Part shown: piece by piece, positions 1 through 64,000 of the stretch
Layout: each line of letters begins with the position of its first letter
How positions within the stretch are numbered: the stretch's first letter is position 1
Assembly: GCA_030054145.1 (NCBI GenBank)
Contig: JASGCK010000011.1
Coordinates: forward strand, 3,684-67,683
DNA: 64,000 nucleotides
Direction: 5' to 3'
Source of the DNA: Cytophagales bacterium
Lineage (GTDB): Bacteria > Pseudomonadota > Gammaproteobacteria > Burkholderiales > Burkholderiaceae_C
The notes under the pieces: model-generated
Database searches by the model: none
What the model was told of the DNA's origin: nothing
What the model saw: only the letters and a program-made list of their open reading frames with translations
Translations under genes and position numbers: made by a program

Positions 1-107
1 GATGGTGCGGTTGAGGAGTTTTGATACAAAGTAAGAGACCTCGATTGTGTCCAAAGCCTTTAAAGAGTACGCTTATTTTATCTGTTCTAAAGGGTAAACT
101 CCTCTAT

Positions 108-1325
108 ATGACATCTGACTTACACGCATTGCCTACAAACGTTTCCGCTCGTGTGCCTGCGTTGCCAGAGTCGCTGCGCACGGCCGTTATTTTTGCTGCC
201 GCTGTTGCCGTTGTAAACGGTTTTGGGCGCTTTGCTTATGCGCTACTGCTACCTGTGATGCGAGATGATTTGCATTGGGATTACGCGCTGTCTGGTTGGT
301 TGAACACAGCCAATTCGGTCGGTTACGGCCTTGGCGCTATTTTTGGAATGCTACTTTTGGGGCGCATCAAATCTTCCACACTGTTTGTGTGGGGTTTGGC
401 AATTGCTGTGGCAACACTGCTGGCTGGCGGCGTGACGCGTGAGTTGCCTGTCATGATGCTGCTGCGGTTTTTATGCGGCATTGGTTCTTCATGGGTATTT
501 GCTTGCGGCGGAGCGTTGATTGCGACCAAGTACGGAAAATCGCCTGCGCAATCCGCTTCGGCAATTGCGGTTTATTACGCGGGCGGTGGACTAGGTATTG
601 CACTGAGCGGAGTTTTGATCTACCCCGTGCTAAGCCTTAGCTGGACATGGCCTGTGGGCTGGGTTGCGCTTGGCTTGGCGGGATTCGTGCTAGCTATTTG
701 GCCTTCAAAATTAGCGCTCGATATGGGGCAGCCTCTCAATCACGCAGGGGGCAATCAACTCGACGCAACAATGCCTTGGCGGCATTTCCATATTATTTCG
801 TGGGCCTATTTTTTGTTTGGTGTGGGCTATATCGTGTACCTCACATTCGTGGTCGCGTGGTTGCGCGAAATGCAATTAGGCGTTTTAGCGGCGACAGGTG
901 TTTGGTTTTTACTGGGTCTGGCCGCGATGGCCTCAGGCTATTTGTGGAAGGGCGCGATGGCGCGTTGGCAGCCCACCACGACATTTGCGGCAGCATCGCT
1001 TTGCACAGCGCTAGGAACGGCCTTGCCACTCGTTGCACAAAACTTAGGCAGTCTGCTTATATCGGCAGTACTTGTAGGGGGCTCATTTTTTATGGTGCCT
1101 GGATCCATGATGGCGCTCGCGCGTAAAACCTTGCCACAAAGTTTGTGGGCAAAAGCAATGAATTTTTTCACCCTCATTTTTGCGTTAGGACAAGCGGTTG
1201 GTCCTGTTTTGGCGGGGTGGATTGCCGATCACTATGGCATGAATGCTGCGATGACCGCAGGGGCTTTTATTTTGCTGCTTGGCGCTGGCTTGGCAAAGCG
1301 ACAACCCGAGAGGTTGCGGGATTAA
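108..1325 (+). CDS. MFS transporter, YbfB/YjiJ-like
   Basis: The longest ORF starts at TTG 21. The first ATG at 108 gives 405 aa with about 12 hydrophobic spans. The N-terminal 'NGFGRFAYALLLPVMRDDLHWDY' resembles YbfB/YjiJ-type MFS proteins as I recall them. Its stop overlaps the convergent gph stop (TTAA). Confidence 0.75.
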   Translation: MTSDLHALPTNVSARVPALPESLRTAVIFAAAVAVVNGFGRFAYALLLPVMRDDLHWDYALSGWLNTANSVGYGLGAIFGMLLLGRIKSSTLFVWGLAIAVATLLAGGVTRELPVMMLLRFLCGIGSSWVFACGGALIATKYGKSPAQSASAIAVYYAGGGLGIALSGVLIYPVLSLSWTWPVGWVALGLAGFVLAIWPSKLALDMGQPLNHAGGNQLDATMPWRHFHIISWAYFLFGVGYIVYLTFVVAWLREMQLGVLAATGVWFLLGLAAMASGYLWKGAMARWQPTTTFAAASLCTALGTALPLVAQNLGSLLISAVLVGGSFFMVPGSMMALARKTLPQSLWAKAMNFFTLIFALGQAVGPVLAGWIADHYGMNAAMTAGAFILLLGAGLAKRQPERLRD

Positions 1326-2023
1326 AGTAGCGCGATTAATTTTGACGGTTCAGTCAATATATGGTCGGCATTCCAAGTTGTCAGTTGGTGCTCGCCTTCA
1401 TAGCCCCAAGCTGCGGCGATGGTCGCCATGTTTGCGCCGCGTCCAGCATCTATATCGCGCTTGTCGTCGCCCACATACCAACAATCTGCTGGGGTGATAG
1501 TGCGCTGGTTTTGCATTGCTTGGCTTGCCAAGCGGAAAGCCTCTAAAAGCGGCGCGGGATGTGGCTTGGCATGGGGCGTGGTGTCACCACTGACGACTGC
1601 GCACGCGCCGTGCAACAATGCCGTGCAGGCAACGAGTGGCTCAGTAAACCGCTTCGATTTATTGGTCACGATACCCCACAAAATACCTTGTGCCTCAAGG
1701 CTTCGTAACATTTCATGGACACCCGTAAACGCGGTGGTGCGCGCAGTTTTTGCACCAATCGAGGCTTCGTAATTGGCAAAAAATTCTTCGCGCATGATCA
1801 AAAAGTCAGCGTGATCGGGCGAAATATCAAATGCGACTTTGAGCATCCCGCGTGCGCCCGCGCCTGCCATTGGGCGATAAAGCGTGTCAGGCAGCGATGG
1901 CAAACCGCGATCTAGTCGCATTTTGTCAGCAGCAGCGCCTAAGTCAGGTGCGCTGTCGATGAGCGTGCCATCTAAGTCAAAAAAAATGGCGGATGGTTTG
2001 ATCAATTGCTTGGCGAGCCTCAT
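1322..2023 (-). CDS. gph: phosphoglycolate phosphatase (HAD superfamily)
   Basis: 233 aa with HAD motif I 'FFDLDGTLIDS', 'GIVTNK' and 'YVGDDKRDIDAG'. The ATG overlaps the ubiG stop (ATGA), and the ubiG-gph pairing is conserved. Confidence 0.85.
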   Translation of the reverse strand: MRLAKQLIKPSAIFFDLDGTLIDSAPDLGAAADKMRLDRGLPSLPDTLYRPMAGAGARGMLKVAFDISPDHADFLIMREEFFANYEASIGAKTARTTAFTGVHEMLRSLEAQGILWGIVTNKSKRFTEPLVACTALLHGACAVVSGDTTPHAKPHPAPLLEAFRLASQAMQNQRTITPADCWYVGDDKRDIDAGRGANMATIAAAWGYEGEHQLTTWNADHILTEPSKLIALL

Positions 2024-2739
2024 ATTTTTTGTGTCGCAATCATGTAGTTGACGCTGGCATCAGCAGTTAATGCGTAACGCTGTGTGATGGGGTTGTAGGT
2101 CAACCCCTGCATGGCTTTGGGAGCAAGGCCGTTATTTCTCACCCAGCGCATCAACTCAGCAGGCTGAATGAATTTGGCGTATTCATGCGTTCCGCGAGGC
2201 AGCAATCCGAGCAAATATTCGCCCGCAACAATAGCCGAGGCAAATGCTTTTGGGTTGCGGTTGATGGTAGAAAAAAAGACCCAGCCTTTGGGGTTAACGA
2301 GACGCGCACAGGCCTGTACGATCGCCGCAGGATCAGGCACGTGCTCCAACATTTCCATGCAAGTGACCACATCAAAAGATGCGGGTCTTTTTTCAGCCAG
2401 CTCTTCGGCACTGATTGTTTCGTATTGGATGTTGGGTGTTCTTGCTTCCAGTGCGTGTAGTTTTGCAATTTGAAGCGACTGTGCTCCCAGATCAATTCCT
2501 AAAACTTCTGCTCCTGCGCGTGCCATGCTGTCAGCCAAGATGCCGCCACCAGCGCCCACATCAAGCACACGTTTATCTTTGAGTGGGGCGATGTCATTGA
2601 TCCAGCCTAATCGCAATGGATTAATTTTGTGCAACGCACCAAATGAGGCGCTGTCCTCATTCCACCAATCGTGTGCAAGATCGGTAAATTTGGCAAGCTC
2701 AGCTAAGTCGTAGTTTGAATTCATGAGTTGATTGTCCAT
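2020..2739 (-). CDS. ubiG: bifunctional 3-demethylubiquinol 3-O-methyltransferase / 2-polyprenyl-6-hydroxyphenol methylase
   Basis: SAM-binding 'VLDVGAGGGILADSMA' and 'FDVVTCMEMLEHVPDP'. I chose the start at ATG 2739 (MDNQ...) because the longer ORF start at 2754 would lie inside the ompA-like gene's terminator hairpin. Confidence 0.88.
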   Translation of the reverse strand: MDNQLMNSNYDLAELAKFTDLAHDWWNEDSASFGALHKINPLRLGWINDIAPLKDKRVLDVGAGGGILADSMARAGAEVLGIDLGAQSLQIAKLHALEARTPNIQYETISAEELAEKRPASFDVVTCMEMLEHVPDPAAIVQACARLVNPKGWVFFSTINRNPKAFASAIVAGEYLLGLLPRGTHEYAKFIQPAELMRWVRNNGLAPKAMQGLTYNPITQRYALTADASVNYMIATQKI

Positions 2740-2740
2740 A

Positions 2741-2768
2741 AAAAAACCCGCCACGCGGGCGGGTCTTT
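2741..2768 (-). terminator. Rho-independent terminator after the ompA-like gene
   Basis: On the - strand the sequence reads 'GACCCGCC-cgcg-tGGCGGGTTTTTT': a GC stem followed by a T-run, 16 nt after the stop at 2784. Confidence 0.6.
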
Positions 2769-2783
2769 TAGTTAGTAATTGAA

Positions 2784-3470
2784 TTACCTGTTAGCGCGTG
2801 TGCCAACAACTTCAATTTCAACGCGGCGATTTTTAGCGCGGCCTTCTTTTGTTTTGTTGTCGGCAACAGGTTGTTTCTCGCCTTTGCCTTCGGTATAAAC
2901 GCGGTTTTTCTCAATACCTTTCGTTACCAAGTAAGCTTTCACAGCTTCTGCACGGCTAACCGACAGCTTTTGGTTATATGCATCACCACCGACGCTATCG
3001 GTATGACCAACGGCAATAATGACTTCTAAATTGATGTCTTTAACTTTGCTAGTCAAATCGTCCAATTTTGCTTTTCCGTCTGCTTTGATCACCGACTTGC
3101 CTGTGTCAAAGAAAGCATCGGCAGCGTAAGTCACTTTCACAGCAGCTGGAGGCGCAGGAACTGGTTTAGGCGCTACAGCCACTGGCGCAGCAGCTTTAGG
3201 TGCTACGGGAGCAGGCATTGGAGTAGTCGCTGGCATTGGAGCAGGCGCTGGCATTGGAGCGGCTGCTTTTGGTGCAACAGGAACAATCGCGCCATCGCAG
3301 CCTTGAACTGCCGTTGCAGGAGTCCAATTGCTGCTTCTCCAGCAAAGCGTTTTGTCGCCGTTGACCCAGGCACCATTGTTTTGTCCACCAAGCCAGTTTT
3401 GAGTTTGAGCGCTAGCGGTTGCTGTGAGCGCTACAGTTGCTAAAAGCATTGCTACTTTATTGAATTTCAT
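2784..3470 (-). CDS. OmpA-family peptidoglycan-associated protein
   Basis: ATG 3470 follows a GAGGA RBS. It has a signal peptide 'MKFNKVAMLLATVALTATASAQ', a short Cys-pair region, a Pro/Ala-rich linker (APMPAPAPMPATTPMPAP...) and an OmpA_C domain ('GHTDSVGGDAYNQKLSVSRAEAV', 'NRRVEIEV'). Confidence 0.85.
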   Translation of the reverse strand: MKFNKVAMLLATVALTATASAQTQNWLGGQNNGAWVNGDKTLCWRSSNWTPATAVQGCDGAIVPVAPKAAAPMPAPAPMPATTPMPAPVAPKAAAPVAVAPKPVPAPPAAVKVTYAADAFFDTGKSVIKADGKAKLDDLTSKVKDINLEVIIAVGHTDSVGGDAYNQKLSVSRAEAVKAYLVTKGIEKNRVYTEGKGEKQPVADNKTKEGRAKNRRVEIEVVGTRANR

Positions 3471-3639
3471 TGTGAATCCTCGTAAAAAATGAATGGCAGC
3501 AATGCTGCACAAAAATGTCCGTCGAGTGGTTTTTTGCCACACGGCGCTATCGTACACGAAACTTGGGCGCTTTTTCTAACACTTCTCACCTAAAATTGTC
3601 ACTTTTACATAAATACAACAACATCAAGCAAGAAGGCAT

Positions 3640-6270
3640 ATGCAATTCGCTAAAGAAACCCTACCAATCAGTTTAGAAGAGGAAATGCGCCGCAGCTACC
3701 TCGATTACGCGATGAGCGTGATTGTGGGACGCGCTTTGCCCGATGCGCGGGATGGCTTAAAGCCCGTGCATCGCCGCGCACTCTTTGCGATGCATGAACA
3801 AAATAACGATTGGAATCGCCCATTCAAAAAATCGGCGCGTATCGTGGGTGATGTGATGGGTAAATACCATCCGCATGGTGATAGTGCGATTTATGACACG
3901 ATTGTGCGAATGGCGCAACCGTTTTCGCTGCGGCATATGCTGGTTGATGGGCAGGGTAACTTTGGCTCGGTTGATGGTGACAATGCGGCGGCGATGCGTT
4001 ACACCGAGATTCGACTCACCAAAATAGCGCATGAAATGTTGGCGGATATCGACAAGGAGACGGTCGATTTTGGCCCTAACTACGACGGCTCGGAAAAAGA
4101 GCCGCTGGTGTTGCCAAGCCGCATTCCAAATTTGCTCATTAACGGTTCATCGGGAATTGCTGTCGGCATGGCGACCAATATTCCGCCACACAATTTAAAT
4201 GAAGTCGTTGATGCTTGCCTGCATTTGCTACGCAATCCAGATGCATCAATTGATGATTTGATGGAAATTATTCCCGCGCCTGACTTTCCAACTGCTGGCA
4301 TTATTTATGGCATGAGTGGCGTGAAAGAAGGTTACCGCACAGGACGCGGGCGCGTGGTGATGCGCGCCAAAGTGCATTTTGAAGATATTGATAAAGGTCA
4401 GCGCCAATCCATCATCGTGGACGAGTTGCCGTATCAGGTGAACAAAAAGACATTGCAAGAGCGTATAGCAGAGCTTGTGCACGAGAAAAAAATCGAAGGC
4501 ATCTCGCACATTCAAGATGAGTCTGACAAGAGCGGTATGCGCTTAGTCATTGAACTCAAGCGCGGAGAAGTGCCCGAGGTGGTGCTGAATAATTTGTACA
4601 AGCAAACGCAGTTGCAAGACTCGTTTGGCATGAACATGGTGGCATTGATTGATGGTCAACCCAAGCTGTGCAATCTCAAAGATTTGATTGAAGTCTTCTT
4701 GCTGCATCGCCGCGAAGTGGTGAACCGCCGTACGGTGTTTACGCTACGCAAAGCACGGGATCGTGGTCATATCCTAGAAGGTCTTGCGGTGGCGCTTGCC
4801 AATATCGACGACTTTATTGCGCTGATTCGCAACGCACCTACGCCCCCTGTCGCCAAAGCCGCGTTGATGAACCGCACATGGGACAGCGATACGGTCCGCC
4901 AAATGCTCACGCGCACGCGCGATGATGGCTCGGTGGTGAACGCCAGCGACTATCGCCCGGATGGACTTGAGGCGATTTATGGCCTGCAAGATAGCGGTCA
5001 ATATCGCTTGTCCGAAATTCAGGCGCAAGAGATTTTGCAAATGCGCCTGCAACGTTTGACGGGGCTTGAGCAAGACAAAATCGTCTCGGAATACAAAGAG
5101 GTGATGAGCGAAATTGAAGACCTACTCGACATTCTGGCTAAGCCTGAGCGCGTGTCCGTCATCATTAGCGATGAACTCACCGCTGTGCGTACCGAATTCG
5201 GTCAGACCAAGCTGGGCTTGCGCCGTAGTGTGATTGAGCATTCCGCGTTTGACCTATCCACCGAAGATTTGATTACGCCAACCGATATGGTGGTGACCAT
5301 GAGCCACAGCGGCTACATCAAGAGTCAGCCGCTGTCTGAGTACCGTGCACAAAAGCGTGGTGGACGCGGTAAACAGGCGACTGCGACGAAAGAAGATGAT
5401 TGGATTGAGCAGCTCTTTATTGCCAACACGCACGACTACATCCTGTGTTTTAGTAACCGTGGACGGATGTATTGGCTCAAAGTTTGGGAAGTGCCCGCAG
5501 GTTCGCGTGGTTCGCGTGGTCGTCCGATTGTCAATATGTTTCCGCTGCAAGAGGGAGAAAAAATTACCGTCGTGTTGCCGCTCACGGGTGACAACCGTAA
5601 GTTCCCAGCCGATCACTACATCTTCATGGCAACCAGTATGGGCACGGTTAAAAAGACACCGCTGGACGACTTCAATAATCCACGCAAAGCGGGCATTATC
5701 GCTGTCGATTTAGACGAAGGCGATCACTTGATTGGTGCGGCGCTGACCGATGGTCAACATGACGTGATGTTGTTCTCAGACGCTGGCAAAGCCGTGCGCT
5801 TTGATGAAAACGATGTGCGTCCTACGGGGCGCAATTCACGCGGCGTGCGCGGCATGATGGTGGATGAGGGCGTGTCGGTGATTGCCATGCTGGTGGCCGA
5901 AGACGAGCAGCAATCTGTGCTGACCGCCACAGAAAACGGCTTTGGCAAACGCACGCTGATTACCGAGTACACGCGTCACGGACGCGGCACGAAAGGCATG
6001 ATCGCCATTCAACAATCCGAGCGCAACGGCAAAGTCGTGGCGGCAACACTCGCGCACAGCGAAGACGAAGTGATGTTGATTACGGATAAGGGCGTTTTAG
6101 TGCGAACGCGAGTGTCAGAAATCCGCGAAATGGGTCGTGCCACGCAAGGTGTGACTTTGATAGCGTTAGATGATGGCTCAAAGCTCAGCGGCTTGCAGCG
6201 CATCGTGGAGAACGACGCGGCGGCTGATGTGGCAATGGATGGCGCGACTGACGAAGGATCGCCCGAGTGA
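3640..6270 (+). CDS. gyrA: DNA gyrase subunit A
   Basis: 876 aa with '[27 protein letters not shown]', the QRDR '[10 protein letters not shown]' and the catalytic Tyr context '[10 protein letters not shown]'. The C-terminal region shows repeats consistent with the beta-pinwheel domain. Confidence 0.97.
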
Positions 6271-7349
6271 AGTCGCTTTCCCAGTTACGCACGGAGATTG
6301 ACGCGGTTGATCAGCAGATCCTTGCGCTGCTCAATCAGCGTGCAGCGCTTGCGCACGCGGTTGGTGAGGTCAAAAAGTTAGACGGCTCGCCCGTGTTTCG
6401 TCCTGATCGCGAGGCGGCTGTGATTGCCAAAATGCAAGCGGCGCAATCACAGTTGAAGCCCGAGGGCATTGCCGCGATTTGGCGCGAAGTGATGTCGGCT
6501 TGCCGTGCGTTAGAGGAGACGCAAAAGGTCGCATTTTTAGGGCCAAAAGGCACCTACAGCGAAGAGGCGGCGATTGAATTTTTTGGCTCATCCATGGGCG
6601 CTTTACCTTGTCAATCAATTGATGAGGTGTTTCGTGCCACCGCATCGGGCGGCGCTGAGTTTGGCGTGGTACCTATTGAAAATTCAACCGAGGGTGTGAT
6701 TGCTCGCACCATGGATTTGCTGCTTGCCTCCAATGTGCATATTGTGGGCAACGTGAGCTTGAAGGTTCGGCACAACTTGCTGCGCCATTCGTCCGACTCG
6801 ATGGATGGGATCACGGCAGTTTATGGGCATCCTCAAGCCTTGGCGCAGTGCCATGCATGGCTGTCGCAGCACTTGCCTCATGCCGAGCGAAGAGTCGCCT
6901 CAAGCAATGCGGAAGGTGCTCGCCAAGCGAGGTTGGATCAAGCGTTCGCAGCTATTGCTAGCAGCCGCGCGGCGACGGAGTTTGGTTTGCAAACGGTTGC
7001 CAAAGCGATTCAAGACGAGGCGCACAACCGTACTCGTTTCGCGGTTATTTGCCGCCCCGAAGTGTTGCCAATACCTGAAAAAACGGGGAATGACGCGATC
7101 AGTTTGGTGGTCTCCGTTAAAAATCAACCAGGCGCTTTGCATGACTTGTTGGTTCCCTTGAAGACGCATGGCGTATCCATGACGCGCTTCGAGTCACGCC
7201 CCGCGCGTTCGGCTGAGTGGGAATACAACTTTTATATTGATTTGGTTGGTCATTTGGATGACGCAGCCGTATCGGCCGCGCTTGCCGAATTGCAAACGCT
7301 TTGTGCGTTCTATAAGGTGTTGGGTTGCTATCCAGCGGCCACATCGTAG
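6267..7349 (+). CDS. pheA: bifunctional chorismate mutase / prephenate dehydratase (P-protein)
   Basis: The GTG start overlaps the gyrA stop (GTGA). It has a chorismate mutase helix '[20 protein letters not shown]', a dehydratase segment '[15 protein letters not shown]' and a 'TRF...ESRP' ACT region. Confidence 0.92.
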
Positions 7350-7359
7350 TGCGCGCAGC

Positions 7360-8247
7360 ATGAAAAAATTTAAGCAATTAGGACTGATCGGCTGCGGCAT
7401 GATGGGCGGCTCTTTTGCCAAGGCGCTTAGGCGTGCAGGGCTGGTTGAGCGCATCGTGGGCTATAGCAAATCGCCAACGAATACCGAGCACGCCAAGCGC
7501 CTAGGCATTGTGGACGAAGCAGCTGCATCAGCCTTGCAAGCCGTGATGGGATCGGATCTTATTTTGGTTGCGGTGCCCGTATCAGCAACTGGCGAAGTTT
7601 TTAAAGCCTTTCGATTGGGTCTATCCAAGGACTCGCTGGTCATGGATGTCGGTTCGACAAAGCAAGACGTGATTGCCACGGTTGAAGTCATATTTGGTGA
7701 ATTACCCACTCATTTTGTTCCTGCCCATCCGATTGCAGGCAAGGCAGGCGCAGGCATTGAAGAGGCGGAAGTTGATTTGTACACGGATAGGCGGGTCATT
7801 TTGACGCCGACGGCGCGAACGCATGAAGACGCGATTGCCAAAGCCCGAGCGCTGTGGCAGGCATTGGACACTCAAGTTTTTACAATGACAGCCGCGCAGC
7901 ACGACGGTATTTTTGCCGCCGTGAGTCACTTGCCGCACTTACTGGCATTTGCCTACATTCATGGCATCGCAGGCCAAGCTGATGCGCAGCAGTTTTTGCA
8001 CATGGCGGGTCCAGGTTTTCGGGACTTCACGCGGATTGCAGGCGGTGACGTGGATGTTTGGCGCGATATTTTTTTGGCTAATCGCAATGAGATTTTGAAA
8101 CAATTAGCCATCACGCGCACAAGTATCGAGCAGATGGAAAAAGCCTTGCAAAGTAGTCAATCCAAGCCCCTGCGAGATTTAATTGAAGTCGCCAGTGTGG
8201 TGCGAAATGGCTGGAGCATTAACAAGTCCATGACACAGCATGTTTGA
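7360..8247 (+). CDS. tyrA: prephenate dehydrogenase
   Basis: ATG 7360 gives 295 aa with Rossmann motif '[12 protein letters not shown]' and 'VPAHPIAG'. The longer track ORF starting at 7237 overlaps the pheA 3' end and is unlikely. Confidence 0.88.
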
Positions 8248-10237
8248 GACTGTATGTTTAGATATTCCGCCGCTACAAGCCGTGGCTGGATCCGTTCGCC
8301 TACCTGGCTCGAAGAGCATTTCAAATCGGGTGTTATTGCTTGCTGCACTTTGTGAAATGGCTGGCGACCAGCCGACTGTGCTCCACGATTTGCTTGATTC
8401 TGACGATACGCGCGTGATGGTGGCGGCGTTGGCACAATTAAAAGAAAAATCAAACGAAACCAAAAAGCTTTTTTTAGGCAACGCAGGTACGGCAATGCGT
8501 CCTCTGACGGCGGCTTTAGCCTTGCGCGGTGGGCAAACAGGGGGCTATGAGCTATCAGGCGTTGCGCGTATGCACGAGCGCCCGATTGGCGATTTGGTCG
8601 ATGCGCTGAGGCTACTTGGCTGCGACATTCAATACTTAGGACGCGAAGGCTTTCCGCCACTCAAAATCGGCGAGCCAAAACTGAAATTAGATGCGCCCAT
8701 CCGCGTGCGCGGCGATGTATCGAGTCAATTTTTAACCGCGCTACTTTTGGCGCTACCGCTAGTTGCCGCGCAAGATATTCATGTTGATGTTGTGGGGGAG
8801 TTGATATCCAAACCCTACATCGACATCACTATCAAACTGCTGGCACGTTTTGGCGTGACGGTGCGGCAGCAAGGCTGGCGTAGGTTCACTATTCCTGCTG
8901 GCTCACAGTACACATCACCGAGAGAGATTTACGTTGAAGCCGATGCTTCGTCCGCTAGCTACTTTGTGGCGCTGGGTGGGCTGGCGGCCAGAGTAGACAA
9001 GCCTTTGCAGATATTGGGTGTAGGTGCAGATTCGATTCAAGGTGACATCAAATTCATCGACGCTGCGGCGCAAATGGGTGTGCAGGTCCAATCTGAGGCA
9101 AACAGCTTGACCGTTTGGCGCAAAGATTGGGATGCCGCAAGCGGCCAGTGGTCAAAGTCCACAGGATTTTTGAGGGCAATTGATCTCGATTGCAACCACA
9201 TCCCTGATGCTGCGATGACGCTAGCGGTGATGGCGCTCTATGCCGATGGCACAACCACGCTGCGCAATATTGCCAGTTGGCGGGTCAAGGAAACCGACCG
9301 CATTTCGGCGATGGCAGCGGAGCTACGTAAATTGGGCGCAACGATAGATGAAGGCGCAGATTACATCCGCATCACGCCGCCAAGCCTTAACCAGTGGCGC
9401 TTTGCGAGCATTCACACTTACGACGATCACCGCATGGCGATGTGCGCGTCGCTGGCCGCGTTCAATCCTGCGGGCTTGCCTGTGCGCATTGAAGACCCGA
9501 AATGCGTAGCCAAAACTTTCCCCAGTTATTTTGAAGCGCTGTTTTCGGTTGCGCAAACGACTAGTAAAAATATTCCCGTGATTTGTATCGATGGCCCTAC
9601 GGCTTCAGGCAAAGGCACGCTCGCATCCTTAGTAGCGAAGCAATTGGGCTATCACTACCTTGATTCGGGTGCGCTGTATCGCCTTGTTGGTTTTGCCGCT
9701 ACGCAAGCTGGCGTGGACTTGGACGACGAGTTGGCGGTTGCCACTGTCGCCTCACAGATGTTGATTGGTTTTGATGCTGATCGCGTGAGTTTGAATGGCA
9801 GCGATGCGACGAACGATATTCGCTCAGAGGCTTCTGGAATGCTGGCCTCCAAGGTCTCTAGCTATCCAGCTGTTCGTCAAGCTTTGTTGGATAGGCAGCT
9901 TGGATTTCGCAAGCTCCCAGGTTTAGTTGCTGATGGCCGCGACATGGGCACAGTGATCTTCCCTGATGCGCCGCTGAAGGTGTTTTTAACGGCTAACGCG
10001 CAAACCCGCGCACAGCGTCGATACAAGCAATTGATTTCTAAGGGGATTTCTGCTAGTATCGACGCTCTTTGCGCAGACCTTGAGGCACGTGACGCACGGG
10101 ATCAATCCCGTAGCGCCGCGCCTCTTGTAGCTGCCAAAGACGCTTTGCAGTTAGATAACTCCAATCTCACGATTGAAGACTCCGTAGCCCAAGTGCTCTC
10201 GTGGTGGTCTAGTCGCTTTGCACCCAGCCAGCTTTAG
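8240..10237 (+). CDS. aroA: fused 3-phosphoshikimate 1-carboxyvinyltransferase / cytidylate kinase
   Basis: A single 665-aa ORF. The EPSP synthase part has '[10 protein letters not shown]', '[11 protein letters not shown]', 'KETDR' and 'DDHRMAM'. After the linker 'QTTSKN' comes Cmk ('[14 protein letters not shown]', '[13 protein letters not shown]'). No stop separates the two halves. Confidence 0.9.
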
Positions 10238-10317
10238 TCGCCTCCTATAAGCGTGTTCATGGTGAATGCGTACGAGTACCGATTGCAAACAAGCTTGGCT
10301 AAGAAAGAAAAAATGAA

Positions 10318-11994
10318 ATGACTGAATCTTTTGCCGCCCTATTTGAAGAATCCCTACAGCGCAGTGAAATGCGCACGGGTGAAGTTATTACCGCCGAAGT
10401 TGTTCGTGTTGACCACAACCATGTTGTTGTGAATGCAGGCCTCAAGTCGGAGTCGTTTATCGACATCAACGAATTTAAAAATGACCAAGGTGTTTTAGAA
10501 GTTCAAGTGGGCGACTTCGTGTCGGTTGCGATTGACTCTATCGAAAACGGTTTTGGCGACACGATGCTCTCGCGCGATAAAGCCAAGCGTTTGGCTAGCT
10601 GGATGAGCCTTGAGAAAGCGCTTGAGTCTGGCGAATTTGTCACGGGTCAAACCAGTGGCAAAGTTAAAGGTGGACTCATGGTTTTGGTTAATGGCATTCG
10701 TGCGTTCTTGCCAGGCTCATTGATCGAGTCACGCCCAATCAAAGATTTGTCGCCTTACGAAAACAAAACGCTTGAGTTCAAAGTGATCAAACTTGATCGT
10801 AAGCGTAACAACGTCGTTTTGTCGCATCGTGCCGTTCGTGATGTCACGATGGGTGAAGAGCGTGCCAAGGCAATGGAGAGCCTCAAAGAAGGTTCTATCG
10901 TGACGGGTATCGTGAAGAACATTACCGAGTACGGCGCGTTTGTCGACCTTGGCGGTATCGACGGTCTCTTGCACATCACCGACATGGCATGGCGCCGCGT
11001 GCGTCATCCATCTGAAGTGGTGCAGCCTGGTCAAGAAATTAGCGCCAAAATTCTCAAGTTTGATACCGAGAAAAACCGCGTGTCCTTGGGCATCAAACAA
11101 ATGGGCGACGACCCATGGATGGGTGTCAATCGCCGCTACCCACAAGGTACGCGCATGCACGGCAAGATTACCAACATCGCTGACTACGGCGCGTTTGTTG
11201 AAATCGAGCCAGGCATCGAAGGTCTTGTGCACGTCTCCGAGATGGACTGGACAAACAAAAATGTTGCACCAAGCAAATTGGTTGCGCTGGGTGATGAAGT
11301 TGAAGTCATGGTTCTTGAGATCGACGAAGACAAGCGCCGTATCAGCCTTGGTATGAAGCAGTGCAAGGTTAATCCTTGGAACGAATTTGCTGCGAACAAC
11401 AAGCGCGGTGACAAGGTGAAAGGTCCTATCAAATCCATCACCGACTTTGGTGTGTTTGTTGGTTTGGCAACGGGCATCGACGGTCTCGTTCACTTGTCTG
11501 ATCTGTCATGGACAGAAGCAGGCGAAGCGGCTGTGAAGAGCTTCAAAAAGGGTCAAGAGGTTGAGGCTGTTATTTTGGCCATCGACATTGAGCGCGAGCG
11601 TATTAGCCTTGGCATCAAGCAATTGGATGCTGACAGCTTCACCACCTTTACATCGGTGAACGACAAAGGCTCTACCGTCACTGGTAAGGTTAAATCGGTT
11701 GACGCTAAAGGCGCTGAAATTGATTTGGGTGACGACGTAACGGGCTATTTGCGCGTATCAGAAATCAGCCAAGACCGCGTGGAAGATGCACGTTCGGCTT
11801 TGAAAGAGGGCGACGAAGTGACGGCTGTGATCGTGAACATTGATCGCAAATCGCGCGGCATTCAGTTGTCGATCAAAGCAAAAGACAACGCAGATCAGCA
11901 AGAAGCAATGGCCACACTGTCACAGCAGTCCTCTAAAGAGAATGCTGGTACAACAAGTCTTGGCGCGCTGCTACGCGCTAAGTTGGATGCCTAA
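10318..11994 (+). CDS. rpsA: 30S ribosomal protein S1
   Basis: 558 aa starting '[13 protein letters not shown]', with six S1 repeats (for example '[21 protein letters not shown]' and '[22 protein letters not shown]'). Confidence 0.97.
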
Positions 11995-12030
11995 TCGGCA
12001 CGATGGTTTAACGAGCTTGGAATTGAGGCA

Positions 12031-12336
12031 ATGACAAGATCCGAGTTGGTTGAACGCTTGGCATTGCGCATGAGTCAATTGACTTTGCGTGATGCTGAGC
12101 AAGCCGTGAAAACTATGTTTGATGCGATGGCTGGCGCTTTAGCAAAAGGTCATCGCATTGAAATTCGTGGGTTCGGTAGTTTTTCCGTGAATCATCGCAA
12201 GCCCCGCGTGGGGCGCAATCCGCGTTCAGGCGAGTCGGTTTTAGTGCCCGAGAAACGCGTGGCACATTTCAAGCCTGGGAAAATTCTGCGCGCTGCCGTG
12301 GAGCCTGTGATCGACGAGAAAGTTCCCCAGTCATGA
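12031..12336 (+). CDS. ihfB: integration host factor subunit beta
   Basis: 101 aa with the HU/IHF fold signature '[28 protein letters not shown]', located directly after rpsA as is conserved. Confidence 0.92.
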
Positions 12337-13379
12337 TGCTGGACTGGACTTGGCTGCTCTTTGCGTTGCCAGTTGTTTTTGCCTTAGGTTGGTTTTTTTC
12401 GCGTTTAGATATTCGTCATTGGCGGCTTGAGTCACGCCATCAACCCAGAGCCTATTTCAAAGGATTGAACCATTTATTAAACGGTCAGCAAGACCGTGCA
12501 GTAGATAGTTTTATCGAGGCGGTGCAAAACGACCCTGATACGTCTGAGCTGCATTTCACGCTAGGTAATTTATTTCGTAGGCGCGGCGAATATGACCGCG
12601 CTGTGCGCGTTCACGAGCATTTGCTGGCGCGGGCGGATCTCTCGCAAGCCGACCGTGAACGGGCGCAATTTGCCTTGGCACAAGATTTTTCAAAAGCAGG
12701 TTTGCTTGATCGCGCTGAGAGTGCGCTCGCAAATTTAAATACGGTCTCTGCCAAGCAGTTATTGCTTGCGGTTTATGAACGCGGACGCGATTGGGCGGGC
12801 GCAAGCCTGGTGGCCGAGCAGCTTGAAACGATGGGCGCGGGCAGTTATAAAAAACGACGCGCACATTATTTATGCGAACAAAAGCGTTTTGACGAGGCGA
12901 TAACGCTATCGCCTGAATCACCGCGTGCTTATTTGGAGTTATCCAAACAAAGCACGCCACAGCAGGGCTTTCAATTGCTGCGCTTGGCATTTGAGAGAGC
13001 CCCGCAGTCCATCTCGCTTGTGTGTGCACCGCTGGCGCAGGTGGCCAAAACCATTGGACAAGAAACGCAGGCAATCACGCTGCTTGAGGGCGCTTACGAA
13101 GAGACAAAAAGTCTGGATGTGTTGCAAGCCTTGATTTCATTGGGCTGGAAGAGTGAGCGTGCAGCTTATGCCGTGCATTTAACGCACGCGTCTTCGCTGG
13201 TGGCGGCTAGTCATTTGATCGAGATACCTGAGACGCAAGCAACGCTTCAGCGTGCCACAGAGCCTTTGCTGCGCTACCGCTGTGCGGCTTGCGGGTTTGA
13301 GGCTAAGCAATATTTTTGGCAATGTCCTGGCTGTCAAGCTTGGGATACTTATCCGTTTAAGCGCGTTGAAGAACTCTAA
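12333..13379 (+). CDS. lapB: lipopolysaccharide assembly protein LapB (YciM)
   Basis: ATGA overlap with ihfB. It has an N-terminal TM helix, TPR repeats ('[19 protein letters not shown]') and a C-terminal rubredoxin-like '[23 protein letters not shown]'. Confidence 0.85.
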
Positions 13380-13395
13380 TTTACGCTTGGTTTTG

Positions 13396-14619
13396 ATGTT
13401 CGCCTCATTTGCTGCGGCGTACTTTATTTCGGCAGCGCTGCGCACCGTGACCGCGACGGTAGCGCCTCTTTTGACGCAAGAGTTTGCGCTCCAAGCCCGT
13501 GACTTAGGACTTCTGTCGGGCGGTTATTTTTTGGGATTTGCAGCGCTGCAAATCCCGCTTGGTAATTGGCTTGATCGCTTTGGTCCTAAGCGCGTGATTG
13601 TGGTCATGCTTGCCATTGCTGTATTGGGCTGCGTATCGTTTGCCATGGCGCACAGTTTTTATGGTTTGCTGTTAGCTCGTGTTTTGTGCGGCTTGGGTGT
13701 TAGCGTTTGCCTGATGGCACCGCTGACCGCTTATCGCCGCTGGTTCAACCCCGACATTCAATTGCGCACCAATTCATGGATGCTGATGACAGGCTCACTC
13801 GGGATGCTCTGCGCAACGCTGCCCGTGCAAGCTGCCCTGCCGCATTTGGGCTGGCGCGGCATATTTGTGGTCATAGCAGGGCTGGTGATGGTGTGCATGG
13901 TGCTGATTGCAACGCTAGTCCCCACTTGGTCGGAAGCCAATCAACATAAGCCTTCGCAGCAGGTGGACGTGCGCAAGCAAGGTAATCTGGGCATTTGGCG
14001 CGATCCGAATTTTGTGCGTATGGTGCCGATTGGTTTTGTGATTTATGGCGGGATGATTGCGATTCAAACGCTCTGGGCGGGACCATGGATGACCAAGGTT
14101 GCTGGCTATACCGCAGTGCAAGCTGCGGGCGGTTTATTCGCGATTAACTTGGCCATGCTTTTTAATTATTTGATTTGGGGCTGGCTGAATCCAAAACTAG
14201 CGGCTCGCGGCTGGGATGCCGTGCGCTTGATTCGCGTAGGACTGCCGTTTAGTTTGCTAGCCCTAGCACTTGCGATTGGCGTGGCAACTGATGCATCCTT
14301 GCCCTTGGGCCTTCATATCCCTATTTGGTTGATTTGGATTTTTTATTTTTTGGCAACCTCGTTTGTTTCATTGGCGCAGCCTGCGGTGGGTATGGCTTTT
14401 CCCAGCCACATGGCTGGCAGGGCACTGACAGCCTATAACTTGGTCATCTTTATGGGTGTGTTCGTCATGCAGTGGGGTATAGGACTCAGCATTGATTTGT
14501 TCGTGTGGTTAGGGCTAGAGACTGTGCGGGCGTATCAAGCGGCGCTGGGTGTTTTTTGGATCGGTAGCGCGCTTTCATACGCGCATTTTTGGCATGGCTC
14601 GCAGGCTGCTAAAGGATAA
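13396..14619 (+). CDS. MFS transporter
   Basis: ATG 13396 gives 407 aa with about 12 TM spans and an MFS loop 'GNWLDRFGPKRV'. The track ORF starting at 13252 overlaps lapB and is unlikely. Confidence 0.8.
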   Translation: MFASFAAAYFISAALRTVTATVAPLLTQEFALQARDLGLLSGGYFLGFAALQIPLGNWLDRFGPKRVIVVMLAIAVLGCVSFAMAHSFYGLLLARVLCGLGVSVCLMAPLTAYRRWFNPDIQLRTNSWMLMTGSLGMLCATLPVQAALPHLGWRGIFVVIAGLVMVCMVLIATLVPTWSEANQHKPSQQVDVRKQGNLGIWRDPNFVRMVPIGFVIYGGMIAIQTLWAGPWMTKVAGYTAVQAAGGLFAINLAMLFNYLIWGWLNPKLAARGWDAVRLIRVGLPFSLLALALAIGVATDASLPLGLHIPIWLIWIFYFLATSFVSLAQPAVGMAFPSHMAGRALTAYNLVIFMGVFVMQWGIGLSIDLFVWLGLETVRAYQAALGVFWIGSALSYAHFWHGSQAAKG

Positions 14620-14626
14620 TTGGACG

Positions 14627-15547
14627 ATGAAGCCCCATTTATTGAATGCAAAAGTTTTGGTAGTTGGAGATGCGATGCTGGATCGCTATTGGTATGGCGC
14701 GGTGGAGCGCATTAGCCCTGAAGCGCCAGTGCCTGTCGTCAAAATCAATAAACGAGAGGATCGCGTAGGTGGTGCTGCCAACGTGGCGTACAACGCGGCT
14801 GTTTTGGGCGCAAAAACTTCTTTTTTAAGCGTGGTGGGTGACGATGACGCAGGGCGCGAGCTAGAAGCATTGATGCGTAAGACGGGTATTGCCACTTACT
14901 TAACGCGGGATGCCAAATTGGAGACGACGGTCAAGCTGCGCGTGATTGGACGAGCGCAGCAGCTGATCCGCCTTGATTTTGAAAATACACCTGAGCACGA
15001 TGTGCTTGCGGCACAAACCGATACGTTTAAGCGATTGGTTGCCGAGCACGATTCGGTTTTGTTTTCCGATTACGCCAAAGGCGGCTTGGCTCACGTTGCA
15101 AAAATGATCGAGATAGCCCGCGCTGCGGGCAAGCCCGTACTGATTGACCCCAAAGGCTCAAGCTATGAACGCTACCAAGGCGCGACGGTGATTACGCCTA
15201 ATCGCCACGAACTCCAGCAAGTGATTGGCTCTTGGTCGAGTGAAGATGACTTGCGCATCAAAGCACAAAATCTACGGACCGCTTTAAATTTGGAGACGCT
15301 CTTGTTTACGCGCAGCGAGGAGGGGATGAGTCTGTACGATGCGGCAGGTGATCTGCACGTGAAAGCTGCTGCGCATGAGGTGTTTGACGTGACGGGGGCG
15401 GGCGATACGGTGATTGCCACGTTGGCATCACTTGTCGCTTCGGGTATGTCTTTGCGTGAAGCCATGCCGCACGCCAACCGCGCAGGCGGTATTGTGGTGG
15501 GCAAGTTTGGCACGGCAGCGGTGAGCTTTGAGGAGTTATTTCAATGA
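14627..15547 (+). CDS. hldA: D-glycero-beta-D-manno-heptose-7-phosphate kinase (RfaE domain I type)
   Basis: 306 aa, a PfkB-family kinase with '[15 protein letters not shown]' and '[11 protein letters not shown]'. It is followed by hldD with an ATGA overlap. Confidence 0.87.
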
Positions 15548-16533
15548 CAACTTACGTGGTGACAGGCGCAGCTGGATTTATTGGTAGCAATATCGTGCAA
15601 GGCTTAAATGCGCGCGGGATGACCGACATCATTGCCGTGGATGATTTGACCCAAGGCGATAAGTTTTGCAATCTAGCCGACCTGCAAATTAGCGACTACG
15701 TGGATGCGGATGATTTTTATGATCGGTTTAGCAATGGCGCGTATGGCAAGGTGGAGGCGGTCTTTCACGAGGGCGCTTGCAGCGACACGATGGAGAGCGA
15801 TGGCGCGTACATGATGCGCAATAACTTTGGCGTGTCGTGTCAGTTGTTTGAGGCTTGCCAAGCGCAGGGTACGCGTTTGCTTTACGCATCATCGGCAGCG
15901 GTGTATGGCGGCTCGGACACGTTTAAGGAGTTCCCTGAATGTGAGCGACCGCTGAATGTATATGGTTACAGCAAGCTGTTATTTGACCAGTGGGTGCGAC
16001 GCAAAACGGTGATGTTTACGCGCCAAACAACGCAAGTCACAGGCTTTCGCTATTTCAACGTGTATGGACCACGTGAGCAGCACAAAGGACGCATGGCCAG
16101 CGTGGCGTTTCATCAATTTAATCAGTTCCAAGCGGAGGGCGTTGTCAAGCTCTTTGGCGGCTACGATGGCTATGCCGCAGGCGAGCAAAAGCGCGACTTC
16201 GTCTATGTGGATGATGTGGTGGCGGTGAATCTTTGGTTTCTCGATCACGCCAATCAATCGGGTATTTTTAACCTAGGCACGGGATGTGCGCAACCCTTTA
16301 ATGACGTGGCTTTGGGGGTCATTCAAGGCTTGGATGATGCAAACAACATGACCCTGCCGCAAATGGTGTCGGCCAATAAGGTGCAATACCTAGATTTTCC
16401 CGAAGCGCTAAAAGGCAAATATCAAAGCTATACGCAAGCCGATTTAACCGCCCTACGTGCTGCGGGTTGCGATCATGTTTTTGCGGATGTGAAGCAAGGT
16501 GTTTCAAGCTATTTGAAGCAGTTGTCAACCTAG
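15544..16533 (+). CDS. hldD: ADP-glyceromanno-heptose 6-epimerase
   Basis: 329 aa, an SDR with '[11 protein letters not shown]' and catalytic 'YGYSK'. Confidence 0.93.
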
Positions 16534-16607
16534 CACACGCGCCTGCGTTGATCGAATACGCGCCTAGTCGTTTACTGGGTTTTCTTTTACATCTTGAAAG
16601 GATTTTT

Positions 16608-16937
16608 ATGATTAAGAAACTAATAGTGGCACTCAGTATGTTGGCGGCCATGCTGTATGCGACAGCTAGTTTTGCAGCCGTGGACGTCAACAAAGCGACC
16701 GCCGCTGAGTTGGATGCCGTCAAGGGCATTGGTCCTTCGATCTCAACAAAGATTCTTGATGAGCGCAAAAAAGGCGATTTCAAAGATTGGAATGACTTTG
16801 TTAGTCGCGTCCAAGGCATTGGCGAAAAAAGTGCGGCTAAGTTGTCTACAAATGGCTTGACCGTTGGCGGCGCATCTTTTAAAGGTGCTGCCCCTGCAAA
16901 GGCTGATAAAGCTCCCGCAGAAGCTGCTAAGAAGTAA
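16608..16937 (+). CDS. ComEA-like helix-hairpin-helix DNA-binding periplasmic protein
   Basis: ATG 16608 follows a GAAAGGA RBS. It has a signal peptide 'MIKKLIVALSMLAAMLYATASFA' and two HhH motifs ('VNKATAAELDAVKGIGPSIS', 'VQGIGEKSAAKL'). Confidence 0.75.
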   Translation: MIKKLIVALSMLAAMLYATASFAAVDVNKATAAELDAVKGIGPSISTKILDERKKGDFKDWNDFVSRVQGIGEKSAAKLSTNGLTVGGASFKGAAPAKADKAPAEAAKK

Positions 16938-16960
16938 GACCGATTTTCAGCTTCCTCAAA

Positions 16961-16988
16961 AACCCGCCACAATTGGCGGGTTTTTTAT
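16961..16988 (+). terminator. Rho-independent terminator
   Basis: 'CCCGCCAcaatTGGCGGG' followed by TTTTTTAT, 25 nt after the ComEA-like stop. Confidence 0.75.
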
Positions 16989-17003
16989 GTTGATAATGAA
17001 GCC

Positions 17004-17789
17004 ATGATTTTCCTTTTATCGCCCGCCAAATCACTCGATTACGAAACGCCTGTTGGTGCTGATTTGCCTAGCACGAAGCCGCCGTACATTCATGAAGCGG
17101 CTGAGTTGATTGATATTTTGAAACGTCAAACACCTGCGCAACTTGCGACGTTGATGAGTTTGAGTGACAACTTGGCGACGCTTAACGCTGTGCGTTATGA
17201 GGCGTGGAAGTTGCGAGCGACACCTAAAAATGCGAAGCAGGCGATCCTTGCTTTTAATGGTGATGTCTACGATGGACTCCAAGCAAAAACACTCGATCAC
17301 GAGCAACTGGCTTGGGCGCAAGAGCATATTGTGATGCTCAGTGGTTTGTACGGCGTGCTGAGACCGCTGGATTTGCTGCAACCTTATCGACTAGAGATGG
17401 GCACACGTTTGGCAACGAGCCGAGGCGCAAATTTGTATCAATTTTGGGGTGACAAAATTGCAACGCATTTGAATAAGTTGCAAAAGTCCAATCCACTTCC
17501 TGTGGTGATTAATCTTGCGTCGCAGGAGTATTTCAAAGTCGTGGATAAAAAAATCTTGCACGCCCGTGTGATTGAATGCGTGTTTGAAGAGCGTAAAAAT
17601 GGCGCGTACAAGGTGATTAGCTTTATGGCAAAAAGAGCGCGCGGGATGATGGCGCGTTTTGCGATTGAGCAAAAAATCATAGAGCCAGAAAAATTGAAGC
17701 TATTTAAAACAGATGGTTATGCATTTGCCAAATCTGCATCAAGCGATGACCGCTGGGTATTCCGCCGGAGCATTGCTTCATGTCGTTGA
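17004..17789 (+). CDS. yaaA: peroxide stress protein YaaA (UPF0246/DUF328)
   Basis: 261 aa starting '[16 protein letters not shown]', with '[13 protein letters not shown]' typical of YaaA. Confidence 0.9.
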
Positions 17790-18631
17790 CGAACCTCTCG
17801 CAAGCCCCATTGGGTAAGGCTTCTAGCTATGTTGATCAATATGATGCGAGATTGCTTTTCCCGATCCCTCGCGCTGAGAAACGAGCAGAGATTGGCGTGA
17901 CAACTTCAATGCCATTTTTTGGCGCGGATATGTGGACAGCTTTTGAAGTGTCATGGTTGAATCCGCGCGGTAAGCCCCAGCTAGCTTTGGCGCACATCAC
18001 CGTGCCGTGCGAGAGTCCGAACATCATTGAAAGTAAATCGCTCAAGCTCTATCTCAATAGTTTGAATAACACCGCGTTTGCGGATATTGAAGCAGTCGCT
18101 GCTCAAATAAAGCGTGACCTTGGCGCGGCCGTTTGGCAGGGCGCCAGCGTGCAAGGTGCTGTGGGTGTTCGGTTGGTAGACCCCTCTTTGTTTGACGCGC
18201 AGCCCATTCACGAGCTAGATGGTCTCAGTCTTGATCGTTTGGATATTGATTGCACGCGCTATGCACCTGCGCCAGATTTGCTGCATACGGAGATGGACAG
18301 CGCACCCGTGTCAGAGGTGCTCGTGAGTAACTTGTTAAAAAGTAATTGCTTGGTAACGGGGCAGCCTGATTGGGGATCGGTGCAAATTAGTTATAGCGGC
18401 CAAGCGATTAACCAAGAGGGGTTGTTGCAATACATTGTGAGTTTTCGTAATCACAATGAGTTCCACGAGCAATGCGTTGAGCGCATTTTTATGGATATTT
18501 GGACGCGGTGTCAGCCGATCCGCTTAGCGGTCTATGCGCGTTACACAAGGCGCGGTGGGCTGGACATCAATCCGTATCGCACCAGTTATCCTGCGGCATT
18601 ACCTGCGAACATCCGCACGGCGCGGCAATAA
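17780..18631 (+). CDS. queF: NADPH-dependent 7-cyano-7-deazaguanine reductase (two-domain type)
   Basis: 283 aa with '[11 protein letters not shown]', '[16 protein letters not shown]' and '[13 protein letters not shown]'. Confidence 0.92.
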
Positions 18632-18649
18632 AGAGCTTCTAAAGAGAGA

Positions 18650-18916
18650 TTAGGCGATCAGCTCATTCACGCCGTAAAGCGTGGCGAGCTGGGTCAGCCG
18701 AGCGGGCGCGTTGTGTACTTGCAGGGATGCGCTCGCCGCTACCGCTTTGCGCCTTAAGTCGAGTAACAGAGCCAGCGCAGATGAATCAAAGGTTTGTAGC
18801 CCGGCTGCATCAATTTGCCAGCCAGCTAGGCGTGCCTGCTCTAACCAATTGGCATTTTTGCTTGATGCCACTTCTTCATGATTAAGCTTGGCAGGAAGGG
18901 CTAGCATGGCTGTCAT
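18650..18916 (-). CDS. mlaB: STAS-domain protein, MlaB-like
   Basis: 88 aa, small and STAS-like. It is the last gene of the mla operon, and its start overlaps the mlaC stop by one base. Confidence 0.65.
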   Translation of the reverse strand: MTAMLALPAKLNHEEVASSKNANWLEQARLAGWQIDAAGLQTFDSSALALLLDLRRKAVAASASLQVHNAPARLTQLATLYGVNELIA

Positions 18917-19539
18917 TATTTTTTGACACCTTTATTTTTTTCGGTGAGTGATTTGATTAAACCATCAATACCGTTCGCATTAATTTCTTGGGAAAACTGA
19001 CCACGGTATGTTTCAACTAGCCATACGCCCAAGATGTTGATGTCGTGAATTTTCCAAACCGAGTTAGCGCCATCTTGGACTTTGCCAACGCGGTAATCAA
19101 GTTGCACGGGATCGCCTTTGCCGCGCACTTCGGAGCGAACAATGACGCTGGTATCTTCGGGGGCAGCTTTGAGCGGCTTAACGGTCACCGTTTGATCTTT
19201 GATTTCTTTGACAGCGCCCGCATAGGTGCGCACCAAAAGCATCTTGAACTCTTCTTGCAGACGCTTTTGTTGCTCAGGCGTTGCACTGCGCCATGCGGGA
19301 CCAACCGAGGAAGCCGTCATGCGCTGAAAGTTGACAAAAGGAATCACCTTGGCATCAATTAAAGCGGCAACCTTAGTGACATCACCCGTTGCCAATGCTT
19401 TGTCTGATTTCACGGCATCGGTTACCTCAACAGCTAGCCGCCTGACCAAAGCATCTGGGGCTTCTGGTGCAGTCTGGGCAAAGCTAAGCAAAGCGCTAGC
19501 AGTTAAAAAAATGCTAAAAAAATAACGTTTCATGTTCAT
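18916..19539 (-). CDS. mlaC: phospholipid-binding periplasmic protein MlaC (Ttg2D family)
   Basis: 207 aa with a signal peptide. Called from its position between mlaA and mlaB and from 'FVNFQRMTASSVGPAWRSATPEQQ', which is typical of MlaC. Confidence 0.85.
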   Translation of the reverse strand: MNMKRYFFSIFLTASALLSFAQTAPEAPDALVRRLAVEVTDAVKSDKALATGDVTKVAALIDAKVIPFVNFQRMTASSVGPAWRSATPEQQKRLQEEFKMLLVRTYAGAVKEIKDQTVTVKPLKAAPEDTSVIVRSEVRGKGDPVQLDYRVGKVQDGANSVWKIHDINILGVWLVETYRGQFSQEINANGIDGLIKSLTEKNKGVKK

Positions 19540-19596
19540 ATGAGGACTCCTTGATACCCTACCTTAACGGGAAAAGAGCGCAAACGGTGTACATCG

Positions 19597-20397
19597 TCAC
19601 TTTAAGATTCCAGAAGGTAGGGTGATCGGTAGGGGGGGTAACTTTGGCATCACTTGTTCGGGCACTTGCTTGCGGGAGTTATCGACCGAATAGTCAATAT
19701 CGTCATCGCTTGATGGTTTTTCTGGCTTGATTTGGCTTTGACGACGCTTGAGATACACGTCGCGAATGAAACTATATTTATCAAGTGCAATCTCATCGAC
19801 CGCATCGGTTGCACCCAGTAACTTAGCGCGTATATCGACTAGGCGAGTGGCGGTCAATACATTGCGGGTTGCGTTATCGGGCACGTTGTTGACGGGGTCA
19901 GAGTAGGTTGCCGTCACGGTTCCGACACCATCCCGAACACTGGAGGGGCCCAGTAACGGCAGCATCACAAAAGGGCCACTGGGGATGCCCCATTTACCAA
20001 AGGTTTGCCCAAGGTCAGCTTTGGGCGGTTGGATACCTGCATCAGAGGCAAGATCAAGTACCCCGCCAAGCCCAAGAAATGTATTCAGGCCAAGGCGAGC
20101 GGCGGTTTGTCCTGCATAGTTAAATTCAAATTGCAGTAGATGATTGAACATCGACCAGACATCGCCCAAATTACTAAAGAAGTTACTCACGCCCTGGCGA
20201 ATGGGCGACGGCACGACATTTTTATAACCTGTGGCAACAGGTTTGAGCACGGCGCCATCAATCGCATCGTTGAACTTGTACATGGCACGGTTCATCGGCT
20301 CTAATGGGTCGGCGGGGTTGGCATTGGGACCTGTCGCACAACCCGCAAACAGCGAGAACAGGGACGCTGCGAGTAAAAAACGGAAAATTCGATTCAT
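19597..20397 (-). CDS. mlaA: outer-membrane lipoprotein MlaA/VacJ
   Basis: Lipobox 'LFAGCATG' plus 'DPLEPMNRAMYKFND' and 'GPFVMLPLLGPSSVRD'. Confidence 0.88.
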   Translation of the reverse strand: MNRIFRFLLAASLFSLFAGCATGPNANPADPLEPMNRAMYKFNDAIDGAVLKPVATGYKNVVPSPIRQGVSNFFSNLGDVWSMFNHLLQFEFNYAGQTAARLGLNTFLGLGGVLDLASDAGIQPPKADLGQTFGKWGIPSGPFVMLPLLGPSSVRDGVGTVTATYSDPVNNVPDNATRNVLTATRLVDIRAKLLGATDAVDEIALDKYSFIRDVYLKRRQSQIKPEKPSSDDDIDYSVDNSRKQVPEQVMPKLPPLPITLPSGILK

Positions 20398-20888
20398 TAT
20401 TTAGCTGGCTTATCTGCGGCAGATGTGTCGGTGTTATCAGCGGCTTTGCTGTATAAAAATTTGCTAATCAAATCTTCCAACACAACGGCTGATTGTGTGC
20501 TGCTGATAGCGTCTCCGTTGGCGAGATTTTTATCATCCGCGCCTGCCGCAATGCCGATGTATTGCTCACCCAGTAAGCCGCTCGTCAAAATTTTAAGTGA
20601 ACTGTCTTTCGGAAAAGCAAACTTGTTTTGCATGGACAGCACGACCTTGGCTTGAAACGTTTTGCCGTCAAACGTGATCGACTCCACGCGCCCCACCACC
20701 ACGCCAGCGCTCTTGACGGCGGCTTTGGGCTTGAGTCCACCAATGTTGTCGAATTTAGCTGTGACTTTGTAGTTGGAGTCGAAGCTCAGTGACAGCAAGT
20801 TAGCAGATTGCAGAGCAAGAAACAAGATGGCGGAAAAACCAATCACCACAAAAAGTCCAACCCATACATCATTTTTAGAACGCGTCAT
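20397..20888 (-). CDS. mlaD: MCE-domain protein MlaD
   Basis: 163 aa with an N-terminal TM helix and an MCE domain 'GGLKPKAAVKSAGVVVGRV'. Confidence 0.9.
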   Translation of the reverse strand: MTRSKNDVWVGLFVVIGFSAILFLALQSANLLSLSFDSNYKVTAKFDNIGGLKPKAAVKSAGVVVGRVESITFDGKTFQAKVVLSMQNKFAFPKDSSLKILTSGLLGEQYIGIAAGADDKNLANGDAISSTQSAVVLEDLISKFLYSKAADNTDTSAADKPAK

Positions 20889-20921
20889 GTTTCACTCCAG
20901 AATTCATTGTTCAATGTCAAA

Positions 20922-21707
20922 TTAAATACTAAACATCAGGGCGGTCAAGATGAAATCGAGCCCAAGCACCGCGAGCGATCCCATGACCACGGTGCGGGTG
21001 GTTGCGCGCGATACGCCCTCTGGCGTGGGGTCGGCGAGGTAGCCTTGCAACAAAGCAACGAATGTCACAGTGACGCCAAACACCAAGCTCTTGACCACGC
21101 CATTGCCCACGTCGTGCCACCAATCAACACCGCCTTGCATTTGGCTCCAAAACGAACCTGCATCAATGCCAATCATCAGTACGCCCACCGCCCAGCTGCC
21201 AATGATGCCGACGGCGCTAAATACCGCTGCCAGCATGGGCATGACAATCACGCCGCCCCAAAAACGCGGTGCAAGAATGCGGCGCACGGGGTCAACTGCC
21301 ATCATCTCCATCGCAGATAGTTGCTCGCCTGCTTTCATAAGTCCGATCTCCGCCGTGAGCGATGTGCCCGCACGCCCCGCAAACAAAAGCGCGGTGATGA
21401 CGGGCCCGAGTTCCCGTACCAAACTGAGCGCAACCAGCAAGCCCAGCGCTTCGGCAGAGCCATAAAGCTGCAAGGTGTAGTAACCCTGAAGCGCCAGCAC
21501 AAATCCCACAAACAAGCCAGAAATAGCGATGATGGAGAGTGAGTAATTACCTAAAAAATGCACCTGATCGCGCACCAGCCCAAAGCGCTTTAAGCAAGCG
21601 CCGCCATAGACGATGAGGCGTGCAAACAATCCAGCGCCGTAGCCAATTTCGGTCAGTTTAGTGCGCACACCGTAGCCGATGTTGGCAATCGTTGATGTCA
21701 ATTTCAT
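20922..21707 (-). CDS. mlaE: ABC permease MlaE
   Basis: 261 aa, polytopic, with 'RELGPVITALLFAGRAGTSLTAEIG'. Confidence 0.92.
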   Translation of the reverse strand: MKLTSTIANIGYGVRTKLTEIGYGAGLFARLIVYGGACLKRFGLVRDQVHFLGNYSLSIIAISGLFVGFVLALQGYYTLQLYGSAEALGLLVALSLVRELGPVITALLFAGRAGTSLTAEIGLMKAGEQLSAMEMMAVDPVRRILAPRFWGGVIVMPMLAAVFSAVGIIGSWAVGVLMIGIDAGSFWSQMQGGVDWWHDVGNGVVKSLVFGVTVTFVALLQGYLADPTPEGVSRATTRTVVMGSLAVLGLDFILTALMFSI

Positions 21708-22516
21708 GCTGCAACTCCAAAGTCTTCTGCCACGGTTTTGGCAGGATAGTGGAATCGGACAGGGCCGTCGGGCAAGGCGTGCACGAATTGATGAACGAGC
21801 GGATCGGTACTTGATCCAACCATATCAGGCGTACCCTGTGCCGCAATTTTGCCATTGGCCAGCACAATCACTTGGTCGGCGATATGGAAGGTTTCCTCAA
21901 GGTCGTGCGAGACGATCACGCTGGTGATGCCAAGCGTATCGTTGAGGCTACGAATAAGCCGCGCCGCCGTGCCCAGCGAAATTGGATCAAGTCCTGCAAA
22001 AGGTTCGTCGTACATGATGAGGTCGGGGTCAAGCGCAATGGCTCTAGCAAGTGCCACGCGGCGTGCCATACCGCCCGATATTTCGCTAGGCATTAAATCC
22101 CGCGCACCACGCAAGCCCACGGCGTTGAGCTTCATCAGCACGATGTCGCGAATCATGGCTTCGGATACTTGTGTGTGCTCGCGTAGCGGGAAGGCTACGT
22201 TATCAAAAACGGTCGAATCCGTGAAGAGCGCACCGAACTGAAACAGCATTCCCATACGACGGCGCATGGCGTAGAGCGCCTCTTGATTCATTTGACCAAT
22301 ATCTGCGCCATCAAACATCACGCATCCGCTATTGGCGCGGTACTGCCCCGCAATCAGTCGCAAGATGGTGGTCTTACCACCACCCGACGCACCCATAATG
22401 GCTGTGACTTTGCCGCGAGGAATCGACAAAGTGATACTGTCCAAAATGACTCGATCACTTTTTGCTGAAGGGTATGAAAAAGTGAGGTCTTGGCAGGTGA
22501 CGAGGTTGTCTTGCAT
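21704..22516 (-). CDS. mlaF: ABC ATPase MlaF
   Basis: Walker A 'GASGGGKTT', signature 'ISGGMARRVALARA' and Walker B 'LIMYDEP'. Confidence 0.93.
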   Translation of the reverse strand: MQDNLVTCQDLTFSYPSAKSDRVILDSITLSIPRGKVTAIMGASGGGKTTILRLIAGQYRANSGCVMFDGADIGQMNQEALYAMRRRMGMLFQFGALFTDSTVFDNVAFPLREHTQVSEAMIRDIVLMKLNAVGLRGARDLMPSEISGGMARRVALARAIALDPDLIMYDEPFAGLDPISLGTAARLIRSLNDTLGITSVIVSHDLEETFHIADQVIVLANGKIAAQGTPDMVGSSTDPLVHQFVHALPDGPVRFHYPAKTVAEDFGVAA

Positions 22517-22568
22517 AGCGGACTATTTTGCCACGCGTTTACGTCGAACTGTAAACCAAGGTTTATAT

Positions 22569-24050
22569 TTAGCGCGGCAAATCGGATGCCCCCATTAAAA
22601 ACTCATCCACCGCGCGTGCAGCTTGGCGACCTTCGCGGATGGCCCACACCACAAGCGATTGCCCACGGCGCATATCGCCAGCGGCAAACACGCCTGCCAC
22701 ATTCGTTTTGTAGCCGCCGTCAAACTCGGTGGATGCTTTCGCATTGCCGCGTGCGTCTTTGTCCACGCCAAAGGCTTCTAAAACGGTAGCCACGGGATTG
22801 ACAAAGCCCATTGCGAGCAGAACGAGGTCGGCTTTGTAGGTTTGCTCAGATCCCGCCACTTCCACCATCTTGCCGTCTTTCATCTCGATACGCACCGTCG
22901 TCAGCTCAGTGACTTGGCCATCTTTGCCACTAAATGACTTGGTTGAAATCGCAAACTCGCGATCCAGCAGCCCCTTTTCTATGCCTTCGTCGTGGCTGGA
23001 GCTAGTGCGTAATTTGAGTGGCCAATACGGCCACGTCATGGGGCGATTTTCTACTTCGGGCGGCTGGGGCATCACTTCAAATTGCGTGACCGATTGTGCG
23101 CCGTGCCGAATGCTCGTGCCCACGCAGTCGCTACCCGTGTCGCCGCCGCCAATCACGATCACGTGTTTGCCATCGGCGCGGAGTTGATCTTTGAGTTTGT
23201 CGCCCGTATTGACCTTGTTTTGCTGCGGCAAAAACTCCATCGCAAAATGAATCCCCGCAAGCTCGCGTCCAGGCACAGGCAGATCACGCGACTGCTCTGC
23301 GCCGCCTGTGAGCAGCACCGCGTCAAAATCTTTTTTGAGTTGCTCGGCGCTGATAGTTTCTTTGGCCCAGTTCGTGACTTTGCTGTCTTTGGGGAAGCTG
23401 CCTATCAAAACACGGGTGCGAATCGTCACGCCCTCAGCCGTCATTTGCTCCACGCGGCGGTCGATGTGCGACTTCTCCATTTTGAAATCAGGAATGCCAT
23501 AACGCAGCAAGCCGCCTACGCGGTCGTTCTTTTCAAACAAAGTGACATCGTGACCAGCACGCGCCAATTGCTGCGCGGCCGCCATGCCCGCAGGGCCTGA
23601 GCCGACAATCGCAATCTTCTTCCCCGTCTTGTGCTTGGCGATTTGCGGCGTAACCCAGCCCTCTTGCCAAGCCTTGTCGATGATGGCGTGTTCAATCGAC
23701 TTGATGCCAACCGCGTCGTCGTTGACGTTGAGCGTGCAAGCCGCCTCGCAAGGCGCAGGACAGATGCGCCCCGTGAACTCAGGGAAGTTGTTCGTGCTGT
23801 GCAACACCGTGATCGCGTTCTTCCAATCGCCTTGGTACACGAGGTCGTTGAAATCAGGAATGATGTTGTTGACAGGGCAACCGTTATTGCAAAACGGCGT
23901 GCCGCAATCCATACAGCGTGCGGCTTGCAGCTTCGATCCCGCCTCGTCGAGGCCGATAACAAACTCTTTGTAATGCTTGAGCCGCTCTGGCACTGGCTTG
24001 TAGCCCTCTTCCAAGCGTTCGATTTCCATGAATCCTGTGATTTTTCCCAT
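22569..24050 (-). CDS. gltD: glutamate synthase small subunit
   Basis: 493 aa with the Fe-S Cys cluster '[14 protein letters not shown]' and the dinucleotide fold '[14 protein letters not shown]'. Confidence 0.95.
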
Positions 24051-24053
24051 GAT

Positions 24054-25169
24054 TTACTCTTCCTTAAATGTCAGTTTTTGATTGCTATAAAAATCTTCAA
24101 TCGCTTGGCGCTCGCGCAAAAGCTCGGTGCGCAACTCCTCTTCGGTTGGCAGTGCCAGCTTGTACTTACTGGCAAACAGTTGCTCGCTGCCGTGCAGCAC
24201 AGAATAACGAACCACCGCCTCGTCCTTGTGCGAACACAAAATAATGCCCAGCGTCGGGTTATCGGTTGCGTCCCGCTTTAGGTCGTCAAACATCCGCACA
24301 TACATATCCATTTGCCCAATGTCTTGGTGCGTGAGCTTGGTGGTCTTCAGTTCAAACAATATGAAGCACTTGAGCACGTAATGGTAGAAAACCAAATCAA
24401 TATAAAAATCTTGCGACTCCGTGCTGATGCGCTGCTGCCTGCCAATAAACGAAAAACCGCGCCCCAGCTCTAGTAAAAAGCTTTGCAGTTTGTCCATTAA
24501 AGCGGCTTCTAGGTTTGATTCCAGCAGCTTGCCCGTCTCAGGCAAACCTAAAAACTCAAGCATTACGGGATCGTGGATAAGGCTGCGGGGTAGCGCCGCC
24601 ATAGCACCTGCACTCGTTTTTTTCAAAGCTTCAGCCCGCACCGCCTGTTTGTCCGCACTAAGCACAAGGCGGTCGTAATACAAGGTGCTAATTTGACGGT
24701 CAAGCGCGCGAACACTCCAGTTTTGCTTAACCGCTTCCGCTAAATACCAAAGCCGCGCAGCTTCACTTTCGACACGTACAAGCGTGCGGTAATGCGACCA
24801 ACTCAATTCGTGACACACTGTGTCACGAATTGGAAAAGCCCTAAAAAATCCACGCATATAACGCAAATTGGATTCATCAAAACCTTTACCAAACTCTTCA
24901 GTTAAAGCTTTTGACAAGATAACAAGTAATTGTTTTCCATACAAAGCACGCGCCTCGCCCGCCTGCTCAAACTCCACAATATGCCGCCCAATTTCCCAGC
25001 AAGTTTGCACCTGCACCATATCCACAGCCCGCAAGGCGCGTTGCCTGCCGACTTGAATAAGCTCCCGCAACGCATCGATGAGCGTGGCGGGGGCTGAGAG
25101 GGTGGTGATGGTGTTGGTCACAGTAGTAAAAATAAATGGTAGTTTTGAATTCGCGACGCAGTGCGTCAC
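24054..25169 (-). CDS. DUF1016/YhcG-family PD-(D/E)XK nuclease-like protein
   Basis: N-terminal helical part 'VQTCWEIGRHIVEFEQAGEARALYGKQLL...GKGFDESNLRYMR' and a C-terminal nuclease-like core 'YIDLVFYHYVLKCFILFELK'. The start is uncertain: GTG 25169 (GTGA overlap with the cupin stop), GTG 25121 or TTG 25274. The stop lies 3 nt before the gltD ATG. Confidence 0.72.
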   Translation of the reverse strand: MTHCVANSKLPFIFTTVTNTITTLSAPATLIDALRELIQVGRQRALRAVDMVQVQTCWEIGRHIVEFEQAGEARALYGKQLLVILSKALTEEFGKGFDESNLRYMRGFFRAFPIRDTVCHELSWSHYRTLVRVESEAARLWYLAEAVKQNWSVRALDRQISTLYYDRLVLSADKQAVRAEALKKTSAGAMAALPRSLIHDPVMLEFLGLPETGKLLESNLEAALMDKLQSFLLELGRGFSFIGRQQRISTESQDFYIDLVFYHYVLKCFILFELKTTKLTHQDIGQMDMYVRMFDDLKRDATDNPTLGIILCSHKDEAVVRYSVLHGSEQLFASKYKLALPTEEELRTELLRERQAIEDFYSNQKLTFKEE

Positions 25170-25486
25170 GAATTGCGTTCTCCGCCTTTGGGTCCCCAAA
25201 ATACCACCCAAGTTACAAAATCCGAGGTGAAATTCAAAAACCGATGCTCCGCACCCGCAGGAACAAACAGGCAATCACCAGTCTGGCATTTTTCTGTAGT
25301 GCCAGCTAGATAGAAGTCGGCCTCTCCTGATTGCACAAAATAAAGTTCGTCTTGATCGTGTGGCTTTTGTGGGTCGCTTAACTTTGGGGCATAAAGTTCC
25401 ACCGACATTGAGCCGTGCGCTATGGCCTTGATAAATCGGACATCTGTAGGCAGATTGTTTAACAAAGGTTTCAAAGAAGCTTTCAT
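25166..25486 (-). CDS. cupin-domain protein
   Basis: ATG 25486 follows an AGGA RBS and gives 106 aa. Cupin motifs 'HDQDELYFVQSGEADF' and 'CLFVPAGAEHRF'. Confidence 0.7.
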   Translation of the reverse strand: MKASLKPLLNNLPTDVRFIKAIAHGSMSVELYAPKLSDPQKPHDQDELYFVQSGEADFYLAGTTEKCQTGDCLFVPAGAEHRFLNFTSDFVTWVVFWGPKGGERNS

Positions 25487-25538
25487 AGCAATTCCTGCCT
25501 TTCGCATCCGTTAATAGAGCCCAACTTGTTTGTCCAAT

Positions 25539-25673
25539 TCAATTGAGATTGTTGCCACAGTTTAGTAGCAAAGCAGCCGTGGCATCCACTTCAGCAGGCA
25601 TAAGCATGGCAAGCACCATACTGTTGTCTAGTATGGCAAGTCCCTGCGGCAGTGTTGAATAAGTTGCCACCAT
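25539..25673 (-). pseudogene. truncated PIN-domain (VapC-like) toxin remnant, 44 codons
   Basis: Not in the ORF track. The ATG shares a TAATG junction with the upstream zinc-finger antitoxin stop. The translation 'MVATYSTLPQGLAILDNSMVLAMLMPAEVDATAALLLNCGNNLN*' aligns with residues about 10-40 of the intact VapC at 26424..26852 ('LVVLDNSAALGLLLPDERGAESTAHLM'). Confidence 0.5.
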
Positions 25674-25999
25674 TACCACTTACGCCCATCGTCTTTAAGT
25701 CTCAAAATCTCAGATCGACTTAAGCGGGCACCGCCCTGCGATTGCAGTGCAGCGAGCGCTTTGATCGATTCAGCAATTTGTGCCTCGCGGTGCGATTCAA
25801 AACCTCCCTCAACGGGAATTGTTTTTTCAGCAGATGACAGAACACGACTCGTAACTTTACTCGTAAAGTAACTCTCCCCGCAGTTCTCGCACACCATTGC
25901 AGGCACATTCTTAAAAGCCACCACGCGGGCATCGCGTGCCAAAGTGAAAGTGGCGTGGGAGGAGCGGGTTTCACCCAGTTTGCAAATGACGCATTTCAT
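25673..25999 (-). CDS. YgiT/MqsA-type zinc-finger antitoxin with a VapB-like C-terminal tail
   Basis: ATG 25999 gives 108 aa. A CxxC...CxxC zinc ribbon ('MKCVICKLGE...MVCENCGESYF') and a C-terminal 45 aa similar to the Phd-type antitoxin at 26852..27121 (shared 'REAQI' and 'S..E......GRK[WY]' end). Confidence 0.62.
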   Translation of the reverse strand: MKCVICKLGETRSSHATFTLARDARVVAFKNVPAMVCENCGESYFTSKVTSRVLSSAEKTIPVEGGFESHREAQIAESIKALAALQSQGGARLSRSEILRLKDDGRKW

Positions 26000-26028
26000 A
26001 AAAGCTTCTTTTTGGTACTGAATATCAT

Positions 26029-26412
26029 CTATTGGCGGCAACTCATATCGCCTTCAACGCATTTTGTTCGTTGCTGCAACTCTTTTGTTCTTTGTATCGT
26101 TCGACCAGTTAAGCACATGACTCTCGCAACAGGGGCAAAACTTCCATCTTGAGGAGAAAAAAACTTGCAGTCCAAGTCTCTAAATTTAATCCATGCCAAT
26201 TGAACTTCTTTGAGTTGCGTTTGTGCAGTCGCGTCAAGGATTGCTTTGTACTCGTTGTAAACACCATTTAGTTGCGAGTTTGCTTTCTTAAGTTCGATAT
26301 CAGCACACTGCTGCATGTCAAGTGTGGTGTTTTGGTTTTTGCAGTTTTGTGCAAACGATGCACTTACCCAGAGCAAGAGAGATACGAGTAGAGAGTATTT
26401 TAAAAATTTCAT
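26029..26412 (-). CDS. LprI-family (DUF1311) secreted protein
   Basis: 127 aa with signal peptide 'MKFLKYSLLVSLLLWVSASFA'. DUF1311 pattern 'T.DM..C...ELKKAN..LN..Y' plus 'LAWIKFRDLDC'. Confidence 0.72.
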   Translation of the reverse strand: MKFLKYSLLVSLLLWVSASFAQNCKNQNTTLDMQQCADIELKKANSQLNGVYNEYKAILDATAQTQLKEVQLAWIKFRDLDCKFFSPQDGSFAPVARVMCLTGRTIQRTKELQQRTKCVEGDMSCRQ

Positions 26413-26423
26413 TGAATGACTCT

Positions 26424-26852
26424 CTAAATGAGTTCAATCGCAGATGCAATCGCCGCCGCTTTAAGTTGCTTATCACTCGTAGCCAGCTTGGCATTCAACC
26501 GAACCGCCAATTCCAAATACGCCGCGTCATAACCCGTCAGGCCTGAGCTTTGAGCCGTGCGCACTAGCACTTCGGGGCTTTGCTCGTCATCTAAAACTCG
26601 GATATCCAGATTTTTTATTTCTGCATACATCCAAGTTAAGTCGTCTTTTTCAATTCGCCCACGGCGTAGCGCCATATTGAGAGCATTGGCAATTTCGTAC
26701 CGCCAAAGCGCGGGGGCAATGAATTGCACGTAGGGCGCTTGCGCCATCAGATGTGCTGTGCTTTCAGCACCGCGCTCGTCGGGCAGCAACAGCCCCAGCG
26801 CCGCACTGTTATCAAGCACAACGAGAGACTTCGAACGTGGCGCAGTTGCCAT
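26424..26852 (-). CDS. vapC: PIN-domain ribonuclease toxin VapC
   Basis: 142 aa with acidic PIN residues in 'VLDNSAAL', 'YEIANAL', 'GYDAAYLELA' and 'LATSDKQL'. TAATG junction with the upstream antitoxin. Confidence 0.85.
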   Translation of the reverse strand: MATAPRSKSLVVLDNSAALGLLLPDERGAESTAHLMAQAPYVQFIAPALWRYEIANALNMALRRGRIEKDDLTWMYAEIKNLDIRVLDDEQSPEVLVRTAQSSGLTGYDAAYLELAVRLNAKLATSDKQLKAAAIASAIELI

Positions 26853-27121
26853 TAGTATTTACGCCCTTCGTTAATCCATTCTTTCCATTCGGCTTGGCTG
26901 ACGCGGGGTGTTTTAGGATCGGCATGACGCGCTTTGATACGCTCAATCGCTGCTCGAATCTGTGCTTCCCGAGGGTCTTCTTGCATGGACTCTAGCGGAG
27001 GTGAAATTCTCGCTACTGGTTTCCCGTGGCTAGTCACAGTGAAACTTTCTCCAGCGGTCGCCCGTTGGATGTAGCTCGAAAAATGCGTCCTTGCTTCGTA
27101 AACGGATAGTCGTGCTTCCAT
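26852..27121 (-). CDS. Phd/YefM-type antitoxin (VapC partner)
   Basis: 89 aa. The N-terminal 'LSVYEARTHFSSYIQRATAGESFTVTSHGKPVARI' is typical of Phd/YefM. The tail is charged. Its stop overlaps the vapC ATG. Confidence 0.8.
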   Translation of the reverse strand: MEARLSVYEARTHFSSYIQRATAGESFTVTSHGKPVARISPPLESMQEDPREAQIRAAIERIKARHADPKTPRVSQAEWKEWINEGRKY

Positions 27122-27132
27122 GATGAAATCCT

Positions 27133-27163
27133 ATTTGACTAGAATTTTTATATTTTAGTCAAA

Positions 27164-27164
<1 letters not shown>
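27133..27164 (-). promoter_or_regulatory. perfect 9-bp inverted repeat, candidate TA operator
   Basis: 'ATTTGACTA'-N14-'TAGTCAAAT' lies 12-43 nt upstream of the antitoxin ATG (27121) in a very AT-rich spacer. Its distal end overlaps the gltB stop codon. Confidence 0.4.
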
Positions 27165-31909
<4,745 letters not shown>

Positions 31910-31962
31910 GGCAACACCTCGTAAAAATCAGTAGTTACCCGATAATAAAGATTTTTTAAGGC

Positions 31963-32039
31963 AATTAATTGGGGACAGACCCTAATTAAATGATGTCGCC
32001 AAAGGCGAGCATTTAATTAGGGTCTGTCCCCAATTAATT
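31963..32039. repeat. REP family 1 inverted pair (perfect 30-bp arms)
   Basis: 'AATTAATTGGGGACAGACCCTAATTAAATG' (31963-31992) and its exact reverse complement (32010-32039) flank a 17-nt loop. The right arm contains the stop codon of the tyrosine transposase. Confidence 0.85.
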
Positions 32040-32723
32040 GCCGCGTGCAGGCCGTCCCGCGTTTTGTTTGATGACGCGTCTTGGCGTGGATGCTTGAATT
32101 TCGGCGGTAAAGGATTCGTCCCCTAGCGCCCAGCCTTTGAATGCGGATTCGGTAAGCAGTTTTTGTTGGTCTTGGCTAATACCTGCTAGCACCAACTCCC
32201 GATAAGCCCGTTCGCGCGAAAACGGCGTATTCCCCAGCGTCCACATCAGTTTGTGAGCAGTCACTAGCGGCTGCAGCTGCTGTCCGATATAGTGCCGATG
32301 CGTTGACCAAGCGTAATTGGCAGGGTCAGTTACCATGCCAGCGCGGACAGGATTGAGGTCAATATACGCCATGCACGCCAGTAAATAACGATCCGACTGC
32401 ACCACGGTCGATTTGTAACGCCCCTCCCACAAGGTGCCCGTATGCTTATGAAAGTAGTTGTAGCTTTGGGTATAGCGCTGCGCCAGTGACTGCATGAAGC
32501 CAGAGAGCGCTTGCTCCGTACTAGGCGTGAGCAGCAAGTGCGTGTGATTGTCCATCAGCACAAAAGCGTGAATAGCGACATCGAATTTCTGTGCGTACTC
32601 TGCCAGCCAAGCCAAATAAGCCTTGCGGTCTTCGTCGGTGTGAAAAATAACCTGCCGATTGTTCCCGCGCTGGATGATGTGATGCGGATAACCCGCAACA
32701 GAAAGCCGAGGTTGCCTAGCCAT
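32034..32723 (-). CDS. REP-associated tyrosine transposase (RAYT; IS200/IS605 Y1 family)
   Basis: 229 aa with 'YPHHIIQRGNNRQVIF', the HUH motif 'DNHTHLLL' and the catalytic Tyr region 'YIDLNPVRAGMV'. REP copies flank it on both sides. Confidence 0.85.
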   Translation of the reverse strand: MARQPRLSVAGYPHHIIQRGNNRQVIFHTDEDRKAYLAWLAEYAQKFDVAIHAFVLMDNHTHLLLTPSTEQALSGFMQSLAQRYTQSYNYFHKHTGTLWEGRYKSTVVQSDRYLLACMAYIDLNPVRAGMVTDPANYAWSTHRHYIGQQLQPLVTAHKLMWTLGNTPFSRERAYRELVLAGISQDQQKLLTESAFKGWALGDESFTAEIQASTPRRVIKQNAGRPARGN

Positions 32724-32733
32724 GCTTGCTCCA

Positions 32734-32760
32734 AATAATTAGGGTCTGTCCCCAATTATT
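32734..32760. repeat. REP family 1, single copy
   Basis: 'AATAATTAGGGTCTGTCCCCAATTATT' lies between the RAYT start and the aroB stop. The aroB stop codon lies inside it. Confidence 0.75.
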
Positions 32761-33859
32761 TTAGCGCCGCAATCACCATGTCGTTGGGGGCGGCTTGTAC
32801 CTTGGCGTGTCCCAGTTTGTCGATAACGACGAATTTAATTTGTCCGCCTGCCGCTTTTTTATCCACACTCATGTGGTGAATGTAGTCATCGGCTGACATA
32901 GACGCGGGTCCTACCGTAGGCAAGCCCGCGCGAGTTATTAACCGCGTCACGCGCTCTACAAACGCATGATCGACATACCCCAAGCTTTGCGATAACCGTG
33001 CCGCCATTACCATGCCGCAACCCACCGCCTCGCCGTGTAGCCATACGCCAAAACCCAGTCCCGCCTCAATGGCGTGACCGAAGGTGTGCCCAAAGTTGAG
33101 CGTTGCCCGAATGCCACTCAATCCCTCGCGCTCATCCAAACTCACCACGCGCGCCTTGATTTCGCAGCTACGCCTTACAGCATAAGCCAAAGCAGGCACA
33201 TCACCCCGCAAAAGCCCGTCCATATTGGCTTCCAGCCATTCAAAGAACGCCCAATCTGCCATGATGCCATGCTTGATCACTTCGGCAAGGCCTGCCGAGA
33301 GTTCTCGCCCAGGCAGCGTTGCCAATGTGCCGATGTCTGATACCACCAGCGCAGGCTGATAAAACGCGCCAATCATGTTTTTACCAATTGGGTGATTGAT
33401 GGCGGTTTTGCCGCCAACCGACGAATCCACCTGCGACAGCAGGGTTGTGGGCACTTGTACAAACGGCACGCCGCGCATATAGGCACTGGCCGCAAAGCCC
33501 GTCATGTCGCCAATCACCCCGCCGCCCAGCGCAAACAAAACTGTTTGGCGGTCGCAGCCATTTTGCAGCAGTGCATCAAAAATCAGGTTTAGCGTTTGCC
33601 AATCTTTGTATGCTTCGCCGTCAGGCAAAATGACCTGTAACACCCGCTGGTATTGACCTGCAAGCGCACTCGCCAATTGCGCGGCATAGAGCGGCGCGAC
33701 GGCGGTGTTGCTCACAATCATGGCGGCGTTGGCTTTGGGTAGCGCGGCATAAGTCGCTGGACTGCCCAGTAACGCCTCGCCAATGACGATGTTGTAACTG
33801 CGCTCGCCCATGTCGATATCGACAATGTCAGGCAAGGTATTGGGGGAATTAGATGACAC
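32756..33859 (-). CDS. aroB: 3-dehydroquinate synthase
   Basis: 367 aa (GTG start) with '[10 protein letters not shown]', '[13 protein letters not shown]' and '[12 protein letters not shown]'. Confidence 0.93.
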
Positions 33860-34385
33860 CTGTGAGCTCCAATTTCGATTGAATTTGATGGATGAGATGG
33901 CTCATCGACGGACGTGATGTTTCATACGTATCGTGCGCCGTCTCAAGGTACAGCGGATGCCGCGTGGCGTACAAATCGCGTAGCTTGGCGAGCGGATCAC
34001 TCACCTGCAAAAGCGGGCGCGTGCCATCGTGCCGAATGCGGCGATACAGCTCCTCTGGCGTGGCTTTGAGGTAAATGCAGTGCGAGCGCGTATTCAAATG
34101 TTCGCGGTTTGCCAGCCGCCCGCAAGCACCGCCGCCCGTTGACAAAATCGCGTTATTTTTGAGCGTCAACTCTTCGATGACTGATTCTTCTAAATCACGA
34201 AAACGCTGCTCGCCCTCTTGCTCAAAAAACGTGCGCAGCGAATAGCCTAAGCGCTCCTCGATGACGTGATCGGTATCAAAAAAATCGAGTTTCAAGCGGC
34301 GTGACAAAGCCCGCCCCAAAGTCGTTTTGCCACTACCCATTAAGCCGACGAAAGAAATAAGCACGAGGGAAATTCCGAAAAACAA
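33849..34385 (-). CDS. aroK: shikimate kinase
   Basis: P-loop 'GLMGSGKTT' and 'LSTGGG'. The longest ORF starts at TTG 34385. GTG 34364 ('[14 protein letters not shown]') is an equally plausible start. Confidence 0.88.
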
Positions 34386-34426
34386 ATGTCACACAGCGCA
34401 ACACCGTAAGCGGCAATTATCCCCGC

Positions 34427-35155
34427 TCAAAACAACCAAGCCCCCGCGCAGTTGGCGTTGCCTGTAGAAGTCCATGTGTTGGCTACGACACCTGGCACCG
34501 TCATGCCTGCGCAATTGGCGGTCGTATCCGCGCCGTCCGAGGTGCTTTGCCGAAACAAGCCCGTGTACGGCACACCGTCATCGGCCTTTTGATCGACTTG
34601 TTGCAAGATAGCGGCGGTGACCTTCGAGCCCGTGGTCAGCACATTGCGATCAGGCATGGCGGTGGTGAGCTTGTCGTACCAATACACGCCCGTTGCTGAT
34701 GCGGCTACCGTACCAAATTGCAGTGATTGGCTGTACGAGTTAATGGGTGAGTTCCCCGTTGTAGCGGCGGCATTGCCGGTCACACTCATGCAGCTTGCGC
34801 ACGATAAAAAGCTGGTCGCCGTCAAATTTTGAAACACCAAAACCGACTCGCTATTGATGTCAATCCTGCCGTCACCACTGACAACTGAGCCACTTGTCGT
34901 CGAGGCAACAACGCCACTACCAACAAACGAAGCTTGCGCGGCGGTTAAATCCCCCGACATGAGTTGGTAGCGATTTGAAAAACCAAGATAGGCCGTTTGG
35001 ATGCTGCTCTTTTGGTCAATGATGTGGCGCGCCTTCGCTGAGTTAATCAGCTCTTGACCGCGCAGTACACCCGTCACAACCAAGGTGAAGATGACGAGAA
35101 CAATAGCAAGCTCAACCAAGGTAAAGCCGCGAGCGATGCGGCGTTTCATGGCCAT
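34427..35155 (-). CDS. prepilin-type protein, paralog of the two tandem pilins at 46400..48034
   Basis: Leader 'MAMKRRIARG|FTLVELAIVLVIF' with G-1/F+1/E+5. It shares 'LRGQELINSA', 'SC.SCM', 'DQKADDGVPYTG' and a C-terminal Cys...Cys loop with the other two. An alternative ATG at 35149 gives an ATGA overlap. Confidence 0.75.
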   Translation of the reverse strand: MAMKRRIARGFTLVELAIVLVIFTLVVTGVLRGQELINSAKARHIIDQKSSIQTAYLGFSNRYQLMSGDLTAAQASFVGSGVVASTTSGSVVSGDGRIDINSESVLVFQNLTATSFLSCASCMSVTGNAAATTGNSPINSYSQSLQFGTVAASATGVYWYDKLTTAMPDRNVLTTGSKVTAAILQQVDQKADDGVPYTGLFRQSTSDGADTTANCAGMTVPGVVANTWTSTGNANCAGAWLF

Positions 35156-36081
35156 ACTCCTGCGTTGAGCATTTTGGCGGCGAGGGTTGTGGATGACATA
35201 AAGCTCATCAAGTCGTCGTATTCGCCCGTGTTGCTGCTGGCATCTGTTCGTGCGCGCATCACAAACATACGGCGATTAGCGGCGGTTGCGGTCACTCCTG
35301 TTAGTCGTTCGGTTGCATTGACCGTTTGATCGGGTGGTGCATTGCTAGCTGGGAAGGCTTTTGTGACAGAAACGTTATTGATACTGGTTGCGCCATAAGC
35401 ATTTGCGCCCATGGAATACACCACAAAAACAGCGTTGGTACTAACTGAGTAGGCGGGTGATGTGGTGGATGAACACCCTAGCGCGGCTGTCGTGCTGGTC
35501 GTTGTTGCCGGGTTGCCGCAACGGATATCGAGTTGATAAGTATTAGTGCAGCCAAGATTGGTCAAGCCAAAATTGCCACCACAAACATTTACCGAGCCTA
35601 CCTTCTTGCCTACCTGCGTGGTGAGCGGTGTAAATACCGCGTAGCGCAGTCTATTGCTCCAAGCGTCCGCGTTACTAGGGGCGGATAACCCCAGCGTTTG
35701 CCACGGCAGATCACCCCAGCTAGCTTCTTCTGGGTCGGAGTGGTAGTTGGCGGCAGTTGATGCTGTCCCCGCAATGCCTATGCTGCAACCATCAATAAAG
35801 GTAGTTCCGCTCACGGTCGTTGTATGAACATCCTCTATGCCATCACGGTTATCACTTGCAACCGTGTTTGTATTCATATCTGGGCAAGGCAGGCGGCGAT
35901 TTAAGGCAGCAAATCCCACCAATGCCTCAACGGCTCTATCGATATTGTTTTGCGTGTCGGTGTATTGTTGTTCAACAAGGCGTTTACTCATGGGGACGGC
36001 TAGTCCGCCAATGACGAGGGCGACGATAGTCAGCGCTACCGCCAATTCAATCAAGGTGAAGCCACGAGATTGATGAGTCAT
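35146..36081 (-). CDS. minor pilin-like prepilin protein
   Basis: 311 aa with 'MTHQSRG|FTLIELAVALTIVALVIGG'. It shares an 'RRLPCPD' motif with the upstream 514-aa protein. Confidence 0.7.
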   Translation of the reverse strand: MTHQSRGFTLIELAVALTIVALVIGGLAVPMSKRLVEQQYTDTQNNIDRAVEALVGFAALNRRLPCPDMNTNTVASDNRDGIEDVHTTTVSGTTFIDGCSIGIAGTASTAANYHSDPEEASWGDLPWQTLGLSAPSNADAWSNRLRYAVFTPLTTQVGKKVGSVNVCGGNFGLTNLGCTNTYQLDIRCGNPATTTSTTAALGCSSTTSPAYSVSTNAVFVVYSMGANAYGATSINNVSVTKAFPASNAPPDQTVNATERLTGVTATAANRRMFVMRARTDASSNTGEYDDLMSFMSSTTLAAKMLNAGVWP

Positions 36082-36096
36082 AGATACCTCACTTGT

Positions 36097-37641
36097 CTAG
36101 GGGCTTAGTTGAATTAAAACGTCGTTGCTACTCGCGGGTTGTGGAACGCGATAGTTGACGCTGGCTAAGTGGTCTGCTGGGGTTTTTAATGGTGTTGTAT
36201 AGGCCGCATGAACGGTTGCTTTGTTGCTAGAGTCTTCTAAACATCCTGCGATATTGGGCGCGGAGGCAGTGCCTTTTGTTTGATAAGCTTGGCAACTAGT
36301 TTGAGTTGTACGCATTCTTCCGCGCATCAAAATAATGGCAGCAGGGCCATTCGTGCCCGTACCCAAATTAACTCGGGCAGCATCTCTGCAAGGTACAGCT
36401 TTTTTCAAGGTAACAAGCTGAACGGAATCAACAACTGCTGGCGTTCCACGTACACCCGTCTTACTGCCGATGCAGTCTTCGGATACTGCATAGTGACTGT
36501 GTGCCGCCCATCCGTCAAGGTCGGTGGGTACAAATCTTGTTCCAAGATCAAGATCGTTCGCGCCCACAAGTCCGCTACACGTATAGGGCATATAGCCTTG
36601 AAGCAAGGTAGGGTCGCAACTTCCGCCTAGCGTAGAGGCGGCTCCAGGATAAAAACCATTGGCACTTACAAAAGCATGGATGGCGCTGGCGTATAGGTTG
36701 GCAGTGCGCTTTGTGGCTGCTTTTGCAAACTCTTCTGCCGTAATCCAAATCACTTGGTCGTTGAGTTGCTCTCGTCCTACATCCGCCGTGATAAATGTCT
36801 TATAGGAGTTGTTGGCGGTTGCACTTTGGGTATTTTTACTTAGGTTGACGGATGTGAAGTTGGTAATGATGGTTTGATTATTGGCGCGACTATTTCCAGA
36901 AATGTTGACATCAAGGTAGTTTTTGAAATAACTAGGGGCTGACGCTTGTGCATCAACACCCGTAAGCGCACATACTCGATTGGTACCTGTGGCGGATTGC
37001 GTTTGAGCGCCGCCTGCGGGGCCTGGCGCAATGATGACGGCGACGACTCTGTCGGGTGAGTTGGGTGTGGTTGTGGACTCATTTCCCGCTAACAATTTAT
37101 CTTGCCAAGTAATAGTGCCATCGGACGCAACGTATTTAACGGGTTGAATGACCGAAAAACTGCCAAAAGAGTCCGCATTCACAAAGTTTGAGGATGAACT
37201 ACCCGCCTTAAAGTAACCATCTACCGCATACCAAAGGCATTGATGTGCCGCGTCACGAATAACAGGAGTATTCAGAGTCGCCCAAGGGAATAGACCAAAG
37301 GCGTGATAGCCCTCACCTGTCGCAGTTCCAGATCCGCAAGAGCTAGGTGTGCTGCTGTCGCCTGCCGCATTGGGACAGGGTAGTCGCCCATTGATCGCCG
37401 TCAGTATTTGGGCTTGAATCAGTGTCGTGTCGCGACCCACCGCCACATACGTGAGCAGCGCCTCCTTCGCCTGCCGCAGCGCTTCTTGCGTGACCTTGGT
37501 TTGATACGCCCGTGGGTCGCCGCCCCACAGGTCTTTGGTCATTATGGTGACGGTGAGCATGGCTAGGCTGACTAAAAGCAAAATCGCGACCAGACCGCGC
37601 TGCTGTGCGGGTTGACGGCGATAGGGCTGGCGCGGTCTCAT
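36097..37641 (-). CDS. large GspK/PilX-like pilin-related protein (no Glu+5)
   Basis: 514 aa. 'QQRGLVAILLLVSLAMLTV' is a pilin-like hydrophobic N-terminus that lacks E+5. It has a 'GRLPCPN' motif and a Cys-, Ser- and Thr-rich periplasmic body. ATGA overlap with the upstream gene. Confidence 0.5.
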   Translation of the reverse strand: MRPRQPYRRQPAQQRGLVAILLLVSLAMLTVTIMTKDLWGGDPRAYQTKVTQEALRQAKEALLTYVAVGRDTTLIQAQILTAINGRLPCPNAAGDSSTPSSCGSGTATGEGYHAFGLFPWATLNTPVIRDAAHQCLWYAVDGYFKAGSSSSNFVNADSFGSFSVIQPVKYVASDGTITWQDKLLAGNESTTTPNSPDRVVAVIIAPGPAGGAQTQSATGTNRVCALTGVDAQASAPSYFKNYLDVNISGNSRANNQTIITNFTSVNLSKNTQSATANNSYKTFITADVGREQLNDQVIWITAEEFAKAATKRTANLYASAIHAFVSANGFYPGAASTLGGSCDPTLLQGYMPYTCSGLVGANDLDLGTRFVPTDLDGWAAHSHYAVSEDCIGSKTGVRGTPAVVDSVQLVTLKKAVPCRDAARVNLGTGTNGPAAIILMRGRMRTTQTSCQAYQTKGTASAPNIAGCLEDSSNKATVHAAYTTPLKTPADHLASVNYRVPQPASSNDVLIQLSP

Positions 37642-38300
37642 GGTTTGGCTTTCGATGTGGTGGTTGCGGCGGTGGTGGCGGACGAAGCCGCGCCTTCTGG
37701 CGCTGCGCTTGGTGTGGCTAGTGTGGCGGCGGCGGCTTGCCCCGCTGCCCTTTCGGCTTTGGCTTCCTCTAGCGTTTGCGGTCTTGTGAGGCTGTCGCCA
37801 ATTTTGGCGAATTCGGTTTTGCCTTTGGCAACGACGGAGTTCATGCCGATGATTTCGCCCTTGTTATTGCGCACGAGGCTCAGGCCATACGGCAAGCTGG
37901 CTTCGGCGAATGGCTTGCCGTTAATCCACACGCTGATGCGCTGGCCTGCGGGACGGTCGGGGCGGTGGCTTAGGCCTTCGATGCGCAGTACGCTGGGCAC
38001 TTCGACTTCGACTGCGGTTTTGATTTTTGCTTCGATGAGGGCGACGGCCTTCACGTTGAAGCGGTTGTCGTCGATGCGCGAGCGTTCGCTCTCAGTCGTC
38101 AGCAGTCGCCCAAGGCCCAGGCCATAACGCACTTGGGCGTGCGCGGCAGCTGCGATGCAGCCGATGGCAAGAGTGAGGGCGAGGGTGAGTACAGAGGCGA
38201 CCAGCCCAAGCCTTGTGCGCTTCCTTGTGCGCTTTGCCGCGTGGTGTGATGAGGCTTGCGCTGCGGCGCGAGAGGATGGGTGCAGAAGTGAGTTCATCAT
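37638..38300 (-). CDS. hypothetical lipoprotein-like periplasmic protein (PilP/GspC-position)
   Basis: 220 aa. Basic n-region 'KRTRKRTR', h-region and possible lipobox 'LAIGC', about 120 aa of beta-rich sequence, and an Ala/Thr-rich tail. No family recognised by eye. Confidence 0.4.
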   Translation of the reverse strand: MMNSLLHPSSRAAAQASSHHAAKRTRKRTRLGLVASVLTLALTLAIGCIAAAAHAQVRYGLGLGRLLTTESERSRIDDNRFNVKAVALIEAKIKTAVEVEVPSVLRIEGLSHRPDRPAGQRISVWINGKPFAEASLPYGLSLVRNNKGEIIGMNSVVAKGKTEFAKIGDSLTRPQTLEEAKAERAAGQAAAATLATPSAAPEGAASSATTAATTTSKAKP

Positions 38301-38309
38301 GGCACTGGC

Positions 38310-39059
38310 TCAAGGGTTGTAGGCGTTCATGCTGACCCACGTGAGGGCGCAATCGGCCTCAATGCCATCGCCCACAATCTCGTCAGGTGTACGCTGCGCC
38401 TCGGAGTTGCTGGGGCGTTTGAAATTGCACTGCTTGACGCTGAATAAGCCCAAGTTGGCTGCTTTGAGTTCGTCAAAAATAGCAAATACATCACCTTCAT
38501 GCAAGAGGCGCAAGGTCAGTTTCATGTCGGTGCTAAACACCGAAAAGTTTTTAACGGGATCGCCGTTTGGCAGCTTAGCGCCCGCAGTAGGCTGGGGCGG
38601 CGGCACGTTTGTCCCTTCTTTGAATAAGATTTTTTGCGGCGCAATATCGTACTTAATGGTGATGCCCAGCCAGCGTTTTTCGATGGTGCGCAGCTGCTCG
38701 ACCCACTCCAGCCGCTTCTCTTCGCCAAAGATGCCTTTGGCTTCTAAGTCGCGCAAAATCGGCAAGTGTTTGACGATGCTATCGCGCTCTTGTCCACTGT
38801 CGCGCAGTTTGGCTTCGGCATTGGCTTTGAGTCCATTTTGCGTGCTGAGTTTTTGCGATAAATCTTTGTCTTGTTCTTGTAAAAACCAGATTGCGGCAAT
38901 GGCGAGCACTACGATAACGGCAAGCAAAACGGCGGCGCGGCGCAAGTTGCTGGGCCAACTCTTCCAGCTCCATGTGAGGCTATCTTGCGCGGCGGTGGTG
39001 CCTGGATTTTCATCGTCTTCGCCAATTAGCCCCGTTTGACTCTGGATTACCGTTGCCAT
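38310..39059 (-). CDS. bitopic inner-membrane protein, PilO/GspM-like topology
   Basis: 249 aa. A roughly 45-aa acidic cytoplasmic N-terminus, the TM helix 'AAVLLAVIVVLAIAAIWFL', a coiled-coil ('LSQKLSTQNGLKANAEAKLRD') and a roughly 130-aa periplasmic domain. Confidence 0.45.
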   Translation of the reverse strand: MATVIQSQTGLIGEDDENPGTTAAQDSLTWSWKSWPSNLRRAAVLLAVIVVLAIAAIWFLQEQDKDLSQKLSTQNGLKANAEAKLRDSGQERDSIVKHLPILRDLEAKGIFGEEKRLEWVEQLRTIEKRWLGITIKYDIAPQKILFKEGTNVPPPQPTAGAKLPNGDPVKNFSVFSTDMKLTLRLLHEGDVFAIFDELKAANLGLFSVKQCNFKRPSNSEAQRTPDEIVGDGIEADCALTWVSMNAYNP

Positions 39060-40582
39060 AGTTTGACCTCGAAATTCAGTTCAGATTTTTCCTGCCTGCT
39101 AGAGCCCGACAGAGCTGCCTTGGTACTCAGATCTAGCGGCTTTTTGGTAATTTCGGCGCGAAGATTGGGCTGACGATTCAGGTCAGCCAAAAACCTTGCC
39201 AGTGCATCGCGCGTGCCGCGCAGGTCGGTGCTGGCAATGCCGCGAATCGTGCCGCGCATCGAAAGCGTTGAGCTGACTTTGTTGTCTTTGGCGGGCGTGG
39301 GCGGCGTGCCTGCGGCAGGATGTGTTGTCGCCGAATGGGGCGCTTCGGTTGCCCACTGCAACTCATCAATCACCATGCCAGGGTGTCGCTCTAAGACTTG
39401 CCCTGCCGCCACCAAAATGGGACGCATAGAGGGCAAGGTGCTCGCCTCAATGCCTTGCCAACGACTGGCCATCTCCGTTAATTGCGCGGCGGTTAGCGGG
39501 GTTATCGGGTAGGTTTTTGCAATCGCCAAATATTGCTGCGAGGCTCGGTTGTGTGCCCGAGTCGAGGTGTCAATATCCACTTGCTTTTGCCACAGCTGTG
39601 ATGCACCCAAAGCCAAATAAAGCATCGCACAAGCCGCCACAATGGCTGCGCCGATGTAGGTGGCGCTGGTCGCGCGGATGCTTTGGTCGCGCTTGATGTA
39701 AGGCAGTGGCGCGAGCTGTAACGCTGGCTGCTGTTTTGCCAGTGCAGCAACGTAGACTAAATGCGTGAGCGGGCTATCAATCCAGTGGTATTGATCACGC
39801 GCGTGCTGAGTGTCAGCACCGATCGCCTGCGCTGGGCGTGTGTGCTCTGGCAGCACGGTGTACAGGCTCATACCTGCGCGGTCATTTTTAAGTTGACCAT
39901 TGCCAATTAAGTATTCGCGCAGCCGTGCAGTTTCTTGGTACACCGTGGCAAACCACGACACGCCTACGGTTGGCGGATGCAGCGCGAGGCGTGAAAACCG
40001 CACACGACCACCAGCTAGCACCGTTTGGCGAAGCCCTTCGGCGTGCGGCGTAACTAAAACGCCGATTGACTCTTCGCTTTTGAGTGGTTTGACTTTGAGC
40101 AAAGCAATAGCAGCTGGTGTCAGCATGACGGGCGAGTAAACACCCCGAATGCGTACTTCGCAAGTGTGTAGCGCATCCAGCCAAGGGGTGACGGATTCTG
40201 GGCGGCCAAGGGTGTAGCCCAAAACGCGCATTTTGTCGGATTGGTTGCGGCTTTTGCCTTGCATATCCGACCAACGGTAGGGGCTGTCCATGCCCGATTG
40301 CTCCGACATACGGTCAATCCAAACCGAACGCGCCTTGCCGCGCATGAAGGGCATCACACCGCCCCAAAAAGTTTCTTCACTTTGATCGACCAAAATCACC
40401 CAAGGTTTGTTGGGTAATTGAGTCGCCCATTCCGCCAAGTCTTGTGCTTGTTCTAAGCCGCCTTGAAGCTGCACGAGGCTTGCACCGCGTGCGCCCACGT
40501 CGTAAATTTCCGCTTTGCCCGAGGCAAGGTGCAAGATGTAGAGCGGGTGCCGGCTTTTGATAAAGGGAAGGGGATTGCGCAT
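39047..40582 (-). CDS. bitopic protein, GspL / PilM-PilN-fusion-like topology
   Basis: 511 aa. A roughly 310-aa cytoplasmic part, one TM helix 'YIGAAIVAACAMLYLALGA' and a roughly 170-aa periplasmic part. TAATG junction with the platform gene. No actin-like ATP motifs recognised. Confidence 0.42.
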   Translation of the reverse strand: MRNPLPFIKSRHPLYILHLASGKAEIYDVGARGASLVQLQGGLEQAQDLAEWATQLPNKPWVILVDQSEETFWGGVMPFMRGKARSVWIDRMSEQSGMDSPYRWSDMQGKSRNQSDKMRVLGYTLGRPESVTPWLDALHTCEVRIRGVYSPVMLTPAAIALLKVKPLKSEESIGVLVTPHAEGLRQTVLAGGRVRFSRLALHPPTVGVSWFATVYQETARLREYLIGNGQLKNDRAGMSLYTVLPEHTRPAQAIGADTQHARDQYHWIDSPLTHLVYVAALAKQQPALQLAPLPYIKRDQSIRATSATYIGAAIVAACAMLYLALGASQLWQKQVDIDTSTRAHNRASQQYLAIAKTYPITPLTAAQLTEMASRWQGIEASTLPSMRPILVAAGQVLERHPGMVIDELQWATEAPHSATTHPAAGTPPTPAKDNKVSSTLSMRGTIRGIASTDLRGTRDALARFLADLNRQPNLRAEITKKPLDLSTKAALSGSSRQEKSELNFEVKLWQR

Positions 40583-41787
40583 TAGATTTTTCCTCCGCCA
40601 ATCACTGACTCATAAAGCGGCCCTAGCGTAAAGACCATGATGAGTGCCATGATGCCGCCCAAGATCACGGTCATGATGGGCTGCAAACTGGCTTGCAAAT
40701 TCTCCACCGCATCACGCGCTTCGCGGGTGTACATATAGCTCACATTTTTGAGTGATTTATCGAGTGAACCCGTGGCCTCGCCCACGCGCAGCATACTGAC
40801 GACCATTGGCGGAAACAGAGCGCTGCCCGAGAACGCCGCTGACAAACTTTTCCCCTTGGTGATTTGTATCCGAGCACTTTTAATAGCCTCCGCCATCGCT
40901 TGATTGCCGACGGCTTTCTCGACAACTTTGAGCGCATCCGTCACCGTTACGCCCGCCGCATAAAGGATTGCCAGCACATACGAAAACCGCGCCAGTGCAA
41001 TGCGTGACAGCACTTTGCCGAGCACGGGCAGTTTGAGTTTGAGGTTGTCGGTGTGCGTGCGCATTTTGCCTGGGACTTTTGCTACGAACGCAATGAAGGC
41101 CATCCCTCCGCCCACAAACAGTGCCAGCAAAAGCCAATGGTTCAAAATGACATCAGACATCCACATCAGCGCCCGCGTTTGCCACGGCAATTCGATTTGC
41201 ATGGTCTTCAAGAGCTGCGTAATTTGCGGCACAACGTAGCCCAGCATAAAGAGCAGGACACCCGTAATCACCACGGTCACGATGATTGGGTAGGTCAGCG
41301 CTTTTCTGGTTTGGCTCGCCATTTCGTATTGCCATTTAATCGTCTCGGTGAGGTCTTCTAAAACTTCGATGAACTGTCCCGTTTGCTCGCCTGCTTGAAT
41401 CAAATTGACATACACCGAGTCAAACACTTTGGGCTGCGTCAGCATGGCTTGCGAGAGCGTTTTGCCGCTGGACAGCGCATCAATTAATTTGCCAATCACT
41501 TCGCGCATGGCGGAGTTGCCCTCGCCCTCGGACACGTCGCGCAGCGCATCCAAAATCGTCACACCCGCACGCAGCATCATGCTGAGTTGAAAGCTGAAAT
41601 TGAGCAGTTGTTCGCGTCCCGTTTTGGCGGCAAACAGCGTCAAGCCTGGGCGCACAATCGTCGCTTTGAGTAGTAGCTGTCCCGATTGCTCAAGACTCAA
41701 GGCGAGCGCCGTTTGGTCAACCGCTTGGCTTTTGCCAGACTGCGTTTTTCCTTCGGTATTAATGGCTTTCCAGGCGAATACAGGCAT
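40582..41787 (-). CDS. type II secretion / type IV pilus inner-membrane platform protein (GspF/PilC/MshG family)
   Basis: 401 aa. An internally duplicated T2SSF domain ('LSMMLRAGVTILDAL...' and 'LAILYAAGVTVTDAL...') with three TM segments. Confidence 0.9.
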   Translation of the reverse strand: MPVFAWKAINTEGKTQSGKSQAVDQTALALSLEQSGQLLLKATIVRPGLTLFAAKTGREQLLNFSFQLSMMLRAGVTILDALRDVSEGEGNSAMREVIGKLIDALSSGKTLSQAMLTQPKVFDSVYVNLIQAGEQTGQFIEVLEDLTETIKWQYEMASQTRKALTYPIIVTVVITGVLLFMLGYVVPQITQLLKTMQIELPWQTRALMWMSDVILNHWLLLALFVGGGMAFIAFVAKVPGKMRTHTDNLKLKLPVLGKVLSRIALARFSYVLAILYAAGVTVTDALKVVEKAVGNQAMAEAIKSARIQITKGKSLSAAFSGSALFPPMVVSMLRVGEATGSLDKSLKNVSYMYTREARDAVENLQASLQPIMTVILGGIMALIMVFTLGPLYESVIGGGKI

Positions 41788-41802
41788 AGGTTCTTCCTGG
41801 AG

Positions 41803-43488
41803 TTAGCGTTGCACCAAACTGACGACGCGGCTGACTTCTTCGATGGTGCTGTCCCCCGCTAAAACGCGGCGAATAGCATCATCACGCAGCGTGACAAAGC
41901 CCGCACTTCGCGCGTATCTGGCCAGTTCGGGCGGACTGGCATTGGTCGCAACGAGTTCATCCATTTTTTCGTCAAAGATCAATACTTCCATCAACACAAA
42001 TCGACCGCGATAGCCCGATTGACTACAGTGTGCGCAGCCTACGGCTTTGTAGATATGGGTTTTGGTGGCGTCGCCAATGGCTACGCCAAGCAGCTGCTGG
42101 TCGTGCGGGCTTAGCTGGGCAGGCGCTTTGCAATGCACGCACAGTTTGCGCGAGAGGCGCTGACCGATCACGCCAATCATGTTGCCTGCCAAAATTTCGG
42201 AACTCACGCCAATATCGCGCAGGCGCTGTACGGCTGCAAGCGCTGAGTTGGTGTGCAAAGTGGCAAATACTTGATGCCCCGTCATCGCGGCACGAAACGC
42301 CATCTCAGCGGTTTCTTGATCGCGAATTTCGCCCACCAAAATCACGTCAGGATCTTGCCGCATCAAGGCGCGAACGCCGTCTGCAAACGTGAGTTTTTCG
42401 GTAATTTGGGTTTGCCGAATGAGTGGCAGCGGATATTCAATGGGGTCTTCCAGCGTCATCACGTTCACGTCTTCGTTGCTAACGGAGGACAGCACCGAGT
42501 ACAGCGTGGTGGTTTTGCCGCTACCCGTGGGACCCGTTACCAGCACAATGCCTTCGGGTTTGGCCACTGCTGCATTGATGCAGCGCCTTGCGTGATCGCT
42601 GATATCCACACGCTTAAATGGCACGATGTTTTTGTTTTTATCCAGCAAGCGCAGCACAATGTTTTCACCGTGTGCGGTGGGCAAGCAAGCGGCGCGAAAG
42701 TCAATGTCGTTAATGCCCAATTGAAAACCAAAGCGCCCATCTTGCGGCAGGCGACTCTCGGCAATGTTCATGCCTGCCAGCACCTTGAGTTTGACCGCCA
42801 GCCCCGACCAAATGGAGGCGTGCAGTAAATGGGATTGCTTCAAAATGCCATCAATGCGCAGCCGCACACGCAGGAAATACTCGTCTGGTTCAAAGTGAAT
42901 ATCGGATGCTTCGCTGTCATAGGCTTGCTGCAAAATGGCTTCGACAATTTTTTCAATGGGCGGCTCTCGTCCGCCTGTTGCCAAAATGCTTTCAACTGAA
43001 ATGCGTTCACCAAAAACGCGGTCAATTTCGCGGTGCAATTCGGTTTCGGCTGCCAAGCCCAGTTTGACGTGTACAACGCCTTGACTGCGCAAATGTGCCG
43101 TGACTTGATCAATGCCAATTAAATCATGGGGGTCGGATACTGCCAGCAGCACGCGCCCCGTATTCGATTTGGCAACAGGCAACATTTTGTGGTACCGCGC
43201 CAACGCGCCCGAGATCAAGCGCTCAATAGTGGGGTCGGGGCGCTGGGCCGCAATATCGACAACGGGCAGTTGCAATAAATTCGCGCGGATGTCGCGCAGT
43301 ATGGACACAGACATCAAGCCTAAACGGGTGATATGGCTATGCAGCTGTCCGCCAAGTCTTTTTTGCTCCGCCATCGCAATGCCCAGTTCGCTTGACGACA
43401 AATGCTTCTCCGCGAGCAGTTTGTCGGCTAGCTCGCGGTCTGTTTTGCGTAACAAGCCATTGCTGACTTCGCTTGGCAGTGTATTCAT
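41803..43488 (-). CDS. GspE/PilB/MshE-family assembly ATPase
   Basis: 561 aa. Walker A 'GPTGSGKTTTL', Asp box, Walker B 'DPDVILVGEIRD', His box 'TGHQVFATLHTN' and a tetracysteine 'CVHC...CAHC'. The N-terminal domain is T2SSE_N-like. Confidence 0.92.
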   Translation of the reverse strand: MNTLPSEVSNGLLRKTDRELADKLLAEKHLSSSELGIAMAEQKRLGGQLHSHITRLGLMSVSILRDIRANLLQLPVVDIAAQRPDPTIERLISGALARYHKMLPVAKSNTGRVLLAVSDPHDLIGIDQVTAHLRSQGVVHVKLGLAAETELHREIDRVFGERISVESILATGGREPPIEKIVEAILQQAYDSEASDIHFEPDEYFLRVRLRIDGILKQSHLLHASIWSGLAVKLKVLAGMNIAESRLPQDGRFGFQLGINDIDFRAACLPTAHGENIVLRLLDKNKNIVPFKRVDISDHARRCINAAVAKPEGIVLVTGPTGSGKTTTLYSVLSSVSNEDVNVMTLEDPIEYPLPLIRQTQITEKLTFADGVRALMRQDPDVILVGEIRDQETAEMAFRAAMTGHQVFATLHTNSALAAVQRLRDIGVSSEILAGNMIGVIGQRLSRKLCVHCKAPAQLSPHDQQLLGVAIGDATKTHIYKAVGCAHCSQSGYRGRFVLMEVLIFDEKMDELVATNASPPELARYARSAGFVTLRDDAIRRVLAGDSTIEEVSRVVSLVQR

Positions 43489-43515
43489 AAGCAGGGTCGT
43501 AGGACTTGGGTGGGA

Positions 43516-44334
43516 CTAGGGCGTGGCCGTCAAGATGCGCAGTCTGGCGCGGGCAATATCACGGTTAAATACGGCATTGGTTTGATTTGATAAATTGAGC
43601 GCTAGTACGTATTGCCGCGCGGCATCGCGGGTGCGGCCTAAGCGGTCCAAAGCCAATGCTTGGTTGTAGGCGTAATCGGGCTGCTCTGGCTCCATCGCAC
43701 ACGCACGGCTAAAGGCGCGTTCGGCTTCACCAAAGCGATCTTGGTCGAAGTACAAGACGCCTAGTGTGTAGTGCAAGGCAGCGGGATGCTCGCTTCGCTC
43801 TAACAAAGATTGGAAGCGCGATTCTTCCGCCTGCAAATCACCCCCCGAGATTAAAAAAATCGCACTGCTGGCAGCGCTGTCGCGTGGGTAGAGTTCAATC
43901 AAACGGCGCAGCGTTGACAAGGCTTGCTCGGTGTTGCCCAGCGCGTAGTGCGCGTAGGCAATGCCCAGCAAGGCATCGCGCTGCGTAGGGTTGCGAGCCA
44001 GCGCTTGGCTATATGCCTCACGTGCAGGACTAAATTGATTTAGCTGCAAAGCTTTGTAGCCGCGCAGCACATCGGGATCAACGGAAGAGGCCAGTTGACC
44101 GCGTTTGATTTGCGGTGGTGGATCGACTTGATCCATCACGGTTTGCGCTGTTTGGATGTTGGGATTGGTGGTGGCGGTGGTGGCGGTGGTGGCGGTGGCC
44201 GAGGTGGCCGAAGCGGCATTGCTGCTGGCGTTCACATTGACGGGCGCACTTTTAGGACGACGCTGGGCCTGCGCGTTGGCTTGCGCTACCACTAAGCAAA
44301 GCGCGATGAAGAGACTCGATAAAAGTAATTTCAT
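43516..44334 (-). CDS. secreted TPR-repeat protein (MshN-position)
   Basis: ATG 44334 overlaps the secretin stop (ATGA). Signal peptide 'MKLLLSSLFIALCLVVAQANA', an Ala/Thr run 'SATSATATTATTATT' encoded by a GGTGGCGGT repeat, then TPRs ('AREAYSQALARNP', 'AERAFSRACAMEP'). Confidence 0.75.
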   Translation of the reverse strand: MKLLLSSLFIALCLVVAQANAQAQRRPKSAPVNVNASSNAASATSATATTATTATTNPNIQTAQTVMDQVDPPPQIKRGQLASSVDPDVLRGYKALQLNQFSPAREAYSQALARNPTQRDALLGIAYAHYALGNTEQALSTLRRLIELYPRDSAASSAIFLISGGDLQAEESRFQSLLERSEHPAALHYTLGVLYFDQDRFGEAERAFSRACAMEPEQPDYAYNQALALDRLGRTRDAARQYVLALNLSNQTNAVFNRDIARARLRILTATP

Positions 44335-46310
44335 TTGGGTGCTCCCCATGCTTGTGCTGCTGTGCCGCTAAAGAACGTACTGGTCGGCAGCTGCGATTTG
44401 TACTCTTTGTAGTCGCCTGTAATTGACGCGTCCTTAATCACCACGGGGCGCATAAAAACAACCAATTCAGTCTTGGTGCGCGAGGTGCTGCGTTGCCCCG
44501 TCAACGTACCTAGCACGGGCGTGCGGTTCAAGCCTGGAATGCCTTGCTCGGCCGAGATGTCGGACTCTTGCATGAGTCCACCCAGCACCGCGATTTCGCC
44601 ACTTTGCACACGCAAAATGGATTCCAACTCGCGCGACTGAACCACAGGAATTAAGTTGGTAATGGGCGGCGTGGCGGTCAGTAGTGCAGGATTGGGATCG
44701 ACGAGGGTGCTAATGACCCGCGTGATGCTGGGATGCACATTGAGCGTTACGTCGCCCGCATCCGAGATTTGCGGTGTCACCGTCATCACAAAGCCCACAG
44801 GCACGGTGTTGATGTTGGACGTATAGACCGCTGGCGAAAGCAAAACCCCCGTATTGCTGATGGAGGCGGGCGTGTAGGACAGCGTAACGTACACGTAGTT
44901 GTCAATCACTTTGATGATAGCGGTTTGGTTGTTAATCACGGAGAGCTTGGGGCTTGATAAAACCTTGGTTTTGCCAAAGCTCTCTAGCAAACTAATGGCG
45001 GCCGAGATGCTGCCCCAAACCGTATTGGTTGTACCCGTATTGGGGTAACGCAACGTGGCGGAGGTTGCATTGGTCACGGATGAGGAGGGTGTCAAATTGA
45101 TACTCAATCCAGTTGCTGCGCCATTGGTGATGAGTTGCGACCAGTTAATGCCCGATTGCGATGCGGCGCTGAGTTGCACTTCCACAATCGTCGCCTCGAT
45201 CAGCACTTGGCGGCGTGCGCCCGCCATCACACGGTCGAGAAATGCACGCACGCGTTCGTGACCTTTGGAGGTGGTGTTCACGCCGACCACGCCCGACTCC
45301 TTGTTCACCATGAGCGGATTGTTTGTGTTGCCCGTGCCGCCTGCGCCCGTACCGCCTGCGCCGCCGCAAGTCAGTGCGCCCGTGGTTGCCGTCTGTGCGC
45401 TGCCTGCCGCTGCACCACCGCCCGCCGCCACGTTGCCCGCCGCCGCATTGCCCGTAGCAACAACGCCATTGCCCAATACGGATGCGGTGCTAGATGTGGG
45501 CGCTGTGCGCAGGCTGTTGCTGTCCATCACTTGGCGCATTAAGTCGGCCGCAGCTGCGGAGTTCGCGCTCGCACCCCCAGCGCCCGCCGCGCCGCTGCTT
45601 TGCAGCGCCTTGGTCAGCTCCAGCGCCACCCGCAGACGGTCATCGCGCTCTTGGCTGATTTGGCGCGTGATTTGCTCGTCGCGCTGATTGCGGTTTTGAT
45701 TAGCCGTCAGCACGATTTGACAAACGTTAGAGACCAAGGTGTCCCAAAATCGATTGTCCGCCGTTGATTTGATAGACGAATCCGATCCACCCGCGCTGCT
45801 GACTGCTGCGCCGCCCAGCGAGGAACTGACGGAGACATTGCTACTGGACTGACGCAGCAAATTGACGTAATCAATGGTGTAGTTTTGCAGGTAAGGCGCA
45901 TCGGGCTGGACACGCAGCAAACTGCCGTTAATCTCGTAGCGAATATCGGTTTGCGCAGCAATGCGCTCCAGCAATTGCGGCAGTGTTTGGTCAGTCGCGT
46001 TCAACGTGACGCGCCCGCCGACCGAGGGATGAATGTCCACATTCAGCTTGTTGTCGCGTGCCAAAGCAAACAGCAGCGTTTTGACTGATACATCGTTCAC
46101 CACCACGCTAAACACTTCCTGCGCGGCACGTGGCACGGGCGCTGGCGGCATGGCGGGAAGACGCACGGGCTTCATGCTAGGCGGCGTGACGGCAGCAATG
46201 ACTTCGGGCTTGGCGCTGACGTGGCGATCGCTCATCACCTGCGGCGGCAAACCACAAGAGCAAAGCAAAAAGCTTGTGGCAAAAGCAAAGGTGGAGAGCG
46301 CAAATTTCAT
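44331..46310 (-). CDS. secretin (GspD/PilQ/MshL family), probable lipoprotein
   Basis: ATG 46310 gives 659 aa with signal/lipobox 'MKFALSTFAFATSFLLCSCG'. The C-terminal secretin domain has 'GEIAVLGGLMQE', 'GIPGLNRTPVLGTL' and 'TELVVFMRPVVI'. A roughly 100-aa Ala/Gly/Ser/Thr low-complexity insert lies mid-protein. Confidence 0.88.
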   Translation of the reverse strand: MKFALSTFAFATSFLLCSCGLPPQVMSDRHVSAKPEVIAAVTPPSMKPVRLPAMPPAPVPRAAQEVFSVVVNDVSVKTLLFALARDNKLNVDIHPSVGGRVTLNATDQTLPQLLERIAAQTDIRYEINGSLLRVQPDAPYLQNYTIDYVNLLRQSSSNVSVSSSLGGAAVSSAGGSDSSIKSTADNRFWDTLVSNVCQIVLTANQNRNQRDEQITRQISQERDDRLRVALELTKALQSSGAAGAGGASANSAAAADLMRQVMDSNSLRTAPTSSTASVLGNGVVATGNAAAGNVAAGGGAAAGSAQTATTGALTCGGAGGTGAGGTGNTNNPLMVNKESGVVGVNTTSKGHERVRAFLDRVMAGARRQVLIEATIVEVQLSAASQSGINWSQLITNGAATGLSINLTPSSSVTNATSATLRYPNTGTTNTVWGSISAAISLLESFGKTKVLSSPKLSVINNQTAIIKVIDNYVYVTLSYTPASISNTGVLLSPAVYTSNINTVPVGFVMTVTPQISDAGDVTLNVHPSITRVISTLVDPNPALLTATPPITNLIPVVQSRELESILRVQSGEIAVLGGLMQESDISAEQGIPGLNRTPVLGTLTGQRSTSRTKTELVVFMRPVVIKDASITGDYKEYKSQLPTSTFFSGTAAQAWGAPK

Positions 46311-46391
46311 AGGGTTTCTCAATAGATGTTCTCTAGTTTTGAAAACAATTGTCTTGTTATGAATAATTTTTAGCTAATAATTTTTATCAAT

Positions 46392-46420
46392 ATAAAAACT
46401 TAAAACAAGGACACTCCTTG
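46392..46420 (-). terminator. weak terminator/attenuator-like hairpin overlapping the pilin stop
   Basis: On the - strand: 'CAAGGAgtgTCCTTG' followed by 'TTTTAAGTTTTTAT'. The stem is only 6 bp and the loop only 3 nt. Confidence 0.3.
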
Positions 46421-47200
46421 GCAAATGGCTGGTGGACTAATGAGCCATGCATAAGAAGTTTGAGCTGCTAAGCTAGGTGTGACGCAGGCTAAACTGGCGT
46501 GACCACTTGCGGTTGAGAAAAAGTCGCTGTATCTAATTTTCCCCGTGGCGGGTGCGCCGTCATCATCTTTTCTATCCATTTCCGCCAGTAGTCGGGAGTC
46601 GATTCCGTCCCCTGTTGAGAGCATCGGTTTGGTGCCTTCGTTTTGCATGGTTGAGAGATAGAACGAGCCCGCAGCATTGCTATTGGGCATGGTCGCGGGG
46701 TTGGGGTAGGTGAAATAGAGTGGACGCCCCAAAAAGTTGTACGGACTATTCAAAGTCGTGCCGCCAGTGGTGCCAGAAGTGGTGGGTGTCATGCACTGCG
46801 AGCAGCTAATCAAGCCTGCTTGCGCGAGGTTATTAAAAAATTCGGGACTGTCATTAATCGGAACCCAGCCATCGCCCGCAAAATCAGTCGCACTCGTATT
46901 CGTTGCAACTAATGCGCCGCCCAAGTTGGCATCCGACAACAAGCCGCTACCCAGCTTGACCGTCACCGCCTGCGCCAAGGTTAAATCCCCTGGCAGGGCG
47001 TTGTAGCGATCTTGAAAGGCATAAAACGCAACTTGAATCGCTTTTTGTTGATCCATGATGTTACGCACCCGCGCCGAGTTAATCATTTCTTGACCACGCA
47101 AAATTCCACCAATGAGCAAACCGATGACCACCAGCACAATCGCTATCTCAACGAGGGTAAAACCTCGTTGAGATGATGATTGAGCAGCTGATCGAGTCAT
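46400..47200 (-). CDS. type IV pilin-like protein (large, 266 aa)
   Basis: 'MTRSAAQSSSQRG|FTLVEIAIVLVVIGLLIGGILRGQEMINSAR', 'SCSQCM', 'DRKDDDGAPATG' and a C-terminal Cys...Cys loop ending 'CQGVSLF'. Confidence 0.8.
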   Translation of the reverse strand: MTRSAAQSSSQRGFTLVEIAIVLVVIGLLIGGILRGQEMINSARVRNIMDQQKAIQVAFYAFQDRYNALPGDLTLAQAVTVKLGSGLLSDANLGGALVATNTSATDFAGDGWVPINDSPEFFNNLAQAGLISCSQCMTPTTSGTTGGTTLNSPYNFLGRPLYFTYPNPATMPNSNAAGSFYLSTMQNEGTKPMLSTGDGIDSRLLAEMDRKDDDGAPATGKIRYSDFFSTASGHASLACVTPSLAAQTSYAWLISPPAICQGVSLF

Positions 47201-47221
47201 GTTTGTTGCTCGACAAAGTCG

Positions 47222-48034
47222 CTACATGAGGCTTGCACCTTGGCAATTACCGCCTGGGGGCGCAACCATCCAAGGTGTCGTCCCTGCCATATTGGCTGCG
47301 AGTGTGACACCACCTACAGCTGCTCCGCCCTCATTGAGGCAATTAGCAATGCCTACTGCGGCTGCGGGGGTAACGGTAAAGTTGATATCACTAAAGCGAA
47401 AGATGCCGCGCGTTGGATCGCCATCATCCACTTTGCGATCCACCTCTGCCAACATCGCCGAGGAGATGCCCAGTCCCGTGACCACCATTGGCTTTGTTGC
47501 AAATTCAGCAGTCGTTGAAATAAAGAGCGAGCTTGCCGCTATACCGCCTTGGGCAGCAGGCTGCAAAGTGAACCAAACAGGGCTACCAAACGTATTAGCG
47601 GGGCTATTGGTCGTGGTCAGTATGGTCGCTGTAGTACCAACTGTAGCTAATGTACCATTTTGCGTCATGCACTGCGAGCAAGATATCATGCCCGCTTGCG
47701 CGATGTTGTTAAAGAATTCTGGGCTTTCTAAGGGGGGTACGACACCATTGCCTTGTATGCCTGTTGCTTGCGAGGTGCTGGCATTTACTAACGCTGCTTG
47801 CGCCGCAGTTAAATCTCCAGGCAGTGCTTTGTAGCGATCTAAAAATCCGTAATACGCGGTTTGAATACTCGATTGCTGCGCAATGACGCTACGGGTGCGT
47901 GCCGTGTTAATTAACTCTTGCCCGCGCAAAATGCCACCAATCAGCAAACCAATAATGACCAAAACAATGGCAATCTCAACAAGGGTAAAACCTCGTTGCG
48001 TTTGTTTTTTTATGCTAGATAATGATGTTTTCAT
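47222..48034 (-). CDS. type IV pilin-like protein (large, 270 aa), first gene of the cluster
   Basis: A strong AGGAG RBS. 'MKTSLSSIKKQTQRG|FTLVEIAIVLVIIGLLIGGILRGQELINTAR', 'SCSQCM', 'DRKVDDGDPTRG' and a C-terminal loop 'C...CQGASLM'. Confidence 0.8.
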   Translation of the reverse strand: MKTSLSSIKKQTQRGFTLVEIAIVLVIIGLLIGGILRGQELINTARTRSVIAQQSSIQTAYYGFLDRYKALPGDLTAAQAALVNASTSQATGIQGNGVVPPLESPEFFNNIAQAGMISCSQCMTQNGTLATVGTTATILTTTNSPANTFGSPVWFTLQPAAQGGIAASSLFISTTAEFATKPMVVTGLGISSAMLAEVDRKVDDGDPTRGIFRFSDINFTVTPAAAVGIANCLNEGGAAVGGVTLAANMAGTTPWMVAPPGGNCQGASLM

Positions 48035-48252
48035 GTTAGAAACTCCTATGAAATTGAGTGATTTTGTGATTTATTCTTTCTAAAATCACATTTTAATGCT
48101 AACATGATCACATAAATATGTTATAGGGTTTATACCTATGTTTGATTTTATTGCATGATGACAACTAGGCAGAACTATTGAATTCTTAAGTATTCATAAG
48201 TATTCATAAAATAATCACGATTGCTTGACTAAATACTTGCCAACAACGAACC
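48035..48252. promoter_or_regulatory. AT-rich divergent control region (pilin operon / ABC operon)
   Basis: A 218-bp intergenic region, much more AT-rich than its flanks. Inverted repeat TGTGATTT-N9-AAAATCACA (48065-48090), further TGAT(C)ACA-like half-sites, and a 10-bp direct repeat AAGTATTCAT x2 (48188-48207). Confidence 0.45.
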
Positions 48253-49059
48253 ATGAATCAACCATTACAAAAAAATAGTACCGCTGTTTGGGCGTTGACC
48301 AAACTCGTTTTATTGGAATCTTGGCGTGGACGCAGTGGACGATTTCTTTTTTTGGCGCTTATTGCCATCCAACTGATCGCCAGTTTGGTAACGGAGATGG
48401 CGGTCACGGAGTCGCTGGAGTTGCGCATCACGACATCGGCTTTTTTGTATCGCTTATCGCTCATTTTTGCGCTGGGTGTCTCCATGATTGCCAGTGTGGT
48501 GCGCGAGCATGAAAGTGGCTTTGTGTATGTGCTACTTGCGCACCCTATCTCGCGGATGCATTACGTGCTGGGGCGAATGTTTGGCTATGGCTTGACGGCA
48601 GGGTTGGCGGCGCTGTCGGTCATGTTGGTGATGGCGATTTGGGTGCCTGTTGAGCATTGGCAGGCGCTGCTTATTTGGACGAGTTCGCTGTGGCTGGAGT
48701 TGATGGTGTCAGGTGCTGCGGCGCTGTTTTTTGCGCTGGGTTTGCGCAATATGGTGGGTAGCATGGTGATGTGGCTGGCGTTTTACATCTTGGCGCGGGT
48801 GCTGGATGTGGCTCGCGCGATGGCAGCCAGTCCGATTGGGCAAGACCCGAATAGCTTGCAGGTGCTGGTGGGTCAATGGGCGTTTCAAGCAATGGGCTGG
48901 GTGATCCCGCCGCTGGGCACATTTACGCGGGCGGAGTGGCTCTTGGGCAACGTAGTGCCCGCGCCCGAGATGTGTTTGATTTTGGCGGGCTGGGCGCTGC
49001 TCTATAGCGCGATTTGCGTGGTAGCCGCCGCGATTGATTTTTACCGCCATGAGATTTAA
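48253..49059 (+). CDS. polytopic membrane protein, ABC-2/NosY-like permease
   Basis: 268 aa with about 6 TM segments. Called from its operon with an ABC ATPase two genes downstream. No diagnostic motif. Confidence 0.55.
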   Translation: MNQPLQKNSTAVWALTKLVLLESWRGRSGRFLFLALIAIQLIASLVTEMAVTESLELRITTSAFLYRLSLIFALGVSMIASVVREHESGFVYVLLAHPISRMHYVLGRMFGYGLTAGLAALSVMLVMAIWVPVEHWQALLIWTSSLWLELMVSGAAALFFALGLRNMVGSMVMWLAFYILARVLDVARAMAASPIGQDPNSLQVLVGQWAFQAMGWVIPPLGTFTRAEWLLGNVVPAPEMCLILAGWALLYSAICVVAAAIDFYRHEI

Positions 49060-49810
49060 ACCGCTGGCTTTTGCTCGCACGGCGGTGCAGCAATTCTTTG
49101 CCAAACGCAAGGCGCAAGCACCTGCACCAACTTGGCTGTGGGTCATGCTGGTTGTGGGGCTGCTGGCAGGTGCGGGACTCTCGACCCTGCGCGGTGCGCC
49201 CCAAGCTAGCGCAGAAGCTTTGGGTTTGCCGCCCAGCGTTGTGGGCGCTCGGCTGTTGTCACTGGATGAGCCTGTGGCGCTTGCCAAAATCTTGAATCTC
49301 GTGGTGCAGTCACACGATGCGCAGCCTGGCTTGTCGCTGCGTTACGGACAGCTTAATTACGAGCAGCTCACGGCATGGATGGATTTATCGCTGGCGCTTG
49401 ATCCGACGGGGCAATATCCGCTCTTGGCGGGGGCACGCCTCTACACGCAAAACTCGGCCGACCGAGCGCGGCAGCGCAAGATGACCGATTGGGTTGCCAC
49501 GCGGTTTTTGGATGATCCCGCGCGGCGCTGGCCATGGATTGCGCACGTGGCTTACGTGGCTAAAACGCAGTTCAAAGATATGTCGCTGGCCATGCGCTAC
49601 GCCGAAACCTTGCGCAATAAAACCGAGCGCTTGCCAGATGTGCCTGCGTGGGCGCGGCAAATGGATATCTTTTTAAAGATCGAAATGAAGGACTCGGATA
49701 CCGCCAAGTTTTTAATTGGCGGCTTGCTGCAAAGCGGGCAAATAAAAGATCCGAACGAGCTGCGGTTTTTAGCGCACACGCTTAAAGAATTGGAAGAAGG
49801 CAGACGATGA
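49049..49810 (+). CDS. hypothetical membrane-anchored helical-repeat protein
   Basis: ATG 49049 lies inside the permease 3' end. One N-terminal TM helix 'WLWVMLVVGLLAGAGL', then a roughly 210-aa helical region. ATGA overlap with the downstream ATPase. Confidence 0.5.
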   Translation: MRFKPLAFARTAVQQFFAKRKAQAPAPTWLWVMLVVGLLAGAGLSTLRGAPQASAEALGLPPSVVGARLLSLDEPVALAKILNLVVQSHDAQPGLSLRYGQLNYEQLTAWMDLSLALDPTGQYPLLAGARLYTQNSADRARQRKMTDWVATRFLDDPARRWPWIAHVAYVAKTQFKDMSLAMRYAETLRNKTERLPDVPAWARQMDIFLKIEMKDSDTAKFLIGGLLQSGQIKDPNELRFLAHTLKELEEGRR

Positions 49811-50571
49811 ATACAGGACAAGACCCAGTACAAGAAAACTCCCCAGCCAACGTGGCTTTGCGGGCTACCAACGTTGAAAAAATCTATCCCACACGCCCCG
49901 ACTTTAAAGCCTTGAATGACGTGAGCCTGAGCGTAGCGGCAGGTGAGTGCTTTGCCTTGGTTGGCGTGAACGGCGCGGGCAAAACGACGCTCATCAAAAG
50001 CTGGTTGAACCTCACGCAGGTCAGCCGTGGCTCGCTCGCTATTTTTGGTGTGGATGCAACCACGCTAGAGGCACGCACGCAACTGGCGTATATGCCCGAG
50101 CGCTTTGCGCCGCACGGCTGGCTGAAGACCCGCGACTACATCCAGCTGGTGCTCTCCTTGCACGGCGTTGCTTGGAGCGAAGCAGATGCCGTGCAGACCT
50201 TATCCGATATGGGCTTGCAGGCAGGTGTCCTGAAGCTCGCGATGCGGGAATGCAGCAAAGGCATGAGTCAAAAAATCGGTTTGGCGGCGGCGTTTTTGTC
50301 AAAACGCGAACTGCTTATTTTGGATGAGCCGATGAGCGGACTCGATCCGATTTCGCGCGTGCAAGTCAAAGGTTTGATTCGCCGTATGAGGGAGCTGGGT
50401 CGCACGGTTTTTATGTGTACCCATGCGCTAGGCGATGTGGGCGAGCTGGCGGATAGACTGGCGGTGATGCACGGCGGCGAAATTCGTTTTGTTGGCACCG
50501 TGCCTGAGTGGCTAGCCGCGCACAACACCGATAATCTAGAGTTGGCTTATTTGGCGACGGTGCAGGGGTGA
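49807..50571 (+). CDS. ABC transporter ATP-binding protein
   Basis: 254 aa. Walker A 'GVNGAGKTT', signature 'CSKGMSQKIGLAAA' and Walker B 'LLILDEP'. Confidence 0.88.
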   Translation: MNTGQDPVQENSPANVALRATNVEKIYPTRPDFKALNDVSLSVAAGECFALVGVNGAGKTTLIKSWLNLTQVSRGSLAIFGVDATTLEARTQLAYMPERFAPHGWLKTRDYIQLVLSLHGVAWSEADAVQTLSDMGLQAGVLKLAMRECSKGMSQKIGLAAAFLSKRELLILDEPMSGLDPISRVQVKGLIRRMRELGRTVFMCTHALGDVGELADRLAVMHGGEIRFVGTVPEWLAAHNTDNLELAYLATVQG

Positions 50572-50660
50572 TTTAATTGGGGACAGACCCTAATTAATTT
50601 GATACACGCTCCTGGTTCGAGATCACGCCTCCCATTAATTAGGGTCTGTCCCCAATTTAA
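50572..50660. repeat. REP family 1 inverted pair
   Basis: 'TTTAATTGGGGACAGACCCTAATTAA' (50572-50597) and 'TTAATTAGGGTCTGTCCCCAATTTAA' (50635-50660) flank a 37-nt loop. Same family as the REPs around the RAYT gene. Confidence 0.82.
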
Positions 50661-50678
50661 TTTATGAAGGACATCAAA

Positions 50679-51761
50679 ATGAAAGTGGCAGTTTTAGCGG
50701 GTGACGGCATTGGGACAGAAATTGTGGCGGAGGCCGTCAAGGTTCTCAAGGCTTTGGATTTAAAAATGGAGATGGAGTCCGCGCTGGTGGGCGGGGTGGC
50801 TTACGATGCGCACGGTCATCCGTTGCCGCCTGCAACGCTGGCACTGGCTAAAGCCGCCGATGCGGTTTTGTTTGGCGCGGTGGGCGATTGGAAGTACGAC
50901 AAGCTGGAGCGCCAATTCCGTCCTGAGCAAGCGATTTTGGGACTGCGCAAAGAGCTTGGCTTGTTCGCCAATTTCCGCCCCGCGATTTGTTACGAAGAGT
51001 TGGTTGGCGCATCCAGCCTCAAGCCCGAGCTGATTTCGGGGCTGGATATTCTCATCATCCGCGAACTCACGGGCGATATTTATTTTGGTACGCCGCGTGG
51101 TCGCCGCGTCGCAACCGATGGACATTTCCCGGGCGCGGAAGAAGCCTTCGACACCATGCGTTACAGCCGCCCAGAGATTGAACGCATCGGGCACGTAGCG
51201 TTTCAGGCGGCGCAAAAACGTAGCAAGCGCGTGACCAGCGTGGATAAAAACAATGTGCTGGAAACATCGCAACTTTGGAAAGACGTGATGGTGGAAGTTG
51301 CCAAGCAGTATCCCGATGTGGCGCTAGACCATATGCTGGTAGACAACGCCGCGATGCAACTGGTGAAAGAGCCGAAAAAGTTTGACGTACTCGTCACAGG
51401 CAATATGTTTGGCGATATTTTGAGTGACGAGGCCTCCATGCTGACGGGCTCGATTGGGATGCTGCCTTCCGCATCGCTCAATAGCAAAAACCAAGGTTTG
51501 TACGAACCCAGTCACGGTTCTGCGCCTGATATTGCTGGTAGAGGCATTGCCAATCCACTAGCCACGATTTTGTCGGCCGCCATGATGCTGCGCTTTAGTT
51601 TGAATCAAGCGGCCAGTGCTGAGCGGATTGAAACTGCCGTGAAAGCCGTGCTGGCAAAGGGTCTTCGCACAGCAGACATCTACGGCAAGGGCGGCGCTGG
51701 CATGACCAAAGTCAGTACGCGCGAAATGGGCGACGCAGTGGTTGCGGCGCTAGCCAATTAA
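50679..51761 (+). CDS. leuB: 3-isopropylmalate dehydrogenase
   Basis: ATG 50679 follows a GAAGGA RBS. '[15 protein letters not shown]' and '[26 protein letters not shown]'. Confidence 0.93.
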
Positions 51762-51765
51762 GCGT

Positions 51766-51790
51766 TCCCCCGTGCGGGGGGACTTTTTTA
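51766..51790 (+). terminator. Rho-independent terminator after leuB
   Basis: 'TCCCCCgtgcGGGGGGA' followed by CTTTTTTA immediately after the stop. Confidence 0.65.
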
Positions 51791-51797
51791 AGTGTCT

Positions 51798-52451
51798 ATG
51801 GAAATCATCACTTTTTTGTTTGACCTCATCATGCACATTGATGTGCATTTGGAGTTGTTCGTCAGGCATAACGGCGCTTGGGTTTATGCGCTTTTATTTC
51901 TCATCATCTTTGTGGAAACGGGCTTGGTGGTCATGCCATTTTTGCCGGGCGATTCGTTGCTCTTCGTCGTCGGAGCCCTAGCTGGCGTGGGCTTGATGAG
52001 CTATCCGCTCTCGGTTGCGATTTTGATTGCGGCGGCTGTTGCGGGTAATCAAACCAATTACGCGATTGGCCGCAAGGTGGGTGATCGTGCGCTGGGTTGG
52101 AAAAATTCTAAGTGGTTTAACAAAGATGCTTTTGACAAAGCCCACGCTTTTTATGAGCGCAATGGTGGCATCACGATTGTGGCGGCGCGGTTCATGCCGT
52201 TCATGCGTACCTTCGCGCCGTTCGTGGCAGGCGTTGCCCAAATGACACGCTCACGCTTTACGCTGTTTGATGTGACGGGCGGCGCACTGTGGGTTGGCTC
52301 TATCGTGACGATTGGCTATTTTTTTGGTAATTTGCCTTGGGTCAAAGCGCACCTCAGCCACATCATTTGGGCGATGATTCTGATTCCAGGGGTGGTGGTT
52401 TTGGTGGGCTATTTCAAAGACAAGAATAAGAGCCAGAGCCGTTTGGACTGA
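51798..52451 (+). CDS. DedA-family inner membrane protein
   Basis: 217 aa from ATG 51798. 'FVETGLVVMPFLPGDSLLF' and 'ARFMPFMRTFAPFVAG'. Confidence 0.87.
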   Translation: MEIITFLFDLIMHIDVHLELFVRHNGAWVYALLFLIIFVETGLVVMPFLPGDSLLFVVGALAGVGLMSYPLSVAILIAAAVAGNQTNYAIGRKVGDRALGWKNSKWFNKDAFDKAHAFYERNGGITIVAARFMPFMRTFAPFVAGVAQMTRSRFTLFDVTGGALWVGSIVTIGYFFGNLPWVKAHLSHIIWAMILIPGVVVLVGYFKDKNKSQSRLD

Positions 52452-52506
52452 GTTTGTCGAAGTCCTGTCGCCTAGCATTGCCCGTCGACAGGCCCAGGGT
52501 CAACGG
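52441..52506. repeat. REP family 2 hairpin (GTTCGCCCTGAGCTTGTCGAAGGG type, degenerate copy)
   Basis: 'GTTTGGACTGAGTTTGTCGAAG' ... 'CGTCGACAGGCCCAGGGTCAACGG' sits between convergent genes. Both flanking stop codons (dedA 52449-52451; amidohydrolase 52500-52502) lie inside the arms. Confidence 0.7.
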
Positions 52507-53954
52507 TGTCTTGCCGCGCTTGCCAACTCTAGCGCCAAGCGGTTATGCGCTTCAATGAGCGGCTCAATCTCTAGCGTAGCGAGCCGTCCTTCGCGCACCA
52601 CCACGCGGCCATTCACGATGGTGTAGTCCGCATTGCCGCTGGCGCACAGCATGAGCGCCCCCACAGGGTCATGCACTGCGCCGCCCGCCATAGCCAGTGT
52701 GTCGGTGCGAAACATCGCAATGTCTGCACAAAAACCTTCTCTGATTTGCCCAATAGCATGCGCACGCCCCAGCACCTCTGCGCCGCCGCGTGTGGCAAGG
52801 CGTAGTGCATCACGAGGGGTCATCTCAGAGGGCCCCGCATCGCAGCCCAATGGCTCTAGCGCTTTGCCAACGCGTGCCAACAGCATCGCTTGCCGTGCTT
52901 CATTCAAGATGTGCGCCGCATCGTTGCTGGCGCTGCCATCCACACCAAGGCCCACAGGCACGCCTGCGTTCAACATTTTGCGCAGCGGCAAGATACCGCT
53001 AGATAGGCGCATATTGCTGCATGGGCAATGCGCAATGCCGGTGCGTGTGGCGGCAAAAAGCGAGATGCCGACATCGTCCAATTTAACGCAGTGCGCGTGC
53101 CATACGTCTGCGCCTACCCAACCCAAATCTTCGGCGTACTGGGCAGGCGTGCGGTTGAATTTTTCTTGGCTATATGCCACATCGTGATCATTTTCGGCAA
53201 GGTGCGTATGCAAACGCACGCCGTAGCTACGCGCTAATTTTGCGGATTCGCGCATGAGGTCTGTACTCACACTAAACGGCGAGCAAGGCGCAAGCGCCAC
53301 TTGCACCATCGCACCATGCGCAGCATCGTGATAGGTCTCGATTAAGCGCTGCGATTCTTTGAGGATGAATGGTTCGCGCTCCACCACGCGATCGGGTGGC
53401 AAGCCACCTGCGCTCTCGCCCACGCTCATGCTACCGCGCGTGGCAGTAAAGCGCATCCCGATAGCCTGCGCTGCTTCGATGCTGTCGTCTAGGCGAATGC
53501 CGTTGGGATAGATATAGAGATGGTCGCTGCTCGTCGTGCAGCCCGATAGCAATAATTCCGCCATCGCAATTTTGTTGGAGACTTGCACCATCTCGGGCGT
53601 GAGTCCCGCCCAAATGGGATAAAGCCCTTTGAGCCAAGAAAAGAGTTCTGCGCTTTGCACGGAGGGAATAGCCCGCGTCAGGCTTTGCACCATGTGGTGA
53701 TGCGTATTGACCATGCCTGGAACGACCACGTGATGCCGCGCGTCGATGATCTCTACCCCCGTGGAAGCCTTATCCAGTATGGCTTGCAGAGCCGTTTCAT
53801 CATCCGCATCGCCTTTTTTGAAGATGCGTTCTATCCGCCCGTTCTTCAAAAAAAGCGACGCGCCGTACAGTTCGCCAGTCGCATTGTTGGGCTCTGTACG
53901 CGCGTCGTCTTGGGTTGCAATGCACCCTGCTCGTAGGATTAATAAAGGTGTCAT
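52500..53954 (-). CDS. amidohydrolase-superfamily deaminase (8-oxoguanine/guanine deaminase-like)
   Basis: 484 aa. Metal-binding 'VVPGMVNTHHHM', 'HTHLAEN' and 'VGLGVDGSASND'. It lies downstream of a BMP-type nucleoside ABC operon. Confidence 0.78.
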   Translation of the reverse strand: MTPLLILRAGCIATQDDARTEPNNATGELYGASLFLKNGRIERIFKKGDADDETALQAILDKASTGVEIIDARHHVVVPGMVNTHHHMVQSLTRAIPSVQSAELFSWLKGLYPIWAGLTPEMVQVSNKIAMAELLLSGCTTSSDHLYIYPNGIRLDDSIEAAQAIGMRFTATRGSMSVGESAGGLPPDRVVEREPFILKESQRLIETYHDAAHGAMVQVALAPCSPFSVSTDLMRESAKLARSYGVRLHTHLAENDHDVAYSQEKFNRTPAQYAEDLGWVGADVWHAHCVKLDDVGISLFAATRTGIAHCPCSNMRLSSGILPLRKMLNAGVPVGLGVDGSASNDAAHILNEARQAMLLARVGKALEPLGCDAGPSEMTPRDALRLATRGGAEVLGRAHAIGQIREGFCADIAMFRTDTLAMAGGAVHDPVGALMLCASGNADYTIVNGRVVVREGRLATLEIEPLIEAHNRLALELASAARHR

Positions 53955-53967
53955 CGTCTTTAAAAGT

Positions 53968-54042
53968 GCCGTTCTGACTGAGCTTGTCGGGAGCCTGCTT
54001 GGCGCAGTGACAAAGCCCCTCGACAGGCTCAGGGCGAACGGG
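53968..54042. repeat. REP family 2 hairpin
   Basis: 'GCCGTTCTGACTGAGCTTGTCGGGAG' ... 'CCTCGACAGGCTCAGGGCGAACGGG' lies between the binding-protein stop and the amidohydrolase start. Confidence 0.72.
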
Positions 54043-54047
54043 ATTTC

Positions 54048-55202
54048 TTACTTCTTACCGCTGGGCACTTTGCCTTCTACACCTTTAACGTAGAACGTGA
54101 TGCCGCTCATAAATTTATCGTCGGCGACTTCATCCTTTTTCAAAACCTCTTTGCCGTCTTGTCCAAGGATAGGACCTTTCCAGATGGTGAATGAGCCAGA
54201 TTTGAGACCTGCTTTGACTTCATCCAACTTGGTTTTTACGTCGGCGGGCACATCGGCGGCGACGGATACGAAATCAATGGCGCCTTCTTTCACGCCCCAC
54301 CACGCTTGGCCTGTTGCCCATTTGCCCTCTAGCGCATCTTTGGTCGCTTTGATGTAGTAGGGTGCCCAGTTAATCACAGCAGAACCTAAGTGTGCTTTAG
54401 GACCATAGGCGGTCATGTCCGAGTCCCAGCCAAAGGCGCGTTTACCGAGCTTTTCTGCGGTTTGCAAAACGGCAGGTGAGTCAGTGTTTTGCATCAGTAC
54501 GTCTGCGCCGCCGTTAATCAAACTGGTTGCCGCTTCGGTTTCTTTGGGCGGTGCGAACCACTCGCCAACCCATACCACACGGGTTTTGATTTTTGGATTA
54601 ACGCTTTGCGCGCCAAGCGTAAAGCTGTTGATGTTGCGGATCACTTCTGGAATTGGGATTGAGCCCACCACACCCAGCGTATTGGACTTGGTCATCTTGC
54701 CCGCAATCACGCCCGCCATGTATGCGCCTTCGTATGTGCGGCTGTCGTAGGTGCGCATATTCTCAGCTGTTTTGTAACCCGTGGCGTGTTCAAACTTCAC
54801 GTCTTTAAATTCAGGCGCAACTTTGAGCATGGGATCCATATAGCCAAATGTTGTGCCAAAAATGAGTTTGTTGCCTTGGCTAGCCATGTCGCGAATCACG
54901 CGCTCGGCATCCGCAGACTCGGGCACATTTTCAACAAACGATGTTTTGATTTTGTCGCCAAACTCTTTTTCTAAAGCCTTGCGTGCGGTGTCATGTGCAA
55001 ACGTCCAGCCACCGTCACCGACGGGACCCACGTAAGCGAAAGCGATTTTGAGTGGATCAGCCTTGGGCGCAGCTGCCGCAGGCGCTGGCGCAGCAGCTTC
55101 TTTCTTGCCGCAACCGATTAAGGCCGCAGTCACTAATGCTGCTGCCGCGATGGCGGTAGCTTGAAGTGCAAAACGTTTATTCAGATTCATGGAGAGACTC
55201 AC
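54048..55202 (-). CDS. BMP-family (Med/PnrA-like) ABC substrate-binding lipoprotein
   Basis: 384 aa with lipobox 'ALIGCGK'. 'KIAFAYVGPVGDGGWTFAHD' and 'GTTFGYMDP' are typical of BMP purine-nucleoside binders. Confidence 0.9.
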   Translation of the reverse strand: MSLSMNLNKRFALQATAIAAAALVTAALIGCGKKEAAAPAPAAAAPKADPLKIAFAYVGPVGDGGWTFAHDTARKALEKEFGDKIKTSFVENVPESADAERVIRDMASQGNKLIFGTTFGYMDPMLKVAPEFKDVKFEHATGYKTAENMRTYDSRTYEGAYMAGVIAGKMTKSNTLGVVGSIPIPEVIRNINSFTLGAQSVNPKIKTRVVWVGEWFAPPKETEAATSLINGGADVLMQNTDSPAVLQTAEKLGKRAFGWDSDMTAYGPKAHLGSAVINWAPYYIKATKDALEGKWATGQAWWGVKEGAIDFVSVAADVPADVKTKLDEVKAGLKSGSFTIWKGPILGQDGKEVLKKDEVADDKFMSGITFYVKGVEGKVPSGKK

Positions 55203-55274
55203 TTTCTGGGAGGGTTAAAAAAATGACGACCGATAAATTGTATACACGCAAGGGGGGGGCGTTATTTCCCCTTG

Positions 55275-56198
55275 TCAATTTGGATGAAACGGCTTACCCA
55301 AAGACGCTGGCATATTGACTTTAATCCAATCGGGCTTGCGCGAGATGAGTACCAACACAACGATGGTTGCCATGTAGGGCAGCATATTTAAAAACTCGGC
55401 GGCAATATCGACCCCCGCGCCTTGCAAATGGAATTGCAGCATCGTGACACCGCCAAACAAATACGCGCCCAGCAGTACCCGTGCGGGTCGCCACGTGGCA
55501 AAGGTGGTCAGCGCCAGCGCAATCCAGCCCTTGCCTGCAACCATGCCCTCAACCCACAGCGGCGTGTAGACGAGGGCGAGATACGCTCCCGCCAAACCGC
55601 ACAGCGCACCGCCTGCGACGACCGCCATTAATCTAATACGCCGCACGTTGTAACCCAGTGCGTGTGCGGATTCTGGGCTTTCACCCACGGCACGCAGTAT
55701 CAGCCCTGCACGAGTTTTGTAGAGAAAGTAAATCAGTCCTAGCGCCAATCCAACCGCCGCATAGACCAGTGGGTGCTGCTTGAATAGAGCCACTCCAACG
55801 AGCGGAATGTCAGACAAATAAGGCACAGCAAAATGCAGACGCGGCGGCAGCATCGCTTGCACATAGCTGGTTCCCGCAAAAGCGGACAAGCCTGCGCCAA
55901 ACAGCGATAGCGCCAGTCCTGATGCATAGCTATTCGCGCCTAACCAAATCACCAGCAGCCCAAAAACCCAAGCCAAGATCGCACCCGATGCCATGCCCGC
56001 GCAAAAGCCCAGCCAGTCTTGCCCCGTAGCCACCACCGTGGCAAAGCCCGCCAGCGCCGAGCACAGCATCATGCCTTCTGCGCCCAAGTTGACAACGCCA
56101 GCTTTCTCGTTGATGAGAAGCCCCAGCGCCGCCAATGCCAGTACCGTGCCAGCCGCTAAGGTTGAGCCGATGAGAAGTGCGTAGGTTTCCATATCCAT
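55275..56198 (-). CDS. ABC transporter permease (BMP-type system, second permease)
   Basis: ATG 56198 (MDMETY...) gives 307 polytopic aa. The longer track ORF starting at 56345 reads through a REP ('FDKLSPNG') and is rejected. Confidence 0.87.
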   Translation of the reverse strand: MDMETYALLIGSTLAAGTVLALAALGLLINEKAGVVNLGAEGMMLCSALAGFATVVATGQDWLGFCAGMASGAILAWVFGLLVIWLGANSYASGLALSLFGAGLSAFAGTSYVQAMLPPRLHFAVPYLSDIPLVGVALFKQHPLVYAAVGLALGLIYFLYKTRAGLILRAVGESPESAHALGYNVRRIRLMAVVAGGALCGLAGAYLALVYTPLWVEGMVAGKGWIALALTTFATWRPARVLLGAYLFGGVTMLQFHLQGAGVDIAAEFLNMLPYMATIVVLVLISRKPDWIKVNMPASLGKPFHPN

Positions 56199-56215
56199 AC
56201 CTATAGATCCGTTCT

Positions 56216-57358
56216 CTATATGTCCGTTCGGGCTGAGCTTGTCGAAGCCCCGCCTGTTAATTTTCCGCCAGTTAATTTGCCTCTCGACAGGCGCAGGGCG
56301 AACGGTTTGCGCATGGTGATTGTGTAAGCAATCAACGTATCGCAAGCCAAGAGCGAGAACAAGAGCAAACCTTGGAATACGCCTGTCACCGATTTAGGAA
56401 TGCCCATGCGTGATTGCGCCATTTCTCCGCCAATGTAGAAGAGACTCATGAGTAAGCTTGCCAGCACCACGCCCACAGGATGCAGTCTGCCCACATACGC
56501 CACGATGATGGCGGCAAAGCCATAGCCTGCGGGCACGTAGGGTGTTAGCTGACCAATAGGCCCTGCAACTTCTAATGCGCCCGCCAAGCCTGCGGCCCCG
56601 CCCGAAATCAGCAGTGCTGTCCATAATGCCGATCTGCTGGAGAAGCCCGCGTAGCGTGCGGCACGCGGCGCAAGTCCCCCGACGGTGAGCGCAAATCCCG
56701 CTTTGCTTCTAAACAAAAATAGCCATAAACCAGCCGCGCCCAAAAGACCCAGCACCATGCCGATGCTGACGCGCGAGCCTTTCATGAGCCTTGGAATTTG
56801 CGTCACCGCTTCAAAGCTTTTACTTTGCGGAAAGTTATAGCCTGCGGGGTCTTTGAATGGACCATTGACCATAAAATTAAGCGTAAACACGGCGATATAA
56901 ACCAGCATTAAGCTGACCAAAATTTCATTGGCATGAAAGCGATCTTTGAGCAGCGCGGTGATGCCCGCCCAGAACATTCCGCCCAAAATGCCCGCGAGCA
57001 AAAGGGCGGGAATGATCCAAGCGCCGGTCTCTTTGCTAGCGCCAAGGGCAACCCAGCTAGCAACGATAGCGCCCATCACAAACTGCCCCTCCGCGCCAAT
57101 GTTCCAAACACCCGAGCGAAAGCACACCGACAACCCCAGCGCAATGATGAGCAGCGGTGTTGCTTTGACGAGTAGCTCGCCAATGGCGTAACCCGATTTG
57201 ATAGGTTCCCAAAAAAACATCGTGAGACCGCGCACGGGGTCTTTGCCCAGCAAACTAAAAATCGTCAGCCCCACCAGCACCGTGATGACCAGTGCGAGCA
57301 GCGGCGACGCGTATGTCCAAACGCGAGAAGGTGCGGGGCGGGCGATGAGCTTAAGCAT
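56216..57358 (-). CDS. ABC transporter permease (BMP-type system, first permease)
   Basis: 380 aa, polytopic. The last roughly 28 codons ('KPFALRLSRGKLTGGKLTGGASTSSARTDI') and the stop are encoded by the REP family 2 element. Confidence 0.87.
   Translation of the reverse strand: MLKLIARPAPSRVWTYASPLLALVITVLVGLTIFSLLGKDPVRGLTMFFWEPIKSGYAIGELLVKATPLLIIALGLSVCFRSGVWNIGAEGQFVMGAIVASWVALGASKETGAWIIPALLLAGILGGMFWAGITALLKDRFHANEILVSLMLVYIAVFTLNFMVNGPFKDPAGYNFPQSKSFEAVTQIPRLMKGSRVSIGMVLGLLGAAGLWLFLFRSKAGFALTVGGLAPRAARYAGFSSRSALWTALLISGGAAGLAGALEVAGPIGQLTPYVPAGYGFAAIIVAYVGRLHPVGVVLASLLMSLFYIGGEMAQSRMGIPKSVTGVFQGLLLFSLLACDTLIAYTITMRKPFALRLSRGKLTGGKLTGGASTSSARTDI
56223..56305. repeat. REP family 2 hairpin
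   Basis: 'TCCGTTCGGGCTGAGCTTGTCGAAGCCCC' ... 'CTCGACAGGCGCAGGGCGAACGG'. The loop holds an internal direct repeat (TTAATTTTCCGCCAGTTAATTTGCC). Confidence 0.72.
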
Positions 57359-58967
57359 TTGTGAGGTCGTTGCCGTGGATTCCCGCCTTCGCGGGAATGA
57401 CAGGTGTGGTGGCGGGAATGACAGGTGTGGTAGCGGGAATGACAGGTGTGGTGGCGGGAATGACAGGTGCGGTAGCGGGGATGACGGGTGTGGTGGCGGG
57501 AATGACAGGGGGTGCTTCCCAAAGTCCGCTCATCCACTCGCCCACCAAGCTGGGCGTGGCCTCTAGGGCACTCATGCTGGGTGAGAGGCGGCCTTTGGCA
57601 ATTACGTGCAAGCGGTCGCAAACTTCAAATAGTTCGTCCAACTCGTCGCTGATAACCAGCACGGCACAGCCTTTGGCACGCAGCGCAAGTAACTCGCCTC
57701 GGATCTGCGCTGCCGCGCCTACATCGACTCCCCAAGTTGGCTGCGCGACCACGAGCACTTGGGGGTTGGCATCCATTTCGCGACCCACAATAAATTTTTG
57801 CAAATTACCGCCTGAGAGCGACTGAGCCAAAGCCGCGCTGCCTTTGCCTGATCCTGCTTTGACGTTGAAGGCGTGGATGATGCGCGTGGCTTGTTCATGC
57901 AACTTTTTAGGCGCAATCCACTCCATGCCCAAGCGCCGCGTAATGGCTTCGCTCCGCGTGAGTAGCAAGTTATCGGCCAGACTCATAGACGGCACTGCGC
58001 CGCAGCCGAGGCGCTCTTCGGGCACGATATGCAGTTTGTACGTACCACTAAATTGGCGTGTTGAAATGGCCGCCAATAATTCCTTTTGTCCATTGCCCGA
58101 TACGCCAGCAATGCCCACAACTTCACCTGCCCGCACATCAAGGTTGATCGCATTTAAATCGATACCAAATGGGTCGGACTTTGGCTCAGAGAAATGCTGG
58201 ATGACTAGGCGCGATTCGCCCGTTTGCATTGCATCACGCGCCAGCGCCCGAGGCTCAAAGCCAATCATCATGCGGGCTAGCGAGGCATTGGTCTGGGCGC
58301 TTGGCACGCATTCGCCCGTTACACGTCCTGCACGTAGCACCGTACAAGCGTCGCACAAAGCGCGGATTTCATCTAGCTTGTGACTGATGTACAAAATCGC
58401 ACAGCCCTCGCTCGCCAGCTTTCGCAGCACAATAAATAATTTCTCAACCGCTTGCGGAGTCAGCACCGATGTGGGCTCATCCAAAATCAACAGCTTGGGA
58501 TTGGTCAGCAAGGCGCGGATGATCTCCACGCGTTGCCGCTCGCCCACCGCCAGCGTATGCACGGGGCGTAGCGGATCAATGTCCAAGCCATACACGGCGG
58601 CCTTTTGCGTGATTTGCGCCGTTACGTCTTTGAGGCTCAGCGACTGGTCGAGTCCCAGCCAAACGTTCTCGGCAACCGATAACGTATCAAACAAACTGAA
58701 ATGCTGAAACACCATGCTAATGCCAAGCGAGCGAGCCGCTTGCGGATTCGCAATTTGCACCGCGTTGCCATCAAATAAAACTTGACCACGGTCTGGTTTT
58801 ACCGCGCCATAAATAATTTTCATCAACGTCGATTTACCCGCACCGTTCTCGCCCAGTACCGCGTGAATGCTGCCAGCGGCAACGGCAAGCGAGATGTCGT
58901 CGTTGGCCAGCACAGCAGGGTAGCGCTTGGTGATGGTTTGCAGGACGAGGCGGGCTGGGGAGGTCAT
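57351..58967 (-). CDS. ABC transporter ATP-binding protein, duplicated NBD (BMP/sugar type)
   Basis: 538 aa. NBD1 has 'GENGAGKST' and 'LILDEPTS'. NBD2 has 'GVSGNGQKEL', 'LSGGNLQKF' and 'LVVAQPTWGVD'. The C-terminal roughly 50 aa are the repeat-encoded (PVIPATT)n tail. Confidence 0.92.
   Translation of the reverse strand: MTSPARLVLQTITKRYPAVLANDDISLAVAAGSIHAVLGENGAGKSTLMKIIYGAVKPDRGQVLFDGNAVQIANPQAARSLGISMVFQHFSLFDTLSVAENVWLGLDQSLSLKDVTAQITQKAAVYGLDIDPLRPVHTLAVGERQRVEIIRALLTNPKLLILDEPTSVLTPQAVEKLFIVLRKLASEGCAILYISHKLDEIRALCDACTVLRAGRVTGECVPSAQTNASLARMMIGFEPRALARDAMQTGESRLVIQHFSEPKSDPFGIDLNAINLDVRAGEVVGIAGVSGNGQKELLAAISTRQFSGTYKLHIVPEERLGCGAVPSMSLADNLLLTRSEAITRRLGMEWIAPKKLHEQATRIIHAFNVKAGSGKGSAALAQSLSGGNLQKFIVGREMDANPQVLVVAQPTWGVDVGAAAQIRGELLALRAKGCAVLVISDELDELFEVCDRLHVIAKGRLSPSMSALEATPSLVGEWMSGLWEAPPVIPATTPVIPATAPVIPATTPVIPATTPVIPATTPVIPAKAGIHGNDLTNA
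57391..57511. repeat. 21-bp tandem repeat, about 5.7 copies, in-frame within the ATPase 3' end
   Basis: Units of GCGGGAATGACAGGTGTGGTG start at 57391, 57412, 57433, 57454, 57475 and 57496 with a few substitutions. A palindrome ATTCCCGC-cttc-GCGGGAAT (57379-57398) precedes them. Confidence 0.9.
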
Positions 58968-59124
58968 TGGAATAATCGTAACATGAGAGCCAAGGGATAC
59001 TGTGATTGCCTGCCACTTCGGTTGGTTGTTGCAAGTGGCGGATAACGCAGAGCCGCCTCGCCGCCTCGCCGCATCGCTCTTGCTGGGCGAGTGGCGCGCA
59101 ATTGTTTATTGTGGATTAAGGGCT

Positions 59125-59224
59125 CTCTGCATAATCCGTTCGCCCTGAGCTTGTCGAAGGGTAAGTGTTTGATTTGCTTTGGCTTCGACAGGCTCAGCCC
59201 GAACGGAAATGAAGTTATGCAGAG
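59125..59224. repeat. REP family 2 hairpin with extended outer arms
   Basis: 'CTCTGCATAATCCGTTCGCCCTGAGCTTGTCGAAGGG' ... 'CTTCGACAGGCTCAGCCCGAACGGAAATGAAGTTATGCAGAG', located upstream of the ABC operon and directly after the DUF3025 stop. Confidence 0.75.
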
Positions 59225-59229
59225 TGTCC

Positions 59230-59985
59230 TTAAGCATTTTTTGGACGAAAAACTTGTTGGTCTTCATAAAACGCCGTGTCTGCGTTTTCTGCGCACCAAT
59301 TGGGTACGCCCATAACTGGCAAGGGTGTGAAGGGCTTGGCGGCCATCAACTCGGACGAGAGCAGCGCGGCAATTGCCGCATCGTTTGCGGCGTGCATGGG
59401 TGCTGGCGGACAAAATAAATGCGCCGTGATGGCCTTGCGCGGGGCAGTTAATTTTTCTAATAGGGCATGACCAAAAATGACGACTTGCGCCTGCGCCCAA
59501 AGTGCCCGATGCTGTATGAATACAGCGTTCCAATCTTTATTTTGGATAGCTTTCAGCAGCGATGATGGGCTGTTGGGTTCGATTAAAAACGCCGCGTTTT
59601 CGTCAAATAAGGTGAGTGCGTCGCGCAGCTTGCCTCGATGCTGCGTCACGCCTGCCGCCTCAATGGCGGCTGCTTGCAATGCGTTTAATCGGGTTTTGAT
59701 TTTTGGAAAGTGCAGCCACATCAAACCATTAAAAAAATCGTGCAAATTGTTGCGTGTGGGCACGCTTTTGGTTTGCCAAATAAAGGACTCGTAAGCGGCC
59801 ACGCCTTGGGCTTTTTCTGGCGCGACAAAGCGCACGGGGCAGGCGATTTGTGGGTTTGCAACCAGTGCATGATTCAAAGCCGCATGGACTGGACTTCCCA
59901 GGGCAATTTGCTCCGCGAGCCTTATTCCTATTGGCTTGTAGGGCTTTAGCCACGGCGCACTCCAATTGATTAAATGAAACGCCAC
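59230..59985 (-). CDS. DUF3025-like protein
   Basis: '[11 protein letters not shown]' and '[18 protein letters not shown]' match my recollection of DUF3025, which commonly follows pyrC in betaproteobacteria. The start is uncertain: GTG 59985, or the longest ORF at 60057, which would overlap pyrC by 88 nt. Confidence 0.65.
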
Positions 59986-61034
59986 GCAAGCTGCTCCCCG
60001 CCAGCCAATGGTTTTAACAGCGCCTCTCCAAACGCAAAACTCTCGGGCGCTGTCCATGCCTCGCGCTTTAATGTGATCGTGCCAGTGTTGCGCGGCAAGC
60101 CATAAAAATCTGCGCCAAAGAAACTGGCGAAGCCCTCTAGTTTGTCCATCTTGCCAACTGAGTCAAACGCTGCCGCGTAGAGTTCCATCGCGGCGTGCGC
60201 GGTGTAGCAACCTGCGCAGCCAACGGCGTGCTCTTTCAAGTGCGCGGCGTGCGGGGCGCTGTCGGTGCCTAAAAAGAATGCGGGATTGCCGCTGGTGGCG
60301 GCTTCTAACAACGCCAAGCGATGCGTTTCGCGCTTCAAGACAGGCAGGCAGTAATAGTGCGGGCGCACACCGCCCGTGAAGATGGCGTTTCGGTTGTAGA
60401 GCAGATGCTGCGCGGTGATGGTTGCGCCTAGCGTGAGCTTGCCCGTCTTGCTGGCGGCTTCGCCCGCCACATAATCTGCGGCTTCTTTTGTGGTGATGTG
60501 CTCCATCACGATTGTGAGTTCAGGGAAATCTTTGCGCAGCGGGATGAGGTGCTGATCGATGAACGCGGCTTCGCGGTCGAAGAGGTCGATCTCAGGCGAG
60601 GTGACTTCGCCGTGAACGAGCAGCAGCAGTCCTGACTTTTGCATCGCTTCCAGCGTTTTGTAGGTTTTGCGGATATCCGTCACGCCCGCGTCCGAGTTAG
60701 TCGTTGCGCCAGCGGGATAGAGCTTGAGCGCCACCACGCCAGCACCCTTGGCGCGAGCGATTTCATCGGGCGGCGTGTTGTCGGTCAGGTACAGCGTCAT
60801 CAAAGGCTCAAAACGCATACCAACTGGAATAGCAGCTTGGATGCGAGCCTTGTAGGACGTGGCCTGCGCGGCCGTCGTGACAGGCGGCTTCAGGTTGGGC
60901 ATGACGATGGCCCGCGCGAACTGCGCGGCAGTGTGCGGCACAACGGTTTGCAAAGCCGCGCCGTCGCGCAGGTGAATGTGCCAGTCGTCTGGGCGCGTAA
61001 GAGTGATGGTTTGAGTGGTGGGTGCGTTTATCAT
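59970..61034 (-). CDS. pyrC: dihydroorotase (homodimeric class II type)
   Basis: ATG 61034 gives 354 aa. '[14 protein letters not shown]', 'AIVMPNL', '[11 protein letters not shown]' and 'FLGTDSAPH'. Confidence 0.92.
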
Positions 61035-61114
61035 GGTGGCTTGATTATCTCTAGGCTTGGCTTGCGTGGAATAGCAGGTATATACTTCTAGGATATACAA
61101 AGGGGAGATTTAAC

Positions 61115-61372
61115 ATGAACACAGCACAAGCACTTGCACAGATAGCGCCGAGAACGACGACCGTCTTCACGTCTGGAAACAGCCAAGCCGTGCGCCTGCC
61201 CAAAGAGTTCCGCTTCGATAGCAAGCAAGTGTTTATCGAGCGGCGCGGCGCTGAGATTGTGCTCAGGTCAAAGCCGCTGACCATGCGCGAGTTTTTAGAC
61301 GAGCTGCCGCACATCCCAGATGCGCCATTGCAGGATACTGACCCAATCGAGCCTTCGATTCAAGCTTGGTAA
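61115..61372 (+). CDS. vapB: AbrB/SpoVT-type antitoxin VapB
   Basis: 85 aa with 'TTVFTSGNSQAVRLPKEFRF' (swapped-hairpin AbrB-like). An AGGGGAG RBS precedes it and a PIN gene follows 6 nt downstream. Confidence 0.8.
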   Translation: MNTAQALAQIAPRTTTVFTSGNSQAVRLPKEFRFDSKQVFIERRGAEIVLRSKPLTMREFLDELPHIPDAPLQDTDPIEPSIQAW

Positions 61373-61378
61373 GCCTCC

Positions 61379-61783
61379 ATGAGCGGTTACTTGATTGACA
61401 CCAATATTTGGAGTTTTTTGCAACAACGCAAATATCCAAAACTTGAAGCGCGATTTGCTAAGTGCAGTCCCGATCAGCTCTATCTCTCAGCCATCGTTCG
61501 CGGGGAGTTGGAGGTGGGCTTTGAGAAAGGCGACAAGCGAATTGAGCGGCGCATCAGCCTAGACAAAATCATCAAGGCAACGCAGCACTTAAGCGTGAGC
61601 CCTGCCGTTGCCGTGATGTATGCCAAGGTGCGGGCAGATCTAGAAACAAAGGGAACGCCAATTGGCGGTAACGATACATGGATAGCTGCCGAGGCATTGC
61701 ATCATCATTTGGTGCTTATTACCGATAACATCCGAGAGTTTGAGCGAGTGGCTGGGCTTCGGGTGGAAAATTGGGCGGAGTAG
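61379..61783 (+). CDS. vapC: PIN-domain toxin VapC
   Basis: 134 aa with 'YLIDTNIW', 'GELEVG', 'IGGNDTWIAAEAL' and 'LITDNIREFERV'. Confidence 0.88.
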   Translation: MSGYLIDTNIWSFLQQRKYPKLEARFAKCSPDQLYLSAIVRGELEVGFEKGDKRIERRISLDKIIKATQHLSVSPAVAVMYAKVRADLETKGTPIGGNDTWIAAEALHHHLVLITDNIREFERVAGLRVENWAE

Positions 61784-61892
61784 GTAAAAAAATGAGCAAC
61801 ACTAAAAATCCATACACAACTCGCACCAGACGTCTACAAGACGGAATTGCCGCCATTCAACATATGGCAACTTATGAAAAGCGGAAATAGCC

Positions 61893-63083
61893 ATGCTGAT
61901 TGATTTCTTCTACGCCCTACGCGCCGCCAAACTTCCCGTCTCTGTTAAAGAGCATCTCTCTTTGCTGGAGGCTTTGCAGTCCAATGTGATTGGGCCGCGC
62001 TCGGATGATGCGGCTTCGATGGATGATTTTTATTACCTCTCGCGGGCAACGCTTATCAAGGACGAAAAGCACTACGACAAGTTTGATCGTGCTTTTGCGC
62101 AGTATTTCAAAGGCGTGGAGTCCGTCGCTGATTTCAATAAAGAGATTCCTGCTGAGTGGTTGCGTAAAAATTTGGAGTCCATGCTCTCTGCTGAAGAAGC
62201 CGCCAAGCTCAAAGCGATGGGCTGGGACGAGTTGATGGAGACGCTCAAAAAGCGTTTGGAAGAGCAAAAAGAGCGGCACGAAGGCGGCTCTAAATGGATT
62301 GGTACGGGCGGCACGTCGCCGTTTGGTGCGTATGGACAAAACCCAGCGGGCATTCGGATTGGGCAAGCGGGCAGCCGCAACAAAAGCGCTGTCAAAGTGT
62401 GGGATCAACGCGCTTACAAGGACTACGACGATACGCAGGAATTGGGCACGCGAAACATCAAAATCGCGCTGCGGCGCTTGCGCAAGTTCGCCCGCGAAGG
62501 GCATGAGGACGAATTAGATCTCGATGCAACCATCACCAAAACGGCGGCTAACGCGGGCTTTTTAGACATCAAGATGCGCCCCGAGCGGCACAACAACGTG
62601 AAGGTGCTGATCTTGATGGACGTAGGCGGCACGATGGACGAGCACATCCAGCGCGTAGAAGAAATGTTCTCTGCCGCGAAGGCCGAATTCAAGCACATGG
62701 AGTTTTATTATTTCCACAACTGCGTGTACGACTTCATGTGGAAAAACAACCGCCGCCGCTACGCTGAAAAGTTTGAAACGTGGGACATTTTGCGCAAGTA
62801 CAACAAGGACTACAAGCTCATCTTTATTGGCGACGCGACCATGAGTCCTTACGAGATTGTGCAACCAGGCGGCAGCGTGGAGTACAACAACGCTGAGGCA
62901 GGCGCGGAGTGGCTTGCGCGGCTCATCAATCAGTTTCCTAAGCACGCTTGGATTAACCCCGAGCCGCAAGGCGTGTGGCAATACCGCCAAAGCATTGCGA
63001 TCATCCAGCAAATTGTGGGCAACAAGATGTATCCGATGACGCTCAAGGGCTTGGAAGAAGCCATGCGGCAGTTGACGAAATGA
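61893..63083 (+). CDS. VWA-domain protein (CoxE-like, COG3552-type)
   Basis: 396 aa. The N-terminal 'LIDFFYALRAAKLPVSVKEHLSLLEAL' is typical of CoxE-like proteins. MIDAS-like 'VLILMDVGGTMDE' in the C-terminal half. Confidence 0.78.
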   Translation: MLIDFFYALRAAKLPVSVKEHLSLLEALQSNVIGPRSDDAASMDDFYYLSRATLIKDEKHYDKFDRAFAQYFKGVESVADFNKEIPAEWLRKNLESMLSAEEAAKLKAMGWDELMETLKKRLEEQKERHEGGSKWIGTGGTSPFGAYGQNPAGIRIGQAGSRNKSAVKVWDQRAYKDYDDTQELGTRNIKIALRRLRKFAREGHEDELDLDATITKTAANAGFLDIKMRPERHNNVKVLILMDVGGTMDEHIQRVEEMFSAAKAEFKHMEFYYFHNCVYDFMWKNNRRRYAEKFETWDILRKYNKDYKLIFIGDATMSPYEIVQPGGSVEYNNAEAGAEWLARLINQFPKHAWINPEPQGVWQYRQSIAIIQQIVGNKMYPMTLKGLEEAMRQLTK

Positions 63084-64000
63084 GTCATTCTTCGGCGCAT
63101 TTAGACCCTAGAGACTTTTTAAAAAACCTCTACCAAGCCGCCGTGCGCCGCGCCCAGCCCTCGCACGTGATGGCGAACTTCATGCCAACACCGCCAAAAG
63201 GACGAACGGTGGTGGTGGGCGCTGGCAAGGCGGCAGGTGCGATGGCGCTGGCATTTGAAGAGCTGTGGCTTATTCGGTACCCCGATGCTGCGATGCGCGG
63301 TTTAGTGGTGACACGCTACGGACATACGCCGCCTGTGTCGCCCGCCTTGCAAGCCTTGCGGGATAAGGCTTCTAGCGGTTCTGAATCAATAAAAATTATC
63401 GAGGCCGCGCATCCTGTGCCTGACGCTGCGGGGTTGGCGGCAGCCGAGCAAATTTTGCAATCGGTACAAGGTTTGACGCAGGACGATTTGGTGGTGTGCT
63501 TGATCTCGGGTGGCGGGTCTTCACTACTCACGTTGCCTTGCGAGGGTCTCAGTTTCCCTGAAAAGCAAGCGATCAACCAAGCGCTTTTGATGAGCGGCGC
63601 AAACATCGGCGAGATGAACTGCGTGCGCAAACATCTCTCACGCATCAAGGGCGGACGGCTGGCGGCTGCGTGCGGCGCGGCGCGACTGGTGACGCTGGCG
63701 ATCAGCGATGTGCCAGGTGATGATGTGTCCGTGATTGCCAGCGGTCCTACGGTGCTAGACGAGACAACTTGCGCCGATGCGCTCGCCATCCTTACGAAAT
63801 ATGCGATTGCTCTGCCAGCCAATATCCACGCGGCTTTGCAGGCAGGCGGGCTGGAAACGCCCAAGGGTATTGGCTTGCAAGGCAAGGGCGCAAATCAAGT
63901 GCAGCTGATTGCCACGCCGCAGCAATCGCTAGAAGCCGCAGCCGATGCAGCGCGGGCGCTGGGCATCACGCCCTACATCTTGTCGGATGAAATCGAGGGC
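63080..64000 (+). CDS. glycerate 2-kinase / hydroxypyruvate reductase family protein (DUF4147+MOFRL), 5' partial in window
   Basis: Absent from the ORF track because it runs off the window. The ATG overlaps the VWA stop (ATGA). The frame stays open for 307 codons, with 'VVVGAGKAAGAMA', 'EAAHPVPD', 'LISGGGSSLL' and 'CVRKHLSRIKGGRLA'. Confidence 0.85.
   Translation, partial: MSHSSAHLDPRDFLKNLYQAAVRRAQPSHVMANFMPTPPKGRTVVVGAGKAAGAMALAFEELWLIRYPDAAMRGLVVTRYGHTPPVSPALQALRDKASSGSESIKIIEAAHPVPDAAGLAAAEQILQSVQGLTQDDLVVCLISGGGSSLLTLPCEGLSFPEKQAINQALLMSGANIGEMNCVRKHLSRIKGGRLAAACGAARLVTLAISDVPGDDVSVIASGPTVLDETTCADALAILTKYAIALPANIHAALQAGGLETPKGIGLQGKGANQVQLIATPQQSLEAAADAARALGITPYILSDEIEG

What the first reader, a model, noticed from the sequence alone, without database searches (positions are those of the whole stretch)
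57361..57511. In-frame 21-bp tandem repeat gives an ABC ATPase a (PVIPATT)n tail and overlaps the next gene's start region
About 5.7 head-to-tail copies of GCGGGAATGACAGGTGTGGTG lie next to the palindrome ATTCCCGCcttcGCGGGAAT, a third REP type that gives the 'IPAFAGMT / VIPAKAGI' peptides. On the coding (-) strand they add 'PPVIPATTPVIPATAPVIPATTPVIPATTPVIPATTPVIPAKAGIHGNDLTNA' to the end of the second NBD. The unit is 7 codons, so copy-number change preserves the frame. The repeat lies immediately upstream of, and the ATPase ORF overlaps by 8 nt, the permease start (57358). Copy number could therefore alter both the ATPase tail and the translational coupling or RBS context of the permease. 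This looks like a REP half-site expanded into a coding minisatellite.
Basis: seen in the sequence. Interest (0 to 1): 0.6.

Follow-up and report, generated by a model that had tools for sequence, protein, structure and literature searches.

The report
Hairpin repeat array translated as ATPase tail
A common "selfish" hairpin repeat (a REP element of the known CGTC-1/dRS3 type), plus a small tandem array grown from half of it, has landed in the floppy, naturally variable tail of a transporter ATPase and is read through as a (PVIPATT)n peptide; this is real but is an ordinary, already described kind of event.

Summary
A 21-bp tandem array with 5.7 copies (57391-57509) abuts the palindrome ATTCCCGC-CTTC-GCGGGAAT (57379-57398). 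The ABC ATPase ORF (57351-58967, minus strand) reads through both, giving residues 486-538. Its stop overlaps the permease ATG by 8 nt.

The palindrome is one of about 61 genome copies of a CGTC-1 REP, the family of Neisseria dRS3 and Rickettsia RPE-6. Each array unit is the tag plus the 5' arm plus 9 nt.

The conserved ATPase core ends at GEWMSGLW in more than 100 orthologues examined. What follows is always a non-conserved tail of 2-50 residues. None carries PVIPATT. The 8-nt (or 14-nt) overlap is ancestral, not made by the repeat.

A sister species (G008) has one copy of the same REP at the same junction, in the opposite orientation and without an array. Other genera carry unrelated palindromes in this tail. 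AlphaFold2 predicts residues 486-538 as coil (pLDDT 30-37).

This genome also has REP-plus-array insertions in frame in at least four other genes.

Verdict: a new member of a known kind, of low to moderate interest.

The parts
57351..58967 (-). ABC transporter ATP-binding protein with two nucleotide-binding domains, 538 aa, of a BMP/PnrA-type uptake system. The conserved core is residues 1-485.
   Evidence: ORF. Pfam ABC_tran matches in 2 stretches. The nearest NCBIfam model is the 'putative B6 ABC transporter ATP-binding protein', at 380 bits against a cut-off of 670, so no equivalog is assigned. Orthologues are 65-86% identical.
57354..57512 (-). REP/array-encoded C-terminal tail, residues 486-538: PPVIPATT PVIPATA PVIPATT PVIPATT PVIPATT PVIPAKAGIH GNDLTNA.
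   Evidence: Absent from all orthologues. AlphaFold2 gives pLDDT below 50 for 486-538 with no secondary structure.
57391..57509 (.). Tandem array, 5.7 x 21 bp. On the coding strand each unit is CACCACACC + TGTC (tag) + ATTCCCGC (5' arm). The unit nearest the REP shares its arm with the palindrome.
   Evidence: TRF. Unit matches. Codon layout. Pattern hits.
57375..57402 (-). Complete CGTC-1 REP. On the coding strand it reads TGTC-ATTCCCGC-GAAG-GCGGGAAT-CCAC (tag, 8-bp stem, 4-nt loop, tail). The RNA hairpin is -13.7 kcal/mol.
   Evidence: Sequence. Palindrome match. Family statistics over 61 genome copies. Hairpin energy. Family definition from PMC3733652.
57351..57358 (-). 8-nt overlap of the ATPase stop (TAA 57351-57353) with the permease start (ATG 57356-57358). 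This is the ancestral translational-coupling junction.
   Evidence: The same 8-nt overlap occurs in 7 of 8 same-genus genomes, and 8 or 14 nt in most of 80 family loci.
56216..57358 (-). Permease 1 of the same transporter. Its own last ~28 residues and stop codon come from a second, unrelated REP family (56216-56310).
   Evidence: ORF. NCBIfam permease hit. Orthologues end 10-25 residues after ...LIAY, and their stop overlaps the permease 2 start.

Best explanation
A CGTC-1-type REP hairpin inserted into the C-terminal tail of the ATPase gene, just upstream of the overlapping stop/start junction with the permease gene. CGTC-1 is the family of Neisseria dRS3 and Rickettsia RPE-6. The element has about 61 copies in this 2.64-Mb Comamonadaceae genome. 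A 21-nt segment was then amplified locally into about 6 tandem copies. That segment holds the tag, the 5' arm and 9 nt of upstream flank. The mechanism of amplification is inferred, most likely slippage or template switching at the hairpin. Five of the six reading frames of the element have no stop codon, and the unit is 7 codons long. The ribosome therefore reads straight through to the original stop and adds 53 residues, (PVIPATT)n-PVIPAKAGIH-GNDLTNA, after the last helix of the second nucleotide-binding domain. This tail segment is non-conserved and variable in length in every orthologue, and it is predicted to be disordered. The insertion is therefore tolerated and is most likely neutral or nearly so. 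There is no intergenic DNA at this junction, so the variable tail is the only place a REP can sit there without harm. Shown here: the anatomy, the family membership, the absence from orthologues, the ancestral overlap and the predicted disorder. Inferred: near-neutrality, and the way the array arose.
For: Array and palindrome. The palindrome is dispersed at 61 loci, with GTC tag in 50/61, CCA tail in 43/61, an 8-bp stem and 4-nt loops GAAG/GCAG. These match the published CGTC-1 definition (PMC3733652). Orthologue cores end at GEWMSGLW and are followed by unrelated tails of 2-50 aa ending ..HA/..HAQA, with an 8- or 14-nt overlap. G008 has a single REP at the same junction in the opposite orientation and without an array. 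Ramlibacter and Caenimonas tails carry a different palindrome, CCCTCTCCC-N3-GGGAGAGGG. P0048 and P0034 tails look REP-derived too. The same REP-plus-array architecture sits in frame in BT1, Ldh_2, TPR-GT41 and AddB-like genes of this genome. All 5 coding arrays have unit lengths that are multiples of 3, against 2 of 6 non-coding arrays (Fisher p = 0.045). AF2 shows the last helix at 472-479 and residues 486-538 as coil with pLDDT 30-37. No Rfam family, promoter-like or terminator-like site lies at the junction. The mRNA is not unusually structured (z = +0.74).
Against: Four of the five substitutions among the units fall on third codon positions and are synonymous (p = 0.045, or about 0.11 if two of them are one duplicated event). 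This could hint at selection on the peptide. No expression, proteomic or population data could be obtained, so near-neutrality is an inference. The tandem 'tag + arm' arrays were found only in this genome among 41 relatives. A simple, universal slippage process does not explain that.
Confidence: 0.8

Rival explanations
1. The array is a functional contingency or VNTR locus. Changes in copy number would tune the ATPase, through a Pro-rich spacer or interaction tail, or tune the expression of the downstream permease through translational coupling.
For: The in-frame 21-nt unit allows length change without frameshift. Substitutions among units are mostly synonymous. The permease has no Shine-Dalgarno-like motif within 22 nt of its AUG, so it probably depends on coupling to ATPase translation.
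Against: No relative has the tail, so it is recent and dispensable. The units are imperfect (89% matches), which lowers slippage rates. The array ends 33 nt from the ATG, separated from it by the rest of the REP and 16 nt of unique sequence. Steps of 21 nt leave the stop/start overlap unchanged. The tail is predicted to be disordered. The same kind of insertion is scattered over unrelated genes, which fits selfish spread better than locus-specific function.
Confidence: 0.08
2. The copy number, or the array itself, is an assembly artefact. It could be a collapse or expansion of a short repeat in a draft assembly of 26 contigs.
For: It is a draft genome.
Against: The whole array plus REP is only about 140 bp, within the span of a single short read. 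Units 2, 4 and 5 carry private substitutions that anchor their order. A second array of the same build exists at C25:6518-6654, and five other arrays elsewhere. The ORF stays open and in frame to the ancestral stop.
Confidence: 0.05
3. The REP at this junction is a single old insertion shared with G008 that was later inverted in one lineage, not two independent insertions. Only the array would then be specific to this genome.
For: Same REP family and same junction in two species of one genus. The ATPase tree does not separate them, since both fall in an unresolved polytomy.
Against: The tag, loop and tail are all inverted together and the flanks differ. G008 reads GGC|GTGG..GAC|GAGGCTTGAAAATG and has lost the overlap. 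G000 reads ..CACC|TGTC..CCAC|GGCAACG.. and has kept it. Six other species of the genus and 21 further genus-level proteins have no REP there. One old insertion would need many losses.
Confidence: 0.07

Closest known systems
CGTC-1 family of CGTC-tagged REPs (Di Nocera, De Gregorio & Rocco 2013, BMC Genomics 14:522, PMC3733652). The paper equates it with Neisseria dRS3 and Rickettsia conorii RPE-6.
   Same: It has the unpaired (C/T)GTC tag, an 8-bp stem beginning AT, a 4-nt loop and a CCA tail. It is dispersed in tens of copies and has no flanking dedicated transposase. The paper documents intragenic copies, with about 10% at ORF ends, and REP clusters that encode 43-82 aa.
   Different: Here only half of the hairpin (tag plus 5' arm) with 9 nt of flank is reiterated, rather than whole REPs or head-to-head dimers. 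The paper calls grouped CGTC elements rare. The host is a Comamonadaceae genome.
Rickettsia palindromic elements (RPE) inserted in frame in protein-coding genes (Ogata et al. 2000, cited from my own knowledge and referred to in PMC3733652).
   Same: Selfish palindromic DNA is translated as an extra peptide segment in a tolerant part of an otherwise intact protein. Many genes in one genome are affected.
   Different: RPE-1 elements are 100-150 bp single units. The element here is a 27-nt hairpin plus a minisatellite of half-units, located at the extreme C-terminus.
E. coli REP/BIME elements at operon junctions, such as malE-malF (established knowledge, not tested here).
   Same: A stable GC-rich hairpin lies between two cistrons of an ABC-transporter operon. 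In principle it could stabilise upstream mRNA or affect ribosomes close to a stop codon.
   Different: Those are extragenic GTAG-type REPs associated with a RAYT. This one lies inside the coding sequence, belongs to the CGTC type, and no effect on RNA has been shown.

Membership tests
CGTC-1 REP (PMC3733652) | Unpaired terminal tetranucleotide CGTC, with TGTC/CCTC variants allowed | tested here: met
   Tag xGTC in 50 of 61 genome copies (CGTC 23, TGTC 20). This copy has TGTC.
CGTC-1 REP (PMC3733652) | 8-bp stem with A-T in first and second positions | tested here: met
   ATTCCCGC/GCGGGAAT, a perfect 8 bp. The hairpin is -13.7 kcal/mol.
CGTC-1 REP (PMC3733652) | 4-nt loop of a few major types | tested here: met
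   Loops GAAG 26, GCAG 19, GTAG 5 of 61.
CGTC-1 REP (PMC3733652) | Short unpaired 3' tail fitting CCA | tested here: met
   CCA in 43 of 61 copies. This copy has CCAC.
CGTC-1 REP (PMC3733652) | Multi-copy, dispersed, and not flanking a dedicated tyrosine transposase | tested here: met
   61 loci on 20 contigs. The only Y1_Tnp gene of the genome (window 32034-32723) is flanked by a different long inverted repeat.
CGTC-1 REP (PMC3733652) | Predominant head-to-head dimers | not tested
   Dimer orientation was not tallied. A few close pairs were seen (C2:8600-8665, C17:8447-8702).
In-frame palindromic insertion of the Rickettsia RPE kind | The element lies inside an otherwise intact, conserved ORF, in frame, in a structurally tolerant segment | tested here: met
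   The ORF is open to the ancestral stop. The site is a hypervariable tail in all orthologues. AF2 predicts a disordered tail.
In-frame palindromic insertion of the Rickettsia RPE kind | The host protein remains functional and the extra peptide is made | not testable with these tools
   No expression or proteomic data were available.
VNTR / contingency locus | Copy number differs among strains or within a population | not testable with these tools
The exact protein is seen on one contig only and the next hit is 86% identical. Two metagenome scans were empty.
BMP/PnrA-type ABC uptake transporter | Fused two-NBD ATPase, two permeases and a Bmp-family binding protein in one operon | tested here: met
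   ABC_tran x2, Bmp PF02608 (1e-57) and two permease hits. All NCBIfam 'B6 transporter' equivalog scores are far below their cut-offs, so the substrate is left open.

The most novel reading that the evidence does not exclude
This one genome, alone among 41 relatives sampled, may have or have recently had an active process that amplifies 'tag + 5' arm' half-REPs into tandem arrays next to CGTC-1 hairpins. There are at least 8 such loci. Five of them are translated inside intact genes: the ABC ATPase, a BT1 transporter, an Ldh_2 dehydrogenase, a TPR-GT41 protein and an AddB-like nuclease. All five have unit lengths that are multiples of 3. If so, the genome would be a natural system for working out how the 'orphan' CGTC REPs, which have no known transposase, are nicked, copied and spread, and how they create new peptide repeats in proteins.
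Probability: 0.15. Interest if true: 0.55.

Novelty: new member of a known kind. Interest (0 to 1): 0.25.

Why it matters
The locus is a clean, well-controlled example of how selfish hairpin repeats enter coding sequence. In a tightly coupled operon with overlapping stop and start codons there is no intergenic DNA. The only harmless landing place is therefore the disordered, hypervariable tail of the upstream protein. Unrelated REP families have used this same tail in different genera.

For annotation, it explains the odd Pro-rich tail and the spurious 'IPAFAGMT / GNDRCGG' ORFs on the opposite strand.

It does not reveal a new mechanism. The only open question of wider interest is how half-hairpin arrays arise, and why they are found in this genome alone among those sampled.

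Tried and rejected

2. Same-species alleles. The protein search found the exact protein on one contig only, with the next hit at 86% identity. A metagenome scan for two consecutive units was empty, as was a scan for the unique ATPase sequence just upstream of the array.

3. Association with a RAYT. The genome's single Y1 transposase (window 32034-32723) is flanked by a different long palindrome, not by CGTC-1 copies. The idea that this array is a product of a cognate flanking RAYT was dropped.

4. Unusual RNA structure or a regulatory RNA. The mRNA fold has z = +0.74. No Rfam hit lies at the junction; the two weak hits at 59123-59288 lie in another REP. There is no promoter- or terminator-like site.

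5. Tree test of one versus two REP insertions in G000 and G008. The result is an unresolved polytomy, so the test is uninformative.

6. Selection on the peptide. Four of five unit substitutions are synonymous, but p is only 0.045 (about 0.11 if two of them are one event), which is too few events to conclude anything.

7. Half-REP arrays in relatives. None of 40 relatives has three or more tandem units at 2 or fewer mismatches. Looser arrays were not searched for.

Full report
**1. Observation**

Tandem Repeats Finder reports one array at 57391-57509. It has period 21, 5.7 copies, 89% matches, no indels, score 203 and consensus GCGGGAATGACAGGTGTGGTG. Five full units match the consensus with at most 2 mismatches, and 100 shuffles gave none. 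The array begins inside the perfect palindrome ATTCCCGC-CTTC-GCGGGAAT at 57379-57398, the only copy in the window.

On the minus strand, a 538-aa ORF (57351-58967) reads through the array and the palindrome. It ends ...GEWMSGLWEA-PPVIPATT-PVIPATA-PVIPATT-PVIPATT-PVIPATT-PVIPAKAGIH-GNDLTNA*. Its TAA (57351-57353) overlaps the ATG (57356-57358) of the next ORF by 8 nt.

**2. The genes**

- The ORF is a two-domain ABC ATPase (Pfam ABC_tran, two stretches).
- Two permeases and a Bmp/PnrA-type binding protein (PF02608, 1e-57) follow it on the same strand.
- NCBIfam's nearest models are the 'putative B6 ABC transporter' set, but every score is far below its cut-off (for example 380 against 670 bits). 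I leave the substrate open.
- The plus-strand ORFs over the array (AGMTGVV..., GNDRCGG...) are by-products of a repeat that is open in five of six frames (sequence reading).

**3. What the palindrome is**

The genome is 2.64 Mb in 26 contigs, and the window is C7:3684-67683. It holds 61 loci of ATTCCCGC-N4-GCGGGAAT at one mismatch or fewer. When each copy is oriented by its flanks:

- 50 of 61 carry an xGTC tag (CGTC 23, TGTC 20).
- 43 of 61 carry a CCA tail.
- The loops are GAAG (26), GCAG (19) or GTAG (5).

This matches the published definition of the CGTC-1 family of CGTC-tagged REPs: CGTC/TGTC tag, 8-bp stem starting AT, 4-nt loop, CCA tail and no dedicated transposase. The authors equate the family with Neisseria dRS3 and Rickettsia RPE-6 (PMC3733652).

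The genome's only Y1 (RAYT-type) transposase gene lies in this window at 32034-32723. It is flanked by a different long inverted repeat, not by CGTC-1 copies.

On the ATPase coding strand the element reads TGTC-ATTCCCGC-GAAG-GCGGGAAT-CCAC. Each array unit reads CACCACACC-TGTC-ATTCCCGC, that is, tag plus 5' arm plus 9 nt.

**4. Is the tail an addition?**

Yes. In 80 orthologous loci from Comamonadaceae the alignment to the query stops at residues 483-487. Every protein continues after IGEWMSGLW with an unrelated tail of 3-45 residues, usually ending HA or HAQA.

Eight genomes of the same genus give these tails: NV, HA, DSAHV, STSHA, YAKGAETHV, DAKEAEAHV, HSSALVDHHV and, in G008, EGVDSRLRGNDEA. 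Twenty-two further genus-level proteins from the large protein collection behave the same way. None has PVIPATT.

AlphaFold2, run with a 34-sequence alignment, places the last helix at 472-479. It gives residues 486-538 no secondary structure and pLDDT 30-37. The whole model has mean pLDDT 73 and pTM 0.71.

**5. The overlap**

The 8-nt overlap (xATGyTTAA) is present in 7 of the 8 same-genus genomes. An overlap of 8 or 14 nt is present in most of the 80 family loci. It is ancestral. The terminal ..NA of this protein is the counterpart of the usual ..HA/..HV, which is dictated by the overlapping ATG.

The array does not reach the permease's initiation region. Between the array proper and the ATG lie the loop, the 3' arm and the CCAC tail of the REP, plus 16 nt of unique sequence. 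No Shine-Dalgarno-like motif occurs in the 22 nt before the AUG. Some relatives lack one as well, so reinitiation coupling is the likely mode (inference). Copy-number steps of 21 nt would leave the frame, the stop and the overlap unchanged.

Other checks at the junction:

- The mRNA over the array folds no better than shuffles (z = +0.74).
- The REP hairpin itself is -13.7 kcal/mol.
- There is no Rfam family and no promoter- or terminator-like site.

The suggestion that copy number alters RBS context or coupling therefore has no support in the anatomy.

**6. A recurrent landing site**

G008 has one CGTC-1 REP at the same junction, with three differences: it has the opposite orientation (GTGG-ATTCCCGCCTTCGCGGGAAT-GAC on the coding strand, read as VDSRLRGND), it has no array, and it has lost the overlap (TGAAAATG). 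Its flanks also differ from those in G000, and all other genus members lack a REP there. I therefore read these as two independent insertions. The ATPase tree is unresolved and cannot prove this.

In Ramlibacter and Caenimonas the same tail carries a different palindrome, CCCTCTCCC-N3-GGGAGAGGG, read as ..LSQREREK... Tails of P0048 and P0034 also look REP-derived.

In this genome the next junction of the operon is also invaded. A second REP family supplies the last ~28 residues and the stop of permease 1 (56216-56310). In orthologues the permease 1 stop overlaps the permease 2 start. This confirms an earlier first-stage note on the genome.

The picture is that tightly coupled junctions have no spare DNA, and REPs survive there only inside the disposable tail of the upstream protein.

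**7. Not a one-off in this genome**

REP-plus-array structures of the same build occur at seven or more other loci. Four lie in frame inside otherwise intact genes:

- A BT1-family transporter (C17:91844-93520), with 18-nt units read as ..AVIPxx...
- An Ldh_2 dehydrogenase whose Pfam domain is split into two stretches (C18:103248-104456).
- A TPR-GT41 protein (C26:245416-247494).
- An AddB-like protein (C10:23969-26770).

All five coding arrays have unit lengths divisible by three (21, 18, 18, 18, 9). Non-coding arrays have units of 19, 26, 67, 106, 21 and 30 (Fisher p = 0.045). This is the expected filter of selection on reading frame.

Among 40 relatives no other genome has three or more tandem tag+arm units at 2 or fewer mismatches. 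Why this genome alone does is unexplained.

**8. What could not be tested**

- The exact protein occurs on one contig in the 5.8-billion-cluster collection, and the next relative is 86% identical.
- Two metagenome scans were empty.
- Private substitutions in units 2, 4 and 5, and a total length of about 140 bp, make collapse unlikely but do not exclude it.
- Four of five substitutions among units are synonymous third-position changes (p = 0.045, or about 0.11 if two are one duplicated event). This is too few to claim selection on the peptide.

**9. Comparison with what is known, and verdict**

Intragenic GTAG and CGTC REPs are described in PMC3733652, including copies at ORF ends and clusters that encode 43-82 residues. 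Rickettsia RPEs are the classic case. Other follow-ups in this scan filed similar in-frame hairpins under the same family. I treat those as leads, not evidence.

The present case passes every CGTC-1 feature I could test. Its one unusual trait is that half-hairpins, rather than whole REPs or dimers, are reiterated.

I rate it a new member of a known kind, with interest 0.25. My confidence in the 'passively translated, near-neutral selfish insertion' reading is about 0.8.

Noticed in passing
window 56216-56310: The last ~28 residues (..KPFALRLSRGKLTGGKLTGGASTSSARTDI*) and the stop codon of permease 1 come from a second REP family (CCGTTCGCCCTG...CAGCCCGAACGG) inserted between the two permease genes. 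In orthologues the permease 1 stop overlaps the permease 2 start.
   Followed up: yes
G000 C25:6430-6665 (outside the window): A twin array: two CGTC-1 palindromes followed by 6.5 x 21-bp half-REP units (GCGCGGGAATGACTAAATTGG). The last unit appears to supply the ATG of a lipoprotein gene (MAKVCVLLFIVSLVGC..., LolB-like by eye). Several in-frame ATGs lie in the upstream units.
   Followed up: partly
G000 C17:91844-93520; C18:103248-104456 (-); C26:245416-247494; C10:23969-26770: CGTC-1 REPs with short tandem arrays (18-, 18-, 18- and 9-nt units) lie in frame inside a BT1 transporter, an Ldh_2 dehydrogenase (Pfam domain split in two), a TPR-GT41 glycosyltransferase and an AddB-like nuclease. 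The AddB-like ORF also holds translated copies of another REP family (..LRQAQDERS.. repeats).
   Followed up: partly
L093 (G008:C14:27000-28600): A sister species carries a single CGTC-1 REP at the same ATPase/permease junction, in the opposite orientation (read as VDSRLRGND). There the ancestral 8-nt overlap is replaced by a 2-nt spacer (TGAAAATG).
   Followed up: yes
L011, L020, L033 (Ramlibacter, Caenimonas), ATPase tail region: The same hypervariable ATPase tail holds a different palindrome (CCCTCTCCC-N3-GGGAGAGGG, read as ..LSQREREK..). L020 has an additional palindrome, GAAAAAGCGCAAGCGCTTTTTC.
   Followed up: partly
window 31963-32760: The genome's only Y1/RAYT-type transposase gene (32034-32723, minus strand) lies between gltB and aroB. 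On its downstream side it is flanked by a long perfect inverted repeat (ATTAATTGGGGACAGACCCTAATTAAATG...), a 'TIRtron'-like arrangement unrelated to the CGTC-1 REPs.
   Followed up: partly
G000 C24:168671-172901; C22:8630-9817; C10:62831-64521 and C2:109-810: TRF shows regular arrays with periods of 61-67 bp and constant repeats (GTCGCTCCCCGCGTGGGGGCGTGGATTGAAAC; GGTTCCCCCGCGTGAGCGGGGATAGGCCC; GTTCCAAGGCTCTGTTGACGGCTTACTTGATAGACT). They look like up to three CRISPR arrays, two of them at contig ends.
   Followed up: no
ATPase residues ~303-312 (window about 58030-58060): Just after the second Walker A motif (..AISTRQF..), genus relatives differ by an indel of 0-20 residues (for example NARHYEHPSDKNTNHR). 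This is a second length-variable loop of the protein. This genome has the short form.
   Followed up: no
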